A stretch of 34,844 nt of DNA from a virus (Duplodnaviria > Heunggongvirae > Uroviricota > Caudoviricetes): positions 1 through 34,844 of the IMG/VR virus record IMGVR_UViG_2579778601_000008; one strand, given 5' to 3'. The notes below the pieces were generated by a model, which did not search any database, was not told where the DNA came from, and saw only the letters and a program-made list of their open reading frames with translations. Positions within the stretch are counted from its first letter, which is position 1, and each line of letters begins with the position of its first letter. The position numbers were made by a program, and so were the translations under genes. This document shows positions 1 to 34,844 of this stretch, piece by piece.

Positions 1-1011
1 TTATAACGTCACTCCGCCTTTTAGTGGATTCAGAGCGACGGCATTTTGCAGATAGTCAGGCGCAAGGTGCGCATAGGCCATCGTCTGCTGAATGCTCGCA
101 TGTCCCAGAATCTGTTGCAGTGCGATTATATTGCCCCCGTTCATCATGAAATGGCTTGCGAATGTATGCCGCAGGATGTGGGTTGCCTGATTGGGTGGTA
201 TATCAGGTTTCACTCTGCGTAAAATCCCGCAAAATTTCTCATAATCAACTTTGAATAATTTGGCGCTGGCCTCCTCTTTAACTTTTTTCTCCAGTTCCTC
301 AGAAATCGGCACGGTTCGCTTTTTACCGTTTTTGGTTTTCAGGAAGGTAACCCTGCAATTTGTAATCTGTGCTGGTTTTAGCGTGGCAACTTCCGTCCAT
401 CTTCCTCCAGTGCTCAGACATAAAAGCGCGACAAGTAAGTCATCACCAGCCAAAACATTTAACAGTTTTTCGATTTCTGCTTTTTCCAGGAACGTCATTT
501 CAGGGTTGGCCTCCGCCAGTGGCGGCAGTCCGTGAATTGGGTGTTGCCCGGAAAATTCATCCAATTGAATTAATTTTGTGAACATGCCGGATAATCTGTA
601 CATGTCACGGTTTATCGTTGCGGCACTGATACCATCACGTAGTCGCATGGAACGATAATCCATCAAAGCCCTTTTGCTCATCCTGCTCACTGGTATATCA
701 CCTATGCCGCTGATGGTTTTGAGTAGATGATTAAACTCTTTTGTTCCATGCTCGTGGTTTTGCCCGTGATATTTCCACCAGATGTCCAGCAACTCACTCA
801 AAGTCCGGCGGTCTGCTCGCTGGCCTCCCCATTCTTTCTGACTGGCATTGGCGATTGTGTATCGCTCAAATGCTAGTGCTTCAGCTTTTCTTTCGAATTT
901 CCTGCGGATGCGTTTTCCGTCGCGACCGCGAGGTCTAATGTCCACTTCATAGCGACCATCATCGAGCTTCTTAATTGCCATAAGAAAGCCCTCCGGCGCT
1001 GTATTCACCAT
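1..1011 (-). CDS. int: Phage integrase, tyrosine recombinase (P2 Int-like)
   Basis: 336-aa ORF; C-terminal catalytic region ...HILRHTFASHFMMNGGNIIALQQILGHASIQQTMAYAHL... typical of tyrosine recombinases; sits beside the C repressor as in P2. Stop codon is at window positions 1-3, so the gene is complete. Confidence 0.92.
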   Translation of the reverse strand: MVNTAPEGFLMAIKKLDDGRYEVDIRPRGRDGKRIRRKFERKAEALAFERYTIANASQKEWGGQRADRRTLSELLDIWWKYHGQNHEHGTKEFNHLLKTISGIGDIPVSRMSKRALMDYRSMRLRDGISAATINRDMYRLSGMFTKLIQLDEFSGQHPIHGLPPLAEANPEMTFLEKAEIEKLLNVLAGDDLLVALLCLSTGGRWTEVATLKPAQITNCRVTFLKTKNGKKRTVPISEELEKKVKEEASAKLFKVDYEKFCGILRRVKPDIPPNQATHILRHTFASHFMMNGGNIIALQQILGHASIQQTMAYAHLAPDYLQNAVALNPLKGGVTL

Positions 1012-1050
1012 CTTGGTAGCAAATGGTGAAAATGTAATCTTTATATAGAG

Positions 1051-1344
1051 TTAGCCAATCCTTTTCGTGGAGTGGTTGGACTCTGTTGACTCTGGCCCAA
1101 TGTGCGCGAGAGCCGGTGCGATTTGTCCTGCGTCCGGCGCGGTTTTATCTGTCATAAGCCATAGAGCATATTTTTGGAATGTGGGATGCATAGTGATTTT
1201 TAGCAAAGCTGTGCCACCGGGTTCAAAGTTTCCTCCTTCATATTTTTTAAGTGTGCTTAGCGGTAACTCTATGATTTCACAGAATTTTGATTGGCTTAGC
1301 CCTTCAGCCTCACGCAAGGCCTTAATCTTTTCGCTTAATTTCAT
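1051..1344 (-). CDS. C: Immunity repressor, P2 C-like (HTH)
   Basis: 97-aa ORF divergent from cox; C-terminus ...GQIAPALAH... resembles P2 repressor C as I recall it; position between int and cox. Confidence 0.8.
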   Translation of the reverse strand: MKLSEKIKALREAEGLSQSKFCEIIELPLSTLKKYEGGNFEPGGTALLKITMHPTFQKYALWLMTDKTAPDAGQIAPALAHIGPESTESNHSTKRIG

Positions 1345-1465
1345 TTGACATGGTGCCTATATAGGGACTAAATTCCCTCAAAACTGGAACCTATATAGGT
1401 TCCATTGATTTGAGAATAAACCAGCGTCTAAACGGTTTTGAGTGGTTTAGAAAGGGCTGGATCCT
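1345..1465. promoter_or_regulatory. C/cox divergent promoter-operator region (Pe/Pc switch)
   Basis: TTGACA at 1345-1350 with a candidate -10 CTAAAT 17 bp downstream; direct repeats CCTATATAGG at 1356-1365 and 1390-1399; the second lies inside a perfect 18-bp palindrome GGAACCTATATAGGTTCC (1386-1403). Confidence 0.6.
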
Positions 1466-1753
1466 ATGAGGGTACCATATATGGACGCTGAAAATTATGT
1501 GATTCAGTATCCGCTTGATGCGGTTCATGTGGATAAATTTGCTGATTTATTAGGGAAGCCAAAGACAGCCGTCAGTGAAATGGTGAAGGCAAATAAATTA
1601 CCAATTATTGAATTGCGTGATCCTTGCAAACCGAAGGCTCGTGCCGGTGAAAAATGGGTTTTCATTCCTGAGTTTAATCGCGCTGTACGTGAGGCGTTTT
1701 ATAACCGACCGGTTGAACAGCGTGATGCATGGCTTTTGTGGATGGGGTTGTGA
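1466..1753 (+). CDS. cox: Cox-like excisionase / transcriptional regulator
   Basis: 95-aa ORF first in the rightward early operon; C-terminal ...RDAWLLWMGL resembles P2 Cox. The true start could be the internal ATG at 1481. Confidence 0.75.
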   Translation: MRVPYMDAENYVIQYPLDAVHVDKFADLLGKPKTAVSEMVKANKLPIIELRDPCKPKARAGEKWVFIPEFNRAVREAFYNRPVEQRDAWLLWMGL

Positions 1754-1755
1754 TT

Positions 1756-1926
1756 ATGAATGAGCCGCGTTGTATTGCTCAGTTATTGCGTAACGAAAGC
1801 CCCAGGGCGATTGACTTCACCATCACCCACGGGAAGGGTCGCAAGGGAATCATTATCCGCACCAAAAAACAGAGTCCGTTAAAAAAGGCTCTGACCTTTC
1901 TGAAAAGCCGGAGGGTCTGGAAATGA
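1756..1926 (+). CDS. Small early protein (position of P2 orf78)
   Basis: 56-codon ORF starting MNEPRC..., ATG 2 nt after the cox stop, ending just inside the B start; basic protein. Confidence 0.5.
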   Translation: MNEPRCIAQLLRNESPRAIDFTITHGKGRKGIIIRTKKQSPLKKALTFLKSRRVWK

Positions 1927-2423
1927 CAGTGATGACGCTCAATCTCGTCGAAAAACAGCCAGCAGCTATGCGCCGGATAATTGGTAAGCATCTTGCCGTC
2001 CCTCGTTGGCAGGATACATGTGATTATTATAATCAGATGATGGAGCGCGAACGGCTAACAGTTTGCTTTCATGCGCAGTTAAAACAACGTCACGCAACGA
2101 TGCGTTTTGAAGAAATGAACGACGTCGAACGTGAACGGCTGGTTTGTGCAATTGATGAATTGCGTGGGGCATTCTCAAAACGCCGTCAGGTTGGCGCAAG
2201 TGAGTATGCATATATTAGTTTTTTAACAGTCAGTCAGCGTCGTACTTTATTTATGCATGCCGGATTGACTGAAAAAGAATTCAACCAGCCATACTGGCGA
2301 ATTAATGAAGAATCATGTTACTGGCGTGATGCTTTATTCCGTGCATTACGTGAACTATTCAGTCTGTTTGAGTATGCACCGACAATTCTGACGTCGGTAA
2401 AACCAGAGCAATATTTGCATTAA
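1923..2423 (+). CDS. B: Replication protein B (helicase-loader-like)
   Basis: 166-aa ORF, same length and position as P2 gene B; start overlaps the upstream stop. Confidence 0.85.
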   Translation: MTVMTLNLVEKQPAAMRRIIGKHLAVPRWQDTCDYYNQMMERERLTVCFHAQLKQRHATMRFEEMNDVERERLVCAIDELRGAFSKRRQVGASEYAYISFLTVSQRRTLFMHAGLTEKEFNQPYWRINEESCYWRDALFRALRELFSLFEYAPTILTSVKPEQYLH

Positions 2424-2486
2424 ATAATTAACCAGAGTTTTTAACGCACTTAATCGTGCGGGGCTTCTTTTTGCCTGGAGAAAGTC

Positions 2487-2711
2487 ATGCATACAGTTTC
2501 TGAAAATCAGTGCGGTAAATACGCATTACTGCTGCAACAGGCCAGAACCGAAGCACAGGCCGACGCTGCGACGCGCTTTTCTTCTCATCTTGACGCCATG
2601 ATTCGCCATATCACAAAGGCGGAGTTATCCCGCGTGGAGATAGTCGAGCTGCTCAGTCAGGAGTCGGAAAAATTTCACAATATCGGATTGTCTCGCGGGG
2701 AGGTGCTTTGA
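2487..2711 (+). CDS. Small early protein (position of P2 orf80)
   Basis: 74-aa ORF in the early operon between B and A; stop overlaps the next start. Confidence 0.6.
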
Positions 2712-3010
2712 TGTCCTGTTCTCATTCAGTTGTATTACTGAATAACGCCTTAAAAATCGCCGTTATGAAAAATGGCGATTTGTCTCTTATTCAACTTTGT
2801 CTTGATAAAGAAAAACGCGACATCACTGAATCTGTTATCGCGATTTATCAGAATGAATTAAACCTCCTGTCTGATGTGGTCAATTTACTTGTTAAACGCG
2901 CTGTATTCCACAAGCAAATTTCCTCCGTGGATGAACTGACAAAATTAACGACAGAACTTGCCAGTTATTGCGCTGATGTATCCAGGAAACTTAACGATAA
3001 AAGGAGCTGA
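2708..3010 (+). CDS. Small early protein (position of P2 orf81)
   Basis: 100-aa ORF, translationally coupled to neighbours. Confidence 0.6.
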
Positions 3011-3012
3011 TA

Positions 3013-3237
3013 ATGCCGGACAACGTAGATTTTATTCAGGAACAACAGACTGAATTACTGGAGCGCCAGATTAACGCGGCAAGGGTAAAACATTGCGGTG
3101 CTTCTGCGCTGGTTTGCGAAGAGTGTGACGCGCCAATACCTGCTGCCCGTCGTGCGGCTTATCCGTCAGCCACGCGTTGTGTTTCCTGTCAGTCAGTCTT
3201 TGAAGCAAAAAACAAACATTACCGGAGAACGGCATGA
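3013..3237 (+). CDS. DksA/TraR-type C4 zinc-finger protein (position of P2 orf82)
   Basis: 74-aa ORF with CxxC...CxxC spacing (CEECDAP...RCVSCQ) typical of TraR/DksA zinc fingers. Confidence 0.7.
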   Translation: MPDNVDFIQEQQTELLERQINAARVKHCGASALVCEECDAPIPAARRAAYPSATRCVSCQSVFEAKNKHYRRTA

Positions 3238-3509
3238 GTATTCGTATTGAAATTGGCGAACGTTATGTCGTTACCAGTGACAGCTTTCAGTTTATTCTCC
3301 ACGAGAAAAAGAGAGCGGAAAGCGGTAAAAACGCCGGTCAGGAATGGCTGTCGGTGGTTGGTTATTACCCGAAATTAAGCCAGCTCGTTTCCGGCCTGAT
3401 GCATCACGATATTCTGACCGGAAGCGCAAAGTCTTTTGCTGATTTAAACGTGCAGGTTGAGCAACTCAGCAAGCGTTGTTCAGAGGCTTTTGGCTCATAT
3501 GGCCGTTAA
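3234..3509 (+). CDS. Small early protein (position of P2 orf83)
   Basis: 91-aa ORF; its stop overlaps the start of gene A. Confidence 0.6.
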   Translation: MSIRIEIGERYVVTSDSFQFILHEKKRAESGKNAGQEWLSVVGYYPKLSQLVSGLMHHDILTGSAKSFADLNVQVEQLSKRCSEAFGSYGR

Positions 3510-5775
3510 AGCCTCCGGGCGTTTTGTCCCTCCGTCAGCATTTGCCGCAGGCACCGGTAAGGCGTTTACCGGTGCTTATGCATGGAACGCGCCACGCGAG
3601 GCTGTCGGGCGCGAAAGACCCCTTACACGTGACGAGATGCGTCAGGTGCAAGGGGTTTTATCCACGATTAACCGCCTGCCTTACTTTTTGCGCTCGCTGT
3701 TTACTTCACGCTATGACTACATCCGGCGCAATAAAAGCCCGGTGCACGGGTTTTATTTTCTCACATCCACTTTTCAGCGTCGTTTATGGCCGCGCATTGA
3801 GCGTGTGAATCAGCGCCATGAAATGAACACCGACGCGTCGTTGCTGTTTCTGGCAGAGCGTGGCCATTATGCGCGTCTGCCGGGGATGAATGACAAGGAG
3901 CTGAAAAAGTTTGCCGCCCGTATCTCATCGCAGCTTTTCATGATGTATGAGGAACTCTGCGATGCCTGGGTGGATGCGCATGGCGAAAAAGAATCGCTGT
4001 TTACGGATGAGGCGCAGGCTCACCTCTATGGTCATGTTGCTGGTGCTGCACGTGCTTTCAATATTTCCCCTCTCTACTGGAAAAAATACCGTAAAGGGCA
4101 GATGACCACGAGGCAGGCATATTCTGCCATTGCCCGTCTGTTTAACGATGAGTGGTGGACCCATCAGCTTAAAGGCCAGCGTATGCGCTGGCATGAGGCG
4201 TTACTGATTGCTGTCGGGGAGGTCAATAAAGACCGTTCTCCTTATGCCAGTAAACATGCCATTCGTGATGTGCGTGCACGCCGCCAGGCAAATCTGGAAT
4301 TTCTTAAATCGTGTGATCTCGAAAACAGGGAAACCGGCGAGCGCATCGACCTTATCAGTAAGGTGATGGGCAGTATTTCTAATCCTGAAATTCGCCGGAT
4401 GGAGCTGATGAACACCATTGCCGGTATTGAGCGTTACGCCGCAGCAGAGGGTGATGTGGGGATGTTTATCACGCTGACCGCGCCGTCAAAGTATCACCCG
4501 ACACGTCAGGTCAGAAAAGGCGAAAGTAAAACCGTCCAGCTAAATCACGGCTGGAACGATGAGGCATTTAATCCAAAGGATGCGCAGCGTTATCTCTGCC
4601 GTATCTGGAGCCTGATGCGCACGGCATTCAAGGATAATGATTTACAGGTCTACGGTTTGCGTGTCGTCGAGCCACACCACGACGGAACGCCGCACTGGCA
4701 TATGATGCTTTTTTGTAATCCGCGCCAGCGTAACCAGATTATCGAAATCATGCGTCGCTATGCGCTCAAAGAGGATGGCGACGAAAGAGGAGCCGCGCGA
4801 AACCGTTTTCAGGCAAAACACCTTAACCGGGGCGGTGCTGCGGGGTATATCGCGAAATACATCTCAAAAAACATCGACGGCTATGCACTGGATGGTCAGC
4901 TCGATAACGATACCGGCAGGCCGCTGAAAGACACTGCTGCGGCTGTTACCGCATGGGCGTCAACGTGGCGCATCCCGCAATTTAAAACGGTTGGTCTGCC
5001 GACAATGGGGGCTTACCGTGAACTACGCAAATTGCCGCGCGGCGTCAGCATTGCTGATGAGTTTGACGAGCGCGTCGAGGCTGCACGCGCCGCCGCAGAC
5101 AGTGGTGATTTTGCGTTGTATATCAGCGCGCAGGGTGGGGCAAATGTCCCGCGCGATTGTCAGACTGTCAGGGTCGCCCGTAGCCCGTCGGATGACGTTA
5201 ACGAGTACGAGGAAGAGGTCGAGAGGGTGGTCGGCATTTACGCGCCGCATCTCGGCGCGCGTCATATTCATATCACCAGAACGACGGACTGGCGCATTGT
5301 GCCGAAAGTTCCGGTCGTTGAGCCTTTGACTTTAAAAAGCGGCATCGCCGCGCCTCGGAGTCCTGTCAATAACTGTGGAAAGCTCACCGGTGGTGATACT
5401 TCGTTACCGGCTCCCACACCTTCTGAGCACGCCGCAGCAGTGCTTAATCTGGTTGATGACGATGTTATCGAATGGAATGACCCGGAGGTCGTGAGGGCGC
5501 TCAGGGGCGCATTAAAACACGACCGGAGAACGCCAAACCGTCAGCAAAGAAACGGAAGCCCGTTAAAACCGCATGAAATTGCACCATCGGCCAGACTGAC
5601 CCGGTCGGAACGATTGCAAATTACCCGTATCCGCGTTGATCTCGCTCAGAACGGTATCAGGCCGCAACGATGGGAGCTTGAGGCGCTGGCGCGTGGCGCG
5701 ACCGTAAATTATGACGGGAAACCTTTCACTTATCAGGTCGCTGATGATTGGCCGGGATTTTTGTTACCCATTTGA
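3499..5775 (+). CDS. A: Replication initiation protein A (rolling-circle nicking endonuclease)
   Basis: Start chosen at internal ATG 3499 (MAVKASGRFVPP...), which matches the P2 gpA N-terminus as I recall it; ~758 aa; follows B and the small orfs. Confidence 0.9.
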   Translation: MAVKASGRFVPPSAFAAGTGKAFTGAYAWNAPREAVGRERPLTRDEMRQVQGVLSTINRLPYFLRSLFTSRYDYIRRNKSPVHGFYFLTSTFQRRLWPRIERVNQRHEMNTDASLLFLAERGHYARLPGMNDKELKKFAARISSQLFMMYEELCDAWVDAHGEKESLFTDEAQAHLYGHVAGAARAFNISPLYWKKYRKGQMTTRQAYSAIARLFNDEWWTHQLKGQRMRWHEALLIAVGEVNKDRSPYASKHAIRDVRARRQANLEFLKSCDLENRETGERIDLISKVMGSISNPEIRRMELMNTIAGIERYAAAEGDVGMFITLTAPSKYHPTRQVRKGESKTVQLNHGWNDEAFNPKDAQRYLCRIWSLMRTAFKDNDLQVYGLRVVEPHHDGTPHWHMMLFCNPRQRNQIIEIMRRYALKEDGDERGAARNRFQAKHLNRGGAAGYIAKYISKNIDGYALDGQLDNDTGRPLKDTAAAVTAWASTWRIPQFKTVGLPTMGAYRELRKLPRGVSIADEFDERVEAARAAADSGDFALYISAQGGANVPRDCQTVRVARSPSDDVNEYEEEVERVVGIYAPHLGARHIHITRTTDWRIVPKVPVVEPLTLKSGIAAPRSPVNNCGKLTGGDTSLPAPTPSEHAAAVLNLVDDDVIEWNDPEVVRALRGALKHDRRTPNRQQRNGSPLKPHEIAPSARLTRSERLQITRIRVDLAQNGIRPQRWELEALARGATVNYDGKPFTYQVADDWPGFLLPI

Positions 5776-5992
5776 GTAAAAATACAGCGTGATTTTATAT
5801 GTCTTTGAATGGATTATGCGAAGCACCTCTAAGGTAGATGAGGAGCAATAGCGTGTTGAATCAGAAGGCTAAATTGTATTGAATCGTTAGCATGTAATTG
5901 AAGGCAGCTATTTGATTCGAGTCATAAAAGAGCATCTATTTCGGTTAATAAAACCATTGCGAGTGACTTTATGTCGAAGCATAATTCATCTC

Positions 5993-6006
5993 GAGCGAAG
6001 TCTTGC
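5993..6006. repeat. 14-bp direct repeat GAGCGAAGTCTTGC, copy 1 (preceded by GAGTGACT at 5961)
   Basis: Exact 14-mer recurs at 6257-6270; both copies are preceded by GAGTGACT. Confidence 0.8.
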
Positions 6007-6035
6007 TAGTCTTTCATCGGATTGATGACGGGCGC

Positions 6036-6067
6036 AAAAAAACCACCCTGGCAGGTGGTTTTTTTGT
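6036..6067. terminator. Bidirectional intrinsic terminator
   Basis: GC-rich hairpin (AACCACC..GGTGGTT) flanked by A7 upstream and T7 downstream; lies downstream of gene A (+) and of the small minus-strand ORF. Confidence 0.7.
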
Positions 6068-6077
6068 TTGAAGCATA

Positions 6078-6191
6078 CTAAAGAAAAATACTTACATGGA
6101 TATTACTGACGTTTACTGACAAACCACTCGGACTACCATATGGATAGCCAAAGAGGGCCAGAACGAGAATGCAGTAATAGCACTTCTTCAT
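6078..6191 (-). CDS. Candidate small hydrophobic peptide (37 aa), possible type-I-toxin-like or small membrane protein
   Basis: My own translation, not in the supplied ORF track (below its length cutoff): MKKCYYCILVLALFGYPYGSPSGLSVNVSNIHVSIFL. AGGAGG lies 4 nt upstream of the ATG; the stop codon is directly followed by the intrinsic terminator. Confidence 0.35.
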   Translation of the reverse strand: MKKCYYCILVLALFGYPYGSPSGLSVNVSNIHVSIFL

Positions 6192-6256
6192 ATCGCCTCC
6201 TGTAAGCAGAGGGCAATTTCCGCCGATATATGCGCTTCTAAGGCGGAGTGACTATT

Positions 6257-6270
6257 GAGCGAAGTCTTGC
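6257..6270. repeat. 14-bp direct repeat GAGCGAAGTCTTGC, copy 2 (preceded by GAGTGACT at 6246)
   Basis: Exact match to 5993-6006; the two copies bracket the terminator and the 37-codon ORF. Confidence 0.8.
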
Positions 6271-6912
6271 CCTGAAATAATGCTCTGTTTAAACGCAAAG
6301 TGATCTGGCATATCACCGAACAGAGGACCTGAACAACACAACATATAGTATGTCGTTGTTTCTGGTTGCATTTTATGTTGTGTAATACTGGTTTTGCATC
6401 AAGGATGTTTGAGCTTTTTTTGATATAGCTCAAAGTAAAAAGCAGAGACTACGGATGATAAGGTCTTGAAAGCAATGTAAATTTTTTAAAGTTGTGAGTG
6501 GCTAGAAATGCACAGTTTCAATATGGCGGATTTAAACAAGTAATTAAAAATAGCGACATAAATTCCAATAAAATCATTAAGTTGCGTTTTCTGTGGAAAC
6601 TTCGGTGACTCTGAAATTTTCTTTTAGTGTCGCTGAGGTTTAACAACGCGCTGCGCAAGTAGTTAGTGTTTTTTTAACTCAATATTCTGATTTATAAGGT
6701 TTTTTATAAATCGTGGACTGGTTGCGCGTATTCATCTCGTGTTATCAGCAAAGATAAGCTCTATATGCAGAACGGAATGCATATATGATGTCGAAAATGT
6801 TATGGGAAAACGTGGATTAGTGTTATAGTAATGGCTGAAAAACAGCCTTGACATAAAATAACAACTGTGATATGGCTGTGCATACTTAACTTTTTTAACG
6901 TAGGAGGCAACC

Positions 6913-7398
6913 ATGAGCTATGCAGCTAAAAAACTGCTTGACCGCTATTGGGATCGCCGACTACCTGTCGATCCGTTTAAGCTTGCTAAAGCGTGGGGTG
7001 CTCGTGTTGAAGCACTTGAGGAATCGGCTTATAACAACGATGGGTTAAGCGGTCTGGCTGTCATCAAAAAGGGTGTCCATAGGATTTATTTTGATTCTAG
7101 TGAACATTCTAATCGTCAACGTTTTACTGTTGCACACGAGTTAGGTCATCATGTGCTGGGGCATACCCAGGACGGAGAGTACCATCGGGATAATGTCGGG
7201 AATTATTCAACAGGTGCTCGTGATTACCGTGAGGTTGAAGCAAACAAGTTTGCTGCTGAGTTGTTAATGCCTGAGTCTGCTATACGTCAATTGGTATCCA
7301 GAGAAGGTATTGATAGCACTTTGAGATTAGCAAGCATCTTTAATGTATCAGAAGCCGCTATGCATTGGCGCTTAAAGAGCTTAGGAATGGCTTATTAA
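6913..7398 (+). CDS. ImmA/IrrE-family (DUF955-like) zinc metallopeptidase, no attached HTH domain
   Basis: 161-aa ORF with HEXXH motif in ...FTVAHELGHHVLGH...; AGGAGG 6 nt upstream of the ATG; AT-rich upstream region with TTGACA at 6848. Confidence 0.75.
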   Translation: MSYAAKKLLDRYWDRRLPVDPFKLAKAWGARVEALEESAYNNDGLSGLAVIKKGVHRIYFDSSEHSNRQRFTVAHELGHHVLGHTQDGEYHRDNVGNYSTGARDYREVEANKFAAELLMPESAIRQLVSREGIDSTLRLASIFNVSEAAMHWRLKSLGMAY

Positions 7399-7425
7399 TT
7401 AGCCTTTAACTTTTAACCTGTTTAA

Positions 7426-7462
7426 AATCACCTTTACGTTTGTACATGTAAGGGTGATTTTT
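7426..7462 (+). terminator. Hairpin plus T-tract between the peptidase and membrane-protein genes (possible attenuator or partial terminator)
   Basis: Inverted repeat AAATCACCTTT...AAGGGTGATTT followed by TTTTTT running into the ATG at 7465. Confidence 0.4.
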
Positions 7463-7464
7463 TT

Positions 7465-8064
7465 ATGGCTGATATTGATTTATCTGGACAGTCCCCAGAG
7501 CAAGGAACCACTCCTAAGGGCGATTCAGATCCTGATATCCTTATAAGGCGAGATAGACGGGATGGTATAGAGCGTAGAAGTATGCGATTAGTGCTCTCTG
7601 CCGTTGTGCTTTGTTTTGCTTGTACATTTCTATGGCAGGGGCTTAACTTTGCTTTGGCTGTTGGAAATGGCTTGCTGGAAGCGAAAAGCAGTATTGCCGC
7701 AGCGATAACACAAAAAGTAGATACACAAACTTGTGTTTCAGCAGAAAAATGTTCTGCTTTATCTTCGGATCCGAAGATGGCTGATGAGAGGATAACACCA
7801 TCTTCAGACACTAATAAAGTTAGAAAATCTATTTCTGGTTTATCCACCGATTGGTTATCGGCCAGTTCTCTAATAGCTATTGTTGCATTCATCCTTGGTG
7901 TGGGTTTAACTTTGCTTTTGACTCTTCTTAAATCAGCATTTCAACACCCGACAGATAAAGACTTTAGAACAAAGTCGACATCTAATACTATTGAGTTGGC
8001 CACGCCAATCAGTGAATTAATAATTGGTGTTCTGAATATAATTAAAGACAAACTATCTAAGTAA
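7465..8064 (+). CDS. Predicted two-TM membrane protein of unknown function
   Basis: 199-aa ORF; charged N-terminus (RRDRRDGIERR); hydrophobic segments LVLSAVVLCFACTFLWQGLNFALAV and SLIAIVAFILGVGLTLLLTLL; two Cys in the intervening loop; amphipathic C-terminus; co-oriented with the peptidase gene. Confidence 0.6.
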   Translation: MADIDLSGQSPEQGTTPKGDSDPDILIRRDRRDGIERRSMRLVLSAVVLCFACTFLWQGLNFALAVGNGLLEAKSSIAAAITQKVDTQTCVSAEKCSALSSDPKMADERITPSSDTNKVRKSISGLSTDWLSASSLIAIVAFILGVGLTLLLTLLKSAFQHPTDKDFRTKSTSNTIELATPISELIIGVLNIIKDKLSK

Positions 8065-8146
8065 AGCATTAGTTGTGATTTTTTATTGGTTTTAGTGATA
8101 ATACATCTCCAGTACTTATTGTTACTGGAGAGTATTTTTAGTCGTT

Positions 8147-9088
8147 TTATATTTTTAATGTTAGTGAATGATATTCACGAGAGTTCACGTTCGATGTGAT
8201 GTAATCGGGGGCGTTAACACCAAGAATCGCAACGAGTAATCGGCAAATTAAAGCCTGCATTTGTTGTAATATGTCATCTCCATATTGATAATTGTTAATA
8301 GTGGTAAAGCCAAGTGGTTGACCATGAAACATAGCTTCATGAAAGTTTTCATTGCGGATGTTTGTAATGTTTTTTTTGCCTGTAACCCATGATGGTCGTG
8401 GTATTCCATAAGTTTTGCAGATCCACTTCAAGCGCCTGGAGTGATTTAGAGTCTTTTCTGTACACTTGTTCTTTTCTGCCCATGTTAAAGCAAAGCAACT
8501 ATCCAGTGCCATATAAAGATACTGGAATTTTTCGAAGCTAAGGTATTGTGGGTTTTGGGATAAAAATAGTGCATGCACTATTGCTGCTATATTTATTGGT
8601 GCGTGTTTGGTTTTTGTCTCGCTAGACATGTATTTGAGTGCTAATTCTATAACCTCTTTTTCAGAGCACTTGACCAGAATAAAGTCAGTTAATTTGCTGG
8701 GTTTTATTGGGGTTGCGTCTAAAAAACCGGCATCAGTAGTTGTTAATCTTATCCCTTTGAAAAAAGACAGACACCACACAGCAAAATTGAGAGTTTCTAG
8801 TGAAGATGTATTTTTTAATTTTAGTGAGTGTGTTTTGGGTAAGCCAAATACTCGTTGGCTAAAAGGCATTGTGGATATGCCTCCATTGAGGTTATATACT
8901 TCTTGGTTTCCTGGGTATATCCAACCGTTAATAACATTTCTGTGATTGTTTATAAGATTTGTTTTTTCCGCTAGACCGGGTAAAGTAAGTAAAGAAAAAT
9001 CATCAGTTTCAACGTTAACTTCTACTGGATAGTATCCAAACTCAGCTTCAATATCATTGGATTGCTGTTCGTCAACTTTACCTTGCAT
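8147..9088 (-). CDS. Hypothetical 313-aa protein with RNxxxH motif (possible HEPN-type nuclease)
   Basis: Long ORF in a markedly AT-rich stretch, convergent with the two upstream genes; GGAG 6 nt upstream of ATG; motif RNENFH near residue 245; no P-loop or HEXXH seen. Confidence 0.65.
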   Translation of the reverse strand: MQGKVDEQQSNDIEAEFGYYPVEVNVETDDFSLLTLPGLAEKTNLINNHRNVINGWIYPGNQEVYNLNGGISTMPFSQRVFGLPKTHSLKLKNTSSLETLNFAVWCLSFFKGIRLTTTDAGFLDATPIKPSKLTDFILVKCSEKEVIELALKYMSSETKTKHAPINIAAIVHALFLSQNPQYLSFEKFQYLYMALDSCFALTWAEKNKCTEKTLNHSRRLKWICKTYGIPRPSWVTGKKNITNIRNENFHEAMFHGQPLGFTTINNYQYGDDILQQMQALICRLLVAILGVNAPDYITSNVNSREYHSLTLKI

Positions 9089-9326
9089 ACATTGCTCCGG
9101 TCAAAAATAGGCTCGATAATTCTCGTAAGCCTATCATGTTCGCAAAGTATCCATACCTGTGGATTTTGTAAATTTAAGTTGATTTGTCATTAAATAAGCC
9201 GTTGCATGCAACAAGTGAATGTTTTTGCATGCGTCGGGGATGTCCGTTCAGGCTGCGTGCGGTCAGGACTGGTGCGGATCCATAGTATCTATGCAACTGC
9301 ATTAAAACCGCCCCATGAAGCGGGCG

Positions 9327-9345
9327 GGCGAGGCGGGGAAAGCAC
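9327..9345. other. cos (cohesive end site) of P2-type phage
   Basis: GGCGAGGCGGGGAAAGCAC matches the 19-nt P2 cohesive end as I recall it; located just upstream of the portal gene Q. Confidence 0.7.
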
Positions 9346-9486
9346 TGCGCGCTGGCGGTGGTGCTGATTTTATTTTTTCAGCGTCTGAGCGCGTCGTGAT
9401 GGCGTTTAGATTGTTAGCCGGGGCGTTGGTGTGTCTGCGGGCTATTTTGTGCGGTGGTGAGCGTGTGAGGGCGTGATGGCGGGTTG

Positions 9487-9510
9487 TAAAAAAGCCGCCC
9501 GCAGGCGGCG
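9487..9510 (-). terminator. Intrinsic terminator downstream of Q (minus strand)
   Basis: Hairpin GCCGCC-CGCA-GGCGGC followed, on the minus strand, by a T6 run immediately after the Q stop. Confidence 0.6.
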
Positions 9511-9514
9511 ATAT

Positions 9515-10549
9515 TCAGCCGTTGTCAGTGTCCAGTGAGTAGTTTTTAAAGCGGATGACCTCCTGACCGAGCCAGCCGTTTATCTCGCGGATCCTGTCCT
9601 GTAGCGGGATAAGCTCATTGCGGACAAAGACCTTTGCCACTTTCTCAATATCACCCAGCGACCCGACGTTCTCCGGCTTGCCGCCCATCAACTGAAAGGG
9701 GATGCGGTGCGCGTCCAGCAGGTCAGCGGCGCTGGCTTTTTTGATATTAAAAAAATCGTCCTTCGTTGCCACTTCACTGAGCGGGATAATTTTGATGCCG
9801 TCGGCTTTCCCCTGTGGGGCATAGAGAAACAGATTTTTAAAGTTGTTGCGGCCTTTCGACTTCACCATGTTTTCGCGGAGCATTTCGATATCGTTGCGAT
9901 CCTGCACGGCATCGGTGACGTACATGATGTATCCGGCATGAGCACCGTTTTCGTAATACTTGCGGCGGAACAGCGTGGCTGATTCATTCAGCCAGGCAGA
10001 GTTAAGGGCGCTGAGATATTCCGGCAGGCCGTACAGCTCCTGATTAATATCCGGCTCCAGCAGGTGAAACACGGAACCGGGCGCGAAGGCTGTCGGTTCG
10101 TTGAAGGACGGCACCCACCAGTAAACATCCTCCTCCACGCCACGGCGGGTATATTTTGCCGGTGAGGTTTCCAGTCTGATGACCTTACCGGTGGTGCTGT
10201 AACGCTTTTCCAGAAACGCATTACCGAACACCAGAAAATCCAGCACAAAGCGGCTGAAATCCTGCTGGGACAGCCACGGATGCGGGATAAATGTCGAGGC
10301 CAGAATATTACGTTTGACGTAAATCGGTGAGCTGTGATGCACGGCAGCACGCAGGCTTTTTGCCAGACCAGTAAAGCTGACCGGTGGTTCATACCATCTG
10401 CCGTTACTGATGCACTCGACGTAATCCAGAATGTCACGGCGGTCGAGTACCGGCACCGGCTCACCAAAGGTGAATGCTTCCATTTTCGGGGCGCTGGCGG
10501 TCATTTTTTTTGCCGCAGGTTGCTGTGTTTTCCCTTTTTTCTTGCTCAT
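9515..10549 (-). CDS. Q: Portal protein (capsid portal vertex)
   Basis: 344-aa ORF; length and sequence agree with P2 gpQ as I recall it; start ATG overlaps the P stop (ATGA). Confidence 0.92.
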   Translation of the reverse strand: MSKKKGKTQQPAAKKMTASAPKMEAFTFGEPVPVLDRRDILDYVECISNGRWYEPPVSFTGLAKSLRAAVHHSSPIYVKRNILASTFIPHPWLSQQDFSRFVLDFLVFGNAFLEKRYSTTGKVIRLETSPAKYTRRGVEEDVYWWVPSFNEPTAFAPGSVFHLLEPDINQELYGLPEYLSALNSAWLNESATLFRRKYYENGAHAGYIMYVTDAVQDRNDIEMLRENMVKSKGRNNFKNLFLYAPQGKADGIKIIPLSEVATKDDFFNIKKASAADLLDAHRIPFQLMGGKPENVGSLGDIEKVAKVFVRNELIPLQDRIREINGWLGQEVIRFKNYSLDTDNG

Positions 10550-12321
10550 CAGTAAAACTCCAGAATGGTGGATGTCAGCGGGGTGCTGATACCGGCGGTG
10601 AGTGGCTCATTTAACAGGGCGTGCATGGTCGCCCAGGCGAGGTCGGCGTGGCTGGCTTCCTCGCTGCGGCTGGCCTCATAGGTGGCGCTGCGTCCGCTGC
10701 TGGTCATGGTCTTGCGGATAGCCATAAACGAGCTGGTGATGTCGGTGGCGCTGACGTCGTATTCCAGACAGCCACGGCGGATAACGTCTTTTGCCTTGAG
10801 CACCATTGCGGTTTTCATTTCCGGCGTGTAGCGGATATCACGCGCGGCGGGATAGAACGAGCGCACGAGCTGGAACACGCCGACACCGAGGCCGGTGGCA
10901 TCAATTCCGATGTATTCGACGTTGTATTTTTCGGTGAGTTTGCGGATGGATTCAGCCTGGGTGGCAAAGTCCATGCCTTTCCACTGGTGACGCTCAAGTA
11001 TTCTGAATTTGCCACCGGCCACCACCGGCGGTGCCAGCACCACGCATCCGGCGCTGTCGCCACGGTGTGACGGGTCGTAACCAATCCATACAGGGCGGGA
11101 GCCGAACGGATTGGCGGCAAACGGCGCATAGTCTTCCCATTCTTCCAGCGTATCGACCATGCAGCGTTGCAGCTCCTCGAACGGGAACACCGACGCCTTG
11201 TCGTCAACAAATTCACACATGAACAGGTTTTTAAAATCGTCGGCGCTGTTTTCGCGTTTAAGCTGCTCAATGTCGAACAGCGTGCAGCCACCTTTCAGGG
11301 CGTCCTCAATGGTGACAATCTGCCGCCACTGGCCGTCCGCACAGAGAAGCCCACCGGCAAGGGCGTTATGACTGACGTCGATTTCCACACGTTCGGCGGC
11401 GCTGGCGCGTCCCCGGTTGAACAGTTCACCCGACCAGAACGGGTAGGCGTCGTGCGCCAGCGTGGATGGGGTGGAGAAATAGGTCGAACGCAGGTGACTC
11501 TGTGAGGCCATACCTGATGCCACCTTACGCAGTACCTGAAAATTCGGGATCCAGAAAATCTCATCGACGTACAGGTCGCCGTTATGGCTCTGTGCGGTGT
11601 TGGAGTTGGTGCCGAGAAAAATCAGTTTTGCGCCGTTATTGCCCAGGACAATCGGGTCACCGGTCAGGTCAACGTCAACCAGACGGGCAAAGGCGATGAT
11701 GTATTCGCGGAACACATACGCCTGCGTTTTACTGGCCGACAGAAAAATCTGGTTATGACCGGTTTTCAGGGCGCGCAGCAGCGCCTCGCGGGAAAAATAA
11801 AACGTTGCGCCAATCTGGCGGGATTTCAGAATATCGCGGATGCGGTGCTCAAGCCCGGCGCGATACCAGTGCAGCTGATAGTCGAAAGACTGCTTAAAGA
11901 AAATCTGCTCCAGCTTTTCGATGGCCTCGTCACTGAAAAAATTCTTTTTCGGTTTGCGACGCCCGCCTTTGTTGCGGTTAGCGACGTTCGGATTAAGGTC
12001 TGCCTCGTTGCCGGTCTGACTGTAGCGGTTGACCCGTGCCAGTCGTTCAATCTGGCGTCCGAGCAGGTCAATTTCCTTGAAGTCACCGCCGGTTTTCTGC
12101 GGTTTGATGATGAGCTGGGTCAGTCGCGCTTCCAGACTCATTTCGACACGGCTGATGGGGGCAACGCTGTCCCAGCCGTCGCGCTGTTTCCAGCTCTGCA
12201 CCGTCGGGCGTTTCATCTGCAACATGGCGGCAATCTGCGGCACGGAAAACCCCTGCCAGTACAGCAGCGCCGCCTGACGACGCGGGTCGTGTAAAAGAGT
12301 GGTGTCTGTGGTGATGGTCAT
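10549..12321 (-). CDS. P: Terminase large (ATPase) subunit
   Basis: Start chosen at the internal Met (MTITTDTTLLHDPRR...), giving 590 aa as in P2 gpP; transcribed with Q, divergent from O. Confidence 0.92.
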   Translation of the reverse strand: MTITTDTTLLHDPRRQAALLYWQGFSVPQIAAMLQMKRPTVQSWKQRDGWDSVAPISRVEMSLEARLTQLIIKPQKTGGDFKEIDLLGRQIERLARVNRYSQTGNEADLNPNVANRNKGGRRKPKKNFFSDEAIEKLEQIFFKQSFDYQLHWYRAGLEHRIRDILKSRQIGATFYFSREALLRALKTGHNQIFLSASKTQAYVFREYIIAFARLVDVDLTGDPIVLGNNGAKLIFLGTNSNTAQSHNGDLYVDEIFWIPNFQVLRKVASGMASQSHLRSTYFSTPSTLAHDAYPFWSGELFNRGRASAAERVEIDVSHNALAGGLLCADGQWRQIVTIEDALKGGCTLFDIEQLKRENSADDFKNLFMCEFVDDKASVFPFEELQRCMVDTLEEWEDYAPFAANPFGSRPVWIGYDPSHRGDSAGCVVLAPPVVAGGKFRILERHQWKGMDFATQAESIRKLTEKYNVEYIGIDATGLGVGVFQLVRSFYPAARDIRYTPEMKTAMVLKAKDVIRRGCLEYDVSATDITSSFMAIRKTMTSSGRSATYEASRSEEASHADLAWATMHALLNEPLTAGISTPLTSTILEFY

Positions 12322-12494
12322 GAATACCTCGCCGTGATGAATACACGGCAAGGCTACTGAGTCGCGCCCCGCGATTCGCTAAGGTGCTGTTGTGTCAGTG
12401 ATAAGCCATCCGGGACTGATGGCGGAGGATGCGCATCGTCGGGAAACTGATGCCGACATGTGACTCCTCTAATCACTATTCAGGACTCCTGACA
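12322..12494. promoter_or_regulatory. Divergent late promoter region between P and O (expected Ogr-dependent)
   Basis: Position between divergently transcribed late operons; partial dyad CCGTGATGAATACACGG. Specific Ogr sites not resolved. Confidence 0.45.
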
Positions 12495-13349
12495 ATGGCA
12501 AAAAAAGTCTCAAAATTCTTTCGTATCGGCGTTGAGGGTGACACCTGTGACGGGCGTGTCATCAGTGCGCAGGATATTCAGGAAATGGCCGAAACCTTTG
12601 ACCCGCGTGTCTATGGTTGCCGCATTAACCTGGAACATCTGCGCGGCATCCTGCCTGACGGCATCTTTAAACGTTATGGCGATGTGGTCGAACTGAAGGC
12701 CGAAAAGATTGACGATGATTCGGCGCTGAAAGGCAAATGGGCGCTGTTTGCGAAAATCACCCCGACCGATGACCTTATCGCGATGAACAAGGCCGCGCAG
12801 AAGGTCTACACCTCAATGGAAATTCAGCCGAACTTTGCCAACACCGGCAAATGTTATCTGGTGGGGCTGGCCGTCACCGATGACCCGGCAAGCCTCGGCA
12901 CGGAATACCTGGAATTCTGCCGCACGGCAAAACACAACCCCCTGAACCGCTTCAAATTAAGCCCTGAAAACCTGATTTCAGTGGCAACGCCCGTTGAGCT
13001 GGAATTTGAAGACCTGCCTGAAACCGTGTTCACCGCCCTGACCGAAAAGGTGAAATCCATTTTTGGCCGCAAACAGGCCAGCGATGACGCCCGTCTGAAT
13101 GACGTGCATGAAGCGGTGACCGCTGTTGCTGAACATGTGCAGGAAAAACTGAGCGCCACTGAGCAGCGCCTCGCTGAGATGGAAACCGCCTTTTCCGCAC
13201 TTAAGCAGGAGGTGACTGACAGGGCGGATGAAACCAGCCAGGCATTCACCCGCCTGAAAAACAGTCTCGACCACACCGAAAGTCTGACCCAGCAGCGCCG
13301 CAGCAAGGCCACCGGCGGTGGCGGTGACGCCCTGATGACGAACTGCTGA
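12495..13349 (+). CDS. O: Capsid scaffolding protein
   Basis: Start at MAKKVSKFFRIGVEG... (internal ATG of the ORF), 284 aa, matching P2 gpO length and position. Confidence 0.9.
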   Translation: MAKKVSKFFRIGVEGDTCDGRVISAQDIQEMAETFDPRVYGCRINLEHLRGILPDGIFKRYGDVVELKAEKIDDDSALKGKWALFAKITPTDDLIAMNKAAQKVYTSMEIQPNFANTGKCYLVGLAVTDDPASLGTEYLEFCRTAKHNPLNRFKLSPENLISVATPVELEFEDLPETVFTALTEKVKSIFGRKQASDDARLNDVHEAVTAVAEHVQEKLSATEQRLAEMETAFSALKQEVTDRADETSQAFTRLKNSLDHTESLTQQRRSKATGGGGDALMTNC

Positions 13350-13407
13350 CCAGCGTCAGTCAGTCCGGGAAAATCTTCACGATTAACCCTTAATTTCAGG
13401 AAAAACT

Positions 13408-14481
13408 ATGCGCCAGGAAACCCGCTTTAAATTTAATGCCTACCTGTCCCGTGTTGCCGAACTGAACGGCATCGACGCCGGTGATGTGTCGAAAAAATTC
13501 ACCGTTGAACCGTCGGTCACCCAGACCCTGATGAACACCATGCAGGAGTCCTCTGACTTTCTGACCCGCATCAATATTGTGCCGGTCAGCGAAATGAAAG
13601 GGGAAAAAATTGGCATCGGTGTCACCGGCTCCATCGCCAGCACCACCGACACCGCCGGTGGCACCGAGCGTCAGCCGAAGGACTTCTCGAAGCTGGCGTC
13701 CAGTAAGTACGAATGCGACCAGATTAACTTCGATTTTTATATCCGCTACAAAACGCTTGACCTGTGGGCGCGTTATCAGGATTTCCAGCTCCGTGTCCGT
13801 AACGCCATTATCAAACGCCAGTCCCTTGATTTAATCATGGCCGGTTTTAACGGCGTGAAGCGTGCCGAAACCTCTGACCGCAGCAGCAATCCGATGCTGC
13901 AGGATGTGGCGGTCGGCTGGCTGCAGAAATACCGCAATGAAGCACCGGCGCGCGTGATGAGCAAGGTCACTGACGAGGAAGGGCACACCACCTCTGAGGT
14001 CATCCGCGTGGGTAAGGGCGGTGATTATGCCAGCCTCGATGCACTGGTGATGGATGCGACCAACAACCTGATTGAGCCGTGGTATCAGGAAGACCCTGAC
14101 CTTGTGGTGATTGTGGGGCGTCAGCTGCTGGCGGACAAATATTTCCCCATCGTCAACAAGGAGCAGGACAACAGCGAAATGCTGGCCGCTGACGTCATCA
14201 TCAGCCAGAAACGCATCGGCAACCTGCCAGCGGTACGCGTCCCGTACTTCCCGGCGGATGCGATGCTCATCACGAAGCTGGAAAACCTGTCCATCTACTA
14301 CATGGATGACAGCCATCGCCGCGTGATTGTGGAAAACCCGAAACTCGACCGCGTGGAGAACTACGAGTCAATGAACATTGATTACGTGGTGGAAGACTAC
14401 GCCGCCGGTTGTCTGGTGGAAAAAATCAAGGTCGGTGATTTCTCCACACCGGCTAAGGCGACCGCAGAGCCGGGAGCGTAA
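13408..14481 (+). CDS. N: Major capsid protein
   Basis: 357-aa ORF at the P2 gpN position with the expected length. Confidence 0.92.
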   Translation: MRQETRFKFNAYLSRVAELNGIDAGDVSKKFTVEPSVTQTLMNTMQESSDFLTRINIVPVSEMKGEKIGIGVTGSIASTTDTAGGTERQPKDFSKLASSKYECDQINFDFYIRYKTLDLWARYQDFQLRVRNAIIKRQSLDLIMAGFNGVKRAETSDRSSNPMLQDVAVGWLQKYRNEAPARVMSKVTDEEGHTTSEVIRVGKGGDYASLDALVMDATNNLIEPWYQEDPDLVVIVGRQLLADKYFPIVNKEQDNSEMLAADVIISQKRIGNLPAVRVPYFPADAMLITKLENLSIYYMDDSHRRVIVENPKLDRVENYESMNIDYVVEDYAAGCLVEKIKVGDFSTPAKATAEPGA

Positions 14482-14484
14482 CCG

Positions 14485-15228
14485 ATGACGAGTCCCGCAC
14501 AACGCCACATGATGCGGGTCTCGGCAGCGATAACCGCGCAGCGGGAGGCCGCCCCGCTGCGACATGCAACTGTCTATGAGCAGATGCTGGTTAAGCTCGC
14601 CGCAGACCAGCGCACACTGAAAGCGATTTATTCAAAAGAGCTGAAGGCCGCGAAAAAGCGCGAACTGCTGCCGTTCTGGTTGCCGTGGGTGAACGGCGTG
14701 CTGGAGCAGGGCAAAGGTGCACAGGATGACATTCTGATGACAGTCATGCTGTGGCGTCTGGATACCGGCGATATTGCCGGTGCGCTGGAGATTGCCCGTT
14801 ATGCCCTGAAGTACGGTCTGACCATGCCGGGTAAACACCGCCGCACCCCGCCGTACATGTTCACCGAGGAGGTGGCGCTTGCGGCCATGCGCGCTCACGC
14901 TGCCGGTGAGTCTGTGGATCCCCGCCTGCTGACGGACACCCTCGAACTGACCGCCACGGCTGACATGCCTGATGAAGTGCGCGCAAAGCTGCACAAAATC
15001 ACCGGTCTGTTTCTGCGTGACGCTGGTGATGCCGCAGGGGCGCTGGCACACCTGCAACGTGCGACACAGCTCGACTGTCAGGCAGGCGTCAAAAAAGAGA
15101 TTGAACGACTGGAGCGGGAGCTGAAACCGAAGCCGGAGCCGCAGCCCAAAGCGGCCACCCGCGCCCCGCGTAAGACCCGGAGCGTGACACCGGCAAAACG
15201 TGGACGCCCGAAAAAGAAAGCCAGTTAA
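14485..15228 (+). CDS. M: Terminase small/endonuclease subunit
   Basis: 247-aa ORF at the P2 gpM position; basic C-terminal tail. Confidence 0.88.
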   Translation: MTSPAQRHMMRVSAAITAQREAAPLRHATVYEQMLVKLAADQRTLKAIYSKELKAAKKRELLPFWLPWVNGVLEQGKGAQDDILMTVMLWRLDTGDIAGALEIARYALKYGLTMPGKHRRTPPYMFTEEVALAAMRAHAAGESVDPRLLTDTLELTATADMPDEVRAKLHKITGLFLRDAGDAAGALAHLQRATQLDCQAGVKKEIERLERELKPKPEPQPKAATRAPRKTRSVTPAKRGRPKKKAS

Positions 15229-15327
15229 CAACCGAATGCGCCCCGCGCCAGGGCGGCACGCCGGTCAGTGAGGGTGAATCACCTGACACTGCACCGGCGT
15301 CCACCGCCCGACTTTTCAGAGGTGGTC

Positions 15328-15837
15328 ATGATGACGCTGATTATTCCGCGAAAGGAGGCTCCCGTGTCCGGTGAGGGTACGGTGGTCATCCCGCAACCGG
15401 CAGGCGACGAGCCGGTGATTAAAAACACGTTCTTTTTTCCCGATATCGACCCGAAGCGCGTCCGGGAACGTATGCGCCTTGAGCAGACCGTCGCCCCCGC
15501 CCGTCTGCGTGAGGCCATCAAGTCAGGTATGGCGGAGACGAATGCGGAGCTGTACGAGTACCGCGAACAGAAAATTGCCGCCGGTTTTACGCGTCTGGCG
15601 GACGTCCCGGCGGACGACATCGACGGTGAAAGCATCAAAGTTTTTTACTACGAGCGCGCCGTGTGTGCGATGGCGACCGCGTCGCTTTATGAGCGTTATC
15701 GCGGCGTGGATGCCAGTGCGAAAGGCGACAAGAAGGCTGACAGCATTGACAGCACCATTGATGAACTGTGGCGGGATATGCGCTGGGCGGTGGCGCGTAT
15801 CCAGGACAAGCCGCGCTGCATCGTGAGTCAAATCTGA
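15328..15837 (+). CDS. L: Head completion/stabilisation protein
   Basis: Start at MMTLIIPRKEAP..., 169 aa as in P2 gpL; stop overlaps the X start. Confidence 0.88.
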   Translation: MMTLIIPRKEAPVSGEGTVVIPQPAGDEPVIKNTFFFPDIDPKRVRERMRLEQTVAPARLREAIKSGMAETNAELYEYREQKIAAGFTRLADVPADDIDGESIKVFYYERAVCAMATASLYERYRGVDASAKGDKKADSIDSTIDELWRDMRWAVARIQDKPRCIVSQI

Positions 15838-16040
15838 TGAAGACCTTTGCGCTACAGGGCGACACGCTCGACGCCATTTGTGTCCGGTATTACGGGCGCA
15901 CTGAGGGCGTGGTTGAGACCGTGCTCGCCGCAAATCCGGGACTGGCTGAACTGGGTGCGGTGCTGCCACACGGCACCGCCGTCGAACTGCCCGACGTTCA
16001 GACCGCGCCCGTGGCTGAAACTGTCAATCTGTGGGAGTAA
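15837..16040 (+). CDS. X: Tail protein X
   Basis: 67-aa ORF starting MKTFALQGDTLDAICVRYYG..., at the P2 gpX position. Confidence 0.85.
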   Translation: MKTFALQGDTLDAICVRYYGRTEGVVETVLAANPGLAELGAVLPHGTAVELPDVQTAPVAETVNLWE

Positions 16041-16043
16041 CGC

Positions 16044-16325
16044 ATGACAGCAGAAGAAAAAAGCGTCCTGTCGCTTTTCATGATTGGGGTGCTGATTGTT
16101 GTCGGCAAGGTGCTTGCCGGTGGTGAACCCATCACCCCGCGTCTGTTTATCGGGCGCATGTTGCTCGGTGGTTTTGTCTCGATGGTTGCCGGTGTTGTTC
16201 TGGTGCAGTTTCCTGACCTGTCACTGCCTGCGGTGTGCGGCATCGGCTCCATGCTGGGTATCGCTGGTTATCAGGTGATTGAGATTGCCATTCAGCGCCG
16301 CTTTAAGTGCAGGGGGAAACCGTAA
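16044..16325 (+). CDS. Y: Holin
   Basis: 93-aa protein with hydrophobic helices, directly upstream of the endolysin (P2 gpY position). Confidence 0.85.
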   Translation: MTAEEKSVLSLFMIGVLIVVGKVLAGGEPITPRLFIGRMLLGGFVSMVAGVVLVQFPDLSLPAVCGIGSMLGIAGYQVIEIAIQRRFKCRGKP

Positions 16326-16822
16326 TGCCGGTAATTAACACGCATCAGAATATCGCTGCCTTTCTCGACATGCTGGCCGTGTCCGAAGGGACGGCGAATC
16401 ATCCGCTGACGAAAAACCGGGGCTATGACGTGATAGTCACCGGAGTGGACGGGAAGCCGGAAATCTTCACCGACTACAGTGACCACCCGTTCGCACATGG
16501 CCGACCGGCGAAGGTGTTTAACCGTCGCGGTGAAAAATCCACGGCCTCCGGTCGCTATCAGCAGCTTTACCTGTTCTGGCCGCACTACCGCAAACAGCTT
16601 GCCCTGCCGGATTTCAGTCCGTTGTCGCAGGACAGACTCGCCATTCAGTTGATCCGCGAACGCGGTGCACTGGATGACATCCGGGCGGGACGCATTGAGC
16701 GCGCCATTTCACGCTGTCGCAATATCTGGGCGTCCCTGCCGGGTGCCGGTTACGGTCAGCGTGAGCATTCACTGGAAAAACTGGTCACCGTCTGGCGTAC
16801 CGCTGGCGGCGTACCGGCTTAA
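16325..16822 (+). CDS. K: Endolysin (lysozyme-like)
   Basis: Start at MPVINTHQNIAAFLDMLAVSEGT... overlapping the Y stop (TAATG); 165 aa as in P2 gpK. Confidence 0.88.
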   Translation: MPVINTHQNIAAFLDMLAVSEGTANHPLTKNRGYDVIVTGVDGKPEIFTDYSDHPFAHGRPAKVFNRRGEKSTASGRYQQLYLFWPHYRKQLALPDFSPLSQDRLAIQLIRERGALDDIRAGRIERAISRCRNIWASLPGAGYGQREHSLEKLVTVWRTAGGVPA

Positions 16823-16836
16823 ACGGAGTAAACACC

Positions 16837-17262
16837 ATGAAGAAATTATCCCTTTCACTGATGCTGAACGTGTCGCTGGCGCTGATGCTGGCACTGTCCC
16901 TGATTTACCCGCAGAGCGTGGCCGTCAGTTTTGTCGCCGCCTGGGCGATTCTGGCGACGGTTATCTGTGTGGTTGCCGGTGGTGTCGGCGTGTATGCCAC
17001 AGAGTATGTGCTGGAACGCTACGGGCGGGAGCTGCCGCCGGAATCGCTGGCCGTGAAGATTGTCACGTCGCTGTTTTTGCAGCCGGTGCCGTGGCGCAGA
17101 CGGGCGGTGGCTCTGGTGGTGATGGTGGCGACGTTTATCTCGCTGGTCGCTGCCGGGTGGATTTTTACTGCGCTGATTTACCTCGTGGCGTCGGTGTTCT
17201 TCCGGCTGATACGTACGGCCTGCCGTCAGCGTTTTGAGGGGCGGGAACCATGTCAAAGCTGA
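16837..17262 (+). CDS. lysA: Lysis timing membrane protein LysA
   Basis: 141-aa, strongly hydrophobic ORF following K. Confidence 0.8.
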   Translation: MKKLSLSLMLNVSLALMLALSLIYPQSVAVSFVAAWAILATVICVVAGGVGVYATEYVLERYGRELPPESLAVKIVTSLFLQPVPWRRRAVALVVMVATFISLVAAGWIFTALIYLVASVFFRLIRTACRQRFEGREPCQS

Positions 17263-17675
17263 TGATTGTGCTGGTTGTGTTGTTATCACTGGCGGTGGCC
17301 GGTCTGTTTCTGGTGAAACACAAAAATGCCAGCCTGCGCGCCTCGCTGGACAGGGCGAACAACGTCGCCAGCGGGCAGCAGACGACCATCACCGTGCTGA
17401 AAAATCAGCTTCATGTTGCCCTCACCAGGGCAGACAAAAACGAGCTGGCGCAGGTGGCACTGCGTCAGGAACTGGAAAACGCCGCGAAGCGTGAAGCACA
17501 GCGCGAGAAAACCATCACGAGGTTACTCAATGAAAACGAAGATTTTCGCCGCTGGTACGGCGCTGACCTGCCTGATGCTGTGCGCCGGTTGCACCAGCGC
17601 CCCGCCTGCACTGACGCCAGTGATTGTCGCCAACGCCTGCCCGAAAGTGAGTCTTTGCCCGATGCCGGGCAGTGA
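17250..17675 (+). CDS. lysB: Rz-like inner-membrane spanin LysB
   Basis: 141-aa ORF with an N-terminal TM and a coiled-coil-like region; follows lysA. Confidence 0.8.
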   Translation: MSKLMIVLVVLLSLAVAGLFLVKHKNASLRASLDRANNVASGQQTTITVLKNQLHVALTRADKNELAQVALRQELENAAKREAQREKTITRLLNENEDFRRWYGADLPDAVRRLHQRPACTDASDCRQRLPESESLPDAGQ

Positions 17676-17820
17676 CCCGGAGACGAACGGCGATTTAAGT
17701 GCCGATATCCGGCAGCTTGAGAACGCGCTGGCACGCTGTGCCAGCCAGGTAAAAATGATTAAACACTGTCAGGACGAAAACGATGCTCAAACCCGACAGC
17801 CTGCGCAGGGCACTGACTGA
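17530..17820 (+). CDS. lysC: Rz1-like outer-membrane lipoprotein spanin LysC (nested in lysB in another frame)
   Basis: Start at MKTKIFAAGTALTCLMLCAGC... (lipobox-like signal with Cys), Pro-rich; embedded in the 3' half of lysB as in P2. Confidence 0.7.
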   Translation: MKTKIFAAGTALTCLMLCAGCTSAPPALTPVIVANACPKVSLCPMPGSDPETNGDLSADIRQLENALARCASQVKMIKHCQDENDAQTRQPAQGTD

Positions 17821-18250
17821 TGCCGTCACGGTACTGAAAACCAGCCCCGAGATGCTGCGGATATTCGTGGATAACGGGAGTATTGCCTCCACACTGGCGA
17901 CGTCGCTGTCATTCGAAAAGCGTTACACGCTCAATGTCATTGTGACCGACTTTACCGGTGATTTTGACCTGCTCATCGTGCCGGTGCTGGCGTGGCTGCG
18001 GAAAAATCAGCCCGACATCATGACCACCGACGAAGGCCAGAAAAAGGGCTTCACGTTTTATGCAGACATCAACAATGACAGCAGCTTTGATATCAGCATC
18101 AGCCTGATGCTGACCGAGCGCACGCTGGTCAGTGAGGTTGACGGCGCACTGCATGTGAAGAATATCCCGGAACCTCCGCCGCCAGAGCCGGTCACCCGCC
18201 CGATGGAGCTTTATATCAATGGCGAACTGGTGAGCAAGTGGGATGAATGA
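17783..18250 (+). CDS. R: Tail completion protein R
   Basis: 155-aa ORF, length and position as P2 gpR. Confidence 0.85.
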   Translation: MLKPDSLRRALTDAVTVLKTSPEMLRIFVDNGSIASTLATSLSFEKRYTLNVIVTDFTGDFDLLIVPVLAWLRKNQPDIMTTDEGQKKGFTFYADINNDSSFDISISLMLTERTLVSEVDGALHVKNIPEPPPPEPVTRPMELYINGELVSKWDE

Positions 18251-18695
18251 GTTTAAGCGTTTTGAAGACCGGCTGACCGGACTTATTGAGTCGCTGTCAC
18301 CGTCAGGGCGTCGGCGACTGAGTGCCGAACTGGCGAAACGCCTGCGGCAGAGTCAGCAGCGTCGGGTGATGGCACAGAAAGCTCCGGACGGCACACCCTA
18401 TGCGCCACGCCAGCAGCAGAGCGCCAGAAAAAAGACCGGTCGCGTTAAGCGAAAAATGTTTGCGAAACTTATCACCAGTCGTTTTTTGCATATCCGCGCC
18501 AGCCCTGAACAGGCATCAATGGAGTTTTACGGCGGGAAGTCACCGAAAATCGCCAGTGTGCATCAGTTTGGTCTGTCGGAAGAAACCCGGAAAGACGGTA
18601 AGAAAATTGATTATCCTGCGCGTCCTCTGCTCGGCTTTACCGGTGAGGATGTGCAGATGATTGAAGAGATTATCCTGGCTCACCTTGAGCGTTAG
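18243..18695 (+). CDS. S: Tail completion protein S
   Basis: 150-aa ORF at the P2 gpS position, overlapping the R stop. Confidence 0.85.
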   Translation: MNEFKRFEDRLTGLIESLSPSGRRRLSAELAKRLRQSQQRRVMAQKAPDGTPYAPRQQQSARKKTGRVKRKMFAKLITSRFLHIRASPEQASMEFYGGKSPKIASVHQFGLSEETRKDGKKIDYPARPLLGFTGEDVQMIEEIILAHLER

Positions 18696-18761
18696 TTGTG
18701 CCATTCCCGACACCTCATCGTCACATTGCCGCCGGTATGACCCGGCGGCATCCTTCCCGTT

Positions 18762-19397
18762 ATGAACACTCTCGCAAATATTCAGGAACTCGCGCGCGCA
18801 CTGCGCAACATGATTCGCACCGGCGTTATCGTCGAAACCGACCTTAACGCCGGTCTCTGCCGTGTGCAGACCGGCGGCATGTGTACCGACTGGCTGCAGT
18901 GGCTGACCCATCGCGCCGGTCGTTCGCGCACATGGTGGGCACCTTCCGTGGGGGAACAGGTGCTGATTCTGTCCGTGGGCGGTGAACTCGACACGGCGTT
19001 TGTTCTGCCGGGGATTTATTCCGGCGATAATCCCGCACCGTCTGCGTCGGCGGATGCCCTGCATATCCGTTTCCCTGACGGGGCGGTGATTGAGTATGAA
19101 CCCGAAACCAGTGCGCTCACGGTAAGCGGAATTAAAACGGCCAGTGTGACGGCTTCTGATTCTGTTACTGCCACGGTGCCGGTGGTCATGGTGAAAGCGT
19201 CAAACCGCATCACCCTGGACACACCGGAGGTGGTCTGCACCAACAGGCTGATTACCGGCACGCTGGAAGTGCAGAAGGGCGGGACGATGCGCGGCAACAT
19301 TGAACACACCGGCGGTGAACTCTCATCAAACGGTAAGGTACTGCATACCCATAAACACCCCGGCGACAGCGGCGGCACAACCGGGAGTCCTTTATGA
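18762..19397 (+). CDS. V: Baseplate spike / assembly protein V
   Basis: 211-aa ORF at the P2 gpV position. Confidence 0.88.
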   Translation: MNTLANIQELARALRNMIRTGVIVETDLNAGLCRVQTGGMCTDWLQWLTHRAGRSRTWWAPSVGEQVLILSVGGELDTAFVLPGIYSGDNPAPSASADALHIRFPDGAVIEYEPETSALTVSGIKTASVTASDSVTATVPVVMVKASNRITLDTPEVVCTNRLITGTLEVQKGGTMRGNIEHTGGELSSNGKVLHTHKHPGDSGGTTGSPL

Positions 19398-19741
19398 CAG
19401 CGCGTTATCTCGGAATGAATCGCAGTGATGGCCTGACTGTCACTGACCTTGAGCATATCAGCCAGAGTATCGGCGATATCCTGCGCACACCGGTCGGCTC
19501 ACGGGTGATGCGTCGTGATTACGGCTCGTTGCTGGCGTCAATGATTGACCAGCCGCAGACCCCGGCGCTTGAGTTGCAGATTAAGGTCGCCTGTTACATG
19601 GCGGTGCTGAAATGGGAACCCCGCGTCACCCTGTCATCCGTCACCACTGAGCGCAGTTTTGACGGGCGAATGACGGTCACGTTAACCGGCCAGCACAACG
19701 ACACCGGCCAGCCACTTTCGTTAACCATCCCTGTGAGTTGA
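19394..19741 (+). CDS. W: Baseplate wedge protein W (GPW/gp25 family)
   Basis: 115-aa ORF overlapping the V stop; P2 gpW position and size. Confidence 0.88.
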   Translation: MTARYLGMNRSDGLTVTDLEHISQSIGDILRTPVGSRVMRRDYGSLLASMIDQPQTPALELQIKVACYMAVLKWEPRVTLSSVTTERSFDGRMTVTLTGQHNDTGQPLSLTIPVS

Positions 19742-19745
19742 AACC

Positions 19746-20654
19746 ATGCCGATTATCGACCTGAACCAGCTACCCGCACCGGATGTGGTCGAGGAGCTGG
19801 ACTTTGAAACCATTCTTGCCGAACGCAAGGCGACACTGATTTCCCTTTACCCGGAAGACCAGCAGGAGGCGGTCGCCCGTACCCTGACACTGGAATCTGA
19901 GCCTCTCGTCAAACTGCTGGAGGAAAATGCTTATCGTGAGCTTATCTGGCGTCAGCGTGTGAATGAGGCCGCACGGGCGGTGATGCTGGCCTGTGCCGCC
20001 GGTAATGACCTTGATGTGATTGGTGCCAATTACAACACCACGCGCCTGATTATCACCCCGGCAGATGATTCGACCATCCCGCCGACACCGGCAGTGATGG
20101 AATCTGACACCGATTATCGTCTGCGTATTCAGCAGGCGTTTGAAGGTTTAAGCGTCGCCGGGTCGGTGGGTGCCTATCAGTATCATGGACGCAGTGCTGA
20201 CGGGCGTGTCGCGGATATCTCTGTCACCAGTCCGTCTCCGGCCTGTGTCACCATCTCTGTGCTGTCACGTGAAAATAACGGTGTCGCTTCCGAAGACCTG
20301 CTGGCGGTGGTGCGTAACGCCCTTAATGGTGAGGACGTCAGGCCGGTGGCCGACCGCGTGACCGTGCAGTCTGCCGCCATCGTTGAATACCAGATAAACG
20401 CCACGCTTTACCTTTACCCTGGTCCCGAAAGCGAACCCATCCGCGCTGCTGCCGTGAAAAAACTGGAAGCGTACATCACGGCACAGCACCGGCTGGGGCG
20501 CGACATCCGTCTGTCTGCCATTTATGCCGCTTTGCATGTGGAAGGCGTGCAGCGTGTCGAACTGGCTGCACCACTGGCCGACATCGTGCTCAACAATACG
20601 CAGGCGTCTTTCTGTACCGAATACCGCGTTGTGACCGGAGGCTCGGATGAGTGA
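19746..20654 (+). CDS. J: Baseplate protein J
   Basis: 302-aa ORF at the P2 gpJ position. Confidence 0.9.
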   Translation: MPIIDLNQLPAPDVVEELDFETILAERKATLISLYPEDQQEAVARTLTLESEPLVKLLEENAYRELIWRQRVNEAARAVMLACAAGNDLDVIGANYNTTRLIITPADDSTIPPTPAVMESDTDYRLRIQQAFEGLSVAGSVGAYQYHGRSADGRVADISVTSPSPACVTISVLSRENNGVASEDLLAVVRNALNGEDVRPVADRVTVQSAAIVEYQINATLYLYPGPESEPIRAAAVKKLEAYITAQHRLGRDIRLSAIYAALHVEGVQRVELAAPLADIVLNNTQASFCTEYRVVTGGSDE

Positions 20655-21177
20655 TTCGCGCCTGCTGCCGACCGGCTCATCACCGCTTGAGGTCGCCGCC
20701 GCAAAAGCCTGTGCGGAAATTGAAAAAACGCCGGTCAGTATTCGTGAGCTGTGGAACCCGGACACCTGCCCGGCAAATCTGCTGCCGTGGCTGGCGTGGG
20801 CGTTTTCGGTCGACAGGTGGGATGAAAAGTGGCCGGAAGCGACAAAACGCGCCGTTATCCGCGATGCCTATTTCATCCACTGTCATAAAGGCACTATCGG
20901 CGCAATCCGGCGTGTGGTGGAGCCGCTCGGCTATCTCATTAACGTAAAGGAATGGTGGGAGACAAACGACCCGCCCGGAACCTTTCGCCTTGATATCGGT
21001 GTGCTGGAAAGCGGCATCACGGAGGAGATGTATCTGGAAATGGAACGGCTGATTGCCGATGCCAAACCCGCAAGTCGCCACCTTATCGGTCTGAACATTA
21101 TCCAGGACATTCCCGGCTATCTGTATACAGGCGGTGTGGTCTGTGATGGTGATGTTATTACTGTTTATCCCGGATAA
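20647..21177 (+). CDS. I: Baseplate/tail protein I
   Basis: 176-aa ORF overlapping the J stop; P2 gpI position and size. Confidence 0.88.
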   Translation: MSDSRLLPTGSSPLEVAAAKACAEIEKTPVSIRELWNPDTCPANLLPWLAWAFSVDRWDEKWPEATKRAVIRDAYFIHCHKGTIGAIRRVVEPLGYLINVKEWWETNDPPGTFRLDIGVLESGITEEMYLEMERLIADAKPASRHLIGLNIIQDIPGYLYTGGVVCDGDVITVYPG

Positions 21178-21187
21178 GTGAGAAACA

Positions 21188-23806
21188 ATGAGCACGAAAT
21201 TTAAAACCGTTATCACTACTGCCGGAGCCGCGAAGCTGGCAGCCGCTACTGTTCCCGGCGGGAAAAAAGTAAACCTGTCTGCAATGGCTGTGGGTGACGG
21301 TAATGGCCAATTGCCGGTGCCGGATGCCGGTCAGACGAAACTGGTGCATGAAGTCTGGCGTCACGCTCTGAATAAAGTCAGTGTGGATAACAAGAATAAA
21401 AACTATATCGTGGCTGAACTGGTTGTTCCGCCAGAAGTGGGCGGCTTCTGGATGCGTGAGCTTGGTCTGTATGATGATGCCGGAACACTGATTGCGGTAT
21501 CCAACATGGCAGAAAGCTATAAGCCAGAACTGGCTGAAGGCTCCGGACGTGCGCAGACCTGCCGCATGGTTATTATTCTCAGTAACGTGGCGTCCGTTGA
21601 GCTGAGTATTGATGCCAGCACAGTGATGGCGACGCAGGATTACGTCGATGACAAAATCGCAGAGCATGAGCAGTCCCGCCGCCATCCTGACGCCACACTG
21701 ACAGAAAAAGGTTTTACTCAGTTAAGCAGTGCAACAAACAGCACCAGTGAGTCATTGGCGGCAACGCCAAAAGCGGTCAAGGCAGCAAATGACAACGCAA
21801 ATTCACGTCTGGCGAAAAATCAGAATGGTGCAGATATCCAGAATAAATCAGCTTTTCTGGAAAATGTTGGCGTTACCAGCCTGACGTTTATGAAAAACAA
21901 TGGCGAAATGCCGCTTGATGCTGATCTGAATACATTTGGTCCTGTTAAGGCTTATTCAGGTATCTGGTCTAAAGCAACATCCACCAACGCAACACTGGAG
22001 AAAAATTTCCCTGAAGACGGTGCAGTCGGTGTGCTTGAGGTATTCAATGGCGGTAATTTTGCAGGAATGCAGCGTTATACCACCAGAACAGGCAATGTTT
22101 ATATGCGCAACCTTTCTGGCACCTGGAATGGCTCAGACGGTCCGTGGAGCTACTGGCGTCAGATTCAGTCAGCAACACGCCCCCTGAGTACAACCATTGA
22201 CCTGAACACGCTCGGAGGCGCAGAGCATCTTGGCTTATGGCGAAACAGTAGTGGCTCTATCGCTTCATTTGACCGCAACTATCCGGAAGAAGGAAGTTAT
22301 GGTCAGGGACTCCTTGAAGTTCTTGAAGGTGGTGGGTACTCACGCATGCAACGCTACACGACCCGCCGTGGGGATGTATATGTTCGCTGCCTTTCTGCTA
22401 CATGGAATGCAGAGAATCCACAGTGGGAACCGTGGTTAAGAGTCGGTCATCAGTCAGAGAGTCGTTATTACGACGGGGATTTGAATGATGTGACTTCACC
22501 AGGTATTTACAGCGTTACAGGTAAAGCGACCAACGGTCCAATACTGGACGGAAACGGCGTGACAGTCCTCGGGATTCTGGAAGTGTTGAGGCGCTTTGAT
22601 GGTGTTAACGTATGGCAGCGTTATACAACTGCCGGAACAGGTGCAACCCTTAAAGGTCGCACGTTTGAGCGCGTCTATACCGGCAGCTCGTGGAGCGAAT
22701 GGCGGGAAGTCTACACCTCGTATTCACTTCCCCTGAATCTGGGTATCGGCGGTGCTGTGGCAAAGCTCACCAGCATGGACTGGCAGACCTACGACTTTGT
22801 GCCGGGCAGTCTGATAACCGTTCGGCTTGATAACATGACCAACATTCCCGACGGTATGGACTGGGGCGTCATTGATGGCAACCTGATAAACATCGCAGTG
22901 GGTCCGAGTGATGATTCCGGTACGGGGCGCTCAATGCATGTATGGCGCAGCACCGTAAGTAAAGCGAACTACCGCTTTTTTATGGTGCGTATTTCAGGAA
23001 ATCCGGGAAGTCGCACGATCACCACAAGACGTGTGCCAATCATTGACGAAGCCCAGACATGGGCGGCGAAACAAACCTTCAGCGCCGGTCTTTCAGGCGA
23101 ACTGTCCGGCAATGCTGCTACAGCAACAAAGCTGAAAACGGCAAGGACAATTAACGGCGTAAAATTTGACGGCTCGGCAAATATTGAAGCGTTTCCGCCA
23201 GGTGTTCCGCTGCCGTGGCCATCAGATACACCACCTGCAGGCTATGCAATTATGCAGGGGCAGACGTTTGATAAGGCTGCATATCCGAAACTGGCTATTG
23301 CCTATCCTTCTGGTGTTATTCCAGATATGCGCGGCTGGACAATCAAGGGCAAACCCGCCAGTGGGCGTGCCGTATTGTCACAGGAACAGGACGGGATTAA
23401 ATCGCATACTCACAGCGCCAGTGCGTCAAATACGGATTTAGGGACGAAAACGACCAGTTCATTTGATTACGGCACGAAGACAGTCAGTACGTTTAACTAC
23501 GGAACAAAAACCACTAATACCACAGGTAACCATACACATACCATTTACAGAGGGAATGCCAATACTAATGGTGAAACCGGTAAAACAGGCTTTGACAACC
23601 CATCGTTTAATGGCACATCAGGAGCTGCCGGGAATCATGCCCACACGGTAGATATTGGCGCACATAATCATACGGTTGGTATTGGTGCACATTCACACAC
23701 GGTTGCTATTGGCTCACACGGGCACTCTATTACCGTTAATGCTACAGGTAATACCGAAAACACCGTCAAAAACATCGCATTTAACTATATTGTGAGGCTT
23801 GCATAA
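21188..23806 (+). CDS. H: Tail fibre protein H (conserved N-terminus, divergent extended distal part)
   Basis: 872-aa ORF; N-terminus [25 protein letters not shown]... is P2 gpH-like; three tandem ~85-aa repeats in the middle; His-rich GxHxH repeats near the C-terminus. Confidence 0.9.
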
Positions 23807-24384
23807 TGGCTTTCAGAATGAGTGCAGAAGCACAAACTATCCACGTATTTAATTTACTTGATGGAACCAATGAATTTATTGGGGAAAGTGACGCATATAT
23901 CCCACCGTACACTGGCCTGCCTGCAAACAGTACAGATATTGCACCACCTGATATTCCAGCTGGTTATGCAGCCGTTTTCAATGCAGACGAAATGAAATGG
24001 GAACTGATGGAAGACCATCGCGGAAAGACTGTCTACGAAACGAAAACGGGAGCAGCCATTTATATTTCTGAACTTGGCGTATTACCTCCAGACGTGACAG
24101 CCATTTCCCCGGATGGGGATTATCAGAAATGGAACGGCAATGCGTGGGTGAATGATGAGAATGCAGAGCGTGATGCGCTTGTCAGAGCGGCGGAGTCTCA
24201 GAAGAAAGAGCAGATTGCATATGCAGGTGAAATCATTGCCACGCTGCAGGATGCTGTCGATTTAGATATGGCTACCGAGGAAGAAAAGTTAAGTCTGACA
24301 CACTGGAAAAAATACCGTGTGTTACTGAATCGCGTTCAGCCGGAAAATGCCCCGGATATTGAATGGCCGGAACTACCGCAATAA
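23806..24384 (+). CDS. G: Tail fibre assembly chaperone (Tfa-like)
   Basis: 192-aa ORF starting at the H stop; resembles Tfa-family tail fibre assembly proteins. Confidence 0.85.
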
Positions 24385-24388
24385 ACAC

Positions 24389-24418
24389 AGGCGGGCTGAT
24401 TGCCCGCCTTTTCTTTAC
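24389..24418 (+). terminator. Intrinsic terminator after G
   Basis: Hairpin AGGCGGGC-TGAT-TGCCCGCCT followed by a T-rich tract. Confidence 0.65.
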
Positions 24419-24516
24419 CGGTGGTTGTGCTGTTGATTAGCCAACCGGGACAAATAGCCTGACATCTCCGGCACAACTGAAAATACCACTCACCCATTAA
24501 CCACGGAGTTAAACGG

Positions 24517-25707
24517 ATGAGTGATTATCATCACGGCGTGCAGGTGCTGGAGATTAACGACGGCACCCGCGTCATTTCCACCGTATCAACCGCCATTGTC
24601 GGCATGGTCTGCACAGCCAGCGATGCGGATGCGGAAACCTTCCCCCTCAATAAACCGGTGCTGATTACCAATGTGCAGAGCGCAATTGCAAAGGCCGGTA
24701 AAAAAGGCACGCTGGCGGCGTCGTTGCAGGCCATCGCTGACCAGTCCAAACCGGTCACCGTTGTCGTGCGTGTTGAAGACGGCACAGGCGACGACGAAGA
24801 AACGAAACTCGCGCAGACCGTTTCCAATATCATCGGCACCACCGACGAAAACGGTCAGTACACCGGACTGAAAGCCCTGATGGGGGCTGAGTCGGTTACC
24901 GGCGTTAAACCGCGCATTCTTGGTGTGCCGGGGCTGGACACCAAAGAGGTTGCCGTCGCACTGGCATCGGTATGCCAGGAACTGAATGCATTCGGGTATA
25001 TCAGCGCATGGGGCTGTAAAACCATTTCCGAGGTGAAAGCCTACCGCCAGAATTTCAGCCAGCGTGAGCTGATGGTTATCTGGCCGGATTTCCTCGCATG
25101 GGATACGGTCACCAGTACCACCGCCACCGCGTATGCCACCGCCCGTGCGCTGGGGCTGCGCGCTAAAATCGACCAGGAGCAGGGCTGGCATAAAACGCTG
25201 TCCAATGTCGGGGTAAACGGTGTTACCGGCATCAGTGCATCTGTATTCTGGGATTTGCAGAAGTCTGGCACTGATGCTGACCTGCTGAACGAGGCAGGCG
25301 TCACAACGCTGGTTCGCCGCGACGGTTTCCGTTTCTGGGGTAACCGTACCTGCTCCGATGACCCACTGTTCCTCTTTGAAAGCTACACACGCACTGCGCA
25401 GGTACTGGCCGACACGATGGCTGAGGCGCACATGTGGGCTATTGATAAGCCCATCACCGCAACGCTGATTCGCGACATCATTGACGGCATCAATGCCAAA
25501 TTCCGCGAACTGAAAAACAACGGTTATATCGTGGATGGCACATGCTGGTTCAGTGAAGAATCCAACGATGCGGAAACCCTCAAGGCCGGAAAACTGTATA
25601 TCGACTACGACTATACCCCGGTGCCTCCCCTCGAAAACCTGACCCTGCGCCAGCGTATTACTTCAAGATACCTGGCAAGTCTGGTCACCTCGGTTAACAG
25701 CAATTAA
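24517..25707 (+). CDS. FI: Contractile tail sheath protein
   Basis: 396-aa ORF at the P2 FI position. Confidence 0.92.
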   Translation: MSDYHHGVQVLEINDGTRVISTVSTAIVGMVCTASDADAETFPLNKPVLITNVQSAIAKAGKKGTLAASLQAIADQSKPVTVVVRVEDGTGDDEETKLAQTVSNIIGTTDENGQYTGLKALMGAESVTGVKPRILGVPGLDTKEVAVALASVCQELNAFGYISAWGCKTISEVKAYRQNFSQRELMVIWPDFLAWDTVTSTTATAYATARALGLRAKIDQEQGWHKTLSNVGVNGVTGISASVFWDLQKSGTDADLLNEAGVTTLVRRDGFRFWGNRTCSDDPLFLFESYTRTAQVLADTMAEAHMWAIDKPITATLIRDIIDGINAKFRELKNNGYIVDGTCWFSEESNDAETLKAGKLYIDYDYTPVPPLENLTLRQRITSRYLASLVTSVNSN

Positions 25708-25719
25708 GGAGCCTGACCG

Positions 25720-26238
25720 ATGGCAATGCCGCGCAAACTCAAGTTAATGAACGTCTTTCTGAACGGCTACAGCTATCAGGGCGTTGCAAAGTCCGTCACG
25801 CTGCCAAAACTGACCCGTAAGCTCGAAAACTATCGCGGTGCGGGGATGAACGGCAGCGCACCGGTAGACCTCGGCCTTGATGACGATGCGCTGTCAATGG
25901 AGTGGTCGCTCGGTGGCTTCCCGGATTCGGTTATCTGGGAGCTTTACGCCGCAACCGGCGTGGATGCCGTGCCGATTCGTTTTGCAGGCTCTTACCAGCG
26001 TGACGATACCGGCGAAACGGTGGCCGTCGAAGTGGTCATGCGTGGCCGTCAGAAAGAAATCGACACCGGCGAGGGGAAACAGGGAGAAGACACCGAGTCG
26101 AAAATCTCCGTGGTCTGCACCTATTTCCGGCTGACGATGGACGGTAAGGAGCTGGTCGAAATTGACACCATCAACATGATTGAGAAGGTGAACGGCGTCG
26201 ACCGGCTGGAGCAACACCGCCGCAATATCGGCCTGTGA
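25720..26238 (+). CDS. FII: Tail tube protein
   Basis: 172-aa ORF at the P2 FII position. Confidence 0.9.
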   Translation: MAMPRKLKLMNVFLNGYSYQGVAKSVTLPKLTRKLENYRGAGMNGSAPVDLGLDDDALSMEWSLGGFPDSVIWELYAATGVDAVPIRFAGSYQRDDTGETVAVEVVMRGRQKEIDTGEGKQGEDTESKISVVCTYFRLTMDGKELVEIDTINMIEKVNGVDRLEQHRRNIGL

Positions 26239-26294
26239 TTTTCATCCGGTCAGCCTGGCTGACCGGTTAACCCTGATTCAGAAGTGAGAAAACC

Positions 26295-26570
26295 ATGAAC
26301 AAAGAAAATGTGATTACCCTGGACAATCCGGTCAAGCGTGGTGAGCAGGTTATCAAACAGGTCACGCTGATGAAACCTAATGCCGGGACGCTTCGCGGTG
26401 TCAGTCTGGCTTCGGTCGCACACTCCGAAGTCGATGCACTTATTAAGGTGCTGCCGCGCATGACGGCACCGATGCTGACCGAGCAGGAAGTCGCCGCGCT
26501 GGAACTGCCTGACCTTGTGGAACTGGCCGGTAAGGTGGTCGGTTTTTTGTCGCCGAACTCGGTGCAGTGA
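26295..26570 (+). CDS. E: Tail assembly chaperone E
   Basis: 91-aa ORF upstream of T; contains the T6G slippery site near its 3' end. Confidence 0.85.
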   Translation: MNKENVITLDNPVKRGEQVIKQVTLMKPNAGTLRGVSLASVAHSEVDALIKVLPRMTAPMLTEQEVAALELPDLVELAGKVVGFLSPNSVQ

Positions 26571-26722
26571 CGTTTCCGAAAAATCTGTCGGTAGATGACC
26601 TGATGGCGGATGTGGCAGTGATATTTCACTGGCCGCCATCAGAACTGTATCCCATGAGCCTGACCGAACTCATCACATGGCGCGAAAAGGCGCTCCAGCG
26701 AAGCGGAAACACGAATGAGTAA
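26295..26722 (+). CDS. Tail assembly chaperone E+E' made by programmed -1 frameshift
   Basis: Slippery sequence GGTTTTTTG at 26541-26549; I traced the -1 frame by hand from there to a TAA at 26720-26722, encoding ...HWPPSELYPMSLTELITWREKALQRSGNTNE. Confidence 0.7.
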
Positions 26723-26797
26723 CAATGTAAAATTACAGGTATTGCTCAGGGCTGTTGACCAGGCATCCCGCCCGTTTAAATCCATCCGCACAGCGAG
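26715..26797 (+). pseudogene. T: Tape measure protein T, N-terminal fragment (cut by IS insertion)
   Basis: ATG at 26715 encodes MSNNVKLQVLLRAVDQASRPFKSIRTAS, then the frame runs into the IS terminal repeat. Confidence 0.8.
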
Positions 26798-26882
26798 TGC
26801 GTATTACCGTGAAGGAGATCGGTGAGTAACATCGATGGAGATCGGTTCGTGTCACTTTCACAGAACCGTTTTTAAATTACCT

Positions 26883-27632
26883 TCACTGATCTCCTTCGGT
26901 CAACGGAGATTGTATTTTCCGCATTGATTCTCCTTTAAGTTCGATCTTGATACTGCCATGAACCAGTCGATCTAGGATGGCATCCGCATGTGTGGAGTCT
27001 CCGATCATTTTGTACCAGTTTTCCACCGGCAACTGGCTCACTACGATGATTGAGCCTCGTTGGTACATCAGATCCACTATTTCCAGCAGGTCGCTACGCT
27101 GTTCTGATGAGAGAGGTTCCAGCCCCCAGTCATCCAGAAGCAGCAGATCGCTATTATTCAGCCTGGTCAAAAGTTTGCTGTATCTTCCATCAGCATGCCC
27201 CTGATAGCACTGTTCCATCAGCGCTTTAAGGCGATAATAGTAGACCTTGTATCCCTGTCGGCAGGCATTATGACCAAGTGCACATGCCAGGAACGTTTTA
27301 CCGCTGCCGGTGGCCCCGGTCAGTAAAATATTTTGTTTCAGGGTTAACCAGTTTCCCTGACTGAGTGAACGGATGAGGGCCCTGTCCAGCCCTCTATTGT
27401 TACGATAATCCAGCTTTGATAACTCAGCATTAAGTCTGAACCGTGCATGTTTGATCAGACGCTCTGCCTTCCTGTTTTCACGGCAGGTTAGTTCTTCTGC
27501 TGTCAGTAATGACAGGCGTTCTTCGAAGCCCAGCTCCTGGTATGTGCCCGGTTGAGCAAGTTGCTTTTTAAGCGCATCACGGAAGCCGGTGAGTTTAAGT
27601 GCGGTCAGTTGTTCGTAAAGATGATTCATCAT
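26883..27632 (-). CDS. istB: IS21-family helper ATPase IstB
   Basis: 249-aa ORF with Walker A (GATGSGKT) and Walker B (LLLLDDWG) motifs, typical of IstB. Confidence 0.9.
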   Translation of the reverse strand: MMNHLYEQLTALKLTGFRDALKKQLAQPGTYQELGFEERLSLLTAEELTCRENRKAERLIKHARFRLNAELSKLDYRNNRGLDRALIRSLSQGNWLTLKQNILLTGATGSGKTFLACALGHNACRQGYKVYYYRLKALMEQCYQGHADGRYSKLLTRLNNSDLLLLDDWGLEPLSSEQRSDLLEIVDLMYQRGSIIVVSQLPVENWYKMIGDSTHADAILDRLVHGSIKIELKGESMRKIQSPLTEGDQ

Positions 27633-27643
27633 TGGATCCCGTA

Positions 27644-29185
27644 TCAGTGGTAATACTCACTGCCGCGTACGTTTTCGTGTTCCATCGTGGATAACAGATC
27701 TGGTTTTGGATCCTGAACAGGTTGTTTATCCAGACCTTTTTCCAGGATCGATTTAATACCTGACAGACGCCATACCTTTGTTTTCAGAGCTCTTGCACAT
27801 GCTGCATTAAGTCTGGCTTTACTGTATTTTTTATGAAGGTTCAGGAGTCCAAGGCAGAAGCGATAGCTTTGTTCCGGATGTGGACGAGAGTTCAGTATAT
27901 GAAGCACATAACTATGAGTTTCACTGCCTATGTGCCCCGCCCATTCCAGAAGACGCTCTGGCGTCCAGGTGGCATGCTGTCGATGAGCTTCAGGCATGTG
28001 CTCGTTGCGGGTACTGTAGCCATAAGTACGCTTGCGCGGGTGCACAGCAACCTCCTGCCCCTGATTGAAGAGTCTTACCAGTTCTCCGGAGATCCATGCT
28101 TCCAGTTGCTGGCCTAACAGCGAACATGGAACCGAGTAGTAATGTTTGTCGATTTCCACGTGGTAATCGGCATGAACTCTGACTTTCTTCACCAGGGTGT
28201 AACTGTAACTGGCTTCAGGAAGAGGCTTCAGTGCGGGTTTATCAAGCTGGATGAAGAGTTCTGCACGTGAATAACCCAACTTCTGCATTATTTTGTTATT
28301 CAGTCTTTCCAGCAACTCCCGAATGCGCTGATTAAGCGATGCAAGGCTGTAGAAGATCTCATGCCTGATTCGGGCCATGATCCAGCGTTCAACAACCTGA
28401 ACGCCAACTTCAGCTTTGGCTTTATCTTTCGGTTTACGTGGCCGCGCAGGCAAAACTGCGACATTATAATGCTCAAGCATCTGCTGGTAGGTAGGGTTAA
28501 CGTCAGGATCATACTTACATGCCCTGGATGTGGCGCTTTTCAGATTGTCCGGAACAACAAGTTCAGGAACGCCACCCAACCACTGGAAGCAGCGAACATG
28601 ACTCATCACCCAGTCTTCAAGCTGCTGAGACCAGGTGGCCTCTGCCCATGTGTAACTTGATGCCCCGAGAACAGCTACGATGACCTGAGCAGTTCTTATT
28701 TCTCCGGTCTCAGGGTCGGTAACGCCAACGGTAGGTCCACAGTAATCAACGAAAAGTTTTTCGCCAGCTTTATGTACCTGACGCATTGATGGTGAAGTGG
28801 TTTTGAGCCATTCACGGTACATCCGGCAGTAATGGTTATAGCTGTAAAAACCGCCTGGATTACGCTCACAGTATTCTTCCCAGAGTAGCTGCAGCGTCAC
28901 GCATTTATTACGCAGTTCCCGGTGTACTGTAGCCCAGTCAGGCAGAGAGTGCTTCTTCATCTTAACCTGGGTCTGAAGGAACGCATGTTTTAGTTTTGTA
29001 TCATCCCATCCTGTAGGTAAGGGCCACTGCTTTATGCCAAGTTGAGCCGCCCGATTAGCATATCTGGATACAACGGAAGGGGAGATTGCAAGACTACGAC
29101 CAATTTGTCGATGGCTGAGTCCAACACCGTATTTAAGCCTAAGAATTTCTTTAAGTTTTCTCATAGAAATTGGAACTGTTGGCAT
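27644..29185 (-). CDS. istA: IS21-family transposase IstA
   Basis: 513-aa ORF with an N-terminal HTH and DDE-type integrase core, immediately upstream of istB. Confidence 0.9.
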   Translation of the reverse strand: MPTVPISMRKLKEILRLKYGVGLSHRQIGRSLAISPSVVSRYANRAAQLGIKQWPLPTGWDDTKLKHAFLQTQVKMKKHSLPDWATVHRELRNKCVTLQLLWEEYCERNPGGFYSYNHYCRMYREWLKTTSPSMRQVHKAGEKLFVDYCGPTVGVTDPETGEIRTAQVIVAVLGASSYTWAEATWSQQLEDWVMSHVRCFQWLGGVPELVVPDNLKSATSRACKYDPDVNPTYQQMLEHYNVAVLPARPRKPKDKAKAEVGVQVVERWIMARIRHEIFYSLASLNQRIRELLERLNNKIMQKLGYSRAELFIQLDKPALKPLPEASYSYTLVKKVRVHADYHVEIDKHYYSVPCSLLGQQLEAWISGELVRLFNQGQEVAVHPRKRTYGYSTRNEHMPEAHRQHATWTPERLLEWAGHIGSETHSYVLHILNSRPHPEQSYRFCLGLLNLHKKYSKARLNAACARALKTKVWRLSGIKSILEKGLDKQPVQDPKPDLLSTMEHENVRGSEYYH

Positions 29186-29378
29186 AGGTATCCTTTACCG
29201 GAATGGCAAAAGATACAGATCAACACACCTGTGAAGTTCCAATAACATTGATGGAGATCACTGAATAACAAAATGAGTCAAAAGTGATCTCCATCGATGT
29301 TATTCAGCGATCTGTTCAAATGTTATTACCCGATCTCGATGGAAGTTATTGAGTGATCTCCTTTCATGAAAATACGCA

Positions 29379-31748
29379 GCGAGTAAGTCGCTGTCGGGGG
29401 ATATCCGGGAAACACAAAAATCACTGCGCGAGCTGAATGGTCACGCATCCCGTATTGAGGGATTTCGCAAGACTAGCGCACAGCTTGCCGTGACTGGTCA
29501 TGCACTTGAAAAGGCACGGCAGGAAGCCGAAGCCCTTGCCACACAGTTTAAAAACACCGAACGTCCGACCCGTGCTCAGGCGAAAGTGCTGGAATCCGCA
29601 AAGCGTGCGGCGGAGGACTTACAGGCGAAATATAACCGCCTGACGGATTCCGTTAAACGCCAGCAGCGGGAACTGGCCGTTGTGGGAATTAATACCCGCA
29701 ATCTTGCACATGATGAGCAGGGACTGAAAAACCGTATCAGTGAAACCACCGCACAGCTTAACCGTCAGCGCGACGCGCTGGCGCGTGTCAGTGCGCAACA
29801 GGCAAAACTTAACGCAGTAAAACAGCGTTATCAGGCCGGAAAGGAACTGGCCGGAAATATGGCCTCAGTGGGCGCTGCCGGTGTGGGGATTGCTGCTGCG
29901 GGAACGATGGCCGGAGTTAAGCTGCTGATGCCCGGTTATGAGTTTGCGCAGAAAAACTCAGCATTGCAGGCCGTGCTCGGAGTGGCAAAAGACTCCGCCG
30001 AAATGACCGCACTCCGCAAACAGGCGCGCCAGCTCGGCGACAATACCGCAGCCTCGGCGGATGATGCAGCCGGTGCACAGATTATCATTGCGAAAGCCGG
30101 TGGGGATGCTGCGGCTATTCAGGCGGCAACGCCGGTCACACTGAATATGGCACTGGCAAACCAGCGGTCGATGGAAGAAAACGCGCAACTGTTGCTGGGG
30201 ACTAAGGCATCCTTTCAACTGTCAAATGATGATGTCAGCCATGTGGGCGACGTGTTGTCGGCAACGATGAATAAGTCGGCGGCTGATTTTCAGGGACTCA
30301 GTGATGCACTGACTTACCTCGGTCCGGTTGCGAGGACGGCAGGTGTAAGTCTTGAACAGGCAGCGGCCATGACAGGTGTGCTGCATGACAATAACATCAG
30401 GGGGTCAATGGCGGGTACGGGTGGCAGTGCCGTTGTCACCCGATTACAGGCACCGACTGGAAAAGCATGGGATGCACTCAAAGAGCTTGGCGTTAAAACC
30501 TCGGACAAAAAGGGAAATATGCGTCCGTTGTTCACCATTCTGAAAGAGATTCAGGCCAGCTTTGATAAACACAAGCTGGGAACGTCTCAGAAGGGGGAAT
30601 ACCTTAAAACCATTTTTGGTGAGGAAGCCCTGAAATCAGCGAACGTTTTACTGGCAGCGGCAGCAAGCGGAAAACTGGATAAGCTGACCGCCACGCTGAA
30701 AGCCTCGGACGGTAAAACGGAAGAGCTGGTTAAAATCATGCAGGATAACCTCGGTGGTGACTTTAAGGAGTTTCAGTCCGCTTATGAGGCGGTGGGGACT
30801 GACCTGTTTGACCAGCAGGAAGGCACACTGCGTAAGCTCACGCAGACGGCCACAAAGTATGTGTTAAAACTCGACGGCTGGATCCAGAAAAACAAATCAC
30901 TGGCGTCAACCATCGGCATCATTGCCGGTGGCGCGCTGGCGCTGATTGGCATCATCGGTGCAATTGGTCTTGTAGCCTGGCCGGTTATCACCGGCATCAA
31001 TGCCATCATCGCGGCAGCAGGCGCAATGGGGGCAATCTTCACGACGGTTGGCAGTGCTGTTATGACCGCCATCGGGGCTATTAGCTGGCCGGTTGTGGCC
31101 GTGGTGGCTGCCATTGTCGCCGGGGCGTTGCTTATCCGTAAATACTGGGAGCCTGTCAGCGCATTCTTTGGCGGTGTGGTTGAAGGGCTGAAAGCGGCAT
31201 TTGCGCCGGTGGGGGAACTGTTCACGCCACTGAAGCCGGTGTTTGACTGGCTGGGCGAAAAGTTACAGGCCGCGTGGCAGTGGTTTAAAAACCTGATTGC
31301 CCCGGTCAAAGCCACCCAGGACACCCTGAACCGTTGCCGTGACACGGGCGTCATGTTCGGGCAGGCACTGGCTGACGCGTTGATGCTGCCGCTTAATGCG
31401 TTCAACAAACTGCGCAGTGGTATTGACTGGGTACTGGAAAAACTCGGTGTTATCAACAAAGAGTCAGACACACTTGACCAGACCGCCGCCAGAACTCATG
31501 CCGCCACGTATGGTACCGGTGACTATATTCCGGCGACCAGCTCTTATGCAGGCTATCAGGCTTATCAGCCGGTCACGGCACCGGCTGGCCGCTCTTATGT
31601 AGACCAGAGTAAAAACGAATATCACATCAGCCTGACGGGTGGTACTGCGCCGGGGACACAGCTTGACCGCCAGTTACAGGACGCGCTCGAAAAATACGAG
31701 CGGGATAAACGTGCGCGCGCCCGTGCCAGCATGATGCATGACGGTTAA
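29379..31748 (+). pseudogene. T: Tape measure protein T, C-terminal portion (frame open from the IS junction)
   Basis: The frame resumes right after the IS (...KSLSGDIRETQKSLRELNGHASRIEGFRKTSAQLAVTGHALEKARQ...) and continues ~790 codons with the hydrophobic segments typical of tape measure proteins. Confidence 0.85.
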
Positions 31749-31762
31749 GGAGGTGACGAAAA

Positions 31763-32242
31763 ATGATGCTCGCGTTAGGTATGTTTGTTTTTATGCGCCA
31801 GACGCTGCCACACCAGACCATGCAGCGTGAATCAGATTATCGCTGGCCGTCAAATTCCCGTATCGGTAAACGGGATGCCTACCAGTTTCTCGGTGTGGGT
31901 GAGGAAAACATGACGCTTGCCGGTGTGCTTTATCCCGAACTGACCGGCGGAAAGCTGACGATGACCACGCTCAGGCTGATGGCAGATGAAGGCCGGGCGT
32001 GGCCGTTGCTGGATGGCACCGGCATGATTTACGGCATGTATGTCATCAGCAAGGTGAGTGAAACAGGGAGTATTTTCTTTGCAGACGGCACACCCCGGAA
32101 AATTGATTTTACGCTGTCGCTCACCCGCGTTGATGAATCACTGGCCGCGCTTTATGGCGATATCGGTAAACAGGCGGAGTCGCTCATCGGTAAGGCCGGC
32201 AGTATGGCGACCAGATTCACGGGTATGACGGGGGCAGGATAA
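31763..32242 (+). CDS. U: Tail protein U
   Basis: 159-aa ORF at the P2 gpU position. Confidence 0.88.
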   Translation: MMLALGMFVFMRQTLPHQTMQRESDYRWPSNSRIGKRDAYQFLGVGEENMTLAGVLYPELTGGKLTMTTLRLMADEGRAWPLLDGTGMIYGMYVISKVSETGSIFFADGTPRKIDFTLSLTRVDESLAALYGDIGKQAESLIGKAGSMATRFTGMTGAG

Positions 32243-33405
32243 TGCTGGATGCGCTGACATTTGATGCAGGCAGTACGCTGACGCCGGATTACATGCTGAT
32301 GCTCGACAGCAGGGATATTACCGGCAATATCAGCGACCGTCTGATGAGTATGACCCTGACGGATAGCCGGGGCTTTGAGGCTGACCAGCTTGATATTGAA
32401 CTGAACGATGCCGACGGGCAGGTCGGGCTGCCGGTTCGTGGCGCTGTCCTGACGGTGTATATCGGCTGGAAAGGTTTTGCCCTGGTATGCAAAGGGAAAT
32501 TCACCGTTGATGAGGTTGAACACCGGGGCGCACCGGATGTGGTCACCATCCGCGCCCGGAGTGCAGATTTTCGCGGGACGCTCAATTCCCGCCGTGAAGG
32601 CTCCTGGCATGACACCACGCTCGGTGCGATTGTTGAGGCGATAGCCTCCCGTAACAGGCTGGAAGCCAGTGTCGCGCCGTCACTGGCAGGAATTAAAATC
32701 CCGCACATCGACCAGTCGCAGGAGTCTGATGCGAAATTCCTGACCCGTCTTGCAGAACGCAACGGCGGTGAGGTCTCGGTAAAAATGGGAAAACTGTTGT
32801 TTCTCAAAGCGGGGCAGGGGGTGACGGCCAGCGGTAAAAAAATCCCGCAGGTCACCATCACCCGCAGCGACGGTGACCGTCATCATTTTGCGATTGCTGA
32901 CCGTGGAGCCTATACCGGCGTAACGGCAAAGTGGCTTCACACCAAAGACCCGAAGCCACAAAAGCAGAAGGTAAAACTGAAACGCAAAAAGAAAGAAAAA
33001 CACCTGCGCGCACTGGAACACCCGAAAGCGAAACCAGTCACGCAGAAGAAAGCGCCAAAAGTACCGGAAGCGCGCGAAGGTGAATACATGGCAGGTGAGG
33101 CTGACAACGTTTTTGCCCTGACCACGGTATATGCCACGAAAGCGCAGGCCATGCGCGCCGCTCAGGCGAAGTGGGATAAGCTGCAACGGGGCGTTGCGGA
33201 GTTCTCCATCAGTCTGGCTACTGGTCGGGCAGATATTTACACGGAAACGCCGGTCAAAGTATCAGGCTTTAAGCGCGTCATAGACGAGCAGGACTGGACA
33301 ATCACTAAGGTGACACATTTTCTGAATAATAGCGGCTTCACGACGTCCTTGGAGCTTGAGGTCAGGCTTTCTGATGTGGAGTACGAAACAGAAGATGATG
33401 AGTGA
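32242..33405 (+). CDS. D: Tail protein D (late control D)
   Basis: 387-aa ORF at the P2 gpD position; contains a Lys/Pro-rich low-complexity segment. Confidence 0.9.
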   Translation: MLDALTFDAGSTLTPDYMLMLDSRDITGNISDRLMSMTLTDSRGFEADQLDIELNDADGQVGLPVRGAVLTVYIGWKGFALVCKGKFTVDEVEHRGAPDVVTIRARSADFRGTLNSRREGSWHDTTLGAIVEAIASRNRLEASVAPSLAGIKIPHIDQSQESDAKFLTRLAERNGGEVSVKMGKLLFLKAGQGVTASGKKIPQVTITRSDGDRHHFAIADRGAYTGVTAKWLHTKDPKPQKQKVKLKRKKKEKHLRALEHPKAKPVTQKKAPKVPEAREGEYMAGEADNVFALTTVYATKAQAMRAAQAKWDKLQRGVAEFSISLATGRADIYTETPVKVSGFKRVIDEQDWTITKVTHFLNNSGFTTSLELEVRLSDVEYETEDDE

Positions 33406-33486
33406 TGTTTTTATTTTATCTGTTTGTTTTATAAGGATAAATTAACTAAAATGGCACCATCAATAAAACCGGAAGAGGTGCTCGCG

Positions 33487-33705
33487 ATGTTTCATTGTCC
33501 TTTATGCCAGCATGCCGCACATGCGCGTACAAGTCGCTATATCACTGACACGACAAAAGAGCGTTATCACCAGTGCCAGAACGTGAATTGCAGCGCCACG
33601 TTCATCACTTATGAGTCGGTACAGCGATACATCGTGAAGCCGGGAGAAGTCCACGCCGTAAGACCGCACCCGTTGCCGTCAGGGCAGCAAATTATGTGGA
33701 TGTGA
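33487..33705 (+). CDS. ogr: Late-gene transcriptional activator Ogr (zinc finger)
   Basis: Start at MFHCPLCQHAAHARTSRYITDTTKERYHQCQNVNCSATF...; 72 aa with a Cys4 arrangement as in P2 Ogr. Confidence 0.9.
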   Translation: MFHCPLCQHAAHARTSRYITDTTKERYHQCQNVNCSATFITYESVQRYIVKPGEVHAVRPHPLPSGQQIMWM

Positions 33706-33710
33706 TCACA

Positions 33711-33740
33711 AAAATAGCCCCTCAGTTGAGGGGCTTTATT
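33711..33740 (+). terminator. Intrinsic terminator after ogr
   Basis: Hairpin TAGCCCCTC-AGTT-GAGGGGCT followed by a T-rich tract. Confidence 0.65.
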
Positions 33741-33748
33741 TATGGTCG

Positions 33749-33767
33749 ATGTGGACGCTATGTGGAC
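33749..33767 (+). promoter_or_regulatory. Candidate Int arm-type binding sites (two direct repeats ATGTGGAC) in the right arm
   Basis: ATGTGGAC at 33749-33756 and 33760-33767, between ogr and the host junction; resembles the TGTGGACA-like arm consensus I recall for P2 Int. Confidence 0.45.
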
Positions 33768-33834
33768 AGTGCTTGATATAAATCCATTTATATCATCAGG
33801 TTAGGTGCTTTTTTGTGACACCATCCCTGTCTTC

Positions 33835-33860
33835 CCCCACATGATGTGGGGGTTTTTTTT
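33835..33860 (+). terminator. Intrinsic terminator-like hairpin near the prophage/host junction
   Basis: CCCCCACATGATGTGGGGG followed by T8; may belong to the host upstream gene or overlap the att core. Confidence 0.5.
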
Positions 33861-33941
33861 ATCCTCAATTTGCCTGCTGCTTAATGCATTGCAGATGATT
33901 TGCTTCCGTTATACTACCGTCAGTTGATAGCGGGAGTATTT

Positions 33942-34844
33942 ATGAATCAATCTTATGGACGGCTGGTCAGTCGGGCGGCGATTGCTGCGACGGCGATGGC
34001 TTCGCTGCTATTGCTGATTAAAATTTTTGCATGGTGGTATACCGGGTCGGTGAGTATTCTCGCCGCGCTGGTGGATTCGCTGGTGGATATCGGTGCGTCG
34101 TTGACGAATTTACTGGTGGTGCGATATTCCCTGCAACCTGCCGACGATAATCACTCGTTTGGTCACGGTAAAGCTGAGTCCCTCGCGGCGCTGGCGCAAA
34201 GTATGTTTATCTCCGGTTCGGCACTATTCCTGTTTTTGACGGGTATTCAACATCTGGTATCTCCAACACCGATGACAGATCCAGGCGTCGGGGTTATCGT
34301 GACAATTGTGGCGCTAATTTGTACGATTATCCTTGTCTCGTTTCAGCGTTGGGTGGTGCGCCGGACGCAAAGCCAGGCGGTGCGGGCTGATATGCTACAT
34401 TACCAGTCTGATGTTATGATGAACGGCGCAATTCTGCTGGCGCTGGGGTTGTCCTGGTACGGCTGGCATCGCGCCGATGCTCTGTTTGCATTGGGGATCG
34501 GCATCTATATTTTATATAGCGCGTTACGCATGGGATATGAGGCGGTACAGTCATTACTGGATCGCGCATTGCCTGATGAGGAACGGCAAGAAATTATTGA
34601 TATCGTGACTTCCTGGCCGGGTGTTAGCGGCGCTCACGATCTTCGCACGCGGCAGTCAGGGCCGACCCGCTTTATTCAGATTCATTTGGAAATGGAAGAC
34701 TCTCTGCCTTTGGTTCAGGCACATATGGTGGCGGATCAGGTAGAGCAGGCTATTTTACGGCGTTTTCCGGGATCGGATGTGATTATCCATCAGGACCCCT
34801 GTTCCGTCGTACCCAGGGAGGGTAAACGGTCTATGCTTTCATAA
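33942..34844 (+). CDS. fieF: Host cation-efflux pump FieF/YiiP (cation diffusion facilitator)
   Basis: Start at [35 protein letters not shown]...; ~300 aa with multiple TM helices and a C-terminal cytoplasmic domain; matches enterobacterial FieF as I recall it. Confidence 0.85.

What the first reader, a model, noticed from the sequence alone, without database searches (positions are those of the whole stretch)
26715..31748. Tape measure gene T is split by an IS21-family element; prophage is likely tail-defective
The T reading frame starts at 26715, is interrupted after 28 codons by a ~2.58 kb element encoding IstA and IstB, and resumes in frame at the far junction. The element has terminal inverted repeats (TGCGTATT...AATACGCA) and a 5-bp flanking direct repeat GCGAG, indicating a genuine transposition event. 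Loss of an intact tape measure should abolish tail assembly, so the prophage is probably cryptic while its cargo genes persist.
Basis: seen in the sequence. Interest (0 to 1): 0.55.

Follow-up and report, generated by a model that had tools for sequence, protein, structure and literature searches.

The report
ISEc12 insertion splitting P2 tape-measure gene
A common E. coli jumping gene (ISEc12) has very recently landed in the tail-length gene of an otherwise intact P2-type prophage, almost certainly stopping it from building tails; this is a real but ordinary event of a kind seen in about a hundred other sequenced E. coli genomes.

Summary
A 2,581-bp ISEc12 (IS21 family; istA and istB on the minus strand) lies at 26798-29378. 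It is flanked by a 5-bp duplication, GCGAG, and splits the P2-type tape-measure gene T after 28 codons. Removing the IS plus one repeat copy restores an 815-codon ORF that is 98-99% identical over its full length to gpT of P2 and Wphi. The empty site exists at 100% identity in other E. coli genomes. Strain S14 carries the same prophage without the IS (4 substitutions, no indels), so the IS is the only structural lesion and is very recent. The occupied site occurs in one of 5,426 complete genomes (strain 21964). That chromosome has no second copy of this T, and there PGAP calls the 3' fragment an intact CDS. Tail deficiency is a strong inference, not shown: T is a null allele, there is no credible restart site, and polarity on U and D is likely. 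"Cryptic" overstates it, because everything else is intact. An apparent cluster of ISEc12 insertions at the 5' end of T did not exceed chance (p=0.18). ISEc12 lies in or next to P2-type tail blocks in roughly 110 genomes, in both orientations. Known element, known kind of event, low interest.

The parts
26295..26722 (+). Tail assembly chaperone genes E (26295-26570) and the E' extension (26567-26722), with the T6G slippery site at 26545-26551. Untouched by the IS. E' overlaps the T start by 8 nt.
   Evidence: ORF list; sequence; phrog_103 tail protein; PGAP names 'phage tail assembly protein' and 'GpE family' in L001.
26715..26797 (+). 5' fragment of tape-measure gene T (27 codons plus 2 nt). 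As it now stands it reads on into the IS and gives a 36-aa peptide that stops at the TGA at 26823-26825.
   Evidence: Translation.
26793..26797 (.). [quoted passage not shown]
   Evidence: A single copy is present in the empty site of S14 and five other genomes.
26798..29378 (-). ISEc12 (IS21 family), 2,581 bp, with its genes antisense to T.
   Evidence: 100% identical to copies that PGAP labels 'IS21-like element ISEc12 family'; complete copies (>=80% of the query) in 1,366 of 5,426 complete E. coli genomes.
26798..26900 (.). istB-proximal terminal inverted repeat, with the TG end and three copies of the GGAGATC-containing subterminal repeat (26814, 26837, 26888 on the minus strand).
26883..27632 (-). 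istB, the AAA+ helper ATPase (249 aa; PGAP uses the adjacent ATG at 27629).
   Evidence: PF01695, E=2e-67; NF038214, 270 bits against a cut-off of 200.
27644..29185 (-). istA, the DDE transposase (513 aa).
   Evidence: rve and Mu-transpos_C_2 domains; NF033546, 310 bits against a cut-off of 160.
29240..29378 (.). istA-proximal terminal inverted repeat, with the CA end and four or five subterminal repeats (GGAGATC at 29253, 29286 on the minus strand and 29355 on the minus strand; a variant GAGATCG at 29331 on the minus strand).
29379..29383 (.). [quoted passage not shown]
29384..31748 (+). 3' fragment of T (codons 29-815 plus stop). It has no start codon of its own. The first canonical start in frame is the GTG at 29490. 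PGAP in strain 21964 calls a 785-aa CDS from the CTG at 29391.
   Evidence: TIGR01760 and PF10145 tape-measure domains. 100% identical to T of strain S14.
31763..33405 (+). Downstream tail genes U (31763-32242, tube initiator) and D (32242-33405, baseplate hub). Both are intact but lie distal to the IS in the same operon, so they are probably subject to polarity.
   Evidence: ORFs; phrog_76 and phrog_52 tail proteins. Roles from bioRxiv 10.64898/2026.09.14.750843. Polarity is inferred.
33817..33863 (.). 47-bp att core repeat (the attR side). Its partner lies just downstream of cpxP, outside the window.
   Evidence: Direct repeat found between the window and the left flank of strain 21964. Prophage lies between cpxP and fieF.

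Best explanation
A transposition-competent copy of ISEc12 (IS21 family) inserted into codon 28 of T, the tape-measure gene of a P2-type (Peduovirus) prophage integrated between cpxP and fieF. By analogy with IS21/IS5376, the IstA DDE transposase, assembled on the multi-repeat ends and delivered to target DNA bent by the IstB AAA+ helper, makes cuts staggered by 5 bp; repair of those cuts produced the GCGAG duplication. The event is very recent and confined to one lineage. Its consequence is a null allele of T: a 36-residue peptide is made from the native start, and the remaining 787 codons have no start codon or ribosome-binding site. The 2.6 kb of untranslated antisense IS sequence probably also lowers transcription of the downstream tail genes U and D. 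All other phage genes and the att core are intact. The prophage should therefore still be able to maintain lysogeny, express its cargo, and probably excise, replicate, package DNA and lyse the cell, but it should release tail-less, non-infectious heads. Shown here: the structure, the identity of the IS, the precision and recency of the insertion, and the absence of a second T. Inferred: the tail defect, the polarity, and the residual functions.
For: Boundaries, duplication, frame and rebuilt 815-aa ORF. IstA (rve, Mu-transpos_C_2; NF033546 at 310 bits against a cut-off of 160) and IstB (PF01695; NF038214 at 270 bits against 200). Subterminal GGAGATC repeats occur only at the IS ends (6 of 7 occurrences in the 34.8-kb window). 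The IS is 100% identical to many ISEc12 copies. ISEc12 with a 5-bp duplication was reported in tssM of ST131: PMC10711316. The empty site is 100% identical in six genomes. The S14 prophage is identical apart from the IS and 4 substitutions, with an intact 815-aa T. The rebuilt T is 98-99% identical over 815 aa to gpT of P2 and Wphi. Strain 21964 has a single copy of this T. No promoter-like site on the + strand within the IS, and no Shine-Dalgarno-like sequence before any candidate restart codon. Mechanism of IS21-family transposition and its 5-bp repeats: PMC11208146 and PMC10122671. gpT is the tape measure in the tube lumen, gpU the tube initiator and gpD the hub: bioRxiv 10.64898/2026.09.14.750843.
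Against: No phenotype data exist, so tail deficiency is inferred from the known role of tape-measure proteins and P2 genetics (my own knowledge, partly supported). Low-level translation of an N-terminally truncated T from a non-canonical start cannot be excluded by sequence alone. The consensus promoter scan is crude and could miss an outward promoter. The window's host genome was not available: the window differs from strain 21964 by 3 substitutions, so a helper P2-type prophage elsewhere in the actual host is excluded only for strain 21964. It is not shown that the IS-free sibling prophage in S14 is itself viable.
Confidence: 0.9

Rival explanations
1. T remains functional. Translation restarts just downstream of the IS (for example at the CTG at 29391, which PGAP uses for a 785-aa CDS, or the GTG at 29490), giving an N-terminally truncated tape measure that still supports tail assembly, perhaps with slightly shorter tails.
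For: PGAP annotates the 3' fragment as an ordinary 'phage tail tape measure protein' CDS in strain 21964, and does the same in two other prophages with 5'-proximal insertions. Only 28 of 815 residues are lost. The tape-measure domains lie downstream.
Against: No candidate start has a Shine-Dalgarno-like sequence (best 3-4 of 6 matches; U, by contrast, has AAGGAGG). Translational coupling to E' is lost. No promoter-like site faces T within the IS. Transcription must cross 2.6 kb of untranslated antisense DNA. The PGAP call is an ORF-finding convenience, not evidence.
Confidence: 0.04
2. The 5' end of T (or the E'/T junction) is a specific hotspot for ISEc12, so the insertion reflects targeted integration rather than a near-random hit.
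For: Five independent insertions lie within 322 bp, each with its own 5-bp duplication: S51 at T-206, Z1323CEC0018 at T-20 (opposite orientation), the strain 447 group at T+35, the window at T+83, and 23AR0885 at T+116. A post hoc conditional test gives p=0.019.
Against: Fifteen independent same-orientation insertions were mapped across the 6.3-kb FI-D block. A scan statistic for three events within 81 nt gives p=0.18, and for four within 322 nt gives p=0.32. T receives 7 of 15 events against 39% expected from its length (p=0.35). None of about 12 independent P2-type insertions in IMG/VR lies at the 5' end of T. No target consensus was found. Both orientations are common (41 and 70 genomes). 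The literature reports no strong target sequence specificity for IS21 (PMC11208146).
Confidence: 0.08
3. The split is an assembly artefact: an IS copy was wrongly placed inside T when repeats were collapsed or resolved.
For: IS elements are a classic source of misassembly, and only one other record shares this junction.
Against: Both junctions are clean, with a perfect 5-bp duplication of exactly the length ISEc12 makes elsewhere. A misjoin would not create a duplication. The same structure is present in the complete chromosome of strain 21964, which differs from the window by 3 substitutions and so appears not to be the identical sequence record.
Confidence: 0.02
4. The prophage was already non-functional before the IS arrived, so the insertion had no phenotypic effect.
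For: P2-type prophages are not SOS-inducible (my own knowledge) and many are silent. Viability of the S14 sibling has not been shown.
Against: Every expected P2 gene from int to ogr is present as an open frame, and PGAP flags no pseudogene across the prophage in 21964 or S14. The att core is intact. The four substitutions relative to S14 are one intergenic, one in a protein with the same accession in both strains, and two amino-acid changes.
Confidence: 0.1

Closest known systems
ISEc12 (IS21 family), as described interrupting tssM in E. coli ST131 clade C/H30 (PMC10711316)
   Same: The same element. It is 100% identical in nucleotide sequence to copies that PGAP labels as the ISEc12 family, including a copy lying over an ImcF-related (TssM) gene in strain S13 (H29). 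Same 5-bp duplication length. Same outcome: one structural gene of a contractile machine is split.
   Different: The target is a prophage tail gene rather than the T6SS. This insertion is confined to one strain (1 of 5,426 genomes), whereas the tssM insertion is fixed in a global clade.
IS21 / IS5376, the biochemically and structurally characterised family prototypes (PMC11208146, PMC10122671)
   Same: istA-istB gene pair; IstA with DDE (rve) and C-terminal beta-barrel domains; IstB AAA+ helper; TG...CA ends with multiple subterminal repeats; 5-bp duplication; no strong target sequence preference.
   Different: IstA here is 513 aa, which I recall as longer than in the prototypes. More repeats on the istA side (four or five, against three). 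No biochemistry exists for ISEc12 itself, so the mechanism is transferred by homology.
Gene T (gpT, tape-measure protein) of bacteriophage P2, Wphi and other Peduovirus phages
   Same: The rebuilt protein has the same length (815 aa) and is 98-99% identical. It sits in the same position: after FI, FII and E/E+E', and before U, D and ogr.
   Different: Here the gene is split after codon 28 by 2,586 extra bases.
Other ISEc12-disrupted P2-type prophages in sequenced E. coli (for example APEC O1 sheath gene, ST131 strain 751 gene D, FDAARGOS_1286 gene T)
   Same: Same IS, same prophage family, same 5-bp duplications, same inactivation of a tail gene.
   Different: Each is at a different position. 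Mid-gene insertions are flagged as pseudogenes by PGAP, whereas 5'-proximal ones like this one are not.

Membership tests
IS21 family insertion sequence | Two consecutive genes on one strand: istA (transposase) followed closely by istB (helper). | tested here: met
   istA 29185-27644 and istB 27632-26883 are both on the minus strand, with an 11-nt gap.
IS21 family insertion sequence | IstA is a DDE (rve-type) transposase with a C-terminal beta-barrel domain and scores above the family cut-off. | tested here: met
   PF00665 rve (E=3e-10) and PF22483 Mu-transpos_C_2 (E=3e-16). NF033546 'IS21 family transposase', 310.5 bits against a cut-off of 160. The N-terminal HTH domains were not scored separately.
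IS21 family insertion sequence | IstB is an AAA+ ATPase of the IstB/DnaC type. | tested here: met
   PF01695 IstB_IS21, E=2e-67. NF038214, 270 bits against a cut-off of 200.
IS21 family insertion sequence | Imperfect terminal inverted repeats ending 5'-TG...CA-3', built from multiple repeated transposase-binding sequences. | tested here: met
   TGCGTATT...AATACGCA. The 53-nt arms are 72% complementary, and there are several internal repeats. GGAGATC occurs 6 times within about 130 nt of the ends and nowhere outside the IS in 34.8 kb.
IS21 family insertion sequence | Short target-site duplication (5 bp in many members). | tested here: met
   GCGAG on both sides. 5 bp at all 16 other mapped ISEc12 sites in complete genomes. 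5-7 bp among IMG/VR copies.
IS21 family insertion sequence | Demonstrated mobility: the same element at different sites, and an empty site elsewhere. | tested here: met
   Empty site at 100% identity. Identical element at many different sites.
ISEc12 specifically | Sequence identity to the ISfinder reference entry for ISEc12. | not testable with these tools
   ISfinder is not available here. Indirect support: 100% identity to copies that PGAP names as the ISEc12 family, including one lying over the ImcF-related (TssM) gene of strain S13; tssM is the site that PMC10711316 attributes to ISEc12 in ST131.
P2-family tape-measure gene T | Tape-measure domain, and full-length similarity to gpT. | tested here: met
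   PF10145, E=6e-44. TIGR01760, 332 bits. 98-99% identity over 815 aa to P2, Wphi and Peduovirus T.
P2-family tape-measure gene T | Position immediately after the frameshifted chaperone genes E/E+E' and before U and D. | tested here: met
   ORF order. PGAP annotation of the same prophage in 21964 and S14.
P2-family tape-measure gene T | A single uninterrupted reading frame (needed for function). | tested here: not met
   In the T frame, a stop follows 36 codons, and 52 stops lie across the IS. This is a disrupted member of the family.

The most novel reading that the evidence does not exclude
P2-type prophage tail modules may be a preferred sink for ISEc12 beyond what relaxed selection on prophage DNA explains. 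About 110 of the ~1,600 complete E. coli genomes with this T type have an ISEc12 in or within a few kb of the FI-D block, and 14 of 37 ISEc12 ends in IMG/VR viral contigs lie in P2-type prophages. If real, this could reflect structure-based target choice by IstB, or selection for lysogens whose P2 prophage can no longer make particles but keeps its defence cargo.
Probability: 0.15. Interest if true: 0.35.

Novelty: already known. Interest (0 to 1): 0.13.

Why it matters
Biologically this is a routine example of IS-mediated prophage inactivation: a known IS in a known gene of the best-studied temperate myovirus family. It has three modest uses. (1) The pair strain 21964 / strain S14 is a near-isogenic natural pair. 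The prophages differ by the IS and four substitutions, which would allow a clean test of what loss of T does to a resident P2-type prophage and its host. (2) It exposes an annotation blind spot. Insertions near the 5' end of a gene leave a long ORF that PGAP calls an intact CDS, so methods that rely on such annotation would probably score this prophage as intact. (3) The survey shows that ISEc12 repeatedly disables P2-type tail genes in E. coli, which is relevant to estimates of how many 'intact' P2-like prophages (and helpers for P4-like satellites) are really functional.

Tried and rejected
(1) Hotspot at the 5' end of T. I found three, then five, independent ISEc12 insertions within 322 bp. 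I then built a denominator by querying with the whole FI-D block plus the IS and mapped 15 independent same-orientation events. The cluster is not significant (p=0.18 and 0.32), and T is not over-hit for its length (p=0.35). Rejected.

(2) Orientation bias. The mirror-image survey gave 70 genomes against 41, and IMG/VR gave 4 against 5 in the late genes. No bias.

(3) Target consensus around the duplication. None was visible in nine unique 5-bp sites.

(4) Outward promoter or restart site that could rescue T'. No + strand promoter-like site, and no Shine-Dalgarno sequence before any candidate start.

(5) Structured RNAs in the window. No Rfam match at gathering threshold.

(6) Second T gene. 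None in the window, and a single copy on the strain 21964 chromosome.

(7) Other lesions in the prophage. None: there are no indels relative to S14, and all ORFs are open.

(8) Function of the two unknown cargo proteins. No Pfam, NCBIfam, PADLOC or PDB-sequence match; only PHROG families of unknown function. I did not use the expensive homology or structure searches, because the answer does not bear on this finding.
Full report
**1. The observation**

The window is a P2-type prophage. Gene order runs int (1-1011, minus strand), C, cox, B, A, a low-GC cargo island, then Q and P, O N M L X Y K lysA lysB R S V W J I H G FI FII E/E' T U D ogr, followed by fieF.

- T begins at the ATG at 26715.
- At 26798 the sequence switches to an element of 2,581 bp that ends at 29378.
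- The pentamer GCGAG is present immediately before it (26793-26797) and immediately after it (29379-29383).
- The termini read TGCGTATT...AATACGCA: 8 of 8 complementary, and 13 of 16 when extended.
- The native T frame now gives 28 T residues plus 8 IS-encoded residues, then a stop at 26823-26825. In that frame 52 stop codons lie across the element.
- IS plus duplication is 2,586 nt, a multiple of three.
- Removing 26798-29383 yields an open frame of 2,448 nt (815 codons) ending at 31748.

**2. What the element is**

The two genes on the minus strand are:

- istA (29185-27644, 513 aa). It has rve and Mu-transposase C-terminal domains and scores 310 bits against NCBIfam NF033546 'IS21 family transposase' (cut-off 160).
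- istB (27632-26883, 249 aa). It matches PF01695 at E=2e-67 and NF038214 at 270 bits (cut-off 200).

Both ends carry several copies of a repeat containing GGAGATC. The heptamer occurs seven times in the 34.8-kb window: six within about 130 nt of the element's ends, once inside it, and never in the phage DNA.

These are the features that define the IS21 family: an istA-istB pair, TG...CA ends built from multiple repeats, and 5-bp direct repeats in many members (PMC10122671, PMC11208146).

At the nucleotide level the element is 100% identical to copies that PGAP names 'IS21-like element ISEc12 family'. Complete copies (>=80% of the query) occur in 1,366 of 5,426 complete E. coli genomes. Among the 1,909 genomes with any match, the median is three places per genome, and several top matches are O25b:H4-ST131 strains. 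ISEc12 is the element reported to have split tssM in ST131 clade C, there too with a 5-bp duplication (PMC10711316). I could not compare it with the ISfinder reference.

**3. Proof of a precise, recent insertion**

- The in-silico empty site (200 nt on each side, one GCGAG) is 100% identical over its full length to six complete genomes. It is present at >=80% coverage in 1,543 genomes.
- The occupied left junction is found as a single 100% match in only one genome, strain 21964 (NZ_CM190142.1; human, Germany). The right junction gives the same result.
- The window matches that genome with 3 substitutions in 34,844 nt.
- Strain S14 (NZ_CP107114.1) carries the same prophage at the same chromosomal site, between cpxP and fieF, but without the IS. 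It shows 4 substitutions and no gaps over 26.8 kb to the left, and none over 5.5 kb to the right. Its T is annotated as an intact 815-aa protein.

The IS is therefore the only structural difference from an intact sibling. None of the four substitutions closes a reading frame. A 47-bp att core is present at 33817-33863, with its partner next to cpxP in strain 21964.

**4. What was hit**

The rebuilt protein carries the tape-measure domains (PF10145, TIGR01760). It is 98-99% identical over all 815 residues to the T gene product of P2, Wphi and other Peduovirus phages. In P2, gpT is the tape-measure protein that occupies the lumen of the tail tube. The two genes downstream, U and D, encode the tube initiator and the baseplate hub (bioRxiv 10.64898/2026.09.14.750843).

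The window has one T, and the chromosome of strain 21964 has a single match to the T 3' fragment.

**5. Most likely consequence (inferred)**

- T is a null allele.
- No candidate restart codon downstream of the IS has a Shine-Dalgarno-like sequence, whereas U has AAGGAGG.
- No promoter-like site faces T inside the IS.
- Translational coupling to E' is lost.
- Transcription from the upstream late promoter would have to cross 2.6 kb of untranslated antisense DNA. Reduced expression of U and D is therefore likely, though I could not test this.
- E and E+E', including the T6G slippery site at 26545-26551, are untouched.

Because all other genes and the att core are intact, 'tail-defective' is the right term and 'cryptic' is too strong. 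The prophage should still maintain lysogeny and express its cargo. If it is derepressed, it would probably still kill the cell while releasing non-infectious heads.

**6. A lead that did not hold up**

The junction searches showed other P2-type prophages with ISEc12 close to the start of T:

| Strain | Position relative to the T start | Duplication | Orientation relative to the window |
|---|---|---|---|
| S51 | -206 (inside E) | ACTGC | same |
| Z1323CEC0018 | -20 | GCGCT | opposite |
| 447 and three clonal isolates | +35 | CTCAG | same |
| window / 21964 | +83 | GCGAG | same |
| 23AR0885 | +116 | ACACA | same |

To obtain a denominator I queried with the whole FI-D block including the IS. 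The tool joins pieces on one strand regardless of their order, so any genome with a same-orientation ISEc12 in or near the block rises to 100% coverage. There were 41 such genomes.

I mapped all 15 independent events that lie inside the 6.3-kb block. Five are in FI (one of them in its last codons, just before FII), one in E, seven in T and two in D. All are at different positions, each with its own 5-bp duplication.

- A Monte Carlo scan statistic gives p=0.18 for three events within 81 nt, and p=0.32 for four within 322 nt.
- T receives 7 of 15 events against 39% expected from its length (p=0.35).
- The mirror-image survey found 70 genomes with the opposite orientation.
- In IMG/VR, 14 of 37 ISEc12 ends lie in P2-type prophages. 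They are scattered from A to D in both orientations, with none at the 5' end of T.
- No target consensus is visible, which agrees with the reported lack of strong sequence specificity in IS21 (PMC11208146).

So there is no hotspot at this site. What the survey does show is that an ISEc12 in or beside the P2-type tail block is common: roughly 110 of the ~1,600 genomes that carry this T type. These counts are not corrected for shared ancestry.

**7. Comparison with the known, and verdict**

This is a known IS (ISEc12) of a well-characterised family, inserted by the standard mechanism into a well-known gene of the P2 family. It is one instance of a familiar process, IS-mediated inactivation of prophages, and is already present in a public genome.

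The only non-trivial points are practical:

- PGAP annotates the 3' fragment as an ordinary tape-measure CDS (785 aa from a CTG at window 29391). It does so here and in the two other 5'-proximal cases, whereas mid-gene insertions are flagged as pseudogenes. The disruption is therefore invisible in the annotation.
- Strains 21964 and S14 form a natural near-isogenic pair for testing the effect.

Novelty: already known. Interest: low.

Noticed in passing
window 29391-31748; L001 22794-25151; L002 8827-11151; L003 8775-11153: PGAP annotates the 3' fragment of the IS-split T as an ordinary 'phage tail tape measure protein' CDS (785, 774 and 792 aa, from internal or non-canonical starts), with no pseudogene flag. 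This happens in all three prophages where ISEc12 sits within the first 116 nt of T. Mid-gene insertions in T, FI and D are flagged as partial pseudogenes. Methods that rely on such annotation would probably count these prophages as intact.
   Followed up: yes
window 24517-33405 and homologous blocks in L002, L003, L044-L056: ISEc12 lies in or within a few kb of the P2-type FI-D tail block in 41 complete E. coli genomes in the window's orientation and 70 in the opposite orientation. Fifteen independent same-orientation events inside the block were mapped, each with a different 5-bp duplication. The counts are not corrected for clonal relatedness.
   Followed up: yes
window 26508-26830 (empty-site coordinates): Five independent ISEc12 insertions fall within 322 bp around the E'/T junction in five different prophages. 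The cluster is not significant against the 15 mapped events (p=0.18 to 0.32).
   Followed up: yes
window 5776-9514: A low-GC (35-41%) cargo island lies between A and Q, the position where I recall P2 carrying tin/old. It contains an ImmA/IrrE-type metallopeptidase (6913-7398; CapP-like in PADLOC, E=1e-30), a 199-aa protein that by eye has two hydrophobic stretches suggesting membrane helices (7465-8064; phrog_8096, unknown function), and a 313-aa protein on the opposite strand (8147-9088; phrog_5937, unknown function). The last two have no Pfam, NCBIfam, PADLOC or PDB-sequence match. This may be an uncharacterised defence or exclusion module.
   Followed up: partly
window 5776-6912: About 1.1 kb downstream of gene A has no ORF longer than 81 aa, no gene annotated by PGAP in the two sibling genomes, and no Rfam match. 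Its content is unexplained.
   Followed up: partly
window 24385-24516; compare L002 2375-3631, L003 1243-3345, L044 1-278: The gap between G and FI is empty here (132 bp). Other ISEc12-hit P2-type prophages carry cargo at this position: a SIR2-family protein (23AR0885), an AAA ATPase plus a DUF4435 protein (strain 447), and a restriction endonuclease (S51). Rows also list a Shedu nuclease, a Ser/Thr kinase and a DUF5677 protein near the tail block in further strains.
   Followed up: no
window 33817-33863, and L043 about 2265-2311: A 47-bp direct repeat (GACACCATCCCTGTCTTCCCCCACATGATGTGGGGGTTTTTTTTATC) flanks the prophage, which is integrated between cpxP and fieF. The repeat contains a stem-loop followed by a T-run, which looks like the cpxP terminator.
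   Followed up: partly
L004, L007, L022, L023, L033, L041 (IMG/VR): Several IMG/VR copies of the same 2,581-bp ISEc12 are flanked by 6- or 7-bp duplications (one of 6 bp, five of 7 bp) rather than 5 bp. All 16 sites mapped in complete genomes have 5 bp. This is too frequent to be chance extension, which suggests a variable stagger or a sub-variant of the element.
   Followed up: no
L003 6153-8735: The ISEc12 copy in the strain 447 group is 2,583 bp, and its istA is annotated as frameshifted. It is an inactivated copy sitting in T.
   Followed up: no
L055 (ST131 strain 751) and L016 (IMG/VR 2663763326_000004): The same ISEc12 insertion in gene D (duplication AGCGG; empty-site coordinate 30226, which is window 32812) appears in a complete ST131 genome and in an IMG/VR contig. 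This is presumably the same lineage sampled twice.
   Followed up: no
L010 and L011 (IMG/VR), mapping to window about 12609 and 12635: Two independent ISEc12 insertions lie 26 bp apart in the same orientation in gene O of P2-type prophages. This is another small local cluster, of unknown significance.
   Followed up: no

Follow-up and report, generated by a model that had tools for sequence, protein, structure and literature searches.

At which base does the prophage in front of the metal exporter gene fieF give way to host DNA, and which host sequence serves as its integration site? We addressed this question in a window of 34,844 nucleotides, which is the whole stretch of DNA that was analyzed (positions 1 to 34,844 of IMG/VR record IMGVR_UViG_2579778601_000008). 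A sequence-only reading of this DNA had placed the right attachment site, attR, in an interval of about 150 bp upstream of fieF, with two direct repeats as arm-type integrase (Int) sites and a strong hairpin as a host-junction terminator. Our analysis indicated that positions 33746-33863 very probably represent the attR (P arm plus core) of a Wphi-type P2-like (Peduovirus) prophage, located at the known Wphi attB between cpxP and fieF. This feature is a textbook P2/Wphi attR and was already known, and the present understanding of P2-type site-specific recombination is unchanged by the findings. The overlap of the core with the small RNA CpxQ and the bound on the crossover position are small additions. 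The positions of the features are listed in Table 1.

Table 1. Coordinates of the features of the prophage and its right junction in the window
Feature	Position	Strand	Remark
int, P2-type tyrosine integrase	1..1011	-	RefSeq version 981 nt (window 1-981); stop codon at window 1-3
gpD	32242-33405		right part of the window, before ogr
ogr, late-gene activator	33487..33705	+	last phage gene before attR; ORF; RefSeq annotation, identical DNA
ogr/F-operon intrinsic terminator	33716..33745	+	stem 33716-33735, then T-rich tail; aligns with annotated P2 terminator 24265-24288
Putative Int arm-type site 1, P arm, TGTGGACG	33750..33757	+	aligns with P2 "Int P arm" protein_bind; copy 1 of the sequence-only reading = 33749-33756
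Putative Int arm-type site 2, P arm, TGTGGACA	33761..33768	+	aligns with P2 "Int P arm" protein_bind; copy 2 of the sequence-only reading = 33760-33767
AT-rich segment homologous to P2 IHF site	33775..33812	+	aligns with P2 IHF protein_bind 24324-24357
att core common to attP, attB, attL and attR	33817..33863	+	47 bp, GACACCATCCCTGTCTTCCCCCACATGATGTGGGGGTTTTTTTTATC
Interval that must hold the strand-exchange point	33817..33843	.	narrowed to 33819-33838 by cross-lineage inference
Truncated CpxQ copy, nucleotides 15-58 of 58, without 5' seed	33817..33860	+	K-12 cpxQ annotation
Copy of cpxP/CpxQ intrinsic terminator	33834..33860	+	G+C-rich stem of 8-9 bp, 3-nt loop, T8
Host-derived B' flank, native fieF upstream region	33864..33941	+	one SNP relative to empty-site strains, otherwise identical
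fieF, host CDF metal exporter	33942..34844	+	ORF, RefSeq annotation

Right junction, core and arm sites of the prophage

To locate the junction, an empty-site comparison was performed, in which each of the 5,426 complete E. coli genomes gave a match to a query reaching from ogr to fieF. Base-by-base comparison with K-12, BL21, an O157:H7 strain and UTME-13 revealed that homology to the empty site begins at 33817. Homology to free phages, Wphi included, stops at 33863; thus the two limits define a core of 47 bp. Apart from a single base in the hairpin loop, which is A or C, the core of K-12 and other empty sites is the same as that of the window, and the Wphi attP differs from window 33706-33863 by one base. 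These results placed the junction inside the interval that had been proposed and agreed with the earlier statement that the prophage sits directly upstream of fieF, as everything to the right of 33863 is host DNA. For annotation, they fix the limits of the prophage exactly through the core at 33817-33863.

The left end of the prophage was examined in E. coli strain 21964, which is collinear with the whole window and shows 3 mismatches in 34,844 bases. This strain carries exactly two copies of the core, one at window 33817 and the other 163 nt further left than window position 1. The end of cpxP stands before the left copy and the P' arm after it, with GTGTGGACACTATGTGGACAC adjoining int. A repeat of some part of 33770-33900 had been anticipated beyond the int end, and the 47-bp stretch is what was found there. 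The sequence-only reading was right that the left junction lies outside the window, but its view that the core could not be defined here did not hold, since comparison of genomes defined it. The core is therefore common to attP and attB, and the prophage has a copy of it at each end. In the attP of Wphi, the ogr and int ends of the phage are contiguous, and in the window int stands at the opposite end of the prophage. The prophage of strain S7 is about 1.7 kb longer than that of the window.

The repeats, the hairpin with its T8 tract and the downstream position of fieF were found at exactly the coordinates given by the sequence-only reading. The two copies of ATGTGGAC (33749-33756 and 33760-33767) have a centre-to-centre spacing of 11 bp, and, as had been noticed, they lie just past the ogr terminator, a bidirectional intrinsic terminator; the pair begins 14 nt after its stem. 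In the P2 RefSeq annotation, the order of elements is ogr terminator, Int P arm, IHF, attP core, Cox and Int P' arm, the last of which overlaps the end of int. A column-by-column alignment of the window with P2 placed the repeats on the P2 P-arm sites (TGTGGTCA-ATG-TGTGGACG). The published consensus of P2-type arm repeats is tgTGGaCa (PMC3448106), and both P-arm copies fit it. The pair in Wphi is identical to that in the window, and such a pair is present in 37/37 IMG/VR loci in which the P arm next to this core could be read. In strain 21964, a second pair, GTGTGGACACTATGTGGACAC, was observed in the P' arm next to int, 16-37 nt to the left of window position 1, so that repeats matching the consensus stand on both sides of the core, as in a P2-type attachment site. 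Taken together, the alignment, the identity with Wphi, the consensus and the matching P' pair bore out the proposal that the repeats are arm-type sites, and homology to the P2 annotations suggested that Int would bind at 33750-33768.

The integrase of the window was consistent with this assignment. It shares 52% identity with P2 Int (E = 3e-122), and its first ~40 residues, counted from the RefSeq start codon, form an N-terminal arm-binding segment that is near-identical to that of P2 Int; the divergence between the two proteins is confined to the part outside the N terminus. The tyrosine integrase encoded in the window is thus of P2 type and cognate to these sites, and its N-terminal arm-binding domain is conserved.

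Between the arm sites and the core, the alignment of the AT-rich segment with the P2 IHF site runs through a common block, ATAAATCC(A/T)TTTAT. An exact-match search of the window for the IHF consensus gave no match, and an IHF-like sequence, TATCATCAGGTTA, with one mismatch to WATCAANNNNTTR, was found at 33791-33803. The same segment contains a perfect 9-bp inverted repeat at 33775-33794 (GATATAAAT-CC-ATTTATATC), which is partly conserved in P2.

Overlap of the core with CpxQ

The hairpin CCCCCACATGATGTGGGGG lies at 33834-33852 and is followed by T8 at 33853-33860. Folding of the 44-nt stretch gave -16.5 kcal/mol with z = -2.9, and the hairpin with its T tract is predicted from sequence and fold to be an intrinsic (rho-independent) terminator. 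In the K-12 RefSeq annotation, the sRNA gene cpxQ (4106330-4106387) directly follows cpxP and comprises 58 nt, namely TTTTCCTTGCCATA followed by GACACC...GGGGGTTTTTTTT. The core corresponds to nucleotides 15-58 of K-12 CpxQ plus ATC, and the hairpin with T8 represents the terminator of cpxP and CpxQ rather than an element of the phage or of fieF. The "host-junction terminator" of the sequence-only reading was correct in that a strong hairpin with a T tract stands upstream of fieF, but the hairpin is not host-only. It lies inside the core common to phage and host and is carried by every free phage of the Wphi group.

Previous work has reported that the 5' end of CpxQ contains the seed for nhaB and cfa and that C11 is needed for cfa (PMC6755755). 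At attR, CpxQ nucleotides 1-14 are replaced by phage sequence and no cpxP stands upstream, so the attR copy falls short of a full CpxQ gene, which yields an RNA of ~58 nt, 5' seed included, by cleavage of the cpxP mRNA. The host supplies nucleotides 1-14 at attL, which lies outside the window, and the full sRNA is restored there. Since the core is a phage-borne copy of CpxQ 15-58 including the terminator, integration restores cpxP-cpxQ at attL. Neither the window nor the K-12 and S7 loci gave a match in an Rfam scan at gathering thresholds; as this holds even at K-12, the identification as CpxQ rests on the K-12 RefSeq annotation. A scan of 33350-34000 for sigma-70-like promoters found none. 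With no such promoter before the attR copy and the ogr terminator upstream of it, the copy would be silent as an sRNA. Its most likely role would be no more than that of a second terminator separating fieF from the phage late genes, where it may insulate fieF.

The stem of the CpxQ terminator shows compensatory double changes across genera in the IMG/VR and GTDB loci. Stem variants with T...A were seen in, for example, L091, L102, L115 and L123, and variants with G...C in, for example, L109 and L120. Phage attP and attL copies carry the matching variant, which was seen for T...A in L091, L102 and L123, indicating that phage cores track the sequence of the host sRNA. After the T8 tract, most non-Escherichia hosts have GCC, as opposed to ATC in E. 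coli and the phages.

Position of strand exchange and alternative readings

A natural polymorphism within the core already narrows the strand-exchange point. The base at the centre of the hairpin loop, core position 28 (window 33844), is C in K-12 (L001 1372) and A in the window and in all phage copies. Empty E. coli sites carry both alleles; among 50 sites sampled in even steps down the score-ranked match list, A was the majority and C occurred in about 10. In the IMG/VR loci with the core, the base was A in 24 and C in 4 attR, A in 24 and C in 0 attL, and A in 8 and C in 0 attP, a distribution that yielded Fisher p = 0.04 in this modest sample. The C allele was also found at attR in 17 complete genomes, using a C-allele query that needed the linked SNP at 33916. 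In 4/4 genomes fetched with C at attR, the base at attL was A, and the int alleles and P' arms differed among these genomes. The loop base of attR thus came from the host and that of attL from the phage, which places the exchange to the left of 33844; this placement is drawn from the modest IMG/VR sample and the four paired genomes. Phage and host differ at 33816, so the exchange lies to the right of that base.

A further limit came from an element in Rosenbergiella metrosideri (L224) of the lineage with TGTAGAC arms, whose attL and attR share only CACCATCCCTGTCTTCCCCC (20 bp) and have different hairpins. By extension from this other lineage (the Int of its member L003 is 67% identical), the exchange would fall at 33819-33838. 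Given an exchange left of 33844, the lysogen's working cpxQ consists of phage DNA at least in the loop, the 3' half of the stem and the U-tail. In lysogens of C hosts, cpxQ at attL has the phage A allele; K-12 itself holds the minority C. The motif GACA-N7-TGTC (33817-33831) was considered as a pair of core-type sites around a CCATCCC overlap and remains speculative, as sister lineages retain only CA...TG.

Other readings of the repeats and of the hairpin were weighed against an attR with arm-type sites and an exchange left of the loop. The two copies of ATGTGGAC could be a chance repeat or an element of ogr termination or regulation. The 7-mer TGTGGAC is in fact not enriched, with 4 copies in the window against 4.7 expected from shuffles, and so the motif count alone proves nothing and the case for Int sites rests on position and conservation. 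Judged on sequence, what goes beyond chance is the phased tandem pair at exactly this place, not the number of motifs. The pair keeps its position in P2, in Wphi and in all 37 P arms, coincides with the P2 Int P-arm feature and has its counterpart on the int-side arm. Moreover, a sister lineage swaps both arms together to TGTAGAC/TGTAGTC, with the N terminus of Int diverging alongside. A repeat without a role in Int binding is hardly credible in the light of these observations. It could also be argued that the terminator hairpin itself consists of inverted core-type Int sites, with exchange in the loop (~33843-33845), since it forms a perfect inverted repeat of 9 bp with its centre at 33843 and the cores of tyrosine recombinases are usually inverted repeats around an overlap of 6-8 bp. 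A mismatch within the overlap should, however, block recombination or yield mixed segregants, and the alleles segregated cleanly in 4/4 pairs, with the host allele at attR and the phage allele at attL. C was never seen at attL or attP, and 9 further attL had a single mismatch to the C-allele query, assumed to be the A loop base. The entire hairpin also differs between attL and attR in the Rosenbergiella element L224. We consider an exchange within the loop highly unlikely.

The hairpin also raised the question of whether the CpxQ 3' fragment, at attR and in free-phage attP, is expressed and functions as an RNA, such as an Hfq-binding decoy or a chimeric sRNA, beyond serving as DNA for recombination. 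The fragment retains the terminator hairpin and U-tail that are typical of Hfq-binding modules, and its position beyond ogr and the late F operon means that read-through transcripts would stop there. These points are countered by the lack of a sigma-70-like promoter from ogr to the core, by the strong ogr terminator upstream and by the phage sequence immediately 5' of the core, which differs among lineages; the fragment is also without CpxQ nucleotides 1-14, that is, the 5' seed used for nhaB and cfa. A function of the fragment as an RNA was thus judged very unlikely.

On the preferred reading, an attR of P2 type, the N-terminal domain of the heterobivalent tyrosine integrase would bind the two arm sites phased by 11 bp, TGTGGACG and TGTGGACA. 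IHF would bend the AT-rich site at ~33775-33812, so that the same Int molecules could reach the core. During excision, Cox would load on the P' arm of attL, and the synapse of attL and attR would allow strand exchange in the left part of the 47-bp identity, at 33817-33843, with the exact cleavage positions being predictions. Integration would rebuild an intact cpxP-cpxQ at attL, with the phage supplying at least the terminator loop, the 3' stem half and the U-tail, and would leave at attR a promoterless CpxQ fragment without the 5' seed. The assignments of protein binding, bending and cleavage in this scheme are all predictions from homology to the P2 annotations.

Known integration systems, breadth of the site and other parts of the prophage

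The published Wphi attB is at MG1655 4104392 in the old numbering (PMC3448106), and this position maps inside the 47-bp core. Wphi1 (P2) has also been listed at cpxP-fieF in E. coli W (PMC3032704). The prophage of the window, with the same core and the same target, belongs to the Wphi integration specificity group. The P arm, arm repeats, IHF-like region and core are the same as in Wphi apart from one base, and the chromosomal site is the same. The window differs in being an integrated copy (attR) in another E. coli strain with an IS21-family insertion, and in nothing else of substance.

The attP of P2 has the same order and spacing of elements after the ogr terminator and the same arm motif as the window, and its core, too, is the 3' end of an Hfq-dependent sRNA. 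The 27-bp attP core of P2 (L006 357-383) is the exact reverse complement of the last 27 nt of cyaR (K-12, L070 275-301). The two systems differ in the core, which is 27 bp in cyaR (attB locI) in P2 and 47 bp in cpxQ here, and in the Int proteins, which are 52% identical. The orientation is also opposite; in P2 it is the ogr side that adjoins the 3' end of the sRNA, and here it is the int side. In K-12, the ogrK-yegZ remnant of P2 directly follows the 3' end of cyaR.

Phages such as 186, HP1 and P4 integrate in the 3' ends of tRNA or tmRNA genes, where the identity block restores the gene (PMC3448106). The site studied here resembles theirs in that a long identity stretches between the crossover and the 3' end of an RNA gene and in that the phage copy restores the gene. 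Unlike theirs, the target is a 3'-UTR-derived sRNA with its terminator rather than a tRNA, and Int is of the P2 arm type, not that of 186. The same general architecture of arm sites, an IHF bend and a core, with a heterobivalent Int, IHF and Xis, is present in the attP and attR of lambda. Lambda differs in the arm motif and in the number and arrangement of sites; here Cox takes the part of directionality factor and binds the arm on the int side.

The cpxP-fieF site is occupied in about 15% of complete E. coli genomes, with 791-793 of the 5,426 covering the attR or attL queries, and is apparently empty in 4,593. At least 120 species representatives of Enterobacterales carry the left 20-nt block of the core, and the cpxQ core is used by several P-arm lineages. 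A widely used P2-family integration site thus lies inside a well-studied envelope-stress sRNA, and in lysogens the terminator part of this sRNA comes from the phage. In our literature search, in which the original 2006 Wphi attB paper fell outside the coverage, no paper linking Wphi attB with CpxQ was found.

P2-type prophages have also been listed at rybB (PMC3032704). Together with P2 at cyaR and the Wphi group at cpxQ, this listing makes sRNA 3' ends look like a habit of the family. We tentatively raise the possibility, which we regard as rather doubtful, that the terminators or 3' ends of Hfq-dependent sRNAs (cyaR, cpxQ and reportedly rybB) are a shared target of the P2-like phages, which would replace that part of the sRNA with a phage copy in every lysogen. 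If so, phages could spread or homogenise CpxQ terminator alleles, such as the A/C loop base and the compensatory stem variants, and could aid the unusual conservation of this sequence. For cpxQ, this would concern about 15% of complete E. coli genomes, several Int and arm lineages and many genera of Enterobacterales.

The cpxQ core also serves a second P2-like lineage, in which identity begins 2 bp later. Both of its arms carry TGTAGTC/TGTAGAC repeats, and the Int of its member L003 is 67% identical, with a diverged N terminus; judging by these sequences, this is the pattern expected from co-evolution of protein and binding sites. L003 (NZ_JBQJRQ010000002.1) is a circular record of 32,330 bp named "plasmid unnamed3", with its attP at ~L003 2430-2650, and this "plasmid" is a circularised phage genome. 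Further loci of this lineage are L020, L039, L044, L046 and L055.

Within the window prophage, the IS21-like element ISEc12 lies on the minus strand at 26883-29185 (istB 26883-27629, istA 27644-29185), between gpE (26603-26722) and the tail tape-measure gene (29391-31748), which is about 90 nt shorter than in the uninterrupted relative L071. The insertion in the tape-measure region may mean that the prophage no longer completes the lytic cycle; it is probably tail-defective, though its att sites look intact. A variable cargo region is located at ~5775-9088, between the replication endonuclease and portal genes. In the window, it contains an ImmA/IrrE peptidase gene (6913-7398) and hypothetical genes at 7465-8064 and 8147-9088, the latter on the minus strand. 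Other cargo takes its place in sister prophages that share the att site, namely a cytosine methyltransferase together with a ParB-domain protein, or a methylase paired with a BbrUII/HgiDII restriction enzyme.

Copies of the core 1.2-4.5 kb apart were observed in Rosenbergiella metrosideri (L224), R. gaditana (L140), Tatumella terrea (L204) and Citrobacter amalonaticus (L230). The left core copy has the P'-arm pair in 4/4 of these loci, and at the right copy a P-arm pair was detected in L140, L224 and L230 only, not in L204. What occupies the cpxQ site in these four loci is probably either the decayed remnant of a prophage or a small element bearing int.
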